Assembly: GCA_025454975.1 (NCBI GenBank)
Contig: JALONK010000008.1
Location: 7,569-71,568, forward strand
From: Bacteroidia bacterium
GTDB lineage: Bacteria; Bacteroidota; Bacteroidia; UKL13-3
Length of the DNA stretch: 64,000 nucleotides
Reading direction: 5' to 3'
Shown here: one piece after another, positions 1-64,000 of the stretch
How positions within the stretch are numbered: position 1 is the stretch's first letter
Layout of the letters: every line of letters starts with the position of its first letter
The notes under the pieces: generated by a model
What the model saw: the letters and a program-made list of their open reading frames with translations, nothing else
Databases searched by the model: none
What the model was told of the DNA's origin: nothing
Program-made: the position numbers and the translations under genes

Positions 1-552
1 TTCATCAAATGAAATGGGTTTAAACCCTAACGAAGGCGCATTGTAAACAATATTAATTTTGCCATCAGGTATTTGATATTGCTTTATGAGATCTGTTTTG
101 GTGTAATTAGAAACAGTAATAATCCTTTCAGCCTTGTTTGCAAATTTCGGGAAGTAATAATTGTAGTAAAGTTTTTGTAAACGTGAAATGCCGTCAGGAT
201 GGTGCAAAAAAGCCAGGTCGTGAATAACAGGATACTGTTTTACAGAACTTGATAAACTTAAAAAACCATCTGTGCTTAAAAAAACATCAGCCTTATATTT
301 TTTAAGTGCATATGGTATAGCATGCTCAAAGAATAAATAAAATAAAAATGGATGTCGGGCCTGTGGATAAAGCACTACCGGGGTTACATTATCAGAATAA
401 ATAAATGATGGATGGTATGGTCGGTCGAACAAAAAAATGAATTCATGTTGAGGATTTGCCCGAGTTATGCGCTGTAAAATTTCATGTGTAAATCTTCCAA
501 TACCTTCCAGCTTATCATAAAGTAAGAATCTCGTGTTTACTGCAATCCGCAT
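1..552 (-). CDS. Glycosyltransferase family 4 (group 1), 5' part only; gene runs off window start
   Basis: Minus-strand translation from ATG (complement of 550-552) gives MRIAVNTRFLLYDKLEGIGRFTHEILQ..., the typical GT4 N-terminal Rossmann half; no stop before the window edge. Confidence 0.7.
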   Translation of the reverse strand, partial: MRIAVNTRFLLYDKLEGIGRFTHEILQRITRANPQHEFIFLFDRPYHPSFIYSDNVTPVVLYPQARHPFLFYLFFEHAIPYALKKYKADVFLSTDGFLSLSSSVKQYPVIHDLAFLHHPDGISRLQKLYYNYYFPKFANKAERIITVSNYTKTDLIKQYQIPDGKINIVYNAPSLGFKPISFDE

Positions 553-626
553 ATTTCAATAAAATCTTTGCGCTTAACGCTTATTATTGTACACAAATAA
601 ACAATTAATTCAACGCCGAACTTTAT

Positions 627-2066
627 TTGATGCAGAAAAAGTTTTTAACAAACGTATTATTGGTTTTAGTACTTAATGTATTAATTAAACCTTTTTGGGT
701 TTTAGGAATTGATCGTATGGTGCAAAATCAGGTAGGCAATGAGGCTTATGGTGTTTATATCAACCTGTTTTCTTTGTCCCTGTTTTTTGTAATGATTCTT
801 GATTTTGGCATTAACAATTATACTACAACAACAATAGCAGCCAATCCGTTACGTGTGCATGATAATCTAAGTACAATGTTTACTGGTAAGATTGTATTAA
901 GTGTGGTTTACTTAGCAGCCACCTTGTTTTTTGGCTTAGTATATGGATTAAGTGGTGAGAAGTTAGAGTTGTTATTTTTGTTATGTATTAATCAAATCAT
1001 AGCTTATTTTATATTGTTTTTCAGGGCTAGTATTTCAGGTTTACAAAGGTTTAAAACCGATTCTTTTTTATCTGTTGGAGATAAATCGGCCATGATTATT
1101 ATAGCCATCTTTGGGTTTTATCTTTTCCAACATTCATTTTCCATCAGTCATTATATATATGTTCAATTGTTAGGTTATATCTTGGCTTTATTATTGGCAG
1201 TATTTGCCTTACGCAATGAGTTATTCAATACTAAACTGACCTTTAATTTGCAACAATTAAAACAAGTTTTTACCTCGGCAGCACCCTATGCTTTGCTTGC
1301 TTTGGTAATGACGGTTTATACACGGTCGGATTATTTATTGATGAACAAGTGGCGGGTTGATGGGGATATTCAAAATGGAATATATGCAGTAGCCAATAGG
1401 CTGCAGGAAGCAGGAAATATGATGGCTGTGCTGGTAGCGGGATTATTACTGCCATTATTTTCAAATTTAATCGCTCATAAAAGCGACCTTACATCTTTGA
1501 TTAAAACTGCCAACAACCTATTATTAATTCCCGGCATACTTGTAGCAGTTATTGCTTGGTTTTATCACGAGCCTGTTATTTTTATGTTAAATGATACTGA
1601 TCCGGCCTCCTCGGCCCCGGTTTTTAAATACACCATGATAAGTTTTGCCGCTATGTGTATGATGTACATTTATGGGACATTATTAACGGCAATGAAAAAA
1701 ATGAATATTCTGATTGGTTTAGCATTATTAGCCGTGTGTATTAATATTGGACTTAATTATTGGGCAATTCCAAGGTATGGTGCTGTTGGCGCAGCAGCGG
1801 TAGCGGCCCTAACACATAGCTTTATTGCTTTTACCAATATGTATTTCGGAGTTAAATTAAGCGCTTCAACCTTTTCACATTCTTATTGGCTTAAACTACT
1901 CACTACCTTAGCTATTGGCTCAGTTGTGATAGGATTTGCTTCATTTTTTCAGATAAATGTAATCGTGGCAACTGCAACCGGAGTAACTGTATCAATACTA
2001 ATGATGATGTTTTTACGTTTATTCAACTTGCAGGAGTTGCCTTTGCTTTTTAAAGCAAATCGGTAA
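627..2066 (+). CDS. Polysaccharide biosynthesis protein / oligosaccharide flippase (Wzx-like, MOP superfamily)
   Basis: 479 aa, about 12-14 predicted TM helices, sits in a GT/Wzz/Wzy context. Confidence 0.65.
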   Translation: MMQKKFLTNVLLVLVLNVLIKPFWVLGIDRMVQNQVGNEAYGVYINLFSLSLFFVMILDFGINNYTTTTIAANPLRVHDNLSTMFTGKIVLSVVYLAATLFFGLVYGLSGEKLELLFLLCINQIIAYFILFFRASISGLQRFKTDSFLSVGDKSAMIIIAIFGFYLFQHSFSISHYIYVQLLGYILALLLAVFALRNELFNTKLTFNLQQLKQVFTSAAPYALLALVMTVYTRSDYLLMNKWRVDGDIQNGIYAVANRLQEAGNMMAVLVAGLLLPLFSNLIAHKSDLTSLIKTANNLLLIPGILVAVIAWFYHEPVIFMLNDTDPASSAPVFKYTMISFAAMCMMYIYGTLLTAMKKMNILIGLALLAVCINIGLNYWAIPRYGAVGAAAVAALTHSFIAFTNMYFGVKLSASTFSHSYWLKLLTTLAIGSVVIGFASFFQINVIVATATGVTVSILMMMFLRLFNLQELPLLFKANR

Positions 2067-2071
2067 ACAGG

Positions 2072-3127
2072 TTGTCAGGGAAAACTATTTTTATAAATTT
2101 GCCCAAATTTTTACGCATGCAAAAAACAAATAACGAGTATTCATTTAATTTCATTTCTATCGTTCAATTTATTTTAAAATGGCGTAAACACTTATTAATT
2201 ATTTGTCTTTCTTCAGCCATTTTAGCCTTAATAATTACCAGTCCGTTCATTATTAAGCCTCAGTTTAAATCAAAGGCTATTTTTTACCCCGGAACAATTA
2301 ATTCTATTTCGTATGCCTTGTTTTATTCGGTAAAAGAACGAGCTCAGGATGTTTTAGCTTATGGTGATGAGGACTATGTTGAACAGTATTTACAGTTAGC
2401 CTTATCAAATGAGTTACGAACTAAAATTGCGAATGATTTTAATTTGTTAAACCATTATGAAATTGATCCTAATGACCCAAAGAAATACGAAAAGTTAAAT
2501 AAGCGTATCGATAAGATGGTTAGTGTAAACCGTACCTCATACAATGGTGTGGAGGTTGTTGTATATGATACTGACCCACAAATGGCTGCATCATTGGCCA
2601 ATGCCATTATGTACAATACCGATACATTAAAAAGAAGAAGCCAATATGATGTGGCAGCGCAAACTTTTGTAGTTATCGAACAGGAGTATCGTAATAAAAT
2701 TAAAGTAATTGACTCGTTAACAGAGATGACAAGAACTTTGGGTAAGAATGGTGTATATAATGTTGAAGAACAATCACGTGGTTTAGCCGAATTAATAGGA
2801 AAAGGAGCTAATAACGACTTCACCAGAAAAGAACGCGATAACCTTGCACAATATGTTGGCGACTTCGTATCGTTAGATGAACAAATAAGATTTGAAGCGG
2901 AGTTATTAACCGATTTAAGAAAAAAGTATCACCAGGCAAAGATTGACTTAGAAGGAAAGGTGAGTAATATTTTTGTAGTAGAAAAAGCAGTCCCAAGCGA
3001 AAGTAAAGCATATCCATTAAGAATTGTAGCGGCTATTATTAGTATGCTTGCCAGCTTAATGATGAGTACAGTGGTAATTATTGGTATCGAGAGGTATAAA
3101 AATATTAAACAACTTCTCAATTCATAA
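2072..3127 (+). CDS. Polysaccharide chain-length determinant (Wzz-like co-polymerase)
   Basis: 351 aa; one TM near the N-terminus and one at the extreme C-terminus with a long charged coiled-coil region between them, which is the PCP topology. Confidence 0.5.
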   Translation: MSGKTIFINLPKFLRMQKTNNEYSFNFISIVQFILKWRKHLLIICLSSAILALIITSPFIIKPQFKSKAIFYPGTINSISYALFYSVKERAQDVLAYGDEDYVEQYLQLALSNELRTKIANDFNLLNHYEIDPNDPKKYEKLNKRIDKMVSVNRTSYNGVEVVVYDTDPQMAASLANAIMYNTDTLKRRSQYDVAAQTFVVIEQEYRNKIKVIDSLTEMTRTLGKNGVYNVEEQSRGLAELIGKGANNDFTRKERDNLAQYVGDFVSLDEQIRFEAELLTDLRKKYHQAKIDLEGKVSNIFVVEKAVPSESKAYPLRIVAAIISMLASLMMSTVVIIGIERYKNIKQLLNS

Positions 3128-3130
3128 ACC

Positions 3131-4603
3131 TTGAGCGAATCATACAAGATAAAAATGTTTTACGCCATTATGGTGGTGTTTGTACTGTTAACAATATATG
3201 GTATATATGATGATGCCTATTTGTTGCATGTAATTCCTGTGGCTTTAACGTTTTTGTATCTGTTGTTATTTAAGCTTGATTATGTTTTATTGGCATTAAA
3301 CGCACTTATTCCGCTCTCTGTTCAGGTTGATGATGTTGGTTATGGCTTTGGTTTAAGTTTGCCTGATGAGCCTGTAATGATGAGCATCATGTTATTGTCG
3401 GTTCTTAAATTTGTAATTGATGGATCCTACGATATTAAAGCTTTAAGGCATCCGATATCGGTTGTAGTTTTTATGACAATGGGGTGGTATTTCGTAACTG
3501 CTGCAACCAGCGAAATGCCAATGGTTTCAATCAAGTATGCCATATCTCAAATGTGGTTTATGGTAGTATTTTATTTTCTAGCCATCATGTTATTTAAGCA
3601 AATGCGATATATGCTTATTTATCATTGGTTGTACATCATACCTTTGTTGTTGGTTGTATTATATACGTTTTACGAGCATGGTAAGTTTGGCTTTTCGCAA
3701 GAGGCATCGTTTTATATTAGTCGACCATTTTATATAGCACATGGAATTTACTCAGCTTGTATTGCATTTTTAGTTCCGTTTATTGTAGCATGGATGTATT
3801 ATTACAAAAAGGTAAATTTACATGCAGGCCACTTAGTTATATTATCAGGCATATTATTAATTTTTTTATTGGCTCTGTTTTTATCCTATACCCGGGCGGC
3901 ATGGTTAAGTGTATTAATAGCAGGGTTAATGCTAATACCAATTGCGCTTAAAATAAAGTTCAGAAATCAATTGATTATTTTATTTACAGGTGTTGCACTT
4001 TTTTTGTTTTTTAAGGATGATATTTTGTATGCCCTTTCAAAAAACAAACAAGATTCAGCGGAAGGTTTTTCAAAACATCTACAGTCAGCCTCAAATATTC
4101 GAACAGATGCCTCAAACGTGGAAAGAATAAATCGCTGGATGACGGCCCTTGAGATGTTTAAACGTAAACCCGTATTTGGTTTTGGCCCGGGTACATATCC
4201 CTTTAAGTATGCACCTTACCAATTGGCACGTTATAAAACCGTAATTACAACTAATTTTGGTAATCAGGGGAATGCACATAGTGAATTTTTAAACCCATTA
4301 GCTGAACAAGGATTATTAGGCGCTATCAATATAATTTTGATTGTTTTTTATGGATTGAATACGGCGTTTAATATGTTGTTTACAGAAAAGGATAAACGAT
4401 TAAAAATGCTATTATTTGCCAACGCATTAGGGTTAGTTACCTATTTTACACATGGGCTATTAAACAATTATATGGATAGCAGTAAGGTTGCGCCTTTGGT
4501 TTGGGGAGGCTTAGCTATGATAGTAGCAATAGATATATTTCACAAAACTTCAGATAAGAAAGCGGAGATTGATTTAAGCGTGAGCAGCAATCAACAAGTC
4601 TAA
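3131..4603 (+). CDS. O-antigen polymerase/ligase family membrane protein (Wzy/WaaL-like)
   Basis: 490 aa polytopic membrane protein with a large loop near residue 330 (NRWMTALEMFKRKPVFGFGPGTY, O-antigen-ligase-like); adjacent to the Wzx and Wzz homologues. Confidence 0.55.
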   Translation: MSESYKIKMFYAIMVVFVLLTIYGIYDDAYLLHVIPVALTFLYLLLFKLDYVLLALNALIPLSVQVDDVGYGFGLSLPDEPVMMSIMLLSVLKFVIDGSYDIKALRHPISVVVFMTMGWYFVTAATSEMPMVSIKYAISQMWFMVVFYFLAIMLFKQMRYMLIYHWLYIIPLLLVVLYTFYEHGKFGFSQEASFYISRPFYIAHGIYSACIAFLVPFIVAWMYYYKKVNLHAGHLVILSGILLIFLLALFLSYTRAAWLSVLIAGLMLIPIALKIKFRNQLIILFTGVALFLFFKDDILYALSKNKQDSAEGFSKHLQSASNIRTDASNVERINRWMTALEMFKRKPVFGFGPGTYPFKYAPYQLARYKTVITTNFGNQGNAHSEFLNPLAEQGLLGAINIILIVFYGLNTAFNMLFTEKDKRLKMLLFANALGLVTYFTHGLLNNYMDSSKVAPLVWGGLAMIVAIDIFHKTSDKKAEIDLSVSSNQQV

Positions 4604-5800
4604 ATCTTTTGGATAGATGTTTAATCTATTACCCAGGTGTTTGTTGGTTAAATTGCCTTTGTAAATATAAACACCGTTACGAGCGCAAGGTTGACTCCAA
4701 AGGTAATCAGTAATATTTCCGGCATCAGCAACATCCAGCAAGATAGGTGTAAGAATGTTACTTAATGCATAGCTTGCTGTTCTGCTCACACGCGAATTAA
4801 TATTTGGAACACAATAATGGATCACCTCATGTTTAATGAAAGTAGGATTTTCATGGGTTGTAATTTCACTGGTTTCAATACATCCTCCTTGGTCAATACA
4901 TACATCAACAATAACAGAAAGAGGTTTCATTTTCGATACCATTTCTTCACTCACCACATGCATGCTTCTGCCTTCTTCACTCCACAAACACCCTATGGCA
5001 ACATCGCTGGTAAGTAATGCTTTTTGTAATATTTTTGGATGTATTAGCGAGGTAAATATTTTCACCCCTAGGTTATTCTGTAGTTTTCTTAGTTTTTCAA
5101 TTGAATTATCAAAAACTTTTACGGTTGCACCGGCTCCAATGGCTGTTCTTGCGGCATATTCCCCAACGGTTCCGGCACCAATAATAACGATTTCGGTTGG
5201 AGGTATTCCTGTAACTCCACCTAACATTTCACCTTTGCCTCCGGCTGTACTGCAAAGCAATTCGCCTGCAACTGAAATGGCAGAAACACCTGCTATTTCA
5301 CTCATACTTCTCACAATAGGATAGATGCCATCTGCTGATTTTAAAAATTCAAAGGCAATTGCAGAAATTTTCTTTTGCATTAAACTACGGATATATGAAT
5401 CACTTCTGCTGTTAAGTTGAATGGCAGAAATTAACAGTTGTTGCGGTTGTAGAAATGCAATTTCCTGTTCAGTTGGAGGCTCAACTTTAACTATTACCTC
5501 AGCTTTGTAAAGTTCCTGAGTTGAATAACAAATTTTGGCACCTGCTTCACTGTAATCTCTATCGCTGAAATGAGCTGATTTTCCTGCACCTGTTTCAATC
5601 CAAACCTCATTACCATTGTTTACCAGTAATTGAACAGAAGAGGGGGTAAGAGCCACGCGTTTTTCCTGTAAAGTAATTTCTCGAGGAACACCAATGCATA
5701 ATCCTTTATTTGATTTATGTACTTCCACTAAGGCTTCACGTGGCTGCAAACTTGCAGCTTTCGCTAATTCACTAAAACTGCTTTTACTTAACTCGTCCAT
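4574..5800 (-). CDS. ald: Alanine dehydrogenase
   Basis: AlaDH/PNT family: NAD-binding VIIGAGTVGEYAARTAIGAGATV plus N- and C-terminal AlaDH domains. Start chosen at MDELSK (5800) rather than the ORF-track extension to 5881. Its 3' end overlaps the convergent wzy-like gene by 30 nt. Confidence 0.8.
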   Translation of the reverse strand: MDELSKSSFSELAKAASLQPREALVEVHKSNKGLCIGVPREITLQEKRVALTPSSVQLLVNNGNEVWIETGAGKSAHFSDRDYSEAGAKICYSTQELYKAEVIVKVEPPTEQEIAFLQPQQLLISAIQLNSRSDSYIRSLMQKKISAIAFEFLKSADGIYPIVRSMSEIAGVSAISVAGELLCSTAGGKGEMLGGVTGIPPTEIVIIGAGTVGEYAARTAIGAGATVKVFDNSIEKLRKLQNNLGVKIFTSLIHPKILQKALLTSDVAIGCLWSEEGRSMHVVSEEMVSKMKPLSVIVDVCIDQGGCIETSEITTHENPTFIKHEVIHYCVPNINSRVSRTASYALSNILTPILLDVADAGNITDYLWSQPCARNGVYIYKGNLTNKHLGNRLNIYPKDLDLLIAAHA

Positions 5801-5937
5801 ATTGTCAACTAATGTTAAACAAAAGTAAAGATAGTTGGGATAAAAATTGTAACACCCGTTTAAAAACCGATTTTTAACCAATTCATACGTTTAAAATGTT
5901 GTAAAACAGTGACTCATCGAATAAAAATTGAGCATTA

Positions 5938-5969
5938 TTGCTAAAAAATGATTGTAAAAGCTATATTTG
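5938..5969 (+). promoter_or_regulatory. Putative Bacteroidota sigma-A promoter (-33 TTG, 21-nt spacer, -7 TATATTTG) for yceD-rpmF-plsX-fabH
   Basis: TTG at 5938-5940 and TATATTTG at 5962-5969, followed by GCAGGC; near-identical to the box upstream of rpsL. Confidence 0.45.
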
Positions 5970-6512
5970 CAGGCTTCAAGAGAAAAAGCGTTGAAGTCGA
6001 AAGCATATACAATAGAGTTTAACAAGCTACGGGCAGGTTCAAATAGCTTTGAATTTGCGCTTGATACTGCTTTTTTTAACACTATTGAAGGATCACCGAT
6101 TAAAGAAGCGGATGCTGTTGTTAATTTAACTTTGGATAAAGCCTCAACTTTATTAGAATTAAATTTTCAACTTACAGGTTCGGTATCTACTACTTGTGAC
6201 AATTGCTTAGATGAATTTAACTTGCCTCTGAAGAATGAGTTTAGTTTATTGATGAAGTATAGTGAACAAGAGGATTTTAGTGATGATGAAATTATTTATA
6301 TCACTAAAAATTTACTGGAGTTCGACTTAACACAATATCTATACGAATCATTTTTATTGAGCATTCCGCTGAGGAAGGTATGTGCAATGTCGGAAAAAAA
6401 ATGTAATGACGAAGTTGTTAAGCATTTGAATCCTGAAGAAAGCGGAGCCGAAGAGAAAGAAACAAACAATCCCATGTGGGATAAATTAAAAGGAATATTA
6501 AACAATAATTAA
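5967..6512 (+). CDS. yceD: YceD/DUF177 family protein (large-subunit rRNA/L32 maturation factor), start uncertain
   Basis: Conserved yceD-rpmF-plsX-fabH order; C-terminal Cys pairs (CDNC...CAMSEKKC). The true start is probably the TTG at 5994 (MKSKAYTIEF...) given the -7 box at 5962-5969. Confidence 0.7.
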   Translation: MQASREKALKSKAYTIEFNKLRAGSNSFEFALDTAFFNTIEGSPIKEADAVVNLTLDKASTLLELNFQLTGSVSTTCDNCLDEFNLPLKNEFSLLMKYSEQEDFSDDEIIYITKNLLEFDLTQYLYESFLLSIPLRKVCAMSEKKCNDEVVKHLNPEESGAEEKETNNPMWDKLKGILNNN

Positions 6513-6524
6513 ATATATACTACT

Positions 6525-6710
6525 ATGCCAAATCCAAAACGAAAATTATCAAACGCTCGCAGAGACAAAAGAAGAACTCATTACAAAGGTGAAAACCCAA
6601 CACTTTCAGTAGATACAGCTTCAGGTGAAACACACTTACGTCACAGGGTTACTGCCGATGGATATTACAAAGGCAAACTTGTTTTCCCTCATATGAGAAA
6701 AGACGTATAA
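6525..6710 (+). CDS. rpmF: 50S ribosomal protein L32
   Basis: 61 aa; [21 protein letters not shown] matches the L32 N-terminus. Confidence 0.9.
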
Positions 6711-6736
6711 CTCACCAAATAATTGAGGCATACTGA

Positions 6737-7696
6737 ATGAAAATAGGCTTTGATATTATGGGAGGAGATTATGCTCCTTCTGAAGCAATTAAAGGTGCAA
6801 TACTTGCAAAAAACGATCTTCCTACAACAATAAGATTAGTTTTAATTGGTGACCAGGAAACTGCTAAACGCTTGGTAGTTGAACATGGCGGACAAGAACA
6901 GGATTTTGATTTTGTTCATACAACTGAGGTTATTGAAATGGGCGAGCATCCTACCAAGGCGATTTCCCAAAAAAGAAATTCAAGCATTGCAGTTGGATTC
7001 GGTATGTTAGCTGCCAAAGAAATAGATGCTTTTGTTAGTGCCGGTAATACAGGTGCTATGCTGGTGGGTGCTATGTTTTCTGTTAAACCTATTGAAGGTG
7101 TAATCAGGCCATGCATTACTGCAACGGTACCTAAACCAGATGGTAAAACAGGCTTGTTGTTAGATGTAGGCGTAAATGCCGATTGTAAACCTGATGTATT
7201 ATTTCAATTTGGTGTACTAGGGTCATTAATGATGCAGCACGTGATGGGTGTTCAATCACCAAGGGTTGGTTTAATGAGCATAGGTGAAGAGAAGGAGAAA
7301 GGAAACTTGGTAACGATTGCAGCCCATCAAATGATGGAATCAGGAGCACCTTATGATTTCGTAGGCAATGTAGAAGGACGTGATATGTTAACCGACAAAT
7401 GCGACGTGATTGTTTGCGAAGGTTTTGTTGGAAATGTTATTCTAAAAGCATACGAAGCGTTTTATTATGTGGTGAAGAAAAGAGGAAGTACCGACCCATA
7501 CTTGGATAGATTTAATTATGAAAATTATGGCGGTACACCAATTTTAGGGGTGAATGCCCCGGTAATTATCGGACATGGTATATCTAATGCCAAGGCTTTT
7601 AAGAATATGATTTTTACAGCTAAACAAGTTACTGAAAGTAATTTGTGTACGATCATAAAAGATGCGTTTAAAAATATAGTTTTACCGGTTCAATAA
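6737..7696 (+). CDS. plsX: Phosphate acyltransferase PlsX
   Basis: 319 aa with PlsX family signatures (GGDYAP..., NADCKPD); between rpmF and fabH. Confidence 0.9.
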
Positions 7697-8697
7697 TGAC
7701 AATGAACAAAATTACTGCTGCCATAACCTGCGTTAACGGATACGTTCCTGAGTATGTATTATCAAATTCAGAACTCGAAAAAATGGTTGATACTTCTGAC
7801 GAGTGGATTACCTCTCGAACAGGTATTAAAGAAAGACGTTTATTAAAAGGGGAGGGGTTGGCTACTTCTGATATGGCCGTGGAAGCTGTAAATGGTTTGT
7901 TGAAGAAAAGAGGAATTACAGCCAACGATATAGAACTAATTATTTTTGCAACAGTTACACCGGATTTAATTTTTCCCTCATCAGCGTGTATACTAGCCGA
8001 TAAAATTGGAGCAAAAAATGCTTGGGGTTATGATTTGGCAGCAGCTTGTTCAGGTTTTTTGTTTGCTTTAGAAACAGGTGCAAAGTTTATTGAATCAGGG
8101 AAATATACTAAAGTATTAGTTGTTGGCGGCGATAAGATGTCGTCAATTATTGATTATACAGATAGAAATACCTGTATCATTTTTGGTGATGGATTAGGTT
8201 GTGTTTTGCTCGAACCCAATACTGAAGGTTTCGGTGTTGTTGACAGTGTGCTGAAAATAGATGGTAATGGGCGACACTATCTTCACCAAAAAGCCGGTGG
8301 TTCTCAAAAGCCACCATCACACGAAACTGTAGATGCTCGTGAACATTATGTTTTTCAAGATGGAAAAACAGTATTTAAGTTTGCTGTAACCGGAATGGCC
8401 GATGTATCGGCACAGATAATGGATAGAAATAACCTGACAGCAGATGATGTAACATGGTTAGTTCCCCACCAGGCAAATCTTCGTATCATTGATGCAACAG
8501 CTGAACGCATGGGCGTTGGCAAGGATAAAATCATGATAAATATTGAAAAATTTGGCAATACAACCAATGGTACTATCCCACTTTTATTATGGGAATGGGA
8601 AAATAAGTTAAAGAAGGGCGACAACCTTGTGTTATCAGCCTTTGGCGGTGGTTTTACATGGGGTTCTATCTATGTAAAATGGGCATATAACGGTTAA
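7696..8697 (+). CDS. fabH: 3-oxoacyl-ACP synthase III
   Basis: 333 aa; FabH active-site context (AAACSGF, HQAN, GNTTNG); ATGA start/stop overlap with plsX. Confidence 0.9.
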
Positions 8698-8764
8698 AAT
8701 TTTTTAACATCTCATTTACTTTTCCAAAAAAAAATTACATTTGATTATACTCAATTAAGTCCCT

Positions 8765-9250
8765 ATGGAATTAAAAGAAATTAAAGAACTAATAAAATTA
8801 GTATCAGAAGCAGGTGTTTCTGAAGTAGAAGTTGAACGTGGTGATTTTAAACTAGCCATTAAAAAGGTGGAAGAAAAAGTTTATGTTCAACAATCACAAC
8901 CGGTAGTTCAAGTTCCTGTAGCTGCCGCTCCGGTTGCCGTTCCTAGTGCTCCTGCTCCCGTGGTAACATCGGTTCCAACACCTCCGTCATCATCAGAGCA
9001 CGCAGGAAATTTAATAACTATAAAATCACCTATGATTGGTACATTTTATAAGACACCGGCACCTGATAAACCGGCATTTGTAAATATTGGTGATGAAATC
9101 AAACCCGGGAAGGTGTTATGCATCGTTGAAGCTATGAAGTTATTCAATGAAATTGAATCAGAAGTTTCAGGACGTATCGTTAAAATTTTGGTTGAAAACG
9201 CTTCTCCTGTTGAATACGATCAACCCTTATTTTTGGTAGAACCAATTTAA
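8765..9250 (+). CDS. accB: Acetyl-CoA carboxylase biotin carboxyl carrier protein
   Basis: 161 aa; Pro/Ala-rich linker and biotinyl-lysine motif EAMKLFNEIE. Confidence 0.9.
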   Translation: MELKEIKELIKLVSEAGVSEVEVERGDFKLAIKKVEEKVYVQQSQPVVQVPVAAAPVAVPSAPAPVVTSVPTPPSSSEHAGNLITIKSPMIGTFYKTPAPDKPAFVNIGDEIKPGKVLCIVEAMKLFNEIESEVSGRIVKILVENASPVEYDQPLFLVEPI

Positions 9251-9328
9251 TTTTAATACTAGTAATGGAGAGTCGATGAGTTAATACTTATCGGCTTTGT
9301 TTTTATAATACATTTTGAATTAACATTC

Positions 9329-10675
9329 ATGTTTAAAAAAATATTAATTGCCAATAGAGGTGAAATTGCACTTCGTGTAATAAGAACCGCTAAAGAAATG
9401 GGTATTAAAACAGTAGCTGTATATTCTACTGCTGATAAAGATAGTTTACATGTTCGTTTCGCTGATGAAGCTGTTTGTATTGGTCCGCCCCCATCTCCAC
9501 AATCTTATTTGAATATTCCTAATATCATTGCGGCTGCCGAAATTACAAACGCTGATGCCATACATCCGGGCTACGGATTCTTATCTGAGAATGCAAAGTT
9601 TTCCGGAATTTGTAGAGACCATGGAATCAAATTTATTGGTGCATCACCGGAAATGATTAATGCCATGGGTGATAAGGCTAGTGCAAAAGATACGATGAAG
9701 AAAGCAGGTGTTCCTGTAATCCCCGGAAGTGATGGTTTATTATCGAGTGCAGATGAAGGACGTGAATTAGCCAAAGGAATTGGATATCCTGTAATTATTA
9801 AAGCAACTGCAGGTGGTGGAGGAAGAGGCATGAGGATTATTTGGAACGATGAAGAATTTGAAAGACACTGGGATAGTGCGAAACAAGAAGCATCTGCAGC
9901 TTTTGGAAACGATGGCATTTACATGGAAAAATATGTCGAAGAACCACGTCATATTGAAATTCAATTGGCAGGTGATCAATATGGCAATGTGTGTCACCTG
10001 AGCGAACGTGATTGTTCGATACAACGCCGTCATCAAAAACTAATAGAAGAGGCACCTTCACCATTTATCACCCCGGAGTTGCGCGAAAAAATGGGTGATG
10101 CAGCCATCAAAGGAGCAAAAGCCATTAGTTATGAAGGATTAGGTACAATCGAATTTTTGGTTGATAAACATCGCAACTTCTATTTCATGGAAATGAATAC
10201 CCGTATTCAGGTTGAACACCCGGTAACCGAAGAGGTAATTAATTATGATTTAGTGAAAGAGCAAATATTAATTGCTGCCGGAGTACCTATCAGTGGTAGA
10301 AATTATTTACCAACTAAACATGCAATCGAGTGCCGGATTAATGCAGAAGATCCATATAATAATTTTAGACCAACACCCGGTAAAATTGAATATTTACACA
10401 AGCCCGGAGGTCATGGTACGCGCGTTGATACTCATATTTATGCAGGATATACCATCCCATCAAATTATGACAGTATGATTGCTAAATTAATTGTGAGTGC
10501 GCAAACACGTGAAGAGGCAATTATTAAAATGGAACGGGCATTAAGTGAGTTTGTGATTGAAGGGCCCGGAATAAAAACAACCATTCCTTTGCATCAAAAG
10601 TTGATGCAAAATGAAGACTTTAAAAAAGGAAACTTCACCACAGCGTTTATGAATACGTTTGATATTGATGCTTAA
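9329..10675 (+). CDS. accC: Acetyl-CoA carboxylase biotin carboxylase subunit
   Basis: 448 aa; ATP-grasp biotin carboxylase ([20 protein letters not shown]..., [11 protein letters not shown]). Confidence 0.92.
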
Positions 10676-10681
10676 TAAATC

Positions 10682-10718
10682 AAAAGGCTTACAATTCATT
10701 TGTAAGCCTTTTTTGGTT
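10682..10718 (+). terminator. Rho-independent terminator after accC
   Basis: AAAAGGCTTACA-attcatt-TGTAAGCCTTTTTTGG: perfect 12-bp stem followed by a T-run. Confidence 0.8.
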
Positions 10719-10799
10719 AAACATTGATGAAGGTATCAAGCAAAGTAACCAGTTTGTGCAACTCTACCTAATTTATTTAAGCAAAGATAAAAAATTCAA

Positions 10800-11365
10800 A
10801 TGCACATAGGTCCTCTTGAGCTAAAGACGAAAAAGCAGGTCTATTTGCACTTATGTAGTTCCATAAATTCTCAGCAATTGTCTAACAAGGTGGCGGATGT
10901 TATTTATGCCTGATTTCTGGTACTTTACGGAAAAAAGTTACCTAAAGCTCAACAAATTATTGATACCCCTGATGAGTAGTTGCGGGCAATAGGCTTATCT
11001 AATGCAAAGGCGGGGTACATAAAAAATGTATGCTTTTTTTTGTAGAGCATGAAATTACCGACAAAATATTGCATGCCATGGCTGATCAAGAGGTTTTAAA
11101 CATGCATATACAAATAAAAATGGGTAGGGAAGTGGCCAGTAAAATGATATTGATGTTTACCTTAGGCAGGGAAAAAGTATTTGCCGTTGAAGATTTTGGT
11201 ATTCAGCAGGCCATGGCTATACTTTATGGAATTCAATCGGTTGATAAAAGACAAATAAAAGCCCAAAAGCTTAAGCAAGTCGAAAAATGGCAATCTTACC
11301 CTACTTACGCCTGCATGTATTTGTGGAGCATTAAATACAATTGTAAAAAAATAACTAAAACGTAA
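10800..11365 (+). pseudogene. Decayed DNA-3-methyladenine glycosylase II (AlkA/HhH-GPD family) gene
   Basis: Conserved HhH-GPD blocks (SQQLSNKVADVIYA, YGKKLPKAQQIIDTPDE-LRAIGLSNAKAGYIKNV, FTLGREKVFAVEDFGIQQAMAILYG) are interrupted by in-frame TGA (10911-10913) and TAG (10977-10979), plus a +1 frame change inside a T8 run (11034-11041). Confidence 0.6.
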
Positions 11366-11413
11366 AATAATTGCTAAACCATATCGTTACTAAGATAACA
11401 AGTACTAATCATT

Positions 11414-13540
11414 ATGGCAATTATTCAAACAACAATCGCAGAATTAAGGGATCCGTCTTCTGCTGCTATCGTTCCAAATGTTTCAGATATTTATTACACC
11501 ACGGACCCTGGTCAGGAAGGTGAATGGAGATATATAGGGCTACAAGATATAGGATGGGGGAATATAGATAATACAGGAACTATTCTTAACGGAAATCCCG
11601 AACCTCCTGAAACAAAAAAATATGTATTTAAAAGAATTTATGATGGGTATGTAAATGTAAAATGGTTTGGAGCAAAAGGAGATAACTTCGCTGATGACAC
11701 TACTGCTATTCAGAGTGCGTTGAATTATATAAGCATGGCTGTACCATTATTTCCAGCTACAGTTGAATCTTCGTGGAATAGATGGATATATGGAGGTGGG
11801 ACATTGTTTTTTCCACAAGGTGTTTATGTAATTAAGGATACTCTAATAATTGGACAACATACAAAGTTGCTTGGGATATCAAAAGGAGGTGACGCATATC
11901 CATATTCAAGTAGTTATAATACTGGTTCAGTAATTAAATGTATATTTCAAAATTATAATAAATGGGCAATTGATTCATCTTGCTATTGGACCTTTGGTAC
12001 TCCGAATGCAGGAGATAATATAGAAAGTGGAGGCTATGTCACAGGACCAGATTTTGATAATGGAAAGGTAACAACAAGCACCGGTATTGTTATTGACAGC
12101 TTGATTATAGATTGCGGAACTGGTCAAGATGAGGAGAGGCCTGGGCTATTTGGAGGAATACGATTAAATTCATCTCCCAATTCTATAATTAGGAATTGTA
12201 CTATATTCAATTCGAGCGTTTCCATATTATTATCTTCATGTTGGGGGACTTCTGTTTTGGATGTTTATTCTGTATCATACAACTATGGTATAGTGGTAAT
12301 TCAATGTAATGCCATCAGTTTATTTAGAAACTATCTCAATGGAAAAGGAGATCAATCTATTAATGAAATTCCTAAATTCGTTAGTGATATAGATTTTGGC
12401 ACTTTGGATTTGTTTGAAGATAAAAAGAGTATGGGTATTTTGATTCAGGCTTCATCAAGTTTGAATCTTGATGGAAACACTATAGAAAAGTTTAATACTG
12501 GTTTATTTGCTTCTTGGTCTACTTTAGATTTAAATGCAACTTACTTGGAAGCTATATTAGACTACGGAATGGTCTTTAATGGTCCAGTTCAAGCAAATAT
12601 AACTCAAACACGCTTAATAAGATTGCCTTTTGGATTTTATGTAGGTTCTGGACCTAGATTAATAATTAATGATGTCAGCATTAGTGAAAATGTTTCTCAA
12701 TTATATGTGACTAACAATATAGTTTCAGGGTGGAGAAATATTCAATTTAGTCAAGTAAGAATTTTCAAAGCAGGAATATGGTGGCCCCCAACAATTATTC
12801 CTGCGTTACCGCCGATTTCAGGTCATAGGATATACAACAGGGATATAATTTTTGTAGATGAGCAAGTTACAAGCTCGATATACATTGATGGAATGGAAGG
12901 CAACGACAATAACTACGGGTTCTCTGCACAAGATCCTGTCAAAACCTTTGATGCTGCATTAATCAGGGTGCAAAATCAAAATACGCTTAATCCGGTAAGG
13001 ACAATTTTACTAAAGAGAGGAACTACGGTTACAAAAGACCTTTCGTTTAAGGTATTAGAAAATGTAGATGTTTTGGTAAAAGATTATGGCGAAGAACAAG
13101 ATTATCCAATACTTTATTTTTCGGGAACTGGCGAAACTCCGCAGGTCGGTCAAATCACTTTAGAGTCTAATGTAAATCTATGTTTTAGGAATATTATTAT
13201 AAGTTCTGTAAATAATCCTGTATTTGAATCTCCCGTCATTACCAATCTGGCATTGTTTGGCTCAAATACAGTATATGCTAAATTGGCTTTTACTTTTGAT
13301 GTACGTCCTCAAACAGGCAATAATATAGACTTGTCAGACGCGTATTGTTTAGTGCAATCAACGGGCGTAAAATCGCTTTTGGATATTAAATTTGTTAACA
13401 GTTTGGTGTCGGGTTGGGCGCTTAGTAATAATATTTCTGGAGTGCCACAAAATATTGCCGTCGATTGTATACAAGTTAATAGCACCAACAATACTATCGC
13501 AGGATGGCTATCAGCACAGATTATTAGAAACAATTTCTAA
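11414..13540 (+). CDS. Right-handed parallel beta-helix protein (pectate-lyase-3/tailspike-like), no signal peptide
   Basis: 708 aa; N-terminal VNVKWFGAKGDNFADDTTAIQSAL matches the Pectate_lyase_3 motif; then repetitive Gly/Asn/Ser-rich beta-helix-like sequence; no N-terminal signal peptide or lipobox. Confidence 0.55.
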   Translation: MAIIQTTIAELRDPSSAAIVPNVSDIYYTTDPGQEGEWRYIGLQDIGWGNIDNTGTILNGNPEPPETKKYVFKRIYDGYVNVKWFGAKGDNFADDTTAIQSALNYISMAVPLFPATVESSWNRWIYGGGTLFFPQGVYVIKDTLIIGQHTKLLGISKGGDAYPYSSSYNTGSVIKCIFQNYNKWAIDSSCYWTFGTPNAGDNIESGGYVTGPDFDNGKVTTSTGIVIDSLIIDCGTGQDEERPGLFGGIRLNSSPNSIIRNCTIFNSSVSILLSSCWGTSVLDVYSVSYNYGIVVIQCNAISLFRNYLNGKGDQSINEIPKFVSDIDFGTLDLFEDKKSMGILIQASSSLNLDGNTIEKFNTGLFASWSTLDLNATYLEAILDYGMVFNGPVQANITQTRLIRLPFGFYVGSGPRLIINDVSISENVSQLYVTNNIVSGWRNIQFSQVRIFKAGIWWPPTIIPALPPISGHRIYNRDIIFVDEQVTSSIYIDGMEGNDNNYGFSAQDPVKTFDAALIRVQNQNTLNPVRTILLKRGTTVTKDLSFKVLENVDVLVKDYGEEQDYPILYFSGTGETPQVGQITLESNVNLCFRNIIISSVNNPVFESPVITNLALFGSNTVYAKLAFTFDVRPQTGNNIDLSDAYCLVQSTGVKSLLDIKFVNSLVSGWALSNNISGVPQNIAVDCIQVNSTNNTIAGWLSAQIIRNNF

Positions 13541-13565
13541 TGAGGTTTTAAAAAGACCTAACAGC

Positions 13566-13606
13566 AACAAAACAAAGGTCACAGTTTTTAACAAGTGACT
13601 TTTGTT
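13566..13606 (+). terminator. Rho-independent terminator after the beta-helix gene
   Basis: ACAAAGGTCAC-agtttttaacaa-GTGACTTTTGTTT (one G-U pair) followed by a T-rich tract. Confidence 0.55.
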
Positions 13607-13715
13607 TCGGGGCTAACTGCTAAAATTAATTCTGAGACAAAAAATATTATTTTCTAAAAATAGGTGATTTTTTTTGTCAATCAATATGATTACTTAAAGT
13701 TTTTCTCTAAAAAAC

Positions 13716-13745
13716 TTGTTCATCCCAATATCTTACGTATATTTG
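13716..13745 (+). promoter_or_regulatory. Putative promoter of the str/S10/spc/alpha ribosomal superoperon (-33 TTG, 19-nt spacer, -7 TATATTTG)
   Basis: TTG at 13716-13718 and TATATTTG at 13738-13745, followed by CAGCCC; about 190-nt leader before rpsL. Confidence 0.5.
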
Positions 13746-13939
13746 CAGCCCTTTTAAGATAAAAAAGGAATCAGGATTGTTAAAGTCTGATGGTTATTAA
13801 AGCTAAAGTAACCCGCTCAGCAACCAATGTTTTAAAGATTTTTAAAATATTTTTTGTCAGGCACTTGCATAGCTAAATTATTCCCTCTACTTTTGCCGTC
13901 CCTAAAAATTAAGGAAAACTGTTTTTTTAAAAGCAAAAT

Positions 13940-14353
13940 ATGCCAACTATACAACAGCTTGTAAGAAAAGGACGTAATGATGTTGCTACTAAAAGCAAAT
14001 CACCAGCCTTAGATTCATGTCCACAACGCAGAGGTGTTTGTACACGTGTGTACACTACAACTCCTAAGAAGCCAAATTCAGCCATGCGTAAGGTTGCCCG
14101 TGTTCGTTTAACCAACGGAAACGAGGTAAATGCCTACATTCCGGGTGAAGGTCACAACCTACAAGAGCACTCTATCGTGCTTGTTCGCGGAGGTCGTGTT
14201 AAGGATTTACCGGGTGTACGTTATCACATTGTACGCGGTGCATTAGATACTGCAGGTGTTAACGGACGTAATCAACGCAGATCAAAATACGGTACTAAGA
14301 AGCCTAAGCCGGGACAAGCTCCTGCTGCTGATGCTAAAGGTAAAAAGAAATAA
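13940..14353 (+). CDS. rpsL: 30S ribosomal protein S12 (Lys-rich C-terminal extension)
   Basis: [12 protein letters not shown]...[11 protein letters not shown]. Confidence 0.95.
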
Positions 14354-14368
14354 AAGGGTTAGCAAACA

Positions 14369-14839
14369 ATGAGAAAGACAAAACCTAAAAAACGCATTTT
14401 ATTACCTGATCCAAAATTCAATGATATTTTGGTTACAAGGTTTGTAAATAACTTAATGTGGGAAGGCAAAAAAAGTGTTGCCTACTCAGTATTCTACAAT
14501 GCACTTGATAAAGTAGAATCGAAAACACAAGAGAGAGGTATTGATGTTTGGAAAAAAGCATTGAATAATATCATGCCATCAGTGGAAGTAAAAGCAAGAC
14601 GTGTTGGTGGAGCTACATTTCAAATTCCAATGGAAGTTCCTGCCGACAGAAAAATTGCAGTAGGGATGAAATGGATGATTGATTATTCTCGTAAACGCAA
14701 TGAAAAATCAATGGCCGATAAATTAGCTAACGAAATTATAGCTGCAAGCAAAGGTGAGGGAGCTGCCGTTAAAAAACGTGAAGATACACACCGTATGGCT
14801 GAAGCAAATAAAGCATTCTCTCATTTTAAACTTAGCTAA
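14369..14839 (+). CDS. rpsG: 30S ribosomal protein S7
   Basis: 156 aa; S7 family; str operon order. Confidence 0.95.
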   Translation: MRKTKPKKRILLPDPKFNDILVTRFVNNLMWEGKKSVAYSVFYNALDKVESKTQERGIDVWKKALNNIMPSVEVKARRVGGATFQIPMEVPADRKIAVGMKWMIDYSRKRNEKSMADKLANEIIAASKGEGAAVKKREDTHRMAEANKAFSHFKLS

Positions 14840-14860
14840 TCAACGGAAGAAGCACTTATC

Positions 14861-16963
14861 ATGGCAAGAGATTTATCATTAACTAGAAATATTGGAATTG
14901 CAGCTCACATTGATGCAGGTAAAACTACTACAACCGAGCGTATCCTATATTATTCAGGTGTAAACCATAAAATTGGTGAAGTACACGACGGTGCATCTAC
15001 TATGGACTGGATGGTTCAAGAAGCCGAGCGTGGTATCACCATTACCTCTGCGGCAACTACTGTTCCTTGGAATTACCGCAATAAAAAATATCATATCAAT
15101 ATTATTGATACTCCCGGTCACGTTGACTTTACCGTAGAGGTTAATCGTTCATTACGTGTATTAGATGGGTTAGTATTTTTATTCTCTGCTGTAGACGGTG
15201 TTGAACCACAATCAGAAACAAATTGGCGTTTAGCTAACAACTATAACGTAGCCCGTTTAGGTTTTGTTAATAAAATGGATCGTTCCGGTGCTGATTTCTT
15301 AAACGTGTGCAAACAAGTTAGAGAAATGTTAGGAAGCAACGCAGTTCCATTACAATTACCAATTGGTGCTGAAGATAATTTCAAAGGGGTTGTTGATTTA
15401 ATCAACTTCCGCGGAATGATCTGGAATGAGCACGACAAAGGCATGACTTATGAAGTAGTTGAAATTCCTGCTGATATGCTTGAAGAAGCAAAAGAATGGA
15501 GAGAAAAACTACTTGAAGCTGTTTCGGAATATGATGATTCATTAATGGAGAAATTCTTTGATGACCCAACTCAAATTACCGAAAGAGAAATATTAGATGC
15601 TTTACGTAAAGCTGTAATTGACATGAAAATTGTTCCAATGCTTTGCGGTTCATCATTCAAAAATAAAGGTGTTCAAACCATGCTTGATTTGGTAATGGAA
15701 TTATTACCAAGTCCTTTAGACAAGAAAAGTATTGTTGGAACAAACCCTGACACAGGTGCTGAAATTGAACGTAAACCATCATATGATGACCCGTTTTGCG
15801 CACTTGCATTCAAAATTGCTACTGACCCATTTGTTGGTCGCCTAGCTTTTATGCGTGCATACTCAGGAAAGTTAGATGCAGGTTCATACATCTTAAATAC
15901 ACGCAGCGGCAACAAAGAACGTATTTCGCGTATTTTCCAAATGCATGCTAACAAACAAAATCCTATTGAGTCGCTTGGTGCAGGTGATATTGGTGCAGCA
16001 GTAGGTTTTAAAGATATCAAAACAGGTGATACTTTATGTGAAGAAAAACACCCTATTGTACTTGAAGCCATGCAATTCCCTGAACCGGTTATCGGTTTGG
16101 CTATTGAGCCAAAAACTCAGGCCGACGTAGATAAATTAGGAATCGCTTTAGGTAAATTAGCGGAAGAGGATCCAACATTTAGGGTTCGTACCGATGAAGA
16201 AACGGGGCAAACCGTAATCTCAGGTATGGGTGAGTTACATTTGGAAATTATTGTTGATCGTTTAAAACGTGAGTTTAAGGTAGAATGTAACCAAGGTGCA
16301 CCTCAAGTATCATACAAAGAGACTATTCAAAATGCTACTTCACATAGAGAAGTATACAAAAAACAATCAGGTGGTAGAGGTAAGTTTGCGGATATTCAAT
16401 TTGAATTAATCCCTGGCGATCCATCAAAAACAGGATTGGAATTCGTAAATGAAATTGTTGGTGGTGCTATTCCAAAAGAATTCATCCCTGCAGTACAGAA
16501 AGGTTTTGCAGAGGCCATGAAGAACGGTGTTTTAGCCGGTTATGCAATCGAAAGTTTAAAAGTTCGCTTGTTTGACGGTTCATTTCACCCGGTTGACTCA
16601 GATTCTTTATCATTTGAGTTGGCTGCAAAAATAGGTTTCAAAGAAGCAGCCCGTAAAGCAAGCCCGGTATTACTTGAACCAATTATGAAAGTTGAAGTAT
16701 TAACCCCGGAAGAAAATATGGGTGATATCATTGGCGACTTAAACAAGAGAAGAGGACAATTACAAGGAATGGATACACGTGCAGGATCACAAGTAATTAA
16801 AGCACAAGTTCCATTAGCTGAAATGTTTGGTTACGTTACACAGTTACGTACCTTATCATCAGGTAGAGCAACTTCAACCATGGAGTTTGATCACTACGCT
16901 GAAGCACCTAGAAATGTTCAAGAAGAAGTATTAGCAAAAGTAAACGGTAAAGCAAAAGCTTAA
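14861..16963 (+). CDS. fusA: Elongation factor G
   Basis: 700 aa; [16 protein letters not shown]-domain, DTPGHVDF. Confidence 0.97.
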
Positions 16964-16967
16964 TATC

Positions 16968-17276
16968 ATGGTTAACCAAAGAATAAGAATCAAATTAAAG
17001 TCATTCGACTACAACCTGGTTGACAAATCGGCTGAGAAGATTGTTAAGACAGTGAAATCTACTGGTGCAGTAGTTAGCGGACCAATTCCGTTACCAACTA
17101 AAAAGAAAATTTACACTGTGTTACGCTCGCCACATGTTAACAAAAAGGCAAGAGAGCAATTCCAGTTAAATTCTTACAAAAGAATTCTGGACATCTACAG
17201 TTCAACCGCAAAAACTGTTGATGCGCTTATGAAATTAGAATTACCAAGCGGTGTAGATGTAGAAATTAAAGTTTGA
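16968..17276 (+). CDS. rpsJ: 30S ribosomal protein S10
   Basis: 102 aa; [11 protein letters not shown]... Confidence 0.95.
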
Positions 17277-17288
17277 TCATAGAAAATT

Positions 17289-17906
17289 ATGTCAGGACTG
17301 ATAGGAAAAAAAATAGGAATGACCAGCATATTCGATAAGAACGGCAAAAACGTTGCTTGTACAATTATCGAGGCAGGTCCATGTGTGGTGACTCAGGTGA
17401 GAACCAACGAAAAAGATGGATACAATGCTGTTCAGCTAGCGTATGGAGAACGTAAGGAAAAAAACACTCCCGCTGCGCAATTAGGCATATTTAAAAGAGC
17501 TAACACTTCGCCAAAATCTAAATTGGTTGAATTCAAAGGCTTCGAACAAACACTTGAATTAGGCGCAACAATAACTGTTGACCTATTCGAAGAAGGCGAG
17601 TTTGTTGATGTCGTTGGAACTTCAAAAGGTAAAGGTTTTCAAGGTGTGGTAAAGCGTCATGGTTTTAGTGGTGTGGGTATGCAAACTCACGGTCAACACA
17701 ACCGTTTAAGAGCACCCGGATCTCTTGGAGCATCTTCTGATCCTTCTCGTGTATTTAAAGGTATGCGCATGGCCGGTCGTACCGGTGGTGATAGGGTTAA
17801 GAAAACAAACCTTGAAATTTTAAAAGTAATGAAAGACCAAAATTTACTTGTTGTAAAAGGCAGTATCCCTGGTTCAAAAGGTTCAATCGTTTTTATAGAG
17901 AAATAA
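17289..17906 (+). CDS. rplC: 50S ribosomal protein L3
   Basis: 205 aa; [15 protein letters not shown]. Confidence 0.95.
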
Positions 17907-17907
17907 C

Positions 17908-18534
17908 ATGGAAGTATCAGTATTAAGCATAAACGGAACAGAAACCGGCAAGAAAGTTAAACTTTCGGAAAGCATATTTGGTATTGAACCTAACAACCAT
18001 GCAATTTACTTGGATGTAAAACAGTACTTAGCAAACCAACGCCAAGGAACTCACAAGGCAAAGGAGAAAAGTGAAGTAAGCGGTTCAACCAAAAAATTAC
18101 ACCGTCAAAAAGGAACAGGTGGTTCTCGTAAAGGTAGTATCAAATCAGGTACTTTCGTAGGTGGTGCCAGAATTCATGGTCCACGTCCGAGAAACTACAG
18201 TTTTAAATTGAATCAAAAATTAAAGCAACTGGCACGTAAGTCAGCTTTAGCATACAAAGCAAAAGAGAACAATATCACAGTTGTTGAGAACTTCAATTTA
18301 GACGCAGCTAAAACCAAACAATATATCAGTATCTTAAATAATTTGAATTTAGGAAATGAAAAGGTGTTGCTTGTTTTACCTGAATACAATAAAAACATCT
18401 ACTTGTCAAGCAGAAATTTGCCTAAGTCGAAAGTAATAGTTGCAAGTGATGTTAATACATATGAAATATTGCACGCTAACAAAGTAATCTTTTTAGAGAA
18501 CACAGTTACGGCTATTGAAAACATTTTAAATTAA
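17908..18534 (+). CDS. rplD: 50S ribosomal protein L4
   Basis: 208 aa; S10 operon order. Confidence 0.93.
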
Positions 18535-18539
18535 GAGAA

Positions 18540-18830
18540 ATGAGCGTATTAAAAAAGCCCTTGATTACTGAAAAATCATCACGCTTAAGCGAAAAGCTTG
18601 GACAATACAGCTTCATCGTTGATAAAGATGCAAGCAAACCGGAGATAAAAGCTGCGGTTGAAAAAATGTACGAAGTGAAAGTGACTAGTGTTAGTACTGC
18701 CATCTACATGGGTAAAAGCAAATCACGCTTCACTAAAAAAGGTTTTTTCCACGGAAGAAGACCATCATTTAAAAAAGCTATTATTACCGTTCAACAGGGT
18801 CAAGTAATTGATTTCTTCGCGAACATTTAA
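18540..18830 (+). CDS. rplW: 50S ribosomal protein L23
   Basis: 96 aa. Confidence 0.93.
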
Positions 18831-18844
18831 TTATACATTTAACT

Positions 18845-19669
18845 ATGGGAATTAGAAAATATAGGCCAATGACTCCGGGTACTCGCTTTAAACTTGCGAA
18901 TACTTTTGAGGAGATCACTACATCAACACCCGAAAAATCGTTGTTGGCCAAAAAAACAAAATCAGGCGGACGTAACGGTTCAGGAAAAATGACCATGCGT
19001 TACATCGGCGGCGGGCACAAAAAGAAATATAGGATTATTGATTTCAAGCGTAACAAACATGCAGTTCCTGCTACTGTTGCATCGGTTGAGTATGATCCAA
19101 ACCGTACAGGTCGTATTGCATTATTGAATTATGCAGACGGAGAAAAGCGTTATATTCTTGCGCCACATGGATTACAAGTTGGTCAGAAATTAATGAGTGG
19201 ACCGGGTGCAGCTCCGGAAGTTGGTAACGCACTTTTGTTATCAGAAATTCCATTAGGTACAATCATCCACAATATAGAATTACAACCTGGACAAGGTGCA
19301 AAATTGGTTCGTGCCGCAGGAGCCTTCGCTCAGTTGTTAAACCGTGATGGCAAATACGCAATCATTAAGTTAGCTTCAGGTGAAACAAGAATGATTTTAG
19401 CTTCATGCTTGGCAACTATAGGTTCAGTATCAAATCCTGATCATAGTTTAGAGCGTAAAGGTAAAGCCGGTGCCAATCGTTGGAGAGGTATTCGTCCACG
19501 TACAAGACCTGTGGCAATGAATCCAGTAGATCATCCAATGGGTGGTGGTGAAGGTAGAGCTTCAGGTGGACATCCACGCTCGCGTAAAGGTATTCCGGCT
19601 AAAGGATACAAAACACGCACACCTAAAAAATATTCAAATAAATTTATCATAGAAAGACGTAAGAAGTAA
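18845..19669 (+). CDS. rplB: 50S ribosomal protein L2
   Basis: 274 aa; [12 protein letters not shown]. Confidence 0.96.
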
Positions 19670-19675
19670 TAATAT

Positions 19676-19942
19676 ATGGCTCGTTCGCTAAAAAAAGGAC
19701 CATTCGTTGATGTTAAGCTTGACAAAAAAGTTCAAGTGTTAAACGAATCAAAGAAAAAGACAGTGGTTAAAACCTGGTCTCGCAGATCAATGATTACTCC
19801 TGACTTTGTAGGTCATACATTTGCAGTACATAACGGGAATAAATTTATCCCTGTATATGTAACAGAAAATATGGTAGGACATAAGTTAGGTGAATTTGCA
19901 CCTACCAGAACGTTTAAGAGTCACCCGGTTAAAAAAGACTAA
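19676..19942 (+). CDS. rpsS: 30S ribosomal protein S19
   Basis: 88 aa; [12 protein letters not shown]. Confidence 0.95.
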
Positions 19943-19948
19943 TGAATA

Positions 19949-20338
19949 ATGGAAGCAGTAGCTAAGTTAAATAATTGTCCTACATCACCTCGTAAAATGA
20001 GGTTGCTTGCCGACTTAGTTCGCGGCAAACGTGTAGAGGAAGCGATGAATATTTTACGCTTCAATAACAAAAAGGAAAACGCACACCGATTAGAAAAGCT
20101 GATTCGTTCAGCAATTGCTAACTGGGAACAAAAAAATGATGGTGCAAATGTAGACGCAGCTCAGTTGTATGTAAAAACCATCTTTGTTGATGGTGGCGCA
20201 ATGATGAAAAGGGTATTACCTGCTCCTCAAGGTCGTGCATACCGAGTAAGAAAACGCTCAAATCACGTAACACTTGTGGTTGACAGCAAAATTGCTGCTA
20301 ACGTAGAAACTGATAACAATAATAACAACGATAATTAA
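19949..20338 (+). CDS. rplV: 50S ribosomal protein L22 (poly-Asn C-terminal tail)
   Basis: 129 aa; ends ...[10 protein letters not shown]. Confidence 0.93.
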
Positions 20339-20348
20339 TTAAATCAGA

Positions 20349-21134
20349 ATGGGACAAAAAGTAAACCCGATAGGTTTAAGACTAGGTATCATCAGAGGCT
20401 GGGAGTCGAACTGGTACGGAGGTAATAATTTTGCTGATAAGCTGATTGAAGACGAGAAAATCAGAAAGTACTTAAACGCACGTATTCCGAAAGGAGGCAT
20501 TGCGCGCATTATTATCGAAAGAACAATAAAGCGTATTATTATAACGATTCATACTTCTCGTCCGGGTATTGTAATTGGCAAAGCAGGTTCAGAAGTTGAT
20601 AAAATCAAGGAAGAGCTTAAAAAGTTAACGAAAAAGGATGTTCAAATTAACATATTTGAAATCAAACGTCCTGAGTTAGATGCAACGCTTGTAGGAGAAA
20701 CCATAGCAAATCAAATTGAAGCCCGTGTATCATATAAGCGTGCTTTAAAAACTGCGATAGCTTCAACTATGCGCATGCAAGCCGAAGGTATCAAAATTAT
20801 GATCTCAGGTCGTTTAGGTGGTGCAGAGATGGCTCGTTCTGAAACATACAAAGAAGGAAGAACTCCGTTACATACCTTACGTGCAGATATTGATTATGCC
20901 ATTGTAGAAGCATTAACTGTATATGGTAAAATCGGTATCAAAGTATGGATTTGTAAAGGAGAGGTTTTCGGCAAACGTGATTTATCACCGAACGTTGGAG
21001 TAAGTGGATCAGAGGGAGTGAAAGGCGGTCGTGGTGGATCAGATAGAAGACCGGATAGAAAAGGACCAAGAAACGATCGTCAACGTGGCGATAGAAAAGG
21101 ACCAAGAACCGGCGATAGAAAAGGAAAAAATTAA
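20349..21134 (+). CDS. rpsC: 30S ribosomal protein S3 (repetitive Arg/Lys/Asp/Gly C-terminal extension)
   Basis: 261 aa; KH domain [13 protein letters not shown]...; tail [30 protein letters not shown]. Confidence 0.95.
21040..21127 (+). repeat. Imperfect tandem repeat (GATAGAAAAGGACCAAGAA-like, 3-4 copies) encoding the S3 C-terminal DRKGPR repeats
   Basis: GATAGAAGACCG / GATAGAAAAGGACCAAGAAACG / GATAGAAAAGGACCAAGAACCG / GATAGAAAAGGAAAAAA. Confidence 0.7.
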
Positions 21135-21165
21135 TTAAGGGTAATACGAATAAAACGAAATCACA

Positions 21166-21585
21166 ATGTTACAACCTAAGAAAACTAAATACAGAAAGCA
21201 ACAAAAAGGTCGCATCAAAGGTAATGCTACTCGCGGAGCTGTATTAGCGTTTGGCTCATTTGGTTTAAAAACACTTGAAACCAAGTTTATCACTGCTAAA
21301 CAATTGGAAGCTGCTCGTATTGCGTTAACACGTCACATGAAACGTGAAGGACAAGTATGGATTCGTATTTTCCCGGACAAGCCGATTACCAAGAAGCCAG
21401 CAGAAGTGCGTATGGGTAAAGGTAAAGGTGCACCGGAATATTGGGTAGCACGTGTAAAGCCGGGTATCATCATGTTTGAAATTGAAGGTGTGCCGATGGA
21501 TATAGCTAAAGAAGCGTTAAGATTAGCGGCACAGAAATTACCTGTGGTAACGAAATTTATTGTTAAACCTGATTACGTAGCATAA
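21166..21585 (+). CDS. rplP: 50S ribosomal protein L16
   Basis: 139 aa; [16 protein letters not shown]. Confidence 0.95.
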
Positions 21586-21586
21586 C

Positions 21587-21790
21587 ATGAAAAATACAGA
21601 GATCAGAGAACTGTCGGATAAAGAATTGGGCGCACGCATTAAGAGCGAGAAAATACAATTAACAAAATTGATGTTCAATCATGCAGTTACTCCATTAGAA
21701 AATACCAATACTTTAAAAGACACCAAAAAGTTGATTGCTCGTCTATTAACCGAGCAGAAAAAAAGGCAATTAGCCGCTAATGCTCAATAA
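21587..21790 (+). CDS. rpmC: 50S ribosomal protein L29
   Basis: 67 aa; position and sequence. Confidence 0.9.
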
Positions 21791-21798
21791 GAAGAAAA

Positions 21799-22068
21799 AT
21801 GGAAACAACACCGGAAGTAAGAAATTCGCGCAAAGTAATCATCGGTAAGGTGGTTAGCAATAAAATGCAAAAAACCATTGTAGTTGCCGTTGAGCGTAAA
21901 GTGATGCACCCTAAATACGGGAAATTCATCAAAATGACATCAAAATTTAAAGCTCATGACGAGAAAAACGAGTGTGGCATTAACGATATAGTTAAGCTTA
22001 TGGAGACTCGTCCGCTGAGTAAAGATAAACGTTGGAGATTAGTTGAAATAATCGAAAAAGCTAAGTAA
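21799..22068 (+). CDS. rpsQ: 30S ribosomal protein S17
   Basis: 89 aa. Confidence 0.93.
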
Positions 22069-22070
22069 TC

Positions 22071-22439
22071 ATGATACAACAAGAATCAAGACTAAAAGTA
22101 GCTGATAACAGTGGAGCCAAAGAAGTACTTTGTATAAGAGTATTAGGTGGAACTGCCAGACGCTATGCCTCAGTAGGCGACAAAATTGTAGTTTCTGTAA
22201 AGAGCGCATTACCATCAGGTGGTGTTAAAAAAGGCGCAGTTTCAAAAGCTGTTGTAGTAAGAACAAGAAAAGAAGTGAGAAGAGCAGACGGTTCATATAT
22301 CCGTTTTGATGATAACTCTTGTGTATTATTAAATGCGCAAGACGAACCAAGAGCTACCCGTATTTTTGGACCGGTTGCTCGTGAGTTGCGTGAAAAACAA
22401 TTTATGAAAATCGTTTCGTTAGCACCGGAGGTATTATAA
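22071..22439 (+). CDS. rplN: 50S ribosomal protein L14
   Basis: 122 aa; [17 protein letters not shown]. Confidence 0.95.
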
Positions 22440-22440
22440 T

Positions 22441-22779
22441 ATGGAAAGAAAGTTTAACAAACAGGCAAAACTACATATCAAAAAAGGTGATATGGTACAG
22501 GTGATTGCCGGTGATGATAAAGGTAAAAAAGGTCGCGTAATTGAAGTACGCAGGTCTGAAAACCGTGCGTTAGTGGAAGGCATAAACATTGTTAGCCGTC
22601 ACACAAAACCAAGTGCGCAAAACCAACAAGGCGGAATTATAAAGAAAGAAGCTCCTGTTCATATCTCAAATTTAAAAGTGATTGATAAATCAGGTACAGC
22701 TACCAGGGTTGGTCGCAAGGTTAACGAACAAGGTAAAATCGTTAGAATTTCAAAAAAATCAGGTGACGTAATTGAATAA
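22441..22779 (+). CDS. rplX: 50S ribosomal protein L24
   Basis: 112 aa; KOW motif [18 protein letters not shown]. Confidence 0.94.
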
Positions 22780-22786
22780 GAATAAT

Positions 22787-23332
22787 ATGACCAGTGCAAG
22801 ATTAAAAGAAACCTACAGCAAGCAAGTTGTGCCGGCCTTACAAGAAAAGTTCGGTTACAAAAATGTGATGCAGGTACCAAAGCTTACCAAAATCTGTTTA
22901 AATCAAGGTTTGGGTGCAGCAGTTGCTGATAAAAAGATTGTAGATCAAGCAGTAGAGGAAATGACTATTATAGCAGGTCAGAAAGCTATTGCTACCAAAT
23001 CTAAGAAAGCAATTTCTAACTTCAAGTTAAGAGAAAACATGCCAATTGGCGCCCGCGTAACTTTACGTGGAGATAAAATGTATGAATTTTTAGATCGTTT
23101 AATCTCTATTTCACTTCCTCGTGTTCGTGACTTTTCAGGATTAAATGCTAAAGGTTTCGATGGAAGAGGCAATTACACTATGGGTGTAACTGAACAAATT
23201 ATCTTCCCAGAGATTGTTATCGATAAAGTTAGTCGTATTCATGGTATGGATATAACTTTTGTAACATCAGCAGAAACCGATGAAGAATGTCATGCCTTAT
23301 TAAAAGAATTTGGATTACCATTTAAAAAATAA
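22787..23332 (+). CDS. rplE: 50S ribosomal protein L5
   Basis: ATG at 22787 ([10 protein letters not shown]...) preferred over the ORF-track TTG at 22772, which overlaps rplX. Confidence 0.92.
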
Positions 23333-23341
23333 TTATCTATA

Positions 23342-23611
23342 ATGGCAAAAGAATCAATTAAAGCTCGTCAAGTAAAACGCGAAAAATTAGTAGCTCGTTA
23401 CGCCGAAAAAAGAGCAGCACTTAAAGCAGCAGGTGATTATGATGCATTACAAAAACTGCCTCGCAATTCATCACCGGTGCGTTTAAAAAACCGTTGCAAA
23501 CTTACAGGACGTCCAAAAGGCTACATGCGTGATTTCGGTATTTGCAGAAATCAATTCCGTGAATTAGCCTTGATGGGTAAGATTCCTGGGGTTACCAAAG
23601 CAAGCTGGTAA
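23342..23611 (+). CDS. rpsN: 30S ribosomal protein S14 (long form, 89 aa)
   Basis: [20 protein letters not shown]... Confidence 0.94.
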
Positions 23612-23631
23612 AATAGTAAGAAATAAAATAA

Positions 23632-23679
23632 AGGCGCGGAAATATGGGAGTTTCAAATAATTCCTGTACTTTCGCGCCT
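23632..23679 (+). promoter_or_regulatory. Stable stem-loop inside the unusually long (150 nt) rpsN-rpsH spacer; possible RNA regulatory/processing element
   Basis: AGGCGCGGAAA ... TTTCGCGCCT: 7 GC-rich bp plus G-U and A-U pairs closing a ~27-nt loop; not followed by a U-tract. Confidence 0.3.
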
Positions 23680-23761
23680 CATTTAACAAATTATAAACAT
23701 CACCAAGCCGACAAGAGTAAAAAGCCTTGGCTAACTATCGGATGGTAAAAACTTAAAAAAA

Positions 23762-24160
23762 ATGACAGATCCAATTGCAGATTATTTAACAAGACTGCGC
23801 AATGCGATCAAGGCTAACCATCGTATTGTGGAGATTCCTTCTTCAAGATTGAAGAAAGAAATGACAAAAGTACTTTTCGACAAAGGGTACATTTTAAATT
23901 ACAAATTTGATGATTCAAATGCATCACAAGGAGTAATCAAAATCGCTTTAAAATACCACCCGGTAACTAAAGCGCCGGCCATTAAGAAACTTGAGCGTAT
24001 TTCAACTCCAGGTTTACGTATGTACTCAGGTGTAGATACTATGCCTCGAGTAATTAACGGTTTAGGTATTGCCATCTTAACCACTTCCAAAGGTGTAATG
24101 ACTGACAAAGAAGCTAGGGCTAATAATGTTGGTGGTGAAGTATTGTGTTACGTTTATTAA
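23762..24160 (+). CDS. rpsH: 30S ribosomal protein S8
   Basis: 132 aa; MTDPIADYLTRLRNA. Confidence 0.95.
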   Translation: MTDPIADYLTRLRNAIKANHRIVEIPSSRLKKEMTKVLFDKGYILNYKFDDSNASQGVIKIALKYHPVTKAPAIKKLERISTPGLRMYSGVDTMPRVINGLGIAILTTSKGVMTDKEARANNVGGEVLCYVY

Positions 24161-24175
24161 TAGGAGGGAAGAGAC

Positions 24176-24730
24176 ATGTCACGTATAGGAAAAGCACCAA
24201 TAAAACTACCTGCAGGGGTAGAAGTAAAGGTATCTAATGCTAATTTAGTTACTGTAAAAGGACCAAAAGGAGAATTAACCCAACAAGTTGACGCTGATAT
24301 CACTATATCAGTTGAAAATAATGAATTGTTAGTTAACCGCCCAACCGACCAAAAACGCCACAGAGCATTGCATGGTTTATATAGATCATTGTTAAATAAC
24401 ATGGTATTTGGTGTTACTACCGGATACACTGTAAAGCAAGAGTTAGTGGGGGTTGGTTATAAAGCAACCAATGATGGTAATGTACTTGATTTAACCTTGG
24501 GGTATTCACATCATATTTACTTTGAAATTCCGAAAGAACTTAAAGTAAAAACGGAAACGGAAAAAGGTAAAAACCCAATCATTACGTTAGAAGGTTGCGA
24601 TAAGCAATTAATAGGTCAGGTTGCTGCCAAAATTCGCAGCTTACGCAAACCTGAACCGTACAAAGGAAAAGGTATTAAGTTTGTTGGCGAACAACTTAGA
24701 AGAAAAGCAGGTAAAACGGCATCTAAATAA
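24176..24730 (+). CDS. rplF: 50S ribosomal protein L6
   Basis: 184 aa. Confidence 0.94.
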   Translation: MSRIGKAPIKLPAGVEVKVSNANLVTVKGPKGELTQQVDADITISVENNELLVNRPTDQKRHRALHGLYRSLLNNMVFGVTTGYTVKQELVGVGYKATNDGNVLDLTLGYSHHIYFEIPKELKVKTETEKGKNPIITLEGCDKQLIGQVAAKIRSLRKPEPYKGKGIKFVGEQLRRKAGKTASK

Positions 24731-24742
24731 TAAGAAATCACT

Positions 24743-25096
24743 ATGTCAGTACTTAGTAAGAAACTCGCAAGAAGAACGAAACTCAGAAAAAAAATCCGTA
24801 GCCGTGTATTCGGCACGCCTGAGAAACCTCGTTTATCAGTATTTAGAAGCAATAAAGATATCTATGCTCAACTTATTGATGATGTTCACGGAAAAACAAT
24901 TGCGGCCGCATCATCAAGAGGATTAACAGAAAAGATGACCAATGTTGAGAAGTCAAATTTGGTAGGAAAAGCCCTAGCTGAAAAAGCAAAAGCTGCCGGA
25001 ATCGAGAATTGTGTATTTGACCGTAACGGTTATTTATATCATGGTAGAGTAAAAAGCCTGGCCGAAGGTGCAAGAGAAGGCGGATTAAAATTTTAA
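24743..25096 (+). CDS. rplR: 50S ribosomal protein L18
   Basis: 117 aa. Confidence 0.93.
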
Positions 25097-25114
25097 TAAT
25101 TACCAATTGAAGTT

Positions 25115-25633
25115 ATGTCAACAGCAAACGTAAAAAGAGTTAAAACAACCGAAATAGAATTAAAAGAAAGAGTAGTGGCGATAAACCGTGTGGCTAAAGT
25201 TACAAAAGGTGGTCGTACATTCAGTTTCTCAGCTTTGGTAGTTGTAGGTGATGGTAATGGTATTGTAGGCTATGGCTTAGGCAAAGCAAACGAGGTAACC
25301 GATGCCATACAAAAAGGTATAGATGATGCAAAAAAGAACCTAGTAAAAGTTCCGGTTTTAAAAGGAACCGTTCCGCATGATCAATTAGGCAAATATGGTG
25401 GGGGAAGAGTATACTTACAACCTGCTTCGCATGGTACCGGTGTAATTGCAGGTGGTGCAATGCGTGCAGTTTTAGAAAGTGCCGGAGTTACAGACGTTTT
25501 GGCAAAATCAAAAGGTTCTTCAAATCCGCATAATGTGGTAAAAGCAACTATCAATGCATTATTAAATATGCGTGATGCCTATACCATTGCACAAACCAGA
25601 GGAATTAGTTTAAAGAAAGTATTTAATGGTTAA
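25115..25633 (+). CDS. rpsE: 30S ribosomal protein S5
   Basis: 172 aa; [25 protein letters not shown]. Confidence 0.95.
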
Positions 25634-25637
25634 TATA

Positions 25638-25817
25638 ATGGCTAAAGTTAAAATAACCCAGGTAAAAAGCATTATTGATCGTCCTGAAAATCAAAAAAGA
25701 ACAATTAGAGCATTAGGCTTTACCAAATTAAATCAATCTGTTGAGAAGGATGCAACCCCTCAAATATTAGGTATGATTAAAAAGGTATCGCATCTGCTAA
25801 AAGTTGAAAACATTTAA
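25638..25817 (+). CDS. rpmD: 50S ribosomal protein L30
   Basis: MAKVKITQVKS...; ATG at 25638 just after the rpsE stop, preferred over the overlapping 25626 start. Confidence 0.9.
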   Translation: MAKVKITQVKSIIDRPENQKRTIRALGFTKLNQSVEKDATPQILGMIKKVSHLLKVENI

Positions 25818-25833
25818 TTAGCCCGAAAGAAAG

Positions 25834-26283
25834 ATGAAATTACATACATTAAGACCGGCAAAAGGTGCAACTCATAAAGAAGGTAAGAGAGTTGGCCGTG
25901 GTGAAGGATCAGGTAAAGGTGGAACTGCTGCACGTGGACATAAAGGTGCAGGTTCTCGTTCAGGTACTTCAACAAAACGTGGTTTCGAAGGTGGTCAGAT
26001 GCCTCTATACAGACGTATTCCTAAGTTTGGATTTAAAAGCCTAAATAGGGTTGAATACATTCCGGTTAACTTAGACCGTCTGCAAAAATTGGCTGAAGAG
26101 AAAGGAATTACTACTTTCGATTTAAACACTTTTGTGGAAAATGGATTTGTGTCAAAGAATGATTTAATTAAAGTATTAGGTCGCGGAGAAGTTAAAACGG
26201 CTCTTCAGGTTAAAGCTCATGCTTTCTCAGAAGCTGCTATAAAAGCAATTGAAGCTGCTGGAGGTAAAACTGAAACAATCTAA
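25834..26283 (+). CDS. rplO: 50S ribosomal protein L15
   Basis: 149 aa; Gly/Arg-rich N-terminus. Confidence 0.94.
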   Translation: MKLHTLRPAKGATHKEGKRVGRGEGSGKGGTAARGHKGAGSRSGTSTKRGFEGGQMPLYRRIPKFGFKSLNRVEYIPVNLDRLQKLAEEKGITTFDLNTFVENGFVSKNDLIKVLGRGEVKTALQVKAHAFSEAAIKAIEAAGGKTETI

Positions 26284-26291
26284 TTACACCG

Positions 26292-27647
26292 ATGAAAAAA
26301 CTGATTGACACAATAAAAAATATCTACCGTATCGAGGATTTACGCTATAAACTTGCTTTCACTTTTTGGATGTTAGTTATATACCGCGTTGGAACCTACG
26401 TAACTTTGCCCGGTGTTAATCCAAATATGTTAGGCGGATCAGCCGAACAAGCAAACAGCGGTATTTTTGGTTTAATCAATATGTTTGCCGGTGGTGCCTT
26501 TGCCAGAGGCTCTATCTTTGCATTAGGTATAATGCCTTATATATCTGCTTCAATTGTTGTTCAGTTGTTAACGATGGCAGTGCCTACTTTTCAAAAAATG
26601 CAAAAAGAAGGAGAAGATGGCAGAAGAAAGATTAATCAAATTACAAGGTATTTAACCATCATTATCACCGCAGTGCAATCGGTTGGTTTCTTGGTGAACT
26701 TAAAAAATGAGAATCCAGGAGCTATTATTTCTGCAGTAGATGGTAGTGGTGTATCTGACTTCTTGTTTATGTTCACTTCTGTTGTGGTATTAACTGCAAG
26801 TACAATGTTTGTGCTTTGGTTAGGCGAACGAATCACAGATAAAGGAATAGGTAACGGTGTTTCCCTGATTATCATGATTGGAATTATCGCCCGATTACCT
26901 TTTGCTATAAAAGATGAATTTGTATTCAAGTTTACTGAAGCCGGTGGTGGGTTAGTTATTTTCCTTGTAGAACTCGCTGCATTGTTTGCGATAATTATGG
27001 GGGTAATAACGCTTGTTCAAGGTACAAGAAAAATTCCTGTACAATATGCAAAACGACAAGTTGGTAACCGTCAGGTTGGAGGTGTTCGACAATATTTACC
27101 ATTAAAGGTAAATACTGCAGGAGTTATGCCTATCATCTTTGCTCAAGCTTTGATGTTCATCCCTTCAACGGTAGCTCAGTTTTTCCCTGATTATGAAAGC
27201 ATGCAGGGCCTCATGTCGTTTGTGAACCCAAATTCATTTGCATACAATGCAACCTTTGCAATATTAATTATACTATTTACCTATTTCTACACTGCAATAG
27301 CAGTTAATTCAAATCAAATATCAGATGAGTTGAAACGCAATGGTGGATTTATTCCAGGTGTTAAACCCGGACAATCTACTGCTAGTTTCATTGATAATAT
27401 CATGAGTAGGATAACCCTTCCCGGATCTGTGTTTTTAGCTGTTGTAGCTATACTTCCTTCTTTGGCAAGTGTACTAAACATCAACAGTCAGTTTGCTCAG
27501 TTCTATGGAGGTACATCTTTACTAATTATGATTGGAGTTGTTTTGGATACACTGCAACAAGTAGAAAGTCATTTATTAATGCGTCATTATGATGGATTAA
27601 TGAAGTCGGGTAAGCTTAAAGGAAGAACAGCAGTAGGTGCTGCATAA
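26292..27647 (+). CDS. secY: Preprotein translocase subunit SecY
   Basis: 451 aa, 10 TM helices, sits between rplO and infA. Confidence 0.95.
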   Translation: MKKLIDTIKNIYRIEDLRYKLAFTFWMLVIYRVGTYVTLPGVNPNMLGGSAEQANSGIFGLINMFAGGAFARGSIFALGIMPYISASIVVQLLTMAVPTFQKMQKEGEDGRRKINQITRYLTIIITAVQSVGFLVNLKNENPGAIISAVDGSGVSDFLFMFTSVVVLTASTMFVLWLGERITDKGIGNGVSLIIMIGIIARLPFAIKDEFVFKFTEAGGGLVIFLVELAALFAIIMGVITLVQGTRKIPVQYAKRQVGNRQVGGVRQYLPLKVNTAGVMPIIFAQALMFIPSTVAQFFPDYESMQGLMSFVNPNSFAYNATFAILIILFTYFYTAIAVNSNQISDELKRNGGFIPGVKPGQSTASFIDNIMSRITLPGSVFLAVVAILPSLASVLNINSQFAQFYGGTSLLIMIGVVLDTLQQVESHLLMRHYDGLMKSGKLKGRTAVGAA

Positions 27648-27655
27648 AAATAAAA

Positions 27656-27686
27656 TTGGCGATTTAAAAATAAACTGCTATTTTTG
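27656..27686 (+). promoter_or_regulatory. Putative internal promoter upstream of infA (-33 TTG, 20-nt spacer, -7 TATTTTTG)
   Basis: TTG 27656-27658; TATTTTTG 27679-27686 followed by CAGCCC, the same extended motif as at 5962 and 13738. Confidence 0.4.
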
Positions 27687-27708
27687 CAGCCCTAATAAAA
27701 AATAATAA

Positions 27709-27927
27709 ATGGCAAAACAAGCTCTGATTAAACAAGATGGTGTGATAACCGAAGCGCTTAGTAACGCTATGTTCAGGGTTCGTCTGGAAAATGGTCACGA
27801 GATTATAGCGCATATCTCTGGTAAGATGAGAATGCATTATATAAAGATCCTTCCGGGAGATAAGATATCAGTTGAGATGTCGCCATATGATTTAACAAAA
27901 GGTAGAATTATTTACAGGTATAAGTAA
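27709..27927 (+). CDS. infA: Translation initiation factor IF-1
   Basis: 72 aa; S1-like fold sequence. Confidence 0.95.
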
Positions 27928-27936
27928 AATAAAGCG

Positions 27937-28053
27937 ATGAAAGTTAGAGCATCTGTTAAAAAACGCAGTGAAGACTGTGTAGTAGTTAAACGTAAAGGAA
28001 GAGTTTACGTGATTAACAAAAAGAATCCAAAGTTTAAACAACGTCAAGGGTAA
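27937..28053 (+). CDS. rpmJ: 50S ribosomal protein L36
   Basis: 38 aa, [38 protein letters not shown]; absent from the ORF track because it is under 60 aa. Confidence 0.9.
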
Positions 28054-28062
28054 TAAATAAAT

Positions 28063-28440
28063 ATGGCTCGTATATCAGGTATAGATTTACCAAAAAACAA
28101 GAGAGGTGAGATTGGACTTACCTACATTTTCGGAATTGGCAAAACTACTGCTCAACGTATTTTAACAGAATGCGGTATTGACTGGAGCAAAAAAGTTAGC
28201 GAATGGAATGACGATGAATTAAGTAAAATACGTAAGTATATTACTGATAATATCACTGTTGAAGGTGAACTTCGCTCGGAAAAACAACTAAACATTAAGC
28301 GTTTGCTTGATATTGGTTGTTACAGAGGTTTGCGTCACAGAAAAGGTTTACCTGTAAGAGGTCAACGTACACGTACCAACTCACGTACTCGTAAGGGTAA
28401 ACGTAAGACAGTTGCAGGAAAGAAAAAAGTAACTAAATAA
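28063..28440 (+). CDS. rpsM: 30S ribosomal protein S13
   Basis: 125 aa; [10 protein letters not shown]. Confidence 0.95.
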
Positions 28441-28461
28441 TAGGTAATAATAAGAAGTAAA

Positions 28462-28857
28462 ATGGCTACAAATAATTCAAAAAAAGTAAGCAAAAAGAGA
28501 GTCGTTGCAATTGATGCACACGGTCAAGCTCACATAAAAGCTACATTTAACAATATTATTATTTCTATAACCAATGCACAAGGACAAGTAGTTTCTTGGG
28601 CTTCTGCCGGTAAAATGGGCTTCAGAGGTTCAAAAAAGAATACTCCCTACGCTGCTCAAATGGCCGCTCAAGATTGTGCAAAAGTTGCTGTTGATGCAGG
28701 GATGAAAAAAGTAGATGTGTTCGTTAAAGGTCCTGGTTCTGGTCGTGAGTCGGCCGTAAGAACATTACAATCTGCAGGTCTTGATGTTTTATCAATTAGA
28801 GATATTACACCGATGCCTCATAACGGATGTCGTCCATCAAAGAAAAGAAGAGTTTAA
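28462..28857 (+). CDS. rpsK: 30S ribosomal protein S11
   Basis: 131 aa. Confidence 0.95.
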
Positions 28858-28884
28858 TAATACCATTGATTAAGATTATAGAAA

Positions 28885-29493
28885 ATGGCTAGATATATAG
28901 GTCCAAAAACCAAAATTGCCCGCAGATTTAAAGAGCCAATCTTTGGTTCAGATAAATATTTCGATAGAAGAAATACGCCTCCGGGTCAGCATGGTCAAGC
29001 TCGTAAAAGAGCTAAATTAACTGAATATGCTGTTCAGTTGTATGAAAAGCAAAAAGCTAAATATACTTACGGTGTATTAGAGCGTCAGTTCTACAAAACT
29101 TTCGAAACTGCGGCTCGTAAAAAAGGTATTACAGGCGAAAACTTGTTGAAATTTTTAGAAGCAAGATTAGATAATACTGTTTATCGTTTAGGGATAGCTA
29201 GGTCACGTTCACAAGCACGTCAACTTGTTTCTCATTGTCATATTGTTGTTAATGGACAAGTTGTAAATATTCCTTCATACACTTTACGTCCCGGAGATGT
29301 TATTGAAGTACGTGAAAAGTCTAAATCTCTTGAAGTAATCGTTGAATCGTTAGCAGCTAGTAATGCTAAAAAATACAACTGGTTAAACTGGGACGATAAA
29401 GCAATGAAAGGAACATTCCTTGCTTTACCAGAAAGGGAAAATATTCCTGAAAACATAAAGGAACAATTAATCGTAGAATTATACTCTAAATAA
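28885..29493 (+). CDS. rpsD: 30S ribosomal protein S4
   Basis: 202 aa; [14 protein letters not shown]. Confidence 0.95.
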
Positions 29494-29507
29494 TAATTAA
29501 TTAGCAA

Positions 29508-30500
29508 ATGGCCATTCTTGCATTTCAAAAACCGGATAAAGTTATCATGCATAAAGAAACTGACTTTTTTGGTCAGTTTGAATTCCGTCCCTTAGAAAAA
29601 GGGTATGGTGTTACTATCGGTAACGCCCTTAGAAGAATTCTTCTTTCATCTTTAGAAGGTTTTGCCATAACATCTGTAAAAATTACAGGCGTTGATCATG
29701 AATTTTCAACGATCAAAGGTGTGATTGAAGATGTTGTTGAAATCGTACTTAATTTAAAACAAGTTCGATTCAAACGTATCATTGATGGCGTTGATACTGA
29801 AAAAATATTTATCAATGTTAAAGGTCAGGAAAAATTTACTGCCGGAGACATTGCTAAACACACCAATACCTTCAAGATTCTTAATCCTGACTTGGTAATT
29901 TGTAACATGGAGTCTTCAGTTCAATTAGAACTTGAAGTAACAGTTGACAAAGGTCGTGGTTACGTTCCTGCCGACGAAAATAAACCAAAGGATGCACCAA
30001 TTGGCTTAATTCCTATGGATGCTATATACACTCCTATTAAAAACGTGAAATATAGCGTAGAAGATTTTCGTGTTGAGCAAAAAACGGATTATGAGAAATT
30101 AGTTCTTGAAATCTCTACAGATGGTTCAATACATCCTGAAGATGCTTTGAAAGAGGCAGCTAAGATATTAATTCAACACTTCATGTTGTTCTCAGATGAA
30201 TTAATAACTTTAGATACCCAAGTTAAAGAAGCACCTCAAGAAGTTGATGAGAATGTGTTGCATATCCGCAAAATACTTAAAACTCCATTGTCTGATTTGG
30301 ATCTTTCAGTAAGAGCTTATAACTGCTTGAAAGCTGCGGATATAAAAACATTGGGTGACTTAGTAAGTTATGATATAGCTGATTTATTAAAGTTCAGAAA
30401 CTTTGGTAAAAAATCATTATCTGAACTAGAAGAGTTAGCAAGAGAAAAAGGTTTAACCTTTGGTATGGAGGTTTCAAAATATTTAGGAAACGAAGAATAA
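29508..30500 (+). CDS. rpoA: DNA-directed RNA polymerase subunit alpha
   Basis: 330 aa; alpha NTD and CTD. Confidence 0.96.
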
Positions 30501-30542
30501 TTAAAGTAGCTCCGCAACTTTAATATAAAATAATACATTGAG

Positions 30543-31019
30543 ATGAGACACGGTAAAACACATAATCATTTAGGAAGAACTTCTTCACATCGTAAAGCAA
30601 TGCTTTCGAATATGGCTGGTTCGCTTATCATGCATAAACGCATTACAACTACACATGCTAAAGCTAAAGAATTACGCAAGTATTTGGAACCGTTAATAAC
30701 TAAAGCAAAAGATGATAGTACACACTCTCGGAGAATTGCTTTCAGTTATTTAAAAAGCAAAGAGGCAGTTAAAGAACTTTTCGGACCTGTTGCACAAAAG
30801 GTTGCTGATCGTCCGGGTGGATATACTCGCATTCTTAAGTTAATGAACCGTAAAGGTGATAATGCAGAAATGAGTATTATTGAATTGGTTGACTTTAACG
30901 AGGCAATGTTAGCTGAAAAAGCTACCAAAGCTGCTAAGAAAACTACTCGTAGAAGTCGCAAGACCACTAAAAAGGAAGAAGGTACTGAAGAAACTAGTAC
31001 TGAAAACACAGAAGCATAA
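30543..31019 (+). CDS. rplQ: 50S ribosomal protein L17 (charged C-terminal extension)
   Basis: 158 aa; [20 protein letters not shown]. Confidence 0.94.
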
Positions 31020-31040
31020 ATCTTATTTAAATTATAATTA

Positions 31041-31067
31041 AAAAGCCGGAAATACCGGCTTTTTTTA
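31041..31067 (+). terminator. Rho-independent terminator ending the ribosomal superoperon
   Basis: AAAAGCCGG-aaata-CCGGCTTTTTTT. Confidence 0.85.
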
Positions 31068-31073
31068 TGGAAT

Positions 31074-31652
31074 ATGATTATTCATAGAAACACCCTTATC
31101 TCCGAAGACTTATTTGAACGTTACTTTATTTGTGATTTACATCAATGTAAAGGAGCGTGCTGCGTTGAGGGCGATTTCGGGGCGCCACTTCAACAAGAAG
31201 AAGTTGATTTAATCAAGGACGATTTACGCAACATAATGCCTTTTTTATCGGAAGAGGGCAAAGCAGTTATCACCACTAATGGTGTTGTAGAAACTGACAA
31301 AGAAGGTGATTTGGTAACTACATGTAGAACAACAGGTGAATGTAGTTTTGCAATTTATGAAAATGGGTTACTGTCTTGTGGAATGGAAAAAGCGTATCAA
31401 GCAGGAAATACAAATTTTATAAAACCTTTATCATGTCACTTGTATCCGATAAGAATTAACAAGGTTGGTATTTATGACGCTTTAAACTTTCACAAGTGGG
31501 ATATTTGTAATTGTGCATTGAAGTTAGGTAACCAAAATAAAATCCCGGTATTTAGGTTTTTAAAAAATGCGTTAATAAGAAAATATGGTGAAGATTGGTT
31601 TATGGAGTTGGAGCAAATTTATGAAGCTTACCTTCTTGAAAAGAATGCTTAG
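31074..31652 (+). CDS. Conserved Cys-rich hypothetical protein (possibly DUF3109-like)
   Basis: 192 aa with about 11 Cys (CDLHQCKGACC...CRTTGEC...C...CHLYP...CNC); the DUF name is from memory, not verified. Confidence 0.5.
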   Translation: MIIHRNTLISEDLFERYFICDLHQCKGACCVEGDFGAPLQQEEVDLIKDDLRNIMPFLSEEGKAVITTNGVVETDKEGDLVTTCRTTGECSFAIYENGLLSCGMEKAYQAGNTNFIKPLSCHLYPIRINKVGIYDALNFHKWDICNCALKLGNQNKIPVFRFLKNALIRKYGEDWFMELEQIYEAYLLEKNA

Positions 31653-31688
31653 ATGTTAAGCATATCTAAGCATTCATGAGGAAGTAAT

Positions 31689-31931
31689 TTACAAACGTTT
31701 CAGTTTAAACACCTGATACACCATGGCTGCAGTGAAAATAAAAAATAAACCTATTCGTCCTATTCCATTTTCGCCAATGGTTAAGGCATGTAGGAAATAG
31801 CCGGCTGTTAGTGCGCTTACACATGCCCTTATCAGAGTAGTAAATTGCACCTTTTTACTGATTTGATAAGATAGTACAAACAATATTGTCGCACATGACA
31901 ATATGATCAAAATTTCAACATAAGGATTCAT
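31689..31931 (-). CDS. Small membrane protein (3 predicted TM)
   Basis: 80 aa hydrophobic ORF 11 nt downstream of the lipoprotein gene. Confidence 0.45.
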   Translation of the reverse strand: MNPYVEILIILSCATILFVLSYQISKKVQFTTLIRACVSALTAGYFLHALTIGENGIGRIGLFFIFTAAMVYQVFKLKRL

Positions 31932-31942
31932 AATAAAAGTTT

Positions 31943-32632
31943 TTACTTATTCCAAGGTGGGTTAGTACAATATTCTTCCATGCAAAATGCACAACAAAGT
32001 AAGTAGGCCGGGAACACTTCAATGGTAGCTGCACATAATGCCACACAAGCATAAAATTTAGGACCACAGTTTGGCCCGTTGCTTCCACTTCCGCTACTCC
32101 CTGTTCCTTGTCCTTGCTTTAGTTTGGCATAAAATGCATCAAGTTGTTTCGGATTAGCTTTAAAATACTCAAGTTTTTGGGTAATTTGCTTAAGCTTCTC
32201 ATCATCGGATAACAGACAACTTTTACACATAACATTTAGAGATTCTAATTGATAACGTCTATTTAAGGATTCAGAAGCAGTTACAAGCGACATGGCAATT
32301 GAATCAAATTCGACCGGCGAAATATTTAAGGTTTCACAGAATTCAAATTTGTTCATTCCCGCTAATTTTCTCATCTCTCCTCTGTAGGACAGCATTCGAT
32401 TAGCATACTTCTGAGTCCCTTCAATCATGGCCAACCACTCCGGATCACTTGCAATTGATTTTACATCCTGTACACTCATATCCGAAACCTTCGTTGATTG
32501 AGCAGAAGTTGTAGACTGATTTTCTGCTATTTTTTCCTTCTCCTTATCACAAGCATTCATCGTTAACAATAAGAAGCAATAAAATAACATGGCAAAGAAT
32601 ATATTGCCTTTTGGTTTAATTGGTAAATACAT
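31943..32632 (-). CDS. Putative lipoprotein with Gly/Ser linker and Cys-rich hydrophobic C-terminus
   Basis: 229 aa; signal peptide and LLLTMNAC lipobox-like motif; tail ...GTGSSGSGSNGPNCGPKFYACVALCAATIEVFPAYLLCCAFCMEEYCTNPPWNK. Confidence 0.5.
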   Translation of the reverse strand: MYLPIKPKGNIFFAMLFYCFLLLTMNACDKEKEKIAENQSTTSAQSTKVSDMSVQDVKSIASDPEWLAMIEGTQKYANRMLSYRGEMRKLAGMNKFEFCETLNISPVEFDSIAMSLVTASESLNRRYQLESLNVMCKSCLLSDDEKLKQITQKLEYFKANPKQLDAFYAKLKQGQGTGSSGSGSNGPNCGPKFYACVALCAATIEVFPAYLLCCAFCMEEYCTNPPWNK

Positions 32633-33146
32633 ATGTTTTAAATTTTAAAAATGAATAAATTACTTTGGTTTTCCTTTTAGGATTTAGCGAACCAAGTCTG
32701 CTTTACCTTAACACTCCTTGAGTATGCAGGTGGTTGTTTAAATAACTATTGAATAAATTTTAACATTTGTTTCTACTAATCTAAAAGGTCTTGTTTTATC
32801 ATTCAATAGCTACTCGTTTTAAAAACAGTTATTCAATTGTAAATATGTTTCAGTTTTTTGGTAAAGTATGTCATGGAAAGTCAATCCGGTGAAGGACTTT
32901 AACCCATCTGCACACATAAATTCAGAAGGGATTTATTTATTTATAATAAATGGATATACCCGAATAATTTATCATTGAGAGGCATTTCACCAGCCATTTA
33001 TATGGGGTATAAAACGATAATGAAAAGAGTTGTCCAGTGACTTAATATTAGCTGGCATTAACTAAATTGATGCACAAATTGATTTAATTCTATAGGCTAA
33101 ACAAGAAGTTAGGCTAATACACTTTTAGCCTTTAAAAATAACTGAA

Positions 33147-34376
33147 TTATTCAGTATATGAATACCTAAATAATCTGCCATTGAATTTCTTGATTACCCG
33201 ATCAAATGGAAGATTAGTATAGTTTACCTTTCTGGTTTTAAAATAATTTATTGGGTCGCCTTCCGCGAAAAGACTAAACATTTGCGAAGGTACGTTATAT
33301 GGTTTTCCTAATTGTGTCATGTTAATATCATATACAAATAATCCAAAACCGAAGCGTTGACTATAATTGGAAATATCATTACAAAAACTCGCAACCAAAG
33401 TGTTTTTTAATGAAGCAATATTTATAGAGGAGTCAGGTAAAAGTTGATTATTCAAAAATATTCCTTCTGTATTTCCTGATGCAATTCGGTAAGCAGTGGT
33501 GTCATAAAAGAAATACAACTTGTTAAAGTTGTAATAGCGATTAAATTCATTTACTACTCTTGTGTTTCTTATCTTTAATTCATTTAATGCATAAAATAAA
33601 TCTTCTTCTGATTTATATTTCAATGTTTCCTTTTTACTAATCGTAGGCAACATAACTAATAAAGCACCTTGTTTGAAATTGTTGATTTGGGTTTTAATGG
33701 CTTCATTTTTTGAATCCAATGCTTCTTTAAGGTCAACTGCATTTATCTTTAAAGTTGCCTCAATTAAAGAAGGCATTCCTGCAATCTCGCTTGAATTCGT
33801 GTAATTAGTTAAACTGTAGGTGTAACTGAAATCAATACTCACTACAGGCGATAACCTGATTGTACTCCCAAACATTATTCCTAAATCAAACTGTCCTTGT
33901 TTATTTTTATTCTCTGCTAAGTCTATTTTTTTATATGCTCCATTGGTGAAAATTTCACTCGAATAGCCCAATAAATAAGTTGGTCTTATCCCTCCGAAGA
34001 AAAACACAGCATCATCATCCCATGGGTCTACTTTTACAATAAGGGGTAATTCTATATGCCTTGTTCTATACCTGGTATCACTTTGTTTTTGTCTCATCCC
34101 TGTATTTAAAAATCCGGGTTCAATGGATAAATCAACCTGTGGGAAAATTCTTGTTTGAATAAATAAACCTGCTCCCCACATACCCGCTCCATTGTACGTA
34201 CCATAGGATGCACCGATTGTATTAAAGTTTAATGAAGTTTTTACACCATATTCCCATTTCAAATCATTTAGTATAAGTTGGGCATTGGCTTGTTTCAACA
34301 TCAAGCAACATAAACAAATGCTTAATACAGTCAAATATGTTTTTACAGTCATTTTATTCATTAATAACATAGTCAA
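33147..34376 (-). CDS. Outer-membrane beta-barrel (porin-family-like) protein with extra C-terminal domain; start ambiguous (34376/34361/34352)
   Basis: 409 aa; signal peptide ...LKQANAQ; Gly/aromatic-rich alternating beta-strand N-terminal half. Confidence 0.5.
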
Positions 34377-35292
34377 TATTTCTTTTCAAACCGTTGTATC
34401 CTGTTCTTTTAAGTGGCGATTTTTTAAAGATTTTTTTAAAAACCTCTTCAGTTAGCTCCACCCAATCTCTTGAAGTGAAATGGGTAATAGCTTCACTCGG
34501 ACTAAATTTAGGTTCGTTATTGATTGTTGCAAACCTATTCCAAGGACAAACATCTTGGCAAATATCGCATCCAAATATCCAATTATTCATCTTCCCTTTT
34601 GCCCAATTTGGAATAGACTCTTTAAGTTCAATAGTAAAGTATGAAATACATTTACTCCCATCAACAACCTTTGGAGATACAATTGCCTCGGTTGGACATG
34701 CATCAATACATGCAGTGCAAGTACCGCAATGATCTGTTACAGGACCATCAGCTTGCAGTTCAATGTCTAAAATTAATTCACTGATAAAATAAAATGAACC
34801 GCTTCCTTTATTAATTAAATTACCATTTTTACCTATCCATCCTAATCCACTTTTGGCAGCCCATGCACGTTCTAAAACAGGCGCTGAATCAACAAATGCT
34901 CGCCCATTTATTTCTCCAATCTGCAGTTTTAGCCAGTCCATTAGCGTAAATAATTTCTCTTTTATTACCTGATGATAGTCTTCACCGTAAGCATATTTGC
35001 TTATTAAAAAGTTATTATTTTCAGTTGATTGTTGCTGCATAGGATAATAATTGTAAAGTAGTGATACCACCGATTTCGCCCCAGGAACCAACAAGGTTGG
35101 GTCTAATCTCATATCAAAGTTTCGCTCCATATAGCCCATTTTTCCATGCCGATCTTCCTTTAACCATTGCTCAAGTTTGGGTGCTTCCTCTTCTAAAAAT
35201 CTTGCTTTACTAATGCCTATTGCCGTAAACCCTAACTCTTTCGCTTGGTTTTTTAGTTGTTCGGTAATTATGCTTAAAGCATTTTTATTCAT
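34354..35292 (-). CDS. queG: Epoxyqueuosine reductase
   Basis: Two 4Fe-4S motifs ([23 protein letters not shown]) and a QueG-like N-terminal domain. Start taken at MNKNALS (35292) rather than 35334. Confidence 0.85.
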
Positions 35293-35440
35293 CCCCACAA
35301 ATATAAACTTTCTTACAAGCCTTATCATACCCATTATATAAGGCCATGTTTTACAAATTTTAAAGATATCTAAGGCAAGCTATACTTTTATTTTTTTTAT
35401 TGAAACATTTTAGGATGCCTCTCTCTCACCTTTGTTTACA

Positions 35441-35480
35441 AATAAAAACTGCTGCCACATTTAAATTTGTAACAGCAGTG
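35441..35480 (-). terminator. Rho-independent terminator (minus strand) after the LTXXQ-protein gene
   Basis: On the minus strand: CTGCTG-ttacaaatttaaatgtgg-CAGCAG followed by TTTTTATTTG. Confidence 0.5.
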
Positions 35481-35512
35481 ATAAATTGATAGAAATAGGC
35501 GTAATATGCCTT

Positions 35513-35959
35513 TTAAAATAATTCAAGTTCATCCAGTTCCTCTGCCGGAGGTGCCGAATCACCTTTAGGCTTACGGTTAGCCTTCTTTTTATTCTTAAAT
35601 TCAGTTTTTATTTTGGCATATTCCTGCTTTTGTGAATCATTAAGGATGGCAAGTATTCTTTCATCATTTTTCTTTGCCTGTGCTATAACTGCCTTCCTTC
35701 TTTCCTCTTTGGAGGCCGATTTATTTGCTTCTCTTATAGCCTTCATTTCCGACCTGTTTTGTTTCATTATTTCTTTTAGTTTCGTTTGTTGTTCAGGGGT
35801 TAAATTCAAACGTTTACTAAATTGTTGAAACAAACTATCTGCCTTTTGATGTTTAGCTCCATGCTTTTTAGGACGCTCTTGTGTGTCTTGCGCTTGGGTA
35901 GTCGGCATGTTTATTAAAGTAACCATCCCAATAGCGAATGATAAAATAAGTGCTTTCAT
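35513..35959 (-). CDS. Periplasmic LTXXQ-motif (Spy/CpxP-like) protein
   Basis: 148 aa; signal peptide ...TTQAQ; LTPEQQTKLKEI... motif; charged helical, ending ...AEELDELELF. Confidence 0.55.
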   Translation of the reverse strand: MKALILSFAIGMVTLINMPTTQAQDTQERPKKHGAKHQKADSLFQQFSKRLNLTPEQQTKLKEIMKQNRSEMKAIREANKSASKEERRKAVIAQAKKNDERILAILNDSQKQEYAKIKTEFKNKKKANRKPKGDSAPPAEELDELELF

Positions 35960-36056
35960 AATAATGATGTTTGGTATTTGATGGAGAAAGTAAATAAAGG
36001 TTTAAAATTAGTTTGTTTTATTTTTTATGTATGGATACAATTATAAAAATCAATCG

Positions 36057-36064
36057 TACTTTTG
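36057..36064 (+). promoter_or_regulatory. Candidate -7 box TACTTTTG upstream of mnmA
   Basis: Fits TAnnTTTG 46 nt upstream of the mnmA ATG; no clear -33 TTG. Confidence 0.25.
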
Positions 36065-36109
36065 TTTTATCAATCAGTTGGGCTATTTACCCACACTTGT
36101 TTTGAAATC

Positions 36110-37216
36110 ATGAGTAAACACGGAAGAATTTTAGTGGCCATGAGTGGCGGCCTCGACAGTACCGTAACAGCCGTAATGTTACGTGAAGAAGGTTATGAAG
36201 TTGTTGGAGTAACCATGAAAACATGGGATTATGCCAGTAGTGGAGGTGGCAAAAAAGAAACAGGTTGTTGCAGTTTAGATTCAATAAATGATGCCAGAAG
36301 TATTGCGGTAAAACACGGAATACATCACATGATACTAGATATTCGTGAGGAATTTGGTGATTTTGTTATTGATAATTTTGTTGAAGAATACCTTGCAGGC
36401 AGAACACCAAATCCTTGTGTATTATGCAATACCCACATTAAATGGGAAGCCTTATTAAAACGTGCCAAACAGTTGGATTGTGAATTTATTGCGACCGGCC
36501 ATTATGCACAAGTTCGTCAAGAAAATCAACGATTTGTAGTGAGTAAAGGGATTGATGAAAATAAAGATCAATCCTATGTTTTATGGGGATTAACCCAATC
36601 AAGTTTATCTAGAACAAGGTTTCCATTAGGTGGCTACCGTAAATCTGAGATTCGCCAAATGGCCCTTGATATGGGCTACGAAGAATTGGTTAAGAAAAGT
36701 GAAAGTTACGAAATTTGTTTTGTGCCTGATAACGACTATAGAGGTTTTTTAAAGCGCAGGGTAGATGGTTTGGAATCACAGGTAAACGGAGGGAATTTTA
36801 TAAACAAAGAAGGTAAAATATTAGGCAAACATAAAGGCTATCCATTTTATACCATTGGCCAACGCAAGGGACTTGAAATTGCAGTGGGTGAACCATTATA
36901 TGTATTGGAAATTCAACCCGAAACTAATACCGTTGTGCTTGGCAAAGAGGATGAGTTGAATAAAAAAGGAATGTGGGTTCGAGGCCTTAACATGGGAAAA
37001 TTTGAAGGCCTGAATTCTCCGATGGAAGCAATTACCAAGATTAGGTATAAAAACGATGGAACATCAGGATTAATTGAACAAGTTGGAAGTAAGATGAAGG
37101 TCATTTTTTATGATGATGTAAAAGCCATTGCTCCCGGTCAATCTGCGGTTTTTTATGACGGTAATGATGTAATTGGTGGCGGTTGGATAGAAAGTAGCTT
37201 TGAAGTTGAATCATAA
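36110..37216 (+). CDS. mnmA: tRNA-specific 2-thiouridylase
   Basis: PP-loop SGGLDST and MnmA Cys residues; start at MSKHGRILVAMSGG (36110). Confidence 0.9.
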   Translation: MSKHGRILVAMSGGLDSTVTAVMLREEGYEVVGVTMKTWDYASSGGGKKETGCCSLDSINDARSIAVKHGIHHMILDIREEFGDFVIDNFVEEYLAGRTPNPCVLCNTHIKWEALLKRAKQLDCEFIATGHYAQVRQENQRFVVSKGIDENKDQSYVLWGLTQSSLSRTRFPLGGYRKSEIRQMALDMGYEELVKKSESYEICFVPDNDYRGFLKRRVDGLESQVNGGNFINKEGKILGKHKGYPFYTIGQRKGLEIAVGEPLYVLEIQPETNTVVLGKEDELNKKGMWVRGLNMGKFEGLNSPMEAITKIRYKNDGTSGLIEQVGSKMKVIFYDDVKAIAPGQSAVFYDGNDVIGGGWIESSFEVES

Positions 37217-37242
37217 ATTAATAGTATATTCGTTTTCATTAA

Positions 37243-37920
37243 ATGACTCTTTTAGTACGTATCTTCTGCTTCTTATTATTTGGATTTACCTTAGTTCAAT
37301 GCGGAGGTGATGAACCAATAACTACACCTGAAGCCCCTGGATACACTTTTTTTCCTTTAAAAATCGGTAAAACTTTAGAATATAAAGTTGATTCATTATC
37401 CTATAACGACAATGGACCGGCTCAAGAAATAGATACCTTTGTTTATTATTATAAAGAAGTTGTGGCATCAGCCTTTATTGATGGAACAGGTGAAAATGTT
37501 TTTTTAATTAATCGCTTTTATAGGAACAATGATTCTGCTGCATGGAACCGCTCTCGAGATTATACCGCCAAAATAAATGAACGATATGCAATTAAAACCG
37601 AAGAGAATGTTAGCTATGTAAAATTGCTTTTCCCTTTAAGAAATCGTTTGTTATGGAATGGTCATTTGTTTACAGCAAAAGATGCGGTTAATTACCGCAT
37701 TACTGAATATTTAAAAAATACAACCGTTCTAGGTAAAAGTGTTAATACTGTTAAGGTTCAACAATACGATATTAAAAACTTTGTTGAAGAAATAAATCGC
37801 TATGAAAGATATGGTGACGGAATTGGATTAGTTGAACTATCTTATGATTCACTAAATACTCAAGAGTCAGGTACTCGTGGTTTTAGACTTAAACAAGTTT
37901 TAATAAAAGCAATTGACTAG
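37243..37920 (+). CDS. Lipoprotein, function unknown
   Basis: 225 aa; signal peptide with LVQC lipobox. Confidence 0.5.
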   Translation: MTLLVRIFCFLLFGFTLVQCGGDEPITTPEAPGYTFFPLKIGKTLEYKVDSLSYNDNGPAQEIDTFVYYYKEVVASAFIDGTGENVFLINRFYRNNDSAAWNRSRDYTAKINERYAIKTEENVSYVKLLFPLRNRLLWNGHLFTAKDAVNYRITEYLKNTTVLGKSVNTVKVQQYDIKNFVEEINRYERYGDGIGLVELSYDSLNTQESGTRGFRLKQVLIKAID

Positions 37921-39556
37921 GTGTATTGTTTTCTGCTTTATTGGAATTTTTTTCCTTGGTAGTGGCACTCCGGCTTTAGCCCAAACAGATCAGCCATTTT
38001 GTTATGCTGTCTATTTCAAAAATAAACCTGAGTGCAGCACTCAATTGTTAACCCCTTCTTTATATTTATCACCCCGAGCTATCTCGCGCAAATCGGCCGC
38101 ATTTATTGCTATTGATAGTTCTGATATGCCTGTTCATATCCCTTATTTAGAAGTACTTGATTCATTAGGGTTTAAAGTTATTCAAAAAAGTAAATGGCTA
38201 AACTGTGCTTTAATTAGAGCTGCAAAGCCTGAAGATGTGAAACAACTAAACAACATTTCATTTATTGATAAGGTTGAATTTTTAGGAAAAGTACCATCAC
38301 CCGGTTTAAATAAAATGGTTAACTTCTCGATACCTCAATTGTTTAATAACAAGAAAAAAACAGAATTATCTGTACATAAAAATGGCTATTCAAAACCTAT
38401 TCTCGCATTACATAAAATAGATACCTTACATCATCAACAATTAACAGGAAATGGCGTTTTGATAGCAATGTTAGATGCAGGATTTAATTATGCCAATCAA
38501 CATCCTTCATTGCAAAAAGCTATGAAGCAGGTTATTGCTACCTATGATATAATTGAACAAGATTCAAATGTTTTTAATGATGATGAACATGGCTTAGGTG
38601 TGTGGAGTTGCATAGCAGCGAATGACCCTTATTATTTGATGGGAAGTGCACCTGATGCCAATTATATTTTATGTAGAACAGAAGACGCTGCTTACGAATT
38701 TCCAATAGAAGAGTTTTATTGGATGATAGGCGCAGAGTTTGCCGATAGTTGTGGTGCTGATTTAATTAATTCTTCCTTAGGTTATAATGAATTTGATGAT
38801 ACACAATTTAATTATAGTTACCGTAGTTTAGATGGAAAAACATCAACAATTACAAAAGGTGCTTCGATAGCTATTCGTAAAGGTATATTTGTTATAAACA
38901 GCGCAGGTAACGAAGGAAATCAAGATTGGAAATTTATATCTGTACCTGCCGATGAACCGGCTGTAGTTACCGTTGGAGCAACTGATGCTAATGGGAACTA
39001 TGCAACATTTTCTTCCATTGGTTTTACTGCTGATAACCGAATTAAACCCGATGCAATGGCTGTTGGCGATCGAATTCCAATAGCAGGAAAAGATGGCTTG
39101 TTTTATTTCGGCTCAGGAACAAGCTATGCATGCCCTGTTTACACCGGTGGTATTGCATGTATTTGGCCTCAGTTTAAAAAGTTAACACTGCAACAACAAC
39201 TAAAATACATTCATTTAAGTAGTAGTGAATATAATAAACCTAATATATATCTAGGGTATGGAGTAACTGATTTTTATTTACTTTATAAATACAGCCTACC
39301 ATATTCAACCGATACCATTATAAGCATAAACTTAAATCCTACAAATACAATCAATTTATCATTACATCTTAAATCAACACAAAAGGTTTCAATTTCTGTG
39401 GTTGATGCTAAAGGAAATATCATTCATATTGATGATTTTTTATTATCAGAAGGAATAAGCAGAACTCAACTTGCACTAAAGGCAAAACTAAATACCTTTG
39501 TTAAGTTGCAGGTTAAAACTGCAACTACAATTTTATCTGTTCCACTTCATAATTAA
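37913..39556 (+). CDS. Subtilisin-like S8 serine peptidase with T9SS C-terminal sorting domain (TTG start)
   Basis: Signal peptide; catalytic blocks LDAGFN (Asp), DEHGLGV (His), GTSYACP (Ser); ~80-aa C-terminal beta-sandwich typical of a T9SS CTD. Confidence 0.75.
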   Translation: MTRCIVFCFIGIFFLGSGTPALAQTDQPFCYAVYFKNKPECSTQLLTPSLYLSPRAISRKSAAFIAIDSSDMPVHIPYLEVLDSLGFKVIQKSKWLNCALIRAAKPEDVKQLNNISFIDKVEFLGKVPSPGLNKMVNFSIPQLFNNKKKTELSVHKNGYSKPILALHKIDTLHHQQLTGNGVLIAMLDAGFNYANQHPSLQKAMKQVIATYDIIEQDSNVFNDDEHGLGVWSCIAANDPYYLMGSAPDANYILCRTEDAAYEFPIEEFYWMIGAEFADSCGADLINSSLGYNEFDDTQFNYSYRSLDGKTSTITKGASIAIRKGIFVINSAGNEGNQDWKFISVPADEPAVVTVGATDANGNYATFSSIGFTADNRIKPDAMAVGDRIPIAGKDGLFYFGSGTSYACPVYTGGIACIWPQFKKLTLQQQLKYIHLSSSEYNKPNIYLGYGVTDFYLLYKYSLPYSTDTIISINLNPTNTINLSLHLKSTQKVSISVVDAKGNIIHIDDFLLSEGISRTQLALKAKLNTFVKLQVKTATTILSVPLHN

Positions 39557-39562
39557 TGCGCG

Positions 39563-40057
39563 ATGAAACCGATTGAAGTTTTACACTCTTTTATATTTAA
39601 AGAAGCTTTTGAATATTTATCGAAGCTTACTATTTCTCAGAAACCTTTATGGGGAAATATGGATGCTCAACAAATGGTAGAACACTTGGCATTAGCTGTT
39701 AAAGTGAGCAATGGAAAGTTACAACCACCATTATTATCTGATCCGGCGAAGGTTGATAAAATTAAGCAGATTTCATTGCTTAGTGCTCGGCCCTTACCTA
39801 AAGGGTTTCAAAATGAAGCCTTACCTTCAACTCCTTTACCTTATCAATCTTCAGATTTATCAGAGGCAATTCAAATTTTAAAAAATGAACTTATTGCATT
39901 TGAAGCATTATATCAACAAAACCCTGATATAGGCTTCCAACATAATTTGTTTGGTAGGTTAAACTTCACAGAATGGTTGTATTTCCATTACAAACATTTT
40001 CATCATCATTTTGCTCAGTTTAATTTAATACCTTATGTTGAACGATTTGAAGATTAA
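39563..40057 (+). CDS. Hypothetical protein (DinB/YfiT-like His-rich motif?)
   Basis: 164 aa; ...HYKHFHHHFAQF near the C-terminus; family assignment is tentative. Confidence 0.35.
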   Translation: MKPIEVLHSFIFKEAFEYLSKLTISQKPLWGNMDAQQMVEHLALAVKVSNGKLQPPLLSDPAKVDKIKQISLLSARPLPKGFQNEALPSTPLPYQSSDLSEAIQILKNELIAFEALYQQNPDIGFQHNLFGRLNFTEWLYFHYKHFHHHFAQFNLIPYVERFED

Positions 40058-40065
40058 CTTATACG

Positions 40066-40995
40066 ATGCTTTTTAAGCAACTTATTCAAGATTTAAAGTC
40101 GCTACTGTACGAAATTGCCATTATTCGTTGGTTCCTATTGTTATTGGTTGCTTCCACCACAACCTACATTTGTTATGTTAAAGGTGGTCGAGTATACATC
40201 AATAACTTGGAAGGTTGGTGGTCGTTCCTGGCTTATGTAATTGTGTATGCATTTCATTATTACGGTGCTATATTTATCCTTCTTCCTTTTAAAAAGGTTA
40301 AAGAATTGTTAAAAGACGTTCGTTTTGTATTATATAGTGTTATAGGAATACTGGTTTTTGCTACACGTTCATCATCATCTATTCATGTAAACTTAATTTC
40401 AAATTGGTTTGATGAAGCTGAAGCAGATGTAATAAATTATAAGTTTAAATACCTTATACGTTCATGTTATTTACTTATTCCTTTAACCATATTGTGGTTT
40501 ATTAACGACAGAAAGCAACAGCCTTTATATGGATTTACAGGAATAAATAAAAGTTTAAAACCATATTTGATTTTGCTTATGTGTATGGTTCCATTGGTTG
40601 CAGTTGCATCTACCCAAAGTGATTTTATAGCATATTACCCAAGGATTAAACTAATTATGCAACCTGATGTTAATATGGCGGAAGCTATTTGGTTTGAATT
40701 TGCTTACGGGTTGGATTTTATAAGTATCGAGTTTTTTTTCAGGGGTTTTTTGTTGTTGGCATTAATAAATGGTGAAGCATCCAAACAACTTATTTTACCA
40801 ATGGCCTTATTTTATTTAAGTATTCATTTTGGCAAACCCATGGGAGAGGCCATCAGTTCATTTTTTGGTGGCACTATTTTAGGACTTATTACTTACCGTA
40901 GCAGGAGTATTTATGGTGGGATAATGATTCATATGGGAATAGCATGGTTAATGGAAGCCGGCGGAGTTATAGGTAACATGATATTAAATAAATAA
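40066..40995 (+). CDS. CPBP family intramembrane metalloprotease (CAAX protease-like)
   Basis: 309 aa polytopic protein; motif 1 SIEFFFRGF (EExxxR-like), then FxxxH and H...N-like motifs. Confidence 0.55.
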   Translation: MLFKQLIQDLKSLLYEIAIIRWFLLLLVASTTTYICYVKGGRVYINNLEGWWSFLAYVIVYAFHYYGAIFILLPFKKVKELLKDVRFVLYSVIGILVFATRSSSSIHVNLISNWFDEAEADVINYKFKYLIRSCYLLIPLTILWFINDRKQQPLYGFTGINKSLKPYLILLMCMVPLVAVASTQSDFIAYYPRIKLIMQPDVNMAEAIWFEFAYGLDFISIEFFFRGFLLLALINGEASKQLILPMALFYLSIHFGKPMGEAISSFFGGTILGLITYRSRSIYGGIMIHMGIAWLMEAGGVIGNMILNK

Positions 40996-41027
40996 GGCGC
41001 GCAGCGAAGCTGCGCGCCTTATTTGCA
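40994..41027. terminator. Bidirectional terminator between convergent CPBP and hppA genes
   Basis: AAGGCGCGCAGC-gaa-GCTGCGCGCCTT: perfect 12-bp GC-rich stem flanked by A-run and T-run. Confidence 0.85.
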
Positions 41028-41049
41028 GATATTTGTTTTGTTTTAACTC

Positions 41050-43596
41050 CTACATTTGTTTAGTCACTTTATCATCACAATGATTACCTTCACCAACAGT
41101 GCAACAAGATTTATTTTCTTTGTGTGAAGCAACACATTTATCATCACAAGTTTTTTCGCATGCTTCGGCTGACGCACATCCTTTATCACAGTTCTCAGCG
41201 CTTAAACCTTTATGTGCTTTTATCATATTCAAACAATTCGCTTTTTCTTCGGCCGAACAACCCATGCTGTCGCAATACTTAGCACATTCTTCCTCAGTCA
41301 TACCCATCATTTTACTCATATCACATTTGCCATCTTTGCCGCACGACATTCCTTCCATTCCTGCACAATGCTCCATTTTTTCTTTACCACCGGCAGTTTT
41401 GTTTTCTCCATTAGTGTGATGTCCTAACATCGGAGCTAAGGTTAATCCAACTAAACATGATAGTTTAATTAAAATATTCATTGATGGTCCGGAAGTATCT
41501 TTAAATGGATCTCCAACAGTATCGCCAACTACTGCAGCTTTATGTGGTTCTGATTTTTTATAAAAAATCTCCTTTTTACCATTCACTTCAATTTCAACAC
41601 CTTTTTCAAATGATTTTTTAGCGTTATCCCAAGCTCCACCTGCATTGTTTTGGAAGATTGCCCATAACACACCACTTACTGTAACACCGGCCATATAAGC
41701 ACCTAATGCTTCTGCACCCATGCCTAGGCCAACTATAATTGGTGTTACAATAGTTATAACACCGGGTAATAACATTTCTCTTAAAGCCGCAGCAGTCGAA
41801 ATCTCAACACATTTACCATATTCAGGTTTGCCTGTTCCTTCCATAATTCCGGGGATTTCGCGGAACTGACGGCGAACTTCATTTACCATGTCCATGGCCG
41901 CTTTACCCACTGAATTCATCGCTAAAGCCGAAAATACAACCGGAATCATACCTCCGATAAATAATGCAGCTAAAACTTTTGCATCAAAAATATTAATACC
42001 ATTAATTCCTGTAAAAGTTACATAAGCTGCAAATAACGCAAGCGCAGTTAAAGCTGCTGATGCAATTGCAAAACCTTTACCAATGGCTGCAGTTGTATTA
42101 CCAACTGAATCTAATATGTCTGTTTTTTCACGTACATCAGCAGGCAATTCACTCATTTCGGCTATACCTCCTGCATTATCAGCAATTGGTCCAAACGCGT
42201 CAATTGCTAATTGCATGGCCGTATTAGCCATCATAGCCGAAGCGGCAATACCAACACCGTAAAACCCTGCTAACGCATAAGCTCCCCAAATTGCTCCTGC
42301 AAATAATACAACCGGTAGTGCAGTTGATAACATACCTGTACCAAGCCCGGCAATAATATTTGTAGCAGCACCTGTAGCTGATTTTTGAACAATACCTAAT
42401 ACAGGTTTTTTACCTAAGCCGGTATAATATTCTGTAATGTATGAAATAGCACCTCCTACAAACATACCAATGATAACCGCATAAAATACATTCATTGAAG
42501 TTGTTGTGGCTACACTAAATACACCAGCGTTAAACACACTCATGGTCATTGTTTCAGGTAACATAGCCTGAATTAAAAAATAGGCAGCAATTAATGATAG
42601 TAAGATTGAAGCCCAATTGCCTCGATTTAAAGCTGCTTGTACAGTATTTGTATCTGCTTTAGCATTGTCACTAACGCTTACAAAATATGAACTTACAATA
42701 GAAGCTAATAATCCAACTCCGGCAATACTTAGTGGAAGTAATATCGGGCCTAAACCATTATACGGTAAACCTTCATAGCTATTGTTAGCAATAAACCAAT
42801 CACGTATTAAATAATTTCCTAATACCATTGAAGCCAATACAGTGGCTACATACGAACCAAATAAATCGGCACCCATACCAGCAACGTCACCCACATTATC
42901 ACCTACGTTATCTGCAATTGTTGCCGGATTACGAGGGTCGTCTTCAGGAATACCTGCTTCAACCTTACCAACTAAATCAGCACCAACATCTGCAGCTTTG
43001 GTATAAATTCCACCACCAACACGTGCAAATAAGGCTATACTTTCAGCACCCACCGAGAATCCGGCTAATACCTCAAGAACCCTTGTCATAATTTCATGTC
43101 CACCATTGGCTAAACTTCCTTGCATAAAAAATTGGAAGAATAATATGAATAGCATGCTTAAGCCAAGTACCGCCAGGCCTGCAACACCTAAGCCCATTAC
43201 TGTGCCTCCGGTGAATGAAACTTTTAATGCTTTGCTTAAAGAAGTACGCGCAGCCTGGGTTGTCCTTACATTTGCCTTTGTTGCGATACGCATTCCGAAA
43301 AATCCGGCTAATGCACTAAATACACAACCAATCACAAATGAAGCAACAATTAAAATGTGTGATGTTTCAACAACTTGTGAAAGCCATCCTAAAGCCGCTC
43401 CTGCCAACACCACGTAAATAGCCAGAATCTTGTATTCAGCCTTTAAAAAGGCCATAGCTCCTTCCGCTACGTAGCCTGCAATTTCTTTCATGCGGTCATT
43501 TCCCGCGTCTTGTTTGCTTACCCAGCCGCTTTTTACGGCCATTACAATCAGCCCCAATACACCAAAAGCCGGAATTAAGTAAATAAAATTCTCCAT
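41050..43596 (-). CDS. hppA: K(+)-insensitive H(+)-translocating pyrophosphatase with a 121-aa Cys-rich C-terminal extension
   Basis: [20 protein letters not shown] and DNVGDNVGD signatures, 15-16 TM. After the last TM (...LAPMLGHH) the same frame continues 121 aa with 16 Cys (CX3C, CX4C, CX3CX3C) and Met-rich patches. Confidence 0.9.
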
Positions 43597-43682
43597 GTAG
43601 TATAAATATTTTTATAGTTAACTTGGCAAAAATAGAATTTAATTCCTATTTTGAAACTTGTTTACCATTAGATACTCACGAA

Positions 43683-44510
43683 ATGTATAACTATTTTATC
43701 TTTTGGACAGGTATATTATGCCTGTTCAACCCTGTGCATGCACAGCAAATTTATGGAACTTCCGGGGCTGAATCTGCAATGTTAGGAGGTGTAAGTGTTG
43801 TATTATCAAATGCTTATGCCGTCGTCAATAATCCTGCTCAACTAACCAGCCTGAAGAATTGGCAAGCCGGTTTATACAATGAAAATCGCTTCAATCAAAA
43901 AGAATTACAATACTCAAATTTTTCTATAAATGTTCCAATAAAATACTTTTCCGCCGGTTTTGGAATCAATTATTATGGTTTCGACCAATTTAACCAGCAA
44001 CGTTATATGCTGGCATTGGCTTCTAAAATCTCACAACAATTTTCTGCGGGTATTCAACTTAATTATGCTGTAACACAAATGGGTGAATATGGCGCTGCCG
44101 GAACTTGGCTTATTGGATTAGGCCTTAAACTTCAAATAACAACCAAACTCCAATCTTCCTTTTTTGTATTCAATCCCAACCAAGCTAATCAAAAAAGGTT
44201 AAATAGTATAAATATCCCAACTTACGCTCGATTGGGCTTTAAACATCAGGTTAATAAAAAAGTAAATGCTAATGTAGAGTTTGAGCAAGCCATAGAACAA
44301 CCTTTCATTTTAAGGTTTGGAATAGGCTACGACCTCAGTCAATCCTTCGGTTTAGGAACCGGATTTGCCGTTAATCCCGTGATTTATTCTTTTGGTTTCT
44401 ACTATAAATCTTTACGAACACAAGTTCATCTGGCTTCACAGATTCATCAAATACTGGGTTTTACCCCAATGGCTTCTTTGCTAGTTCCGGTTAACAAAGA
44501 GTTAAAGTAA
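43683..44510 (+). CDS. Outer-membrane beta-barrel protein (hypothetical)
   Basis: Signal peptide MYNYFIFWTGILCLFNPVHAQ; alternating aromatic/Gly strands; C-terminal ...F-like residues. Start at ATG 43683 preferred over TTG 43623. Confidence 0.5.
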   Translation: MYNYFIFWTGILCLFNPVHAQQIYGTSGAESAMLGGVSVVLSNAYAVVNNPAQLTSLKNWQAGLYNENRFNQKELQYSNFSINVPIKYFSAGFGINYYGFDQFNQQRYMLALASKISQQFSAGIQLNYAVTQMGEYGAAGTWLIGLGLKLQITTKLQSSFFVFNPNQANQKRLNSINIPTYARLGFKHQVNKKVNANVEFEQAIEQPFILRFGIGYDLSQSFGLGTGFAVNPVIYSFGFYYKSLRTQVHLASQIHQILGFTPMASLLVPVNKELK

Positions 44511-46582
44511 TGATGAATAAATTATTTGCATTATTGCTTGCTTTTAGCTTGACAATAAATACCTATGCTCAATTGTTACGCGAATCGGTTGAATCAATTA
44601 TAGAAACCTTGATGGAACGGCGTATCGAACAAAGTGAATCTAATTTAGATTATAACGATTTACAAGCTCACCTCCTTCATTATGCTGAAAATAAACTTGA
44701 CCTTAATAAGGTTACTCACAGTGAACTTCAACAATTATTTTTTTTAAGTGAACTTCAAATTCAAGCCATCATCAGTCATCGTAATTTATATGGCAATTTC
44801 CTCTCTGTTTATGAATTACAAACTATAAATGCATTGGATGAAAACACCATTTATTTCCTGTCTTATTTTGTTGCTGTTGATGAAGATTGGCAGGCGAATC
44901 AAACTAACTTGTTAGCTATGTTTAAGGAATCAAATCATGAATTTATATGGTTAGCCGATACTGAATTGCAACAACGCAAAGGTTATAAAGCTGTTGATTC
45001 TCTTACGGCTTCTAATCATTATTTGGGCAGACAAATTCGTCAAGTGTTCCGATACCGAATGTCATTCGGACAACATCTAAGTATTGGATATTCGGGTGAG
45101 AAAGATGCAGGGGAGGCTTTTGCCTTTCAATCAAAAATTAAAGGATTTGATTTTCATTCAGCTCATGTATTTTATCAACCTCCAAAAGGATTAATAAAGG
45201 TAATTGCACTAGGCGATTATCAAATAAATATTGGGCAAGGCCTCACTTTTAGTTCCGGAATAGGTGCTCGCAAAGGCGCGTTAGTACTTGATGTTAGAAG
45301 AAGTAACCAGGTGATTAGGCCTTACCGCTCACTAAATGAAAATGAATTCTTAAGAGGTACTGCTGTCACCTTTCGATATAAGAATTTTAATGGTACCGCA
45401 TTTGGTAGTCGAAAGCCTATTACAACAAACCTAACTTTAACAGATAATGCCGATAATGATACATATTTTACTTCTATTACAGCCTCAGGATTACATCGTA
45501 CCCCTGCCGAGTTAAAAAGGAAAAACAATGTTTTACAAACCATAGCCGGCCTGCAAATGGCTTTTCAATTTAATAAAATAGAAATTGGATTGTTGCGCGT
45601 TCATGCCTTTTATAATCAAAGTATAAAACAAGGCGACGCACCATATCAAAAATATCAATTTTCAGGAAACCAACTTCAACATTCTGGTTTGTACTACAAT
45701 TATCAATGGCGTAATTTCAATTCCTTTGGCGAATTCTCCTTAAATGATAATGGCGCTTATGCATTTACTGCTGGTTGTGTTATTGCATTAGATGTATCTT
45801 TAGATTTAATATGCTTATATCGAAACTTTGCTAAAAATTATCAAACCACATTTGCTAATCCATTTGCTGAGTTTGCTGATGTGAAAAATGAACAAGGGTA
45901 TTACTCCGGTTTTATGTTTAAATTAAATCGAAAGTGGAATTGGAATGGCTATATTGATATTTATCAAAGCAAATGGCTAAGATACCTTGTTGATGGACCG
46001 TCTTATGGTATGGATGTTTTACAAGAATTACATTTTCAACCTTCTAAAAAAACACAGATGTATTTTAGATTTAAAAGAGAAATTCGTCAACGCAATCAAC
46101 CGGATAATTTAACAGTTAGTGATTATTTAAATGAACAAATCAGGTCGAATTATCGATTACATCTTCAACAAAAAGTATCCATTCTCCTTACTTTAAAATC
46201 AAGAATTGAACTGGTAACTTTTGCACTCGAAGGTAACAAGCAACAAACAGGTGTATTAATTTTTCAAGATGCAAGCTGGCGCAATCAAACAAATAAGTTT
46301 AGTATAACCTCTCGATTGGCTTTATTTAACGTTGATGATTACAATGCGAGGGTTTATGCAGCGGAGAATGATGTGTTGCATCAGTTTTCTGTTCCAATGT
46401 ATCAGTATAGCGGCGTACGTATGTATGTTGTTGTCAGGTTAAAGCTTAGGCGAAATCTTGATGTATGGCTTAAACTTAGCGAAACCAAATATTCTAACGT
46501 AAATACAATAAGTTCAGGGCTTGAGTTGATTAATGGAAACAGAATTACTGATGTGCGACTGCAAATGAGGTATAATTTTTAG
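44510..46582 (+). CDS. Helix-hairpin-helix (ComEA-like) domain protein fused to a large beta-barrel-like domain
   Basis: 690 aa; signal peptide; N-terminal LNKVTHSELQQLFFLSELQIQAIISHRNLYGNFLSVYELQTINALDENTIYFL resembles tandem HhH; C-terminal ~500 aa beta-rich; ends in F; 1-nt overlap with the preceding OMP gene. Confidence 0.5.
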   Translation: MMNKLFALLLAFSLTINTYAQLLRESVESIIETLMERRIEQSESNLDYNDLQAHLLHYAENKLDLNKVTHSELQQLFFLSELQIQAIISHRNLYGNFLSVYELQTINALDENTIYFLSYFVAVDEDWQANQTNLLAMFKESNHEFIWLADTELQQRKGYKAVDSLTASNHYLGRQIRQVFRYRMSFGQHLSIGYSGEKDAGEAFAFQSKIKGFDFHSAHVFYQPPKGLIKVIALGDYQINIGQGLTFSSGIGARKGALVLDVRRSNQVIRPYRSLNENEFLRGTAVTFRYKNFNGTAFGSRKPITTNLTLTDNADNDTYFTSITASGLHRTPAELKRKNNVLQTIAGLQMAFQFNKIEIGLLRVHAFYNQSIKQGDAPYQKYQFSGNQLQHSGLYYNYQWRNFNSFGEFSLNDNGAYAFTAGCVIALDVSLDLICLYRNFAKNYQTTFANPFAEFADVKNEQGYYSGFMFKLNRKWNWNGYIDIYQSKWLRYLVDGPSYGMDVLQELHFQPSKKTQMYFRFKREIRQRNQPDNLTVSDYLNEQIRSNYRLHLQQKVSILLTLKSRIELVTFALEGNKQQTGVLIFQDASWRNQTNKFSITSRLALFNVDDYNARVYAAENDVLHQFSVPMYQYSGVRMYVVVRLKLRRNLDVWLKLSETKYSNVNTISSGLELINGNRITDVRLQMRYNF

Positions 46583-46783
46583 TGTCAATTTTTTGGAAGT
46601 TGTTAATGTAAAAACTTTATGCGAGGATGCTTGATGGAATTTACGTGGTAGTGATTGATGGTTTTTATTTTACAGCAAAGAGAATAGTTATTGCCCCAGA
46701 TGTTCTTACTTTTTAGATGCTTTATGACTATAGTTTTTTTTGTGCTATGGATCTACTTTATCGAAAAATATTAGCGCAAATAA

Positions 46784-47311
46784 TTATTGCTTCAATAAGT
46801 CGCCCCAACCGGCCCTGTAAATTTTTCCGTTATTGTTATAAAATCCATAATACAAACGATAAAAATTTGGCGGTAGTGCCGATAAGTTAAAGGCAATATT
46901 ATGCCTTCCTTTGGGTAACTTCACAAATGATTCTACCAATACTTCCAATTGCGCATTTACAATAAAGTATTTCAATCCGCATGCATCACTTACTTCGAAT
47001 CTAAAGGTGGCATTATTAACTAATGGATTTGGGAAGAAAACAGGTTGACTTATTTGATAAACATCTGCTAAAAATGAATAATCAACCTCGGTTAATCTGG
47101 TGTTAAATAAATGTATTACGGAATCCGGTAAAATAGTATCGGTTTGCCAATCTGTTTTATCTTCTCCACCTAAAGGATTCGCATTGATATCTTTTTCTGC
47201 AATTCCTGAAATATCTATCACTACCGGGCGTTTGGGTTTGTAAATGATACCATCTTTACGGCAACTGAAACAAGCCAATCCAAAGAAGAGATAAAGAAGA
47301 CAGTGGCGCAT
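46784..47311 (-). CDS. Lipoprotein, function unknown
   Basis: 175 aa; LACFSC lipobox. Confidence 0.5.
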   Translation of the reverse strand: MRHCLLYLFFGLACFSCRKDGIIYKPKRPVVIDISGIAEKDINANPLGGEDKTDWQTDTILPDSVIHLFNTRLTEVDYSFLADVYQISQPVFFPNPLVNNATFRFEVSDACGLKYFIVNAQLEVLVESFVKLPKGRHNIAFNLSALPPNFYRLYYGFYNNNGKIYRAGWGDLLKQ

Positions 47312-47322
47312 CTTACAAAAAA

Positions 47323-47622
47323 TTATTGAACAGATTTATCTAAGAATTTTGGAACCCTAAAGTAATCACTATCTTTCGATGGTGCATTTTTTAGTGCTTC
47401 TTCTTTACTAATAGGTTGGTTAACCTCGTCTTTTCTTAAAACATTAGTTTCTTCGGTTAAAAAAATTAAAGGTTCAACATGCGTAGTATCAATTTCATTT
47501 AATTTTTCGAAAAATCCGGTGATGCGCGTTAAATCACCTTTGAGTAGTTCTTTTTCTGCAACGTCAAATTCAAGTTTAGCCAGGTCGGCTAATTTATCAA
47601 TCATTTCATTGGTGATATCCAT
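47323..47622 (-). CDS. gatC: Asp-tRNA(Asn)/Glu-tRNA(Gln) amidotransferase subunit C
   Basis: 99 aa; MDITNEMIDKLADLAKLEF... matches the GatC family. Confidence 0.8.
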   Translation of the reverse strand: MDITNEMIDKLADLAKLEFDVAEKELLKGDLTRITGFFEKLNEIDTTHVEPLIFLTEETNVLRKDEVNQPISKEEALKNAPSKDSDYFRVPKFLDKSVQ

Positions 47623-48382
47623 AGTCTGCTAATTTATTTTTCATTAATTCGTAAACCTGTTCTTTTAGAACAGGAATGTCATCAACTGTTAAGCCCACTG
47701 TTGATATAGGTGGATGCACATATTGATAAACTTTTCCGGGTTTAAATCGCAATTTACCATTATCAGGTAATACTTCCCAATTTTTAATAATGGTAACGGG
47801 TAACAGAGGAGTTTGTGTTTCAACTGCCAATTTAAAAGCGCCGTCCTTAAATCTTCCTAATGTTGGCGTATTTCCCGGTATGGTACCCTCCGGAAATAAA
47901 ACAATACTTTTTTTCTCATCTTTAAGTTGATTAACTGCTCGTTGATAAGCCATGGCTGCATGTCGGGCATTTTTTCTATCCACCGAAATGTCAATTGTTC
48001 TAAAAAAAATACCAAAAATGGGGACACGTGCCAATTCAATTTTAGCCATAAAATTGAAGTTGATATTGAGCTTTACCGTAAGTGTAACAATGTCTAATTT
48101 ACTCGTGTGATTTGGTACAATCACATAGGCAGTATTTTTTTTATCAAACACTGTTTCTTCCTTATGTTTTACCCAAATACCTCCGGCAAAAAATAACCAC
48201 CTGCCCCATACTTTTCTAAGAAAATGTCCGTATTTGTATCTTTTTTCATTGCTTAATGTATAAGCAAAACCGGGATATAATATTGTAAATCCGATTCCTG
48301 TGATGATAGCAAAATAAATAGCTAAAATCAGTTTTATAAAATCTTTTATTTTATGCAAGGTGTTGATGTTTATTTTCCCCAA
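47606..48382 (-). CDS. plsC: 1-acyl-sn-glycerol-3-phosphate acyltransferase
   Basis: 258 aa; N-terminal TM; NHTSKLD (HX4D) and FPEGT motifs. Confidence 0.8.
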   Translation of the reverse strand: MGKININTLHKIKDFIKLILAIYFAIITGIGFTILYPGFAYTLSNEKRYKYGHFLRKVWGRWLFFAGGIWVKHKEETVFDKKNTAYVIVPNHTSKLDIVTLTVKLNINFNFMAKIELARVPIFGIFFRTIDISVDRKNARHAAMAYQRAVNQLKDEKKSIVLFPEGTIPGNTPTLGRFKDGAFKLAVETQTPLLPVTIIKNWEVLPDNGKLRFKPGKVYQYVHPPISTVGLTVDDIPVLKEQVYELMKNKLADYGYHQ

Positions 48383-49011
48383 CTTTCAGGTGATTTTCTC
48401 CATTCACTTAATAAACCTAATTGATCAGCAGCAATAATATTTTTTTGTATGGCAACTTCAATTAAACTGTTGTAATTACTTAATGAATAGTAAGTACAAT
48501 TGGCTTGTTCAAATGCTTGTTTGGCAGCATCAAAACCATAAGTGAAAATACTAACCATTCCTAATACTTCACATCCATATTCTCGTAACGTTTGTACCGC
48601 TTGTAAACTGCTTTTTCCTGTTGAAACCAAGTCTTCAACTACAACTACTTTTTTGGTTGAAGGGATATCTCCTTCTACTTGTTTACCCATTCCATGTTTC
48701 TTTGCCTCACTTCGAACATAGCCAAATGGTAACGATAACTCGTCGGCCACTAAAGCACCCGGAGCAATACCTGCTGTTGCTACACCTATAATAGCTTCAG
48801 CACCTGCAAAGTGTTGTTTGATGAGTAACCCCAGTTGTTGTTTAATATAATTTCGCACAACAGGATGGGATAACGACATCCTATTATCACTGTAAATTGG
48901 CGATTTCCATCCACTGGTCCACGTAAATGGATGTTCAGGATTTAGCTTTACTGCATTAATTTCTAATAAATATTCCGCTATCTTCGCTGCTGTATGTTCT
49001 ACTTGATTCAT
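48370..49011 (-). CDS. pyrE: Orotate phosphoribosyltransferase
   Basis: PRPP-binding VVVVEDLVSTGKS and GRKSP-like SGWKSPIY; start at MNQVEHT (49011) rather than 49053. Confidence 0.85.
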   Translation of the reverse strand: MNQVEHTAAKIAEYLLEINAVKLNPEHPFTWTSGWKSPIYSDNRMSLSHPVVRNYIKQQLGLLIKQHFAGAEAIIGVATAGIAPGALVADELSLPFGYVRSEAKKHGMGKQVEGDIPSTKKVVVVEDLVSTGKSSLQAVQTLREYGCEVLGMVSIFTYGFDAAKQAFEQANCTYYSLSNYNSLIEVAIQKNIIAADQLGLLSEWRKSPESWGK

Positions 49012-49018
49012 CGCGCAA

Positions 49019-49642
49019 ATGTATAAAATTTTCATCAACGATAAGCCTTTCATTTTAACTAATACGCCAATCAGTAATGTTGCCTATAAAGGTTGTATTC
49101 GAGTTGAGTATGACCCTTTAAAAACGGCGCAATATTTAAAAGACATTGATTCTATGAAGCATAAAGGATTTGTGCTTGTTACTGATGACTTAGATTTTGC
49201 ATTTAACGATCTGGCCTCTCACATGGTAAACTTGGAAGCAGCCGGAGGTTTGGTTTTTAATGAACATCAAGAACTGTTAATGATTAAGCGATTAGGTAAA
49301 TGGGATTTGCCAAAAGGTAAATTAGATGGTGATGAATCGCCTGAACAAGCCGCCATTCGTGAAGTGGAGGAGGAGTGTAATATAAAAGATTTATCGGTGT
49401 TAAAACAGCTGCCAAGCACTTATCATGTGTATAAGATGAAAAATTTCCGGTTCCTGAAAACAACCTACTGGTTTAAAATGCAAACCCATAGCAAGCAACA
49501 TTTAAAGCCTCAGGTAGAAGAGCAAATTACAGAAGTGGCATGGAAAAAATGGAACGATTTAGCAATTGATTCATTAGATACCTATGATTCAATTGCTGAT
49601 TTATTAAATGAAGTTAAGTTGATTGAAATTCAAAACAACTAA
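49019..49642 (+). CDS. NUDIX hydrolase
   Basis: Nudix box GKWDLPKGKLDGDESPEQAAIREVEEECNI. Confidence 0.8.
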   Translation: MYKIFINDKPFILTNTPISNVAYKGCIRVEYDPLKTAQYLKDIDSMKHKGFVLVTDDLDFAFNDLASHMVNLEAAGGLVFNEHQELLMIKRLGKWDLPKGKLDGDESPEQAAIREVEEECNIKDLSVLKQLPSTYHVYKMKNFRFLKTTYWFKMQTHSKQHLKPQVEEQITEVAWKKWNDLAIDSLDTYDSIADLLNEVKLIEIQNN

Positions 49643-49677
49643 TTAAAACCTGCTGTCGTCTTAGTTTAGCCAGATAG

Positions 49678-49712
49678 AAACAACGCCCATGGCCTGAGCG
49701 TTGTTTTATTTA
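49678..49712 (+). terminator. Rho-independent terminator after the NUDIX gene (also 3' of the convergent alaS)
   Basis: AACAACGC-ccatggcctga-GCGTTGTT followed by TTTATTTATATTT. Confidence 0.7.
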
Positions 49713-49715
49713 TAT

Positions 49716-52559
49716 TTAAATTATAATCTGTTTTGCTTCCTTAAGTGCTTCGTTTAAACCACTGCTGTTGTTTCCGCCTGCTGTTGCATAAAATGGTTGT
49801 CCACCACCACCACCTTGGATATGCTTAGCTAAGGTTTTAACTAAATTACCTGCATGCAATTTTTTATCCGCAACTACAGCATCGCTTATAATTATGCTTA
49901 ACATGGGTTTGTTATTGATTTCACAACCCAATACACAAAACAAATTATCAATATCATTTTTTAACTGAAAAGATAAGTTTTTTAATTGTTCGGCTGATGA
50001 AATTTCAACGCGTTCAACCAATACATTCACCTCATTCTTTGATATGGTTTTTTGTTTGAGTTCTTGTTTTAATATGAGTGTTTTTTCAGCCTCTAATGTT
50101 TCAATTTTTTTCTGTAATTCACTCTTGTCGGTTATTAATTGTTCAACCGATTTTGTGAGGTCTTTAGTTTTTAATAAATCCTTTAGGCTATTTACCACAT
50201 CAAATTGTTCTTGGATTAATACTTCTGAAGCTTCTGATGTTAGAGCCTCAATCCTACGTACACCGGCTGCAACGGCACTTTCACTCACAATTTTAAAATA
50301 ACCGATTTCTCCTGTAGCTTTAACATGTGTACCTCCGCATAACTCACGACTGTAGTTTTTATCAAAAGTTATTACTCGTACACTATCTCCATACTTTTCG
50401 CCAAACAACATCATGGCTCCCATGGTTTGCGCCTCGGCTATAGGCACATTTCTGCGTTCATCTAAAAGAATATTTTCACGAATTTTTTCATTCACCAAAT
50501 GTTCTACTTCTTTTAATTCATCAGCAGTCATCGCCGAAAAATGTGCAAAATCAAAACGTAAATAATCTTTGTTAACTAAACTGCCTTTTTGTTGTACATG
50601 AGTTCCCAAAACTTTCCTCAAAGCTGCATGTAATAAATGTGTTGCACTATGATTAGCTTCGGTCTGTTTACGTTTACTTTCATCCACTGATGCAGTAAAT
50701 GTACTTTCTACATTTTCGGGGAGAATGTCTGTAAAGTGGATGATTAAATTGTTTTCCTTTTTAGTATCAACAATAAGAATTTTTTCATTCGCATTGCTTA
50801 TAAAACCTGTATCACCAACCTGACCACCACCTTCAGGGTAAAATGGTGTTTGATTAAATACCAATTGGTAACTTTCTTTTCCTTTAGCTTTTATTTTACG
50901 GTATTTGATAATTTTAACAGATGACTCCATCACATCGTAACCTAAAAACTCGGTAGCTTGTTCTTCACCTACCAATACCCAATCGTCGGTGGTTAGTTCT
51001 GTTGCTTTGCGCGAACGTTCTTTTTGTTGTTGAAGTGCTGCTTCGAAACCTGCTTCATCAACTGTAAATCCATATTCTGAGGCAATTAATCTGGTTAAAT
51101 CTATTGGAAAGCCGAAAGTGTCTGACAGTTCGAAAACCACAGAACCACTTATTCTTAAAACATGATTTCTTAGAGCTGAATATTGAGACTCAAAATCAAT
51201 ATTAGCTTGGTCTAAAACAGTCAATAGTTCTTGTTCTGAGAAGGATGTTTTAGAGTCATCTTTAATTGATGAAGCAATTCTCATTGCCAGCCTTCTGGAT
51301 GCATTATTAACTAGTGGGCCAGAAAATGATTTGATTATTTCATCTGTTCTTTCTGATGGACTTATTCCATCAATTATATTCTTAAAATTGGTGAATTTTT
51401 CTATTTCGCCATCCAATCTTCTTAGTCCATTTTCTAACGTCTTCAAAAAGCTATATTCTTCTTCTTTAATTACTTTAGCCACAAATTCTTTTTGCGCAAA
51501 TAATTCAGGGAAAACGTTTTTAAAACTATCGGCGATGAGTACTGCCAACTTGCACAAGAAAGGTTCTTTTACATTTAAAAATTGGTATTGATAACGAACT
51601 GCTCTGCGTAAAATTCTTCTAATCACATAACCTGCACCGTTGTTGCTTGGTAATTGTCCGTCGGCAATAGCAAAACTAATCGCACGAATATGATCGGCCA
51701 ACACACGCATAGCCACGTCCGGTTTGCTGTCGCTAAATCCATAAGTTAATCCTGAGTGTTGTTCAATAAACTTAATCGTTGGCACAAACACATCAGTATC
51801 GTAGTTTGATGATTTCCCTTCTATGGCACGCACCAAACGTTCAAAGCCCATTCCGGTGTCTACGTGTTGGGCAGGAAGTTTTTCCAAAGTTCCATCAGCC
51901 TTTCTATTAAACTCCATAAACACATTGTTCCAGATTTCAATTACCTGCGGATGGTCGTTATTCACCAGTGTTTTTCCATCAACCTGTTTACGTTCTTCAT
52001 CGTTGCGTAAATCAATATGAATTTCTGAGCAAGGGCCACAAGGACCTGTATCACCCATTTCCCAGAAGTTATCTTTTTTATTGCCCTTTAAAATTCTGTC
52101 CTCAGCAATCCATTTTTTCCATTCATTCAACGCATCAGTATCCGGAGCTAGTCCTTCCTTATCATCACCTTCAAAATAGGTAACATACAAACGGTTTTTA
52201 TCCAAGCCGTATTCTTTGGTTAATAATTCCCAAGCCCATTCAATGGCTTCAGTTTTAAAATAGTCGCCAAAGCTCCAATTCCCAAGCATTTCAAACATGG
52301 TATGGTGGTAAGTATCTACACCAACTTCTTCCAAATCATTATGCTTTCCGCTTACACGCAAACATTTTTGAGTGTCAACCACACGTTTATATTTTGGTGT
52401 TTCATTTCCTAAAAACCAGTCTTTAAACTGATTCATTCCGGCATTGGTGAACATTAACGTTGGGTCGTTTTTCACCACAATTGGGGCGGAAGGCACAACA
52501 GTGTGGCCTTTCGATGCGAAAAAGTCGAGGAACTTTTGTCTTATTTCTGCGCTTGTCAT
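49716..52559 (-). CDS. alaS: Alanine--tRNA ligase
   Basis: 947 aa; class II catalytic core (FTNAGMNQFK...), editing-domain HxxxH...CGGTHV, C-terminal DHHA1-like GGGG. Confidence 0.95.
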   Translation of the reverse strand: MTSAEIRQKFLDFFASKGHTVVPSAPIVVKNDPTLMFTNAGMNQFKDWFLGNETPKYKRVVDTQKCLRVSGKHNDLEEVGVDTYHHTMFEMLGNWSFGDYFKTEAIEWAWELLTKEYGLDKNRLYVTYFEGDDKEGLAPDTDALNEWKKWIAEDRILKGNKKDNFWEMGDTGPCGPCSEIHIDLRNDEERKQVDGKTLVNNDHPQVIEIWNNVFMEFNRKADGTLEKLPAQHVDTGMGFERLVRAIEGKSSNYDTDVFVPTIKFIEQHSGLTYGFSDSKPDVAMRVLADHIRAISFAIADGQLPSNNGAGYVIRRILRRAVRYQYQFLNVKEPFLCKLAVLIADSFKNVFPELFAQKEFVAKVIKEEEYSFLKTLENGLRRLDGEIEKFTNFKNIIDGISPSERTDEIIKSFSGPLVNNASRRLAMRIASSIKDDSKTSFSEQELLTVLDQANIDFESQYSALRNHVLRISGSVVFELSDTFGFPIDLTRLIASEYGFTVDEAGFEAALQQQKERSRKATELTTDDWVLVGEEQATEFLGYDVMESSVKIIKYRKIKAKGKESYQLVFNQTPFYPEGGGQVGDTGFISNANEKILIVDTKKENNLIIHFTDILPENVESTFTASVDESKRKQTEANHSATHLLHAALRKVLGTHVQQKGSLVNKDYLRFDFAHFSAMTADELKEVEHLVNEKIRENILLDERRNVPIAEAQTMGAMMLFGEKYGDSVRVITFDKNYSRELCGGTHVKATGEIGYFKIVSESAVAAGVRRIEALTSEASEVLIQEQFDVVNSLKDLLKTKDLTKSVEQLITDKSELQKKIETLEAEKTLILKQELKQKTISKNEVNVLVERVEISSAEQLKNLSFQLKNDIDNLFCVLGCEINNKPMLSIIISDAVVADKKLHAGNLVKTLAKHIQGGGGGQPFYATAGGNNSSGLNEALKEAKQIII

Positions 52560-52662
52560 GTATCTTGCTATCAGCTACTTATTTTATTTATTGAGTAATT
52601 TATTTGGTAATGGTTATTTTTGAACCTTTACCCTTAAAAGAAACGTTACTTTTTCTTTCGGC

Positions 52663-53628
52663 ATGGCAAAAATAAAATACTTTTACAATCCACATAGCCT
52701 CGACTTCGAGAAAGTTAGGGTAAGCGCTCGTTCGCTTATCTTTAGGGTGTTTGGATTTTTAAGTGCAAGTATAGTTGCCGGGGCAAGTTTAATGCTTATT
52801 GCCTATTATTATATTGATTCACCTAAAGAGAAAATATTAAAACGAGAATTAGAAAATTATGAACTTCAAACCAAGTTGTTGAATCGCAAAGTAGATGGGT
52901 TGAATCAGACTTTGAATGAATTAAAGGAGCGTGATAATAGCATTTATCGAGCAATTTTTGAGGCTGACCCGGTTGATTATTCAAAAACTAAAGTTTCTTT
53001 GAGTGATTATAAAGACTTGGAGGGATTTGAAAGTAGTGAAGGCTTGAAAGCACTTATGATGCGTGTTGATGCCTTAGCTGCGCAAGTAGAGTTGCAAACT
53101 AAATCAATGGAACAATTAGCTAAATTAGCAGAAAATAAAACCGAATTTTTAGCATCAATTCCTGCCATTCAACCCATACCAAATAAAAAACTAAAGAGTA
53201 TTGCTTCCGGTTTTGGCTATCGTATGCATCCTATCTACAAAACTTATAAAATGCATACCGGTATGGATTTTACGGCTCCAACCGGAACCCCTATTTATGC
53301 TACCGGTAACGGACGTGTTGTTCCGGCAGGTGAAGAGGGCGGAAGCGGTTATGGTAACCATGTGGTAATTGACCATGGGTTTGGTTATAAATCATTATAT
53401 GCCCACATGTTTAAAATAAAAGTGCGTATGGGCGAACGGGTAAAACGCGGACAACTGATTGGATTTGTTGGTAATACGGGATTATCATCCGGTCCGCATT
53501 TGCATTATGAAGTTATTAGAAATGGGAAGAAAGTAAATCCAATAAATTATTTCTTCAACGACTTAACTGAAAGCGATTACGCTGCTATAAGAGAAATCGC
53601 AGATCGTCCTACACAATCGTTTGACTAA
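52663..53628 (+). CDS. M23 family metallopeptidase (EnvC/LytM-like) with N-terminal TM and coiled coil
   Basis: HTGMDFTAPTGTPIYATGNG, VIDHGFGYKSLYAHM, GNTGLSSGPHLHYEV. Confidence 0.85.
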   Translation: MAKIKYFYNPHSLDFEKVRVSARSLIFRVFGFLSASIVAGASLMLIAYYYIDSPKEKILKRELENYELQTKLLNRKVDGLNQTLNELKERDNSIYRAIFEADPVDYSKTKVSLSDYKDLEGFESSEGLKALMMRVDALAAQVELQTKSMEQLAKLAENKTEFLASIPAIQPIPNKKLKSIASGFGYRMHPIYKTYKMHTGMDFTAPTGTPIYATGNGRVVPAGEEGGSGYGNHVVIDHGFGYKSLYAHMFKIKVRMGERVKRGQLIGFVGNTGLSSGPHLHYEVIRNGKKVNPINYFFNDLTESDYAAIREIADRPTQSFD

Positions 53629-53648
53629 TGCTGTGTTATTTGTGTTAT

Positions 53649-54317
53649 TTACACAATAATGTATCCTTTTTTAATAGCATATACAACTAATCCGGCTGTG
53701 TTTCTCGACCCGGTTTTTTGTAGTAACCTGTTCCTGTAATTTTCAATCGTTTTTACACCAAGATGCATTAACTCAGCAATCTCGGCGTTGGTATGCTCAT
53801 TACAAATATGTTTTAATAAAGATAACTCTTGTTCATTTAAGTCTTCCGGGTTTTTAGCCTTATTGGCTTTCAAAACATCCTTATCTAATATGCTTTTTAA
53901 AAGTTTAATTGATATGTTCTGACTAAAGTAATATTCGTTATGATACACTTCTCGAATGGCTTCGGCAATTTCTTCAGGTTGTGAATCTTTTAACAGATAA
54001 CCACCCGCCCCGGCTTTAAACATGCTAACTACATGCGAATGACTTTCATAAACAGACAAACCTATGATTTTTACGTTTCGATATTTTTCTTTCACTACAG
54101 CGGTTGTTTCTGCACCATCCATGGCTTTCATCTTCATATCCATCAATATCACATCAGGGAGTTGTTTCGCTGTTCTTAACCATTCAATTGCCGCTTCACC
54201 GCTTGGTAAATCAACAAGTACTTCTAAGTCATCGAATAAATGAATAGAGGCTAGTAAGCCTGTTCTAAAAATTTGATGGTCATCAACCAATACTACTTTA
54301 ATTTTAGAGTTGTTCAT
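53649..54317 (-). CDS. Two-component response regulator, NarL/LuxR family
   Basis: REC domain (VVLVDDHQIFRTGL, ...DVILMDMKM...) plus C-terminal LuxR-type HTH. Confidence 0.85.
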   Translation of the reverse strand: MNNSKIKVVLVDDHQIFRTGLLASIHLFDDLEVLVDLPSGEAAIEWLRTAKQLPDVILMDMKMKAMDGAETTAVVKEKYRNVKIIGLSVYESHSHVVSMFKAGAGGYLLKDSQPEEIAEAIREVYHNEYYFSQNISIKLLKSILDKDVLKANKAKNPEDLNEQELSLLKHICNEHTNAEIAELMHLGVKTIENYRNRLLQKTGSRNTAGLVVYAIKKGYIIV

Positions 54318-55114
54318 ATGCTGGATTTTAATGGGATTATTACACTTACCTGATAGCCTGAATCCGGTGATGAGGTGAATTGGATTTTTCCATTTACTGC
54401 ACTTATTCTACTTTGCATACTTAACAGTCCAATTCCTTTTCCAATCTTTTCATTTACTTCAAAACCTATTCCATCATCGGAATATTGATAATTGATGCTA
54501 TCATTTTCTACTTCAACTTTTATTTCAATCAACTTAGCATGCGCATATTTGATGGTATTATTAATTAGCTCCTGTGATACCCGATAGAGCGCACGTTCAA
54601 TATCTGCAGGAAATCTTATGTCTTCGCTTGGCTTGTACAGATTAGCTTTTACACTTCCCGATTCATTCACTTTGGTTATTAACTCTGTTAATGCTTCTAT
54701 TAATCCAAAATCATTCAACACCACAGGCATTAATTTTCTGGAAATACTCCTGGTTTCACTTATACTTTGTTTGTTTAAAGTTTTAAGTTGGTCAATAGTA
54801 TTGGGTAAATTATCTAGGCTATATTCAGGATTTTTTATGGCTGTTTCTAACCCATGTAATGTCATCAATTGTGTGGTTAAAATTTGACTTAAGCTATCAT
54901 GTAATTCAGCAGCAAATTCTTGCTTTTCGTTTTCTTGGGTAGTAATAATTGCTTCCAATAACTTTTTTTGATGTTGCAATTCAAGGCGACTAAGTTCTGC
55001 TTTATAGGATGATCTTTTTCTTTCATAAATAATCATGAATAAAAAGATAAATACAAACACCACCACCATGATGAATGTACCTGCAAATACAATTATCTTA
55101 AGCTTGTCTTCCAT
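54314..55114 (-). CDS. Sensor histidine kinase (HisKA_3 + HATPase_c) with one N-terminal TM
   Basis: ELHDSLSQILTT H-box; N/G boxes (NNTIKYAHA..., DDGIGF); 4-nt overlap with the downstream RR gene. Confidence 0.8.
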   Translation of the reverse strand: MEDKLKIIVFAGTFIMVVVFVFIFLFMIIYERKRSSYKAELSRLELQHQKKLLEAIITTQENEKQEFAAELHDSLSQILTTQLMTLHGLETAIKNPEYSLDNLPNTIDQLKTLNKQSISETRSISRKLMPVVLNDFGLIEALTELITKVNESGSVKANLYKPSEDIRFPADIERALYRVSQELINNTIKYAHAKLIEIKVEVENDSINYQYSDDGIGFEVNEKIGKGIGLLSMQSRISAVNGKIQFTSSPDSGYQVSVIIPLKSSI

Positions 55115-55740
55115 GGTTTATACAATAAAAGTCCATAACTGTATATTAGATAACTACTCATATTTAATACAGAATGAATATGCCAGATACTCGCATGCCA
55201 ACCTAGTTGAAGGTTAGCAGAATAGCTGTAAATCATAAACAAAAACGTATTACCCAAAAAATAGAGCAACATTCCACTGTGTATCCAAAAAATAGGATCT
55301 TTGATTAAATCAGTATCAGGTGCTTCGTTTATAATTCTGTTGTAAAAATAATATAAGCCGTATATGGCCAAAACAAAAGTCTCAAGCGTAAGAAAAAGTG
55401 GATTAAACTTTAAGAACAGGTTGGAAATAATGTTATGAATTAAGTAACCTAGAGGAAACAACACGGCCAAAATTACAACAATCTTTTTGAAGATGGATTT
55501 GTTAATGGTATTGATGAAAAAAATAGAAAGTATCACAAATTCAAAATTGGTGTAAAGATGAAAATTGACCATGTTGTTTTTGAAAAAATGGCGCAAAAAA
55601 AATGAATTAAGTTCAGAAACAACCGATATGAAAATGTACCATAAAAATGGTCTCAAATTTCGAGGAGCTTTATTATAAACTAATAAAGCAATTATCGCCG
55701 GAATGAGAACTGAACTAACTGAAATATTAGAGAAGCTCAA
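55093..55740 (-). CDS. 6-TM membrane protein, probable sensory partner of the adjacent histidine kinase
   Basis: 215 aa, six hydrophobic helices; 22-nt out-of-frame overlap with the HK start. Confidence 0.5.
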   Translation of the reverse strand: MSFSNISVSSVLIPAIIALLVYNKAPRNLRPFLWYIFISVVSELNSFFLRHFFKNNMVNFHLYTNFEFVILSIFFINTINKSIFKKIVVILAVLFPLGYLIHNIISNLFLKFNPLFLTLETFVLAIYGLYYFYNRIINEAPDTDLIKDPIFWIHSGMLLYFLGNTFLFMIYSYSANLQLGWHASIWHIHSVLNMSSYLIYSYGLLLYKPWKTSLR

Positions 55741-55748
55741 ATTAAAAA

Positions 55749-56057
55749 CTATGAATTTAAAGAGTTGGCCTTTCCACAGTCTTCAGGACAAGGCCTTCCT
55801 TTATCAGCAATTAAACCAAGCATGTCATCACCGTTCGCATCAGCCCCAACAAATACAAGTTTTTGTGCTCCGGCGTTATCAAGTCCGTAATAAACCCTAA
55901 TGCCCATGCATCCTTGTTGGTTTAAGATATCAAGAAGGATATCGCGTCCCATAAAAAATGCTTTGATTCCATTTGGATTAGCATTACGGTAGTTTGTAGT
56001 TAGGGTTGAGGCCTCTGTAATGTCTATTGGTGCCCCTTCAGTTCCATTGAATGTCAT
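55749..56057 (-). CDS. Small hypothetical protein heading the two-component operon (weak PepSY-like pattern)
   Basis: 102 aa, no signal peptide; ...GIRVYYGLDNAGAQKLVFVGADANGDDM...; Cys-rich tail GRPCPEDCGKANSLNS; 8 nt upstream of the membrane-protein gene. Confidence 0.4.
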   Translation of the reverse strand: MTFNGTEGAPIDITEASTLTTNYRNANPNGIKAFFMGRDILLDILNQQGCMGIRVYYGLDNAGAQKLVFVGADANGDDMLGLIADKGRPCPEDCGKANSLNS

Positions 56058-56255
56058 AATTTTAAATTTAAGGTGTTATGTAGTAAAATTAAGATAATTT
56101 ATATGACAAAAATATTAATTCACATGACAAATCATGATGTTAATTTCAAAATTCATCAAATAATGCTGTAAATGAGTGTAAGTATTTAAAATAACTATGA
56201 ATTCACTCTATAATGCCTGTTAGTACTATCTTAATTTAGCATAAATTTTTCAGTT

Positions 56256-56831
56256 ATGTATTTATTTGTTTTTATTTTCACTTTGTTTTTGCTTTCGGCT
56301 ATTATCATTTATTGCGATTTAAAATTTGCCATGCTCCGCGATATTAGCTCCGCATCACCCAAACCATATAGTTTCGCTCGTGTACAACTGGCATGGTGGA
56401 CAGTTATTGTATTGTCATCTCTTATTACTACTATTCTTACTCAAGGTTGGCAAATCCCTGACTTAACAGAATCTACATTATATTTATTAGGAATTAGTAG
56501 TGCTACGACAACAGCAGCAGCGTTAATAGATATAAGCGACCAGAACAATACCACCATTACTTCCTTAAATCAAAATGATAATGGAACCAATTTTTTCTTA
56601 GACATATTATCAGATAAAAAAGGTGTTAGCATTCATCGTTTTCAAACTGTTGTATTTAACATTGTATTTGGTGTTTGGTTTATTAAAACATTCATCACTA
56701 ATCTTCAAATTGGAACTGTAGCTTTAGATGATCTTATCCCTGATTTTAGCAATAATAATTTAATTCTTCTTGGTTTAAGTTCAGGGTTATATGCTGCACT
56801 TAAAACTGTTGAAAACAAAGCGAATGCCTAA
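56256..56831 (+). CDS. Membrane protein, function unknown
   Basis: 191 aa; 4-5 predicted TM; Asn/Thr-rich loop. Confidence 0.45.
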   Translation: MYLFVFIFTLFLLSAIIIYCDLKFAMLRDISSASPKPYSFARVQLAWWTVIVLSSLITTILTQGWQIPDLTESTLYLLGISSATTTAAALIDISDQNNTTITSLNQNDNGTNFFLDILSDKKGVSIHRFQTVVFNIVFGVWFIKTFITNLQIGTVALDDLIPDFSNNNLILLGLSSGLYAALKTVENKANA

Positions 56832-57034
56832 TTTTCATTTGAATAAACTTATAATGATTCTATCATGGTGGTTGTAAAGAATAATTTTCACTCTTTAGAT
56901 ATATTTACAATAAATGTGCTGGAAAAAGAGTGTTTTCACTCTGTTAATTTAAAGCAACCAAACCCACCTTTGTGCTGTCTAACAATTAAATCTCACTTTT
57001 TGAGGGGTAACCTTTAACCATCATTTTTAATAAT

Positions 57035-57175
57035 ATGTTTTTTTCATTCTCACTTCAAGTTATTATAGCTGCATTATCAATTATTTTAACATGCCTACTT
57101 TTTTGGATAGGCTATTTAATCGGTTACAATCATGCCAGAAAAATGTTGATGGGTAAGTACAACAAACTATTTTAA
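57035..57175 (+). CDS. Candidate small single-TM protein (46 aa)
   Basis: MFFSFSLQVIIAALSIILTCLLFWIGYLIGYNHARKMLMGKYNKLF; ATG start; hydrophobic core plus basic tail. Confidence 0.3.
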   Translation: MFFSFSLQVIIAALSIILTCLLFWIGYLIGYNHARKMLMGKYNKLF

Positions 57176-57186
57176 AACTGTACACC

Positions 57187-57339
57187 TTGTATCAAACATT
57201 ATTTTTTTGGCTAGTATTGTTATTTATTCTATACCTTGTATTTAGTATAGGTTTCTTTTATGGAATGAGTAAAGGGAAAAAAGCAATTTTCAAAAAAATT
57301 AAACCACATCAGATTGATGAAATCAAGAAAGACAAATAA
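57187..57339 (+). CDS. Candidate small single-TM protein (50 aa, TTG start)
   Basis: LYQTLFFWLVLLFILYLVFSIGFFYGMSKGKKAIFKKIKPHQIDEIKKDK; begins 12 nt after the first small ORF. Confidence 0.25.
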   Translation: MYQTLFFWLVLLFILYLVFSIGFFYGMSKGKKAIFKKIKPHQIDEIKKDK

Positions 57340-57466
57340 AGTTTGTAATGTCTTTTAACAGTAATAATCATTATTTAACAAATTATAGATTTATTAAATA
57401 ACTTGACTTATGGATTTAAATTAGCATATTTAACAATTGACGCATATACTTTAAATTAATCTAATA

Positions 57467-58501
57467 ATGAAAAAAATAATTACTATAGATGGAGGTGGAA
57501 TTCGTGGAATTGTTCCCGGGGTAGTATTAAGAACTCTAGAACAAAAAATTCAACACAAGCTGCAAAATCCAAAGGCACGCCTAGCCGAATATGTTGATTT
57601 TATGGCGGGTACAAGTACAGGCGGAATTTTAGTAAGTTTATTATTATGCAATGATGGCTCAGGTAAACCGAAGTATAGCGCCGCAGATGCGGTTGATTTA
57701 TACATAAAAAACGGCAGTAAAATTTTTGATGTATCACTGAAGAAAAAAATCAATTCATTGGCAGGTTTGTCTGATGAAAGATTTGATGCAAAGGTATTGG
57801 AAGAATTACTTCACCAGTATTTTGGTGACCTAAAGTTAAGTCAATTGTTGAAACCGTGTTTAATTACGTCATACGATATTAAAAGCAGGAAAGCCCACTT
57901 TTTTACTCAACACGATGCTAAGAAAAAAGGTGATGCACACGACTTTTTAATACGTGATGTTTGTAGGGCAACTTCTGCTGCACCTACATATTTTGAAACA
58001 GCCTTAGTAAAATCCAGGCTGGGTGTTTCATACGCCTTAATTGATGGAGGTATCTTTGTGAATAATCCATCAATGTGCGCTTATGCCGAAGTAAGAAATG
58101 CCGAGCATGGTGAAGAACATGATAAGATTACAGCAAAACGAATGTGGTTGTTATCCTTAGGTACAGGGGACGAAAATATCTCGTACGAATATGATAAGGC
58201 CAAGAACTGGGGTATGGCAAGTTGGTTAAGCCCATTGATAGATATGATGATGTCGGGCTCATCTGAAGTTACTCATTATTATTTATTGAAAATGTTTGAT
58301 GCTGCCGATGTGAGTAACCAATATAAACGCATTGCACCAACTAAAATGTATAATGCAGATACCGATATGGCAAATGCTTCGGATGAAAATATTCAAGCAT
58401 TGGTTGAATTAGGTTTGTTAACTGTTCAACAACATGATGAAGATTTAGAGAAAATAGCTGATTTTTTAATTAGTGATGGAAACGATGCGCTCGCATATTA
58501 A
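57467..58501 (+). CDS. Patatin-like phospholipase
   Basis: Oxyanion hole DGGGIRG, nucleophile elbow GTSTGG, catalytic-Asp motif IDGG. Confidence 0.85.
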   Translation: MKKIITIDGGGIRGIVPGVVLRTLEQKIQHKLQNPKARLAEYVDFMAGTSTGGILVSLLLCNDGSGKPKYSAADAVDLYIKNGSKIFDVSLKKKINSLAGLSDERFDAKVLEELLHQYFGDLKLSQLLKPCLITSYDIKSRKAHFFTQHDAKKKGDAHDFLIRDVCRATSAAPTYFETALVKSRLGVSYALIDGGIFVNNPSMCAYAEVRNAEHGEEHDKITAKRMWLLSLGTGDENISYEYDKAKNWGMASWLSPLIDMMMSGSSEVTHYYLLKMFDAADVSNQYKRIAPTKMYNADTDMANASDENIQALVELGLLTVQQHDEDLEKIADFLISDGNDALAY

Positions 58502-59456
58502 GTTATTTGAAAGGTTTGGATTTAATAATTATGCATTTGTCATCCTTCTGCTCCTGTTTGTCGTGTCGTGTGGCCAAAATAAAAACAAAACAACTTCAAC
58601 TCAACAAGAAACTAACAGAGCTTCTGATGATACTGTCAAAAGCACTAATAAGCAGGAAAATCGTGAAATACCTTCTGATTCCTCTTTAGTATCACATATA
58701 AATGCAAATGATACCTCACCTGTTGTTGGGATAACCTCTCCTGATGTTAACCCAACAGAGGAGAATTATAATGACCATGTGTTGGCTCCAAGTGAATCAA
58801 ATGCCGGCCCTGATGCAGGTGCTGAATCTATACCTCAAGAAGGTATCACTACTCATGGTAAACATCAAGACAATCAATATGCCGCTGCTTCAGCTAATTT
58901 ATGCTTTTCTTATTTTAATAAAATTGCCATTAATGAATCAAAAGATATCAATGTAAATCTAAGTTCAATCGTAGATACTAAAACGTTATTGGCAGAAATA
59001 CAAAAGAAAGTAATTGAGCAAGAAGGAAATTCACTTGATAAAATTCGTAATGATAGTCAATCATGTACTAAAGTGAATGTGTTTAAGTTTGTTGAAATAG
59101 AAATTATTGATGTTGACCAAGCTTTTGTTATTATTCCTTTTAATGATAAGCGTCAATCTTTATTATTAAAGCAAACTTTAAACTGGCGTTGGGCTGTTAA
59201 ACCGAAACCCGATGCTGATGTAAAAAATGCACGACTAGTAATTGCCGTAAGAGGTGAAACAGCAGATGGAAGTAGAGCTGATATCACTACTAAAGATATT
59301 CGTCTTACCATAAATATTGATGCACAATCTTTGTGGCGAAAAACTTGGATTTTTTTATATAATAATCCGGAATCACTTCTCACCTTGTTAATATTACCAC
59401 TAATACAATGGATTTACAGTTGGTTTCAAAAGAAAAAACAAACCACCGACCAGTAG
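58485..59456 (+). CDS. Lipoprotein with long polar linker, globular domain and C-terminal TM helix; overlaps the patatin gene 3' end
   Basis: Signal peptide/lipobox ...LLLLFVVSCGQ; about 120 aa Ser/Thr/Asn/Asp-rich linker; C-terminal WIFLYNNPESLLTLLILPLIQWIYSWFQKKK. Confidence 0.55.
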   Translation: MRSHIKLFERFGFNNYAFVILLLLFVVSCGQNKNKTTSTQQETNRASDDTVKSTNKQENREIPSDSSLVSHINANDTSPVVGITSPDVNPTEENYNDHVLAPSESNAGPDAGAESIPQEGITTHGKHQDNQYAAASANLCFSYFNKIAINESKDINVNLSSIVDTKTLLAEIQKKVIEQEGNSLDKIRNDSQSCTKVNVFKFVEIEIIDVDQAFVIIPFNDKRQSLLLKQTLNWRWAVKPKPDADVKNARLVIAVRGETADGSRADITTKDIRLTINIDAQSLWRKTWIFLYNNPESLLTLLILPLIQWIYSWFQKKKQTTDQ

Positions 59457-59701
59457 AGAAAACTTATTTTTATGAGCTTTCTTAATCATGATTGGTAGAT
59501 TATTTTAATCTACTATTGTTAAATGTGCTTACTAATAATCAGTTACTAATATTTATGTTTTGTTTTTATTATTAGATGTGATAAAGCTAAACATATGCGT
59601 GTTGTTTACGGTGGTACGAATCTTAAAGAATCTAAAAGCCTGGTTAATGATATAAAATTGCTTTTAGTTGAATATTTTTAAATTAATTTTGCCGACGAAT
59701 A

Positions 59702-60067
59702 ATGAAGCGGATATTTACCATAGCTATCCTTTTGCTGTTTGTGGTTCAAAGCACCAGTAGTGTATGGATATTGTTATCGTTTTATGCTAAGCAGGATTTT
59801 ATTAGCAGGGTTTTGTGTATTAATCGCTTCGAAGAAATGCCTGAGTGTAAAGGAAAATGTTACCTCTCCAAACAATTAAATCAATCCGATGAAAATCAGT
59901 CGAAACTGCCTACAATAAAGCAATCATCAGAAGAGTTGTTTTTTCATTTACCAATGCTAGCTACCTACGCTTTGCAGGTATATGACCAAGTTAAACAACC
60001 TTTAAACTATCACGAAAATTTACATCCTTCATCTTTTTTTGATGATGTATTTCACCCTCCATGCTAA
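59702..60067 (+). CDS. Small secreted Cys-containing protein, function unknown
   Basis: 121 aa; signal peptide; CINRFEEMPECKGKCYL ... HPPC. Confidence 0.45.
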   Translation: MKRIFTIAILLLFVVQSTSSVWILLSFYAKQDFISRVLCINRFEEMPECKGKCYLSKQLNQSDENQSKLPTIKQSSEELFFHLPMLATYALQVYDQVKQPLNYHENLHPSSFFDDVFHPPC

Positions 60068-60264
60068 ATTTTATTTACGTTGTATTTTAAGATATACAAT
60101 CTTTTTATTATTGATTTCATTTACACATATTGGCATTTAAGTTAGTTGGCTTTAAGCTGTATCAACAATTTTAGCTTGTAAAGTTTCAACATCAATGTGT
60201 TGCTTGTAATCGTTTACTTAAGTAAATTCGGTAGCATAGCATACCGGATAATCATTAATATTTT

Positions 60265-61191
60265 ATGAATTATAAAACCGCTAGAACACGACTAGTATCC
60301 TGCGGTAGTATATTGCTATTAGTTTTTATTTTTCTTTCACCACAAATGTCTTTTGCATGCGATGTTTGCGGCTGTTCAGTAAATGCTAATTATTTTGGTA
60401 TACTGCCTCAATTCAACAAAAACTTTGTTGGTGTACGTTTTAACCAAAGTTTTTTTGATTTACAACATACTCCTTCTTTATTTCCAAAACCGGAACAGGC
60501 ATATTCTGAAAATCTGAATAGGTATGAAATATGGGGGAGATATTTTATTAGCAATAGGCTAATAACTTTTGTAAATATACCATGGCAATATAATATGCGA
60601 AAGGATCAAGATTTAGAACAGTCTTATACAGGTGTTTCGGATGCAAGTATTTCCTTAGTTTATATTCTGTTTAATACCGGCGACAGTGTAAAGCAGAAAT
60701 GGCGCAATACACTGATGTTAGGCTCGGGTATAAAATTACCAACCGGAAAGTTTAGGTCCGATAAACCGGCTTCCATTCAAACGGGAACCGGTACATTTGA
60801 TTATCACTTGAACCTAATTTACACCATCAGGTATAAAAGTTATGGTATGAATGCAGATGCAACCTATCGCATAAATGGTACTAACGATACCTATAAATAC
60901 GGCAACAGGTTGATTTCAAGCTTTCGTTTTTTTTATTGGAAGCAACAAAAAACGCATTCTTTATTGCCTAACGTGGGAGTATTATTCGAAACAGCACAAC
61001 GCGATCAAAGTAATAATATTCCTCAACTGTATACTGGTGGTAATGGTTTTTATTTTTCCGGTGGAGCTGATATTTATATCAAGCGTGTTGTATTTGGTGT
61101 AAATGTAAGTGCACCCTTTGCTGAACATTTAAATAGAGGATATGCGCGAACACAGCATAGATTCTCAACTCAACTTTTATATTTATTTTAA
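60265..61191 (+). CDS. Outer-membrane beta-barrel protein with N-terminal CxxCxC motif
   Basis: 308 aa; signal peptide ...SPQMSFA then CDVCGCS; alternating beta-strands; C-terminal LLYLF. Confidence 0.5.
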   Translation: MNYKTARTRLVSCGSILLLVFIFLSPQMSFACDVCGCSVNANYFGILPQFNKNFVGVRFNQSFFDLQHTPSLFPKPEQAYSENLNRYEIWGRYFISNRLITFVNIPWQYNMRKDQDLEQSYTGVSDASISLVYILFNTGDSVKQKWRNTLMLGSGIKLPTGKFRSDKPASIQTGTGTFDYHLNLIYTIRYKSYGMNADATYRINGTNDTYKYGNRLISSFRFFYWKQQKTHSLLPNVGVLFETAQRDQSNNIPQLYTGGNGFYFSGGADIYIKRVVFGVNVSAPFAEHLNRGYARTQHRFSTQLLYLF

Positions 61192-61214
61192 ACACATTAT
61201 TTAATAACAATTTT

Positions 61215-61928
61215 ATGAATTTTAAACATCATTCTATTTTATACTTTATTATTAGTTTATCAATTTTTTTATTGGGTAGCTGTAAGGATGATCATGACCA
61301 TGAACATGCAGCACCTGAAGTTACATTTTTATCACCAACCTTAGGTGCTCAATTAAATGAAAGTGATACCCTGTGGTTACGTATAAATCTCAATTCATCG
61401 GATGATATACATGATTATGTAGTTGAAGTTACCAAAGTGTCTGATGGTACATCGGTATATAAATACGAAGGTCACTCACACGCGAAGTCGGTTGCAATAA
61501 ATCAATATTTTTTTTCAAGTGTTGATGCAAATACCGACATGAAACTAACGGTAACAACTCTTGATCATAATGGTAAGGCCAATGCTAAAAGTATAATATT
61601 CACCGTGCTTAATAACCAAGAAGCATTAAAGCCTGTTATTACCCTTACTTCCCCTTCGTCGAGCATGGCAACAAATGGCCAAACATTGAATATTAAAGGT
61701 ACTATCTCACATGATAAACAACTTCAATCGGCCCGCATTATATTAACTAAAAATAATGTAACTGTTTTAGATTATCTAAAAGATAATATTGGTGCTACTA
61801 CCTATAGCTTTGATACGAGCCATGTAATTAATACAACCACTCACACTGATTATACATTAATTATCACAGCTAAGGATATACTTAATGTTGAATCATCAAA
61901 AACAGTAGGCTTTCATGTTCATCCATAA
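61215..61928 (+). CDS. His-rich lipoprotein with two Ig-like repeats (putative metal-binding)
   Basis: Lipobox LLGSC followed immediately by KDDHDHEHAAPE; two ~100-aa repeats (VTFLSPTLGAQL... / ITLTSPSSSMATNGQTL...). Confidence 0.5.
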   Translation: MNFKHHSILYFIISLSIFLLGSCKDDHDHEHAAPEVTFLSPTLGAQLNESDTLWLRINLNSSDDIHDYVVEVTKVSDGTSVYKYEGHSHAKSVAINQYFFSSVDANTDMKLTVTTLDHNGKANAKSIIFTVLNNQEALKPVITLTSPSSSMATNGQTLNIKGTISHDKQLQSARIILTKNNVTVLDYLKDNIGATTYSFDTSHVINTTTHTDYTLIITAKDILNVESSKTVGFHVHP

Positions 61929-61948
61929 TTATTAACGATTTTACGCTA

Positions 61949-62329
61949 ATGAAATATATTATTTATTGCTTGATAATAATTGCTATTGTATCATGTTCAA
62001 ATCAACAACAGAATAACCATACATCAACAAATGAAGCAACTGTTGCAACAGGTTCTCAATCGGTAAAGTCAACAGTAGTGATACCTGATGATATAAATGA
62101 ATTATTAAATAAACATACTTGTTTAACTTGCCATGCAGCTGCTGAGAAGGTTGTAGGTCCGTCGTATATTGATGTGGCCAAACGCGGATATAATAATGAT
62201 GAAATAGTTAGTTTAATTTACAAGCCAAAACCTGAACATTGGCCTGATTATCCTCCAATGATTGGTTTACCTCAGGTGCCTAAAGAAGATGCTTTAAAAA
62301 TTGCTGCATGGATTAATACTCTTAAATAA
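61949..62329 (+). CDS. c-type cytochrome (class I, lipoprotein)
   Basis: Lipobox IVSCS; heme-binding CLTCH; GPSYIDVAKRG ... KIAAWINTL cytochrome c fold pattern. Confidence 0.7.
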   Translation: MKYIIYCLIIIAIVSCSNQQQNNHTSTNEATVATGSQSVKSTVVIPDDINELLNKHTCLTCHAAAEKVVGPSYIDVAKRGYNNDEIVSLIYKPKPEHWPDYPPMIGLPQVPKEDALKIAAWINTLK

Positions 62330-62335
62330 AAAAAC

Positions 62336-62731
62336 ATGAAAAAAATACTCTTTACAATTGTATTGCTTGCTACTGTTTGTACAGCATACGCACAAGGAAT
62401 TATGTCTAAATGGCCTCAGTTGAAGTCTTTTCATACGGTTATGTCTCAAACATTTCACCCTAGTGAAGAAGGTAATTTAACCCCAATCAAAGAAAGAAGT
62501 ACTGAGTTGGCTATGAAGGCAGATTCATTATCATCTTCTAATATTCCTGCTGAATACAATACTTCGAAGATTCAAAAGGCAGTATTGCAATTAAAAGTAG
62601 ATGCTAAAAAGTTAGATGAACTTATTAAAAGTAACAAAGCAACAGATGCACAAATTACTAAAGCATTGAGTGATTTACATGATGTGTTTCATCAAATTGT
62701 TGGGTTATGTAAAAATGAACAAGAACATTAG
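62336..62731 (+). CDS. Secreted helical protein, function unknown
   Basis: 131 aa; signal peptide ...AYAQ. Confidence 0.4.
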   Translation: MKKILFTIVLLATVCTAYAQGIMSKWPQLKSFHTVMSQTFHPSEEGNLTPIKERSTELAMKADSLSSSNIPAEYNTSKIQKAVLQLKVDAKKLDELIKSNKATDAQITKALSDLHDVFHQIVGLCKNEQEH

Positions 62732-62732
62732 T

Positions 62733-63116
62733 ATGAAGGCAAATTATTTGGTAGGTTTATTTGTGTTATTTATTATCACGGCTTGTAGTAGAACAGATGC
62801 AGAAGAAGCAAAAAAAGTGGAACGTGATGTTTTCGCAATTCATGATTCAGTGATGCCTAAAATGGGAGCTTTGCTGGCAAAGCGTAAACAAGTTGTTTCG
62901 TATATGGATTCTGTAAAGAACAAACAAATGTTTGATTCACTCCAACAAGTTGTTGCCTTATTTGATAAAGCAGATAAGGACATGATGCACTGGATGCATA
63001 CCTATAAATCGCCAAACTATAAAAGTGATACAGCATTAGTTTATTTGCAGCGCGAATTGATAGCCATAAAAAAAGTAGCAGACCAAATTTATTTTTTGAT
63101 TGGGAAGAAACCTTGA
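62733..63116 (+). CDS. Lipoprotein, function unknown
   Basis: Signal peptide/lipobox MKANYLVGLFVLFIITACS; start 62733 preferred over the overlapping 62670/62715. Confidence 0.45.
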   Translation: MKANYLVGLFVLFIITACSRTDAEEAKKVERDVFAIHDSVMPKMGALLAKRKQVVSYMDSVKNKQMFDSLQQVVALFDKADKDMMHWMHTYKSPNYKSDTALVYLQRELIAIKKVADQIYFLIGKKP

Positions 63117-63188
63117 TACTTCTATTCATTTAGTTTATTTATAAATATGGTTGATATTTAAATAACTCTTTTTAAAATTAACTCCTAT

Positions 63189-63226
63189 AAACCGTTAGTG
63201 TGTGCGCATGCTAACGGTTTTTTTAT
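63189..63226 (+). terminator. Rho-independent terminator closing the 59.7-63.1 kb gene cluster
   Basis: AACCGTTAG-tgtgtgcgcatg-CTAACGGTT followed by TTTTTTT. Confidence 0.8.
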
Positions 63227-63538
63227 TATAAATGTTTTAAATTATTTATCACATCAATAATTAGTATAGCATTATTAGTCGCTACAGGTCTTATTTATTT
63301 AACGAGGTTAATAGAATGAATAAATTATTAGAATGTATGAATCTACTCTTATTTATTATTCACTTTTTTAGTTGGTTTGAATGACCATAACCAAATAAAT
63401 AAATGAATCGTAGAAACCATTTTATAATTATTAAAGTTACACTTTTTTTCATAATTCAACATTTTAAAATGCTATTAGAAGTATAAAGGAGATTGCCGAA
63501 AATCCTTAAGAGTAAGCCATTAATTAAACAACACAATT

Positions 63539-63910
63539 ATGACAACACAAAGAACAATTACAGTAACCCAATGCGATAATGAATTGGTACTAACAGCTTA
63601 TCAATGGGGTGCAAGTTTTATCATTTGCAGAATTTTAAGTGGCAACACTAACCCGGTTAACATTACCATTAACCTAACCAACGGACAATATCAAGGACCT
63701 TTGGTTCTAGATGGCATTACAACAGAATTAAAAGGTACTTATAATGTTGCATTAGCAGCAGGTACTTATGATGTTGTTGGTGTAGGTATCAACTGGGGTG
63801 GACCAACCGGATTTAAATACAGCATTGGTGATAAAACCATTCAAAGTCCTGCAACAAATGAAATTGGAGGAGTTGTATTTACTGCAGGGCCAACTAATAT
63901 TCAAATTTAA
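63539..63910 (+). CDS. Hypothetical beta-rich protein, no signal peptide
   Basis: 123 aa, Gly/Thr/Asn-rich (…GVGINWGGPTGFKYSIGDK…); preceded by 310 nt of AT-rich non-coding DNA. Confidence 0.35.
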   Translation: MTTQRTITVTQCDNELVLTAYQWGASFIICRILSGNTNPVNITINLTNGQYQGPLVLDGITTELKGTYNVALAAGTYDVVGVGINWGGPTGFKYSIGDKTIQSPATNEIGGVVFTAGPTNIQI

Positions 63911-64000
63911 CATTAGGCATATACCACAATTCTCATTTTAATAAAACCGACTTTTCTAATAGCATTAAAGGTCTGATTTTATGAATGAGGATTGTGTGTT

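Follow-up and report, generated by a model that had tools for sequence, protein, structure and literature searches.

A membrane pyrophosphatase of a Bacteroidia bacterium with a conserved cysteine-rich C-terminal domain

To our knowledge, membrane pyrophosphatases (M-PPases) have been treated as single-domain, unregulated primary pumps. Their subunits are described as single-domain (PMC6882861), and a PeerJ 2024 review reports M-PPases of Paucibacter/Burkholderiales with a C-terminal OmpA-like domain after the last transmembrane (TM) helix, its role not assigned (PMC11210485); the review makes no mention of cysteine-rich M-PPase tails, and the OmpA-like case was the only one found in the literature on Cys-rich or extended M-PPases. 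The Flavobacterium johnsoniae-type (Fj-type) subclass is recognized by a semi-conserved gate Glu at 5.43, not at 6.53/6.57, and by Ala, not Lys, at 12.49, a mark of K+ dependence (PMC10897367, PMC6882861). M-PPases of solved structure stop ∼8 residues past the aligned end, in agreement with the original prediction that such enzymes end soon after the last TM helix.

The window, the whole 64,000-nt stretch of DNA analysed here, contains an M-PPase gene that departs from this plan. Its features are as follows:

41050..43596, minus strand: complete gene of a membrane pyrophosphatase with a C-terminal Cys-rich tail (single ORF, PF03030, NF001955)
41416..43596, minus strand: pump body, residues 1–727, 16-TM M-PPase (alignment to VrPPase 4a01/6aft)
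41326..41415, minus strand: tail residues 1–30, low-confidence linker, with K-M-E-(H)-C close to the membrane and a patch of Met and Cys (pLDDT <50)
41206..41325, minus strand: tail residues 31–70, three-helix ‘T1’ core (conservation and AF2)
41053..41205, minus strand: tail residues 71–121, second helical Cys module and distal CC...GEGNHC end (family alignments, pLDDT ∼74–76)
41050..41052, minus strand: stop codon TAG
40990..41024, minus strand: intrinsic terminator hairpin, 16-bp stem with 9 GC pairs, followed by a T-run

The gene is a single 848-aa reading frame with no break between pump and tail, just as had been claimed for hppA from the letters. The protein is identical to MCU0421955.1 of the public collection (annotated by NCBI as ‘sodium-translocating pyrophosphatase’). 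A strong terminator (41024..40990), common to the pyrophosphatase gene and a convergent gene, lies ∼25 nt past the TAG stop, so the gene truly ends here.

The body of the protein is that of an ordinary pump: PF03030 (H_PPase) spans residues 13–718 (Pfam scan, E 1.6e-257), the NF001955 score of 1186.5 bits exceeds the cutoff of 1059 (NCBIfam scan), the GNTTAA motif is present and the whole body can be aligned to the VrPPase and TmPPase structures. The residue classes for ion specificity were taken from PMC10897367 and PMC6882861. The ion gate has E185 at 5.43 (aligned with Vr S235, counted from E225 = 5.33 and T228 = 5.36), Gly at 6.53 and Ala both at 12.49 and at 6.57, where 6aft carries the E6.57Q mutation; all 78 relatives examined have the same signature. 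By this signature the pump is likely a K+-dependent H+-PPase of the F. johnsoniae type, a predicted specificity. The name ‘H+-PPase’ used in the original prediction fits the gate residues, despite the sodium-translocating name given by NCBI; the two are in conflict, and the likely ion specificity of the pump should be corrected. With its full 16-TM body, E185 at 5.43, no Glu at 6.53/6.57 and Ala at 12.49, the protein resembles the F. johnsoniae type; unlike M-PPases of solved structure, which end a few residues past TM16, it adds 121 residues predicted to be periplasmic.

The tail (residues 728–848, nt 41053–41415) has exactly the 121 aa after ...LAPMLGHH (residue 727) that were foreseen, and the motifs quoted for it, including MSKMMGM, were all found there; only the count of 16 Cys had to be revised, as 15 are in the tail and the sixteenth is Cys714 inside TM16. 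Cys makes up 12.4% of the tail versus 0.4% of the pump body and, taking every long ORF in the window, 1.0% (binomial p = 2e-12); Met, with 10 residues, is enriched about threefold (8.3% versus 2.6%, p = 1e-3).

The T1 core of ∼35 residues contains five or six Cys and three helices, predicted by AF2 at tail residues 33–36, 41–51 and 55–69, with a pLDDT of 78–90 in the model of the tail and 76 when modelled alone. Its sequence in the window is C31-DMSK-M36-..M39-TEEE-C44-AKY-C48-DSMG-C53-SAEEKAN-C61, where position 36 is usually C, and the family consensus is C-DMSK-C..MTKEE-C-x3-C-DSxG-C-x7-C. Among 160 sequences, C44, C48, C53 and C61 were conserved in 98–100% and C31 in 97%; core D, M, K and E positions were conserved alongside Cys, with Met found at core positions and in MxxM/MxM patches. 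Position 36 was Cys in 90%; the remaining 10%, the window among them, kept every other core Cys, with Met replacing Cys36 in 8 of 15 exceptions (again including the window) and V, I or F also seen. The second module, C76-x3-C80-x5-C86-x3-C90-x3-C94 in the window, is predicted to form two short helices (pLDDT ∼74–76); its family pattern is C-x3-C-x3-C-x5-C-x3-C-x3-C, the first Cys of which is absent in the window.

The Cys spacings of the tail are helical (i/i+4/i+8). In 133 tails we saw no CxC or CxxC, with ∼130 expected; a vicinal CC was present in 126 of them, with no enrichment over shuffles (z = 1.8). Even Cys counts were found in 63 and odd counts in 70 of these tails; of the 15 T1 ORFs that are complete in genomes, 12 have an even count. 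A His-rich run, e.g. HEHEHNHKHEHDGHDHNGHQH, closes many of the tails.

The same tail was found on related Bacteroidota H+-PPases, at 14 genome loci: in 14 independently assembled MAGs a homologous tail continues in frame from the same TM16–tail junction, and homologues are present in hundreds of metagenome fragments too. Nearly all 38 matches of an exhaustive search, and all 28 sampled matches of a profile search, were C-terminal fragments of PPases; the T1 module is nearly confined to this pump in Bacteroidota. Judging by record titles, most carriers are MAGs from lakes and reservoirs, and the module also occurs in at least one Flavobacterium isolate. For the tail, dN was 0.3–0.7 and dS was saturated (>1.25), so that omega is below ∼0.3; because of this saturation of synonymous sites dN/dS is bounded only. 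The fusion is real and the tail is under selection.

It is extremely improbable that the fusion is spurious, whether through a frameshift, an overlooked stop codon or an assembly that joined the PPase gene to an unrelated ORF downstream. Two observations could be cited for an artefact, a stand-alone 99-aa ORF, P0001, on contig L001 and an in-frame TGA within the tail of L006. Against it stand the terminator after the stop, the fact that nearly all matches are PPase fragments and the 14 independent assemblies with the same junction and a homologous tail; these assemblies exclude a frameshift or a misjoin confined to this locus. Contig L001 is itself a probable chimera, because its GC content jumps from 38% to 56% exactly at the start of the P0001 ORF and the closest relative of P0001, P0043, is PPase-fused.

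P0001 had been the only match returned by a word-index search with the single window tail; as a genuine stand-alone tail gene it was rejected, given the probable chimerism of its contig. The TGA of L006, seen in one MAG, falls at a Cys position; selenocysteine is unlikely there, as the case is single and a SECIS-like hairpin was not found (z = 0.1).

The tail is predicted to face the periplasm. The catalytic GDTVGDP motif, which is cytoplasmic, lies before TM16, from where TM16 runs outward; the tail follows directly, and no further hydrophobic segment was found in it after TM16. Sister pumps, 85–95% identical in the core, carry at the same position YceI domains (PF04264, E 1e-26 to 5e-29), OmpA domains (PF00691, E 1e-22) or unrelated Cys/His-rich tails. 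The non-cytoplasmic location deduced earlier from V-PPase topology was thus confirmed, because sister pumps carry YceI and OmpA there.

Among 78 complete orthologues, a T1 tail was present in 14, other Cys/His-rich tails in 19, YceI in 7 and OmpA in 3, with essentially no C-terminal extension in only 6. As sister pumps differ in tail type at one position, the C-terminus is a hotspot for domain accretion. Remote homology of T1 to other Cys-rich tail types was rejected (hhalign probability 0.1% and 4.6%); the non-homologous sister tails have the same Cys/His/Met-rich composition and share with T1 only the proximal KMEC motif, M-[ED]-x(0,1)-C (consensus K-M-E-C), which 30 of the 34 Cys-rich tails contain although their types are otherwise unrelated. 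The OmpA-fused M-PPases (PMC11210485) likewise have a periplasmic domain after the last TM helix, and OmpA and YceI fusions occur in the Bacteroidota sisters; unlike the window pump, which is by signature K+-dependent and Fj-type and carries a Cys-rich helical module, the enzymes of the review are K+-insensitive and belong to another phylum.

Database searches returned no known family or fold for the tail, by HMM or by structure-based comparison, the route proposed in the original prediction. Pfam and NCBIfam scans of the window tail alone gave nothing significant, nor did a Pfam scan of 31 homologous tails (best Vanabin-2, E = 0.52); no fold match to solved structures was found; among PDB sequences the tail profile matched no chain at E <= 10, in a library from which Csp structures are perhaps absent. 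For T1, a compact domain of helices and Cys, neither Pfam and NCBIfam nor PDB sequences and solved folds offer a relative. On sequence grounds the tail is a previously undescribed domain family, and the architecture, absent from these databases and from the searchable literature, is as new as had been supposed.

We read the tail tentatively, at somewhat less than an even chance, as a periplasmic soft-metal binding module, partly stabilized by disulfides, that would buffer or signal metal/redox status. The domain has four parts: a flexible K-M-E-C linker, the three-helix core, the second helical Cys module and a variable Cys/His end. Inter-helix disulfides might hold part of the module, with free thiolate, thioether and imidazole ligands on the rest; Cu(I) would be the most likely metal, Zn(II) being possible. 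The tail is tethered to TM16 beside the exit channel and, as the pump is a homodimer, two tails are brought together; with an abundant membrane protein as its anchor, the module could buffer metal in the periplasm, or it could signal metal/redox status to the pump. The fusion, its conservation, its periplasmic side, the helical Cys geometry and the lack of relatives rest on observation; that metal is bound at all, which metal it is and whether it acts on pumping are inferred. Regulation from the periplasm has a precedent in TmPPase, which is locked by a ligand at the exit-channel region (PMC6882861). The soft-metal reading is favoured because Cys parity is mixed, Met is enriched, the ends are His-rich and non-homologous tails are convergent; with 63 even and 70 odd counts, the tails therefore cannot all be fully paired into disulfides. 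The frequent vicinal CC and the replacement of Cys36 by Met would also suit ligand chemistry.

Several observations go against a metal module. The tail has no match to a metal-binding family by sequence or fold and lacks the classical CxxC/CxC metal motifs; no conserved metal-homeostasis or redox genes were found beside the gene when neighbourhoods of relatives were compared; and a PPi-driven proton pump has no obvious need for a metal sensor. The tail must enter an oxidising compartment unfolded across the membrane, whereas Tat export is the route of the Cys-lined Cu stores known from the periplasm (PMC12510493). The vicinal CC is at shuffle level, and since V, I and F replace Cys36 as well as Met, position 36 may be simply buried. 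A three-helix core with six conserved Cys also has the classic look of a disulfide-stapled mini-protein. An Fe-S or haem c cofactor was rejected, there being no CxxC or CxxCH motif; Fe-S also because loading onto a tail crossing the membrane unfolded was assumed impossible.

The main rival takes that look at face value: the tail may be a purely disulfide-stapled helical knob without metal, in which Cys cross-link antiparallel helices and the rigid domain stabilizes the dimer, docks on periplasmic loops or the exit channel, or binds an envelope partner. We consider it rather unlikely, though well worth weighing. Six conserved Cys in a ∼35-residue core too small for a hydrophobic core, the mirrored C-x3-C-x3-C / C-x3-C-x3-C of the second module, which suits inter-helix links, an oxidising periplasm that would be reached by unfolded translocation, the even Cys counts of most complete genomic ORFs and the strong conservation of non-Cys core residues, as for a defined fold or interface, all speak for it. 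Yet odd Cys counts are slightly commoner among the 133 tails, Cys36 is lost (in the window too) with no loss of other core Cys, and the Met enrichment, His-rich ends and convergent non-homologous tails are left unexplained. Such a knob could be likened to the twin-CX3C small Tim proteins, CHCH proteins, vanabins and Euplotes pheromones. Cox17 and other CHCH proteins (twin CX9C) and small Tim proteins (twin CX3C) are helical hairpins with mirrored Cys in the oxidising mitochondrial intermembrane space, and Cox17 binds Cu(I) via a vicinal CC while keeping its structural disulfides; by analogy, Cox17-like behaviour is the working model proposed for the soft-metal reading above. Family members show the mirrored pattern (the window without its first Cys), with no sequence homology to these proteins and no bias towards even Cys parity; the tail also differs in its spacings (x3, x4, x7) and loop lengths and in being bacterial and pump-fused.

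We think it improbable that the tail, placed where the pump opens to the periplasm, acts as a redox/oxidant sensor or as a sacrificial antioxidant shield of Cys and Met, residues whose reversible oxidation would reshape the tail and tune or protect pumping in surface-water Bacteroidota. The high Cys and Met content, the variable Cys parity and the lake and reservoir origin of most carriers would fit, and so would P0194, one non-PPase carrier of the module, which belongs to the DoxX family, a family with ties to the redox chemistry of quinones and thiols. The tail also adjoins the exit channel, and the geometry of this channel influences coupling (PMC6882861). However, the CxxC redox motif is wholly absent, the conserved neighbouring genes include no Msr, Dsb or thioredoxin, the contig of P0194 is short and of low coverage (4.4 kb, 2.9x), and composition is the sole basis of the idea. 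Least likely of these, and very doubtful, is the kinship suggested in the original prediction, a diverged Csp/DUF326 Cys-lined four-helix-bundle copper store or a bacterial metallothionein. Cys at i, i+4 along helices resemble the many helix Cys of Csp1/Csp3, and the homodimer might pack two tails into a bundle. This kinship was not borne out: PF03860 and the NCBIfam four-helix-bundle copper-binding models matched neither the window tail nor the 31 homologous tails at E <= 10, the PDB and fold searches were equally empty, and AF2 predicts a confidently helical three-helix core with short helices, neither a four-helix bundle nor the sparse regular secondary structure of apo metallothioneins. 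The C-x2-C and C-x-C spacings that characterise DUF326 and metallothioneins, and with them the C-x2-C plus C-x3-C repeat of Csp bundles, were never seen. Csp1-type proteins are periplasmic as well, but such periplasmic Csps are soluble and Tat-exported (PMC12510493), unlike the membrane-tethered window tail, which would cross the membrane unfolded. The soft-metal reading has a further parallel in P1B-type ATPase tails (plant HMA4 di-Cys, PMC6255694), also Cys/His-rich and rapidly evolving, with CC motifs and His-rich stretches; those are cytosolic and largely unstructured, on pumps that move the bound metal, while the window tail is predicted to be periplasmic and partly folded, on an H+ pump.

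One could speculate further, with little confidence, that the C-terminus of Fj-type H+-PPases is a general platform for periplasmic display and regulation, with T1 as its metal/redox-responsive regulator: paired in the homodimer, the tails would assemble into a helical bundle lined with Cys and Met, which on binding Cu(I) or on oxidation would gate PPi-driven pumping via TM16 and the exit channel. If true, this would be the first M-PPase under periplasmic control by an intrinsic sensor domain, with a new metal-binding fold convergent with Csp. If T1 binds metal or senses redox at all, it would represent a new small metal- or disulfide-based fold and would tie PPi-based energy conservation, in bacteria that are abundant in fresh water, to the metal/oxidant status of the envelope. 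If it is a structural knob only, the gain is a modest one in annotation, a new domain family and a corrected likely ion specificity. In the whole subclass of F. johnsoniae-type H+-PPases of Bacteroidota, periplasmic C-terminal domains are routine.

As to gene order, the adjacent CPBP/Rce1-like protease is not kept in the closest relative, L004; only the upstream divergent pair, a 295-aa protein and a ComEA-like HHH protein, is syntenic.

The membrane pyrophosphatase (M-PPase) gene is followed in the window by a terminator:

41050..43596, (-) strand: M-PPase with tail, a single 848-aa ORF
41024..40990, (-) strand: terminator with a 16-bp stem, 3′ of the stop codon

In the encoded protein the Pfam H_PPase match spans residues 13-718 (E 1.6e-257), and the score against NCBIfam equivalog NF001955, 1186 bits, exceeds the cutoff. 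Past ...LAPMLGHH (residue 727) the same frame continues for 121 residues (nt 41053-41415) and then meets a TAG stop. The original prediction of pump and tail in one continuous ORF was thus correct, and all the motifs it quoted were found in the tail; its count of 16 tail cysteines has to be lowered to 15, the sixteenth being Cys714, inside TM16. Besides 15 Cys the tail contains 10 Met and 4 His. Cys makes up 12.4% of it, whereas the pump body (residues 1-727) has 0.4% and the window's long ORFs taken together have 1.0% (p = 2e-12); the Met share is 8.3% versus 2.6% (p = 1e-3).

The fusion of the tail to the PPase is genuine, conserved and periplasmic. A scan limited to one genome per species gave 80 loci, with the whole orthologous ORF readable in 78; in 14 of these, as had been proposed for checking, an in-frame tail of the same family, T1, was matched by the family HMM (E 4e-9 to 3e-34). 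An exhaustive HMMER search with the tail (1.84 billion representatives) gave 38 matches, nearly all beginning at the last PPase helix and therefore C-terminal fragments of PPases. Profile searches found 267 proteins at E <= 1e-3 and 751 proteins at E <= 1e-5, in the latter set the tail is of a Flavobacterium type, and isolate Flavobacterium sp. HMWF030 is among its members; matches named by their source were all either pyrophosphatases or hypothetical proteins. The sole apparently free-standing tail homologue, P0001 on contig L001, has a PPase-fused protein, P0043, as its closest relative, and its contig is either truncated or, probably, a metagenome chimera. With the in-frame tails of 14 orthologues, the fused fragments in the searches and L001 read as a chimera, the probability of an artefactual fusion is negligible.

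In L001 (1.8 kb; positions 1-560), GC content switches between ∼38% and ∼56%, the change falling exactly at the P0001 ORF start. In one orthologue (L006, MAG RE-15aug16-236) an in-frame TGA (5374-5376) stands precisely where the C-x3-C-x3-C module should have its first Cys codon, the frame beyond it staying intact and conserved up to the His-rich end. No SECIS-like hairpin was found at this TGA (z = 0.1); selenocysteine is therefore less likely than a sequencing error or a recent nonsense mutation.

The GDTVGDP catalytic motif is cytoplasmic, and the tail directly follows TM16 with no further hydrophobic stretch. In some orthologues the exact position of the tail is taken by a YceI-like domain (PF04264; E 9e-26, 5e-29), in others by an OmpA peptidoglycan-binding domain (PF00691; E 1.4e-22). 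Both domains are periplasmic; hence we place the tail in the periplasm, in agreement with the non-cytoplasmic C-terminus expected earlier. Coming from the cytoplasmic catalytic side, TM16 passes the ion gate and reaches the exit channel (PMC6882861). An OmpA-like C-terminal domain of Burkholderiales M-PPases was noted in a 2024 review, which called its role unknown and did not mention cysteine (PMC11210485).

Across the 78 orthologues the pump bodies are 74-95% identical to that of the window, and the tails belong to unrelated classes.

C-terminal extensions of the 78 orthologues
T1 Cys-rich tail: 14
Other Cys/His-rich tail: 19
YceI tail: 7 (L018-L020, L042, L011, L039, L051)
OmpA tail: 3 (L074-L076)
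Other extensions without Cys: 29
Extension <=17 residues: 6

In the YceI- and OmpA-bearing orthologues (pump body 77-91% identical) the domain replaces the Cys-rich tail, and YceI- and T1-bearing enzymes are interleaved at ∼90% core identity. Judged from these sequences, the C-terminus in the window's PPase clade is a hotspot at which periplasmic domains become fused. Homology of the other Cys-rich tail types to T1 was not detectable by hhalign (probability 0.1% and 4.6%); they resemble T1 in being rich in Cys, His and Met and in sharing, close to the membrane, the motif K-M-E-C-[C/H/T], which 30 of 34 Cys-rich tails have. T1 on other membrane anchors is rare, with two cases: P0023 (L082 6001-6576, 50.9-kb contig), a 2-TM protein with CGPG repeats, and P0194 (L083 1143-2054), a DoxX-family protein (PF07681) with Cys-rich N- and C-terminal segments, on a 4.4-kb contig of only 2.9x coverage.

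An alignment of 160 sequences gave the T1 core consensus M-M-G-K-C-D-M-S-K-C-A-T-M-T-K-E-E-C-A-K-M-C-D-S-L-G-C-T-P-E-Q-K-E-M-C. Tail C44, C48, C53 and C61 are 98-100% conserved and C31 97%; at the sixth position 90% have Cys, the others M (8 sequences), V (5), I (1) or F (1), and the window has Met36. Among the non-Cys positions, several (D, M, K, T, E, A, D, E, K) reach 82-96%. In many members the core is followed by a mirrored C-x3-C-x3-C-x5-C-x3-C-x3-C module, of which the window lacks the first Cys; the distal end is either His-rich or of the CC..GEGNHC kind, the latter being found in the window and in L004, its closest relative. T1 modules are sometimes duplicated. The AlphaFold2 model of the tail (121-sequence alignment, mean pLDDT 63) starts with a low-confidence linker of ∼30 residues and has a confident three-helix core (pLDDT 78-90), the second module adding two short helices; modelled alone, the core again gave three helices (pLDDT 76). 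Flavobacterium-type tails (e.g. P0066, P0126, P0189; the architecture of the 751 matches) have the T1 core, then the conserved motif SHYDANGKF, next CC and then a ∼45-residue domain (...NGKAKATVTT...QVFEGSLEEVKAKVEALK) without Pfam match. In comparisons with eight relatives saturation was reached at synonymous sites (pump-core dS 1.25-2.8), and dN is 0.35-0.68 in the tail and 0.04-0.11 in the pump core; the tail evolves ∼tenfold faster than the pump, yet with omega below about 0.3.

Cys-Cys spacings in 133 tails were compared with shuffles. C-x3-C (243 observed, about 127 expected), C-x4-C (263, about 126), C-x7-C (376, about 123) and C-x8-C (202, about 123) are enriched (z = 8 to 25); therefore the tail cysteines line helix faces. 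C-x-C and C-x2-C do not occur at all (about 130 and 128 expected), which argues against Csp/DUF326 and metallothionein, the kinship first suggested. Moreover, Csps of the periplasm are soluble four-helix bundles exported by Tat (PMC12510493), whereas the tail ends a polytopic protein and would have to cross the membrane unfolded. Kinship to Csp is thus very improbable, and the proposed family resemblance is rejected. The absence of C-x-C and C-x2-C also disfavours thioredoxin-like, zinc-ribbon, HMA, haem c and Fe-S motifs.

The function of the tail is probably metal- or thiol-based. We tentatively prefer, at somewhat below even confidence, a partly disulfide-held module binding or sensing soft metal (Cu(I)/Zn). 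A purely disulfide-stapled helical knob, structural or regulatory at the exit channel, is possible though doubtful; it would suit the small core with its six Cys and three helices, the mirrored module, the oxidising location and the conserved non-Cys surface. The metal reading is favoured because odd and even Cys counts are about equally frequent (70 and 63 tails), Met is enriched, with conserved positions and MxxM/MxM patches, His-rich ends are frequent, vicinal CC is present in 126 of 133 tails (though not above shuffles), Met replaces Cys at one core site, and non-homologous tails at this position have converged in composition. A variant in which the tail senses redox state or oxidants is unlikely. 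The exit channel is lined by TM16, and a ligand bound there can lock the enzyme (PMC6882861); as the pump is homodimeric, one could conceive of a dimeric Cys-lined assembly of tails and allosteric control of pumping. T1 represents a new, widespread accessory-domain family on an already known pump.

With the window protein aligned to Vigna radiata PPase (5.43 counted from E225 = 5.33 and T228 = 5.36), E185 aligns with S235, position 5.43; 6.53 is occupied by Gly and 6.57 by Ala, and Ala also stands at the site of K+ dependence (GNTTAA). This agrees with the unusual gate arrangement of the F. johnsoniae H+-PPase (PMC10897367, PMC6882861), and E5.43, G6.53, A6.57 are common to all 78 relatives. 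Therefore the ‘H+’ label used initially is probably right and ‘sodium-translocating’ probably wrong. The public record of the window protein itself, MCU0421955.1, reads ‘MAG: sodium-translocating pyrophosphatase [Bacteroidia bacterium]’; against the gate residues, both NCBI and JGI name a sodium pump at 41416-43596 (-). Bacteroidota-type PPases (81-91% core identity) were also seen in MAGs labelled Verrucomicrobiota/Chthoniobacterales, Bifidobacteriaceae and Comamonadaceae (L061-L064, L007, L031), which indicates horizontal transfer or mis-binned contigs.

Beside the T1 PPase loci no conserved gene pointing to the metal versus the disulfide reading was found. Upstream of the PPase lies a divergent pair (43623-46582, +), an unknown protein of 295 aa and one of 690 aa with a ComEA-like helix-hairpin-helix motif; of nine T1 loci examined, seven show synteny of both genes or at least of the ComEA-like one, with no functional link to the tail apparent. 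Elsewhere in the window, a 229-aa ORF (31943-32632, -) without Pfam match has a lipoprotein-like N-terminus, contains 12 Cys in total and ends C-terminally in a hydrophobic stretch dense in Cys (CGPKFYACVALCAATIEVFPAYLLCCAFCMEEYC).

Follow-up and report, generated by a model that had tools for sequence, protein, structure and literature searches.

What could six consecutive genes for exported proteins rich in Cys and His be doing together? The question is raised by a block in the window, the 64,000-nucleotide (64 kb) stretch of Bacteroidia DNA analysed here. An earlier note on this DNA had described six consecutive plus-strand genes followed by a strong terminator, and both the open reading frames and the terminator hairpin are confirmed: the co-directional genes g1 to g6 span positions 59702-63116 (Table 1). 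After the long g1-g2 interval, the gaps shrink to 23 nt (g2-g3), 20 nt (g3-g4), 6 nt (g4-g5), and 1 nt (g5-g6). Profile searches with Pfam and NCBIfam, run for each member, assigned g2 to PF13557, g3 to Big_7, and g4, weakly, to cytochrome families; g1, g5 and g6 matched no family in either collection, and the remark that none of the members is a named transporter was essentially right. The Cys and His features stand above chance because relatives conserve them. On balance, the block is probably the local version of a widespread Bacteroidota envelope module that handles copper, most likely acquiring it and delivering it in the periplasm. The copper assignment is the most likely one and derives from relatives, not from any protein of the window's own block with a demonstrated copper function, and the direction, uptake as opposed to efflux, is a guess.

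Table 1. Features of the block (positions in the window).
Feature	Position	Strand	Description
-7 box	59684..59691	+	Bacteroidota-type -7 promoter box TAATTTTG, 10 nt upstream of g1 ATG
g1	59702..60067	+	exported protein, probable leader, 121 aa; no family model; helix, Cys motif, C-terminal PP
Leader/intergenic region	60068..60264	+	197 nt; AU-rich hairpin and U-tract 60079-60105; hairpin 60229-60246
g2	60265..61191	+	outer-membrane beta-barrel, PF13557 (Phenol_MetA_deg / COG4313) type, 308 aa
g3	61215..61928	+	two-Ig-domain lipoprotein, 237 aa; lipobox LLGSC23, then KDDHDHEH
g4	61949..62329	+	lipoprotein (C16), monohaem class I cytochrome c, 126 aa; CLTCH at nt 62120-62134
g5	62336..62731	+	helical periplasmic protein, 131 aa; signal-peptidase-I type signal
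g6	62733..63116	+	helical lipoprotein, 127 aa; MKANY...ITAC
Terminator	63189..63227	+	intrinsic; 14-bp stem 63189-63220, then U7

Conservation of the block was checked in species-representative genomes, where 223 relatives were found. The 80 that were inspected all belong to Bacteroidota except for one probably mis-binned contig. Of 80 distinct loci with a barrel homologue, 69 include a g1-family gene and 41 a g3-family gene, and across three Bacteroidota orders the barrel keeps its order with g1 and g3. Ohtaekwangia koreensis DSM 25262, Chryseolinea lacunae, Fulvivirga sediminis and Agriterribacter humi are examples of carriers that can be cultivated. A copper-linked gene accompanies 52 of the 80: MbnP in 42, MbnH in 41, YHS (a lipoprotein) in seven, SCO1 in five, and NosD, as NosD-NosF, in three; the other 28 have no copper-linked neighbour. 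The MbnP (Pfam 2e-56, with the WxW motif) and MbnH/CCP_MauG (4e-47) proteins sit within the clusters of relatives, some of which run on into SCO1 and a cytochrome c. MbnP binds copper via a kynurenine made by MbnH (PMC11951088). About half of the homologous clusters contain genuine MbnP/MbnH pairs, whereas the window's block has neither, and MbnP, MbnH and SCO1 were all missing from the 64 kb. The barrels of the relatives that support copper are 36-62% identical to g2. The copper half of the earlier proposal of copper or zinc trafficking is backed by these neighbours, by the architecture of g1, and by the Met/His motifs of g6, with zinc as the weaker alternative.

Zinc acquisition would have g3 capture Zn(II) and the three-Cys site of g2 pass it inward, the operon being part of the low-zinc (Zur) response. 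This idea draws on the closest non-identical lineage (L005/L006, barrel 62% identical), where the block is adjoined and preceded by a Fur-family regulator with Zur as its best match, by a g3 paralogue, and by a ZigA-like COG0523 GTPase that scores 544 bits. The N- and C-termini of g3 are His-rich, Cys3 and His sites can bind zinc, and for some CutF-like leaders a metal other than copper is the presumed signal (PMC9973294). However, a single one of the 80 distinct loci shows the Zur/ZigA neighbourhood, while copper-linked genes occur at 52, and in L005 the g1 unit and the ZigA unit are separate, the former having a promoter-like box of its own. The window holds no Zur, ZigA or matching operator. 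In established coordination chemistry, moreover, Met-rich motifs such as those of g6 are usual at Cu(I) sites but not at Zn sites. Zinc is accordingly considered an unlikely substrate.

In the copper reading, the outer-membrane entry point would be g2, which matches PF13557 with an E-value of 3.9e-8 (34.1 bits, cutoff 22); a sequence search found no PDB relative. The earlier description of a barrel whose mature N-terminus begins CDVCGCS holds: the signal peptide ends ...MSFA and is followed by C32-D-V-C35-G-C37-S (nt 60358-60378). In an alignment with 16 diverse homologues A31, C32, D33, C35 and C37 are invariant. Among 120 homologues collected independently of the motif, 114 carry CxxCxC, in the form CD[VI]CGC, and in 96 of these 114 its cysteines are the only ones in the mature protein. 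The Pfam score of g2 lies above the gathering threshold, and g2 is similar in size to Pput2725, TcpY and SphA and has an N-terminal segment before the first strand. In Pput2725, the COG4313 prototype, about 14 N-terminal residues fill the barrel lumen (PMC4493636). By analogy with that structure, g2 would be a small barrel, of 12 strands if the prototype is followed, with the Cys segment in the channel or at its periplasmic mouth, where the thiolate site may select Cu(I) and hand it on.

Members of PF13557/COG4313 have been linked to uptake of phenolics, sphingosine, and further hydrophobic compounds (PMC4493636), and g2 could in principle be an ordinary channel of this kind lying beside unrelated exported proteins, with no shared metal function. 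This is very improbable. Unlike in those channels, the N-terminal segment of g2 opens with the invariant Cys motif and is better conserved than the rest of the protein, and barrels of the g2 type have copper-linked rather than catabolic neighbours: aromatic or lipid catabolic genes do not recur in their neighbourhoods. The conserved order with g1 and g3 also speaks against a chance assembly. All known copper-specific outer-membrane transporters are TonB-dependent transporters (TBDTs), and the operons of the importers OprC and CrtA/BfrG often have a CruR-type gene at their head and are associated with chaperones of the Sco and PCuAC kinds (PMC12914433). The proposed role of g2 in copper entry would be the same. 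However, g2 is a small barrel that lacks a plug domain and a TonB box, and transport through it would therefore not be energised.

In most loci, the g3 gene follows the barrel gene at a distance of 2-39 nt. The earlier note was right about a lipoprotein with two Ig-like repeats, whereas its DDHDHEH does not directly follow the lipidated Cys, since a Lys had been omitted. This Lys is relevant for localization: the lipoprotein export signal is K-(D/E)2 (PMC5080379), and the sequence C-K-D-D suggests that g3 is flipped to the cell surface. AlphaFold2 models Ig-like beta-sandwiches at residues 35-132 and 141-236 (pLDDT 84). The conserved residues are H66, H87/H89 and D117-H118, with H66, D117 and H118 nearly invariant in the alignment of relatives, and the C-terminus carries FHVHP. 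Big_7 was matched at 1.6e-6 and DUF4625 below threshold; among 36 relatives, these models matched 26 and 18, respectively. To judge from these profiles, g3 is related to the DUF4625 "lid" lipoproteins; in Bacteroides (BT1419), these are proposed to cover non-SusC TonB-dependent transporters (bioRxiv 10.1101/2023.03.17.533168). In both cases an Ig-like lipoprotein has an outer-membrane transporter as its genomic neighbour, a TBDT for the DUF4625 proteins and a small PF13557-type barrel for g3. In contrast to them, g3 stays under the DUF4625 cutoff, is built of two domains, carries a conserved His/Asp cluster, and is rich in His at both ends. Acting as a lid of the barrel, it may capture metal with its His-rich tail and this cluster. 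The surface-associated copper binders of methanotrophs include CorA and MopE (PMC3912023); g3 is Ig-like and unrelated to CorA, MopE or MbnP, and may take over the capture role.

The first gene of the block is probably of another nature. The earlier note correctly reported a 121-aa Cys protein ending in HPPC, and C39, C49 and C53 (in CINRFEEMPECKGKC) and the FHPPC end are all confirmed. What it missed is the probable role of this protein as a regulatory leader, in place of one in metal trafficking. An N-terminal hydrophobic export helix is followed by C39, the CxGxC motif (C49-K-G-K-C53, nt 59846-59860), an unconserved spacer, and F-H-P119-P120-C-stop (PP codons at nt 60056-60061); AlphaFold2 predicts a helix at residues 2-37 and disorder in the remainder. 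The family comprises 8,189 sequence clusters. A C-terminal PP is found in 194 of 195 unique members, 70-76 residues after the Cys (70 in g1; family median 72-74), and in 137 of 140 members of an independent set. The motif F(H/R/K)PP stands 1-4 residues ahead of the stop, and [FL][HRK]PP was found near the C-terminus of none of 1,327 other proteins from the same loci. In an alignment of 85 sequences, C49, P119 and P120 are the sole invariant columns. A spacer of fixed length yet without conservation, between a single invariant Cys and a near-stop PP, is the signature of an arrest peptide, and g1 is proposed as a candidate metal-sensing one of the CutF/CruR type.

CutF of Rhodobacter capsulatus and CruR of Bordetella pertussis are copper-sensing nascent-chain regulators of the DUF2946 or 'CutF-like' kind (PMC9426467, PMC9973294, bioRxiv 10.1101/2025.02.05.636593). 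The definition of CutF-like proteins asks for fewer than 150 aa, an N-terminal export segment, a Cys motif, PP within the last 15 residues, and a same-strand downstream gene (PMC9973294), all of which g1 has. Like CutF and CruR, g1 comes first in its operon, and like CruR it is predicted to be disordered. The spacing is fixed in both cases (73 residues in CutF, from C41 to P114). A longer, structured intergenic region lies ahead of an envelope gene with a copper relation, in the case of g1 a putative one. On the other hand, the Pfam model DUF2946 does not detect g1 even at E<=5; the Cys motif is CxxxC in CutF and CxGxC in g1; F(H/R/K)PP replaces RAPP or PPP; and the gene downstream encodes a small Cys-motif barrel (or MbnP) instead of a TBDT, an oxidase, or an RND pump. 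Copper-related examples in Bacteroidota were missing from a survey of RAPP/RGPP uORFs (PMC12992588), and a rule-based survey listed many CutF-like proteins from this phylum (PMC9973294).

By analogy with CutF and CruR, g1 would be translated first and exported co-translationally. With the ribosome at F-H-P-P, two codons before the stop, CxGxC would lie about 70 residues behind, just at the periplasmic face, and metal binding there may alter stalling at PP. By way of the long structured leader, stalling would then set the transcription or translation level of g2-g6. The gaps after g1 are consistent with this: across the family they have a median length of 88 nt, compared with 12 nt elsewhere between genes of the clusters (p 7e-22), and they fold better than shuffled sequences (mean z -2.0). 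In the window itself, the two leader hairpins score weakly (z -0.7 and -1.58), the second one ending 18 nt short of the g2 start.

It has also to be considered whether g1 is a structural subunit, anchored in the inner membrane and extended, that binds the barrel or controls its opening through a C-terminal FHPP tip and the Cys motif. The hydrophobic N-terminal helix with its extended tail would suit such a role, as would the occurrence of g1 with the barrel in the 69 loci. In 76 of 86 loci it is encoded on the same strand as the barrel, and it lies upstream in all but three, where it is placed after the barrel. However, its relatives also lead operons without a barrel. Among six g1-centred loci, five have MbnP and one (L088) has a g1 relative heading a TonB-dependent receptor; in L093, it heads a 128-aa protein and MbnP. 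These cases, the long structured gap, and the pattern of invariance described above make a subunit improbable and a leader the preferred reading.

Downstream of the barrel and its putative lid, g5 and g6 may accept metal in the periplasm, as their Met/His motifs suggest. The last two products had been called secreted or lipid-anchored, which holds for the lipoprotein g6; g5 has a signal-peptidase-I type signal and is therefore soluble in the periplasm, without a lipid anchor. Homologues of g5 occur in five loci and conserve FHxVMSQTFHPSEEGN and LHDVFHQIVGLCK. The g6 family, with (A/M)IHDxVMPxM and ADxxMMxWMH conserved, is found in 12 loci, MbnPH-type loci among them. A BLASTP comparison of g6 with g5 (E 13) found no paralogy. 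The ORF of g6 is listed from 62670, the ATG at 62733 being the likelier start.

Such Met/His proteins resemble copper-resistance chaperones, and the module could instead serve efflux or detoxification of copper or another soft metal: copper-stalled g1 would switch on g2-g6, with g5 and g6 acting like CusF and the barrel as exit duct. In architecture g1 comes closest to CutF, which turns on a detoxifying oxidase as copper rises, and many CutF-like genes lead efflux operons (PMC9973294). Nevertheless, the partners that recur, namely MbnP/MbnH, SCO1 and the NosDF neighbourhood, serve acquisition and delivery, no RND or P-type efflux components turned up when the operon partners in relatives were counted, a His-rich surface lipoprotein suits capture more than export, and the receptor headed by a g1-family gene is an importer. 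Efflux thus seems rather unlikely, and acquisition is favoured.

As the earlier note stated, g4 is a lipoprotein cytochrome c (lipobox IVSC16, CLTCH at residues 58-62); on its alignment with cytochrome c552 (PDB 2d0s, E 2.2e-9), in which the haem motif and the Met ligand are matched, it is of the c551/c552 type. Its position beside an outer-membrane barrel gene had prompted the alternative of an electron conduit from the periplasm to the outer membrane. That reading is close to refuted: g4 is a single monohaem protein, present in only the 4-6 closest loci and missing from more than 90% of related ones, the barrel is small, and a multihaem partner is absent. Within a copper module, g4 might supply electrons, for instance for the reduction of Cu(II) to Cu(I), a role that is a guess.

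The -7 box is weak evidence for a g1 promoter: TAnnTTTG boxes occupy the same place ahead of g1 homologues in five related loci (L002, L005, L009, L012, L017), and the motif occurs in the window at chance frequency (99 seen, 105 expected). At the other end, the terminator folds at -17.4 kcal/mol (z = -4.6), a value equalled by 0 of 200 shuffles.

The six genes of the block (g1 to g6) lie consecutively on the plus strand and end at a terminator, an arrangement on which the ORF listing and direct reading of the sequence agree with the earlier note. The gaps between genes from g2 to g6 measure 23, 20, 6, and 1 nt, that between g1 and g2 measures 197 nt, and the G+C content of the window is about 35%. 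The motifs quoted in that note were all found in the sequence, with two small corrections: a lysine stands between the lipidated Cys of g3 and its DDHDHEH stretch, and g5, one of the small exported proteins at the end of the block, carries a signal-peptidase-I signal, not a lipobox. On the basis of gene order, motif conservation, family matches, and association with copper genes, the block is read here as a copper-handling module, in which copper would be the metal and uptake the direction.

Features of the block, with positions in the window
Feature	Position	Strand	Remarks
g1	59702-60067	+	121 aa; ORF listing and direct reading
g2	60265-61191	+	308 aa; ORF listing and direct reading
g3	61215-61928	+	ORF listing and direct reading
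g4	61949-62329	+	ORF listing and direct reading
g5	62336-62731	+	ORF listing and direct reading
g6	62733 (probable start; 62670 listed)-63116	+	ORF listing and direct reading
terminator	63189-63227	+	14-bp hairpin then seven U; -17.4 kcal/mol, z = -4.6

A scan of one genome per species gave 223 relatives, from which 80 loci were kept; ORFs were called in all loci, searched by jackhmmer with the six window proteins, and the neighbours were clustered. The 80 loci come from Bacteroidota (Cytophagales, Chitinophagales/Saprospiraceae, and Flavobacteriales), except for the label of one of them, L057 (CALPQG020000185.1). This locus, labelled as a Bifidobacterium breve MAG, is a typical Bacteroidota barrel/MbnH/g3/MbnP/SCO1 locus, and its taxon label is probably a case of mis-binning. 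Cultivated carriers identified are Ohtaekwangia koreensis, Chryseolinea lacunae, Fulvivirga sediminis, and Agriterribacter humi. Conservation as a unit, proposed in the earlier note as a check, is borne out by the g1 family (69 of 80 distinct loci), by the g3 family (41 of 80), and by the nearest relative, contig L001, which is 98% identical to the window block and shares all six genes. It is limited for the rest of the block, since g6 relatives occur in 12 loci and homologues of g4 and g5 only in the 4-6 closest ones. Counted over 86 loci, the g1 family is present in 76, each time on the strand of the barrel and, except in three, upstream of it, either directly beside the barrel or with one or two genes inserted between the two. 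Members of the g3 family, usually single-domain proteins of about 135 aa, are found in 45-47 loci, mostly 2-39 nt 3' of the barrel. In the closest relatives (L002 6771-7994, L005 6759-8000, and L009; positions within each locus), a gene for a WD40 beta-propeller that carries a sorting domain for type IX secretion lies between g1 and the barrel. This gene is absent from the window, where the 197-nt spacer (60068-60264) takes its place, and no remnant of it was found in that spacer.

The barrel g2 matches PF13557 (Phenol_MetA_deg, the COG4313 outer-membrane channel family; E 3.9e-8, 34.1 bits against a cutoff of 22) over profile positions 39-164 of 242. Its 270 detected homologues are all unnamed, many of them with a precomputed PF13557 match. 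The best-conserved part of the family is a stretch of about 20 residues before the first predicted strand, beginning with a three-cysteine motif. At the signal-peptide cleavage site, A-C-D-x-C-G/S-C is invariant in 16 diverse homologues (36-62% identity), and CxxCxC is found there in 114 of the 120 listed homologues, whose retrieval was independent of the motif; in 96 of those 114, it contains the sole cysteines of the mature protein. In Pput2725, the only COG4313 member with a solved structure, a barrel of 12 strands, the first ~14 residues reach into the lumen from the periplasm and leave it almost closed (PMC4493636). By homology with this N-terminus, the three thiols at the start of g2 would be placed in or at its channel. 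No relative was found when the barrel profile was compared with PDB sequences. The shared profile match could also fit a channel for hydrophobic substrates, but this is unlikely: g2 differs from COG4313/PF13557 channels in its neighbours, which show no link to the uptake of aromatic or hydrophobic substrates, and the neighbour census returned MbnP/H, SCO1, DJ-1, WD40, and T9SS cargo, with no aromatic catabolism genes.

The lipoprotein g3 matches Big_7 (Ig-like; 29.1 bits, cutoff 24.1) and, below the cutoff of 27, DUF4625 (23.2 bits), which is matched at E<=0.01 by 18 of 36 relatives. Its AlphaFold2 model consists of two Ig-like sandwiches (pLDDT 84), for which Foldseek returned generic tandem Ig/FN3 matches only, so the fold alone is uninformative on function. 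The lipid-attachment Cys and the residues after it, C23-K-D-D, fit the K-(D/E)2 signal for surface export of lipoproteins in Bacteroidota (PMC5080379), and most relatives likewise have acidic, often His-rich starts. Within the family, H66, D117, and H118 are nearly invariant, H87/H89 are common, and many members end in FH(C/V)HP. DUF4625 lipoproteins have been proposed to act as lids of TonB-dependent transporters (bioRxiv 10.1101/2023.03.17.533168), and g3 shares with DUF4625/Big_7 lid lipoproteins the predicted surface-export signal and the place of its gene, 23 nt 3' of the barrel gene.

The product of g4 is a class I cytochrome c. Compared by phmmer with PDB entry 2d0s (cytochrome c552), it matches with E 2.2e-9 over residues 54-126, a whole-domain similarity in which CxxCH and the PM motif holding the Met ligand are aligned. 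The NCBIfam ortholog models for c551 and c550 scored far below cutoff, so that orthology of g4 to these particular proteins is rejected. Profile searches, also suggested in the earlier note, thereby linked g2, g3, and g4 to families, while no Pfam or NCBIfam family was matched by g1, g5, or g6. The same note had proposed, besides metal handling, a periplasm-to-outer-membrane redox conduit, for which a cytochrome encoded together with a barrel would speak. This reading is unlikely, as a porin-cytochrome (Mtr-type) conduit consists of multihaem cytochromes and a large barrel sheath, whereas the block holds one haem motif and a barrel of 308 aa. The g6 family conserves (A/M)IHDxVMPxM and ADxxMMxWMH. 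Clusters of Met and His are characteristic of Cu(I) sites, and these motifs may add further chemistry favouring copper, independent of the neighbours. A relation of g5 and g6 as paralogues was rejected (BLASTP E 13).

The association with copper comes from the neighbouring genes of the related loci. The two commonest inserted or adjacent families are the copper-binding protein MbnP (PF20243, E 2e-56, WxW motif) and its maturase MbnH (a di-haem peroxidase, CCP_MauG, 4e-47). Among the 80 distinct loci, MbnP occurs in 42, MbnH in 41, a YHS-domain lipoprotein in 7, SCO1 in 5, and NosD in 3, and 52 loci contain at least one copper-linked family. SCO1 and DJ-1/PfpI rank top in a Pfam census of 147 operon partners from which the core families were excluded, and in the closest lineages (L005/6, L009, and L010) the block from g1 to g6 runs on into SCO1 and a second cytochrome c. 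CorA and MopE, which are related to MbnP, are surface copper scavengers (PMC3912023). Unlike the many related loci with an MbnP/MbnH operon, the window block carries neither gene, and tblastn with both proteins gave no match in the window. Because the window is without MbnP, MbnH, and SCO1 genes, its block is assigned to copper by association only. The metal handling suggested in the earlier note, which had named copper and zinc together, is in this way upheld for copper through the relatives, with zinc as the main rival. In one close lineage (L005/L006), a Zur-like regulator, a g3 paralogue, and a ZigA-like GTPase adjoin the block, as would be expected for zinc; however, such a neighbourhood is found in a single distinct locus and copper-linked genes in 52, and the Met motifs speak against zinc.

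A different neighbourhood is found in three Saprospiraceae loci (L035, L041, and L055), where g1 is absent and NosD, NosF, and a ScdA/hemerythrin-like gene lie directly 5' of the barrel homologue, which thus adjoins nitrous-oxide reductase maturation genes.

The first gene of the block, g1, looks like a copper-sensing arrest leader of the kind known from CruR of Bordetella pertussis and CutF of Rhodobacter capsulatus. CruR stands first in an operon for copper import; when its nascent chain senses copper, stalling is relieved and Rho-dependent termination can take place (PMC9426467). In CutF, which has a Sec signal, a C41xxxC45 motif, and P114-P116 at a spacing of 73, periplasmic copper lengthens stalling, and a stem-loop masking the next gene opens (PMC9973294, bioRxiv 10.1101/2025.02.05.636593). 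CutF-like proteins are defined as shorter than 150 aa and followed on the same strand by a gene less than 1000 nt away, with an N-terminal Sec-type signal or hydrophobic segment, a Cys (or His) motif in the exported part, and a Pro-rich motif at most 15 residues from the C-terminus and at a fixed distance from the Cys motif. All these rules apply to g1, with its 121 aa, 197-nt gap, export segment, candidate metal-binding Cys motif, and C-terminal PP. A survey based on such rules collected 5,334 CutF-like proteins, 19% of them from Bacteroidota (PMC9973294), and the g1 family may already be among them. Membership in Pfam DUF2946 (PF11162), the domain of CutF and CruR, was rejected for g1, as the model matches 0 of 85 family members, also when hits up to E<=5 are allowed. 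The RAPP/RGPP uORFs surveyed in another study included copper-related examples from many phyla, Bacillota and Bacteroidota excepted (PMC12992588), which is consistent with the differing F(H/R/K)PP motif of g1.

The family of g1 is very large and unnamed, with proteins of about 125 aa (median 126 aa) and no Pfam or NCBIfam model; over the whole library, its profile matches 8,189 clusters at 50% identity, 5,819 of them at E<=1e-10. Only three columns of the alignment are invariant, namely C49, P119, and P120. The C-terminal PP is present in 194 of 195 unique sequences, 1-9 and mostly 1-4 residues before the stop, as FHPP in 102, FRPP in 38, and FKPP in 29 of the 195, and CxGxC is present in 162. 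Cys and PP stand 70-76 residues apart in about 95% of these 195 sequences (median 74), compared with 73 in CutF, although the spacer shows no other conservation. Among 140 cluster representatives that form an independent set, PP is present in 137 and CxGxC likewise in 137, and the median spacing is 72. None of 1,327 other proteins from the same loci has a C-terminal ending of the [FL][HRK]PP type. A hydrophobic 15-mer lies near the N-terminus in 118 of 120 homologues, and the AlphaFold2 model of g1 contains one long N-terminal helix (residues 2-37, pLDDT 81-90), followed by a region of low confidence that is taken as disordered.

With a median of 88 nt, the gap 3' of g1 is longer than the other gaps in the clusters, whose median is 12 nt (Mann-Whitney p 7e-22), and these post-g1 gaps fold better than their shuffled versions (mean z -2.0; -1.5 for the first 60 nt). 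In many loci, a clear hairpin lies directly 3' of the g1 stop codon; the hairpins of the window are weak. Such a long, structured gap lends indirect support to the idea of copper-dependent stalling in g1, which would control the downstream gene. In six look-ups centred on g1, the family headed a barrel/MbnP cluster four times, a TonB-dependent receptor operon once, and a small-protein/MbnP pair once, so that a portable regulatory leader fits better than a subunit of the barrel. The receptor operon, in L088 7001-9790 (Agriterribacter humi, VOHQ01000001.1), consists of a TonB-dependent receptor and a BNR-repeat protein behind the g1-family gene, and mirrors the arrangement of CruR and its TonB-dependent transporter in Proteobacteria.

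In the proposed mechanism, g1 would sense the metal and tune expression by stalling, and g3, presumably exposed at the cell surface, would capture it. The metal would then pass through g2, a small barrel lined with the thiolates of its putative plug, and be taken up in the periplasm by g5 and g6, with g4 giving electrons, perhaps for Cu(II) reduction. It is possible that the block serves efflux rather than uptake. Taken singly, the parts look like members of types already known, namely CutF-like leaders, COG4313 barrels, DUF4625-like lids, and c551-type cytochromes. Their combination is new within the reach of the searches, and in the literature searched neither the family of Cys3-plug barrels nor its coupling to MbnP/MbnH in Bacteroidota was found described. 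A bolder and rather doubtful proposal is that g2 represents a new class of TonB-independent, thiolate-gated copper channel in the outer membrane, a COG4313-type barrel with the invariant N-terminal CDxCGC as lumen plug and a His-rich surface lipoprotein as lid, and that g1 defines a Bacteroidota-wide F(H/R/K)PP class of metal-sensing arrest leaders (~8,000 clusters), under whose control these channels would stand together with MbnP/MbnH and some TonB-dependent receptors. How bacteria acquire copper is poorly understood, and the few copper-specific outer-membrane transporters known are all TonB-dependent (PMC12914433). If the proposal is true, a major phylum of environmental and host-associated bacteria would rely on another kind of device, composed of a small barrel, a cysteine plug, and a surface lid, and often coupled to MbnP/MbnH, whose biological role outside methanotrophs is still open (PMC11951088). 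Ribosome-arrest leaders that sense copper would then also include a large Bacteroidota family that lacks annotation and has a stalling motif of its own.

Regarding transcriptional control, a k-mer count in 79 regions upstream of g1 gave A/T-rich words only and no shared operator, and inverted repeats are absent from 59400-60300. Since TAnnTTTG is about as frequent in the window as expected by chance, the motif was rejected as evidence for a promoter, and its conserved position alone is noted. The sigma-70 promoter scan is uninformative for Bacteroidota. In L005/L006, the perfect palindrome TTGTTGCAAATGCAACAA at ~4160-4180, between the Zur-like Fur-family regulator and the g3 paralogue with the ZigA-like GTPase, is likely an operator; the window contains no match to it with up to three mismatches.

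Two other groups of genes lie upstream of the block. At 53649-55114, 4.5 kb away and on the minus strand, a HisKA_3 histidine kinase and a GerE/LuxR-type response regulator form a pair that is conserved in L001. Closer to the block, a patatin-like phospholipase (57467-58501, plus strand) bears a strong resemblance to phospholipase effectors of the CBASS type (PADLOC 6e-63; 170 bits for NCBIfam CBASS_lipase, whose cutoff of 200 is not reached). Its surroundings show no cyclase gene, and it could be an orphan or variant defence effector. It is accompanied by small transmembrane ORFs at 57035-57339 and overlapped by a 327-aa ORF (58473-59456, plus strand) with a lipoprotein-like N-terminus and a C-terminal transmembrane segment.
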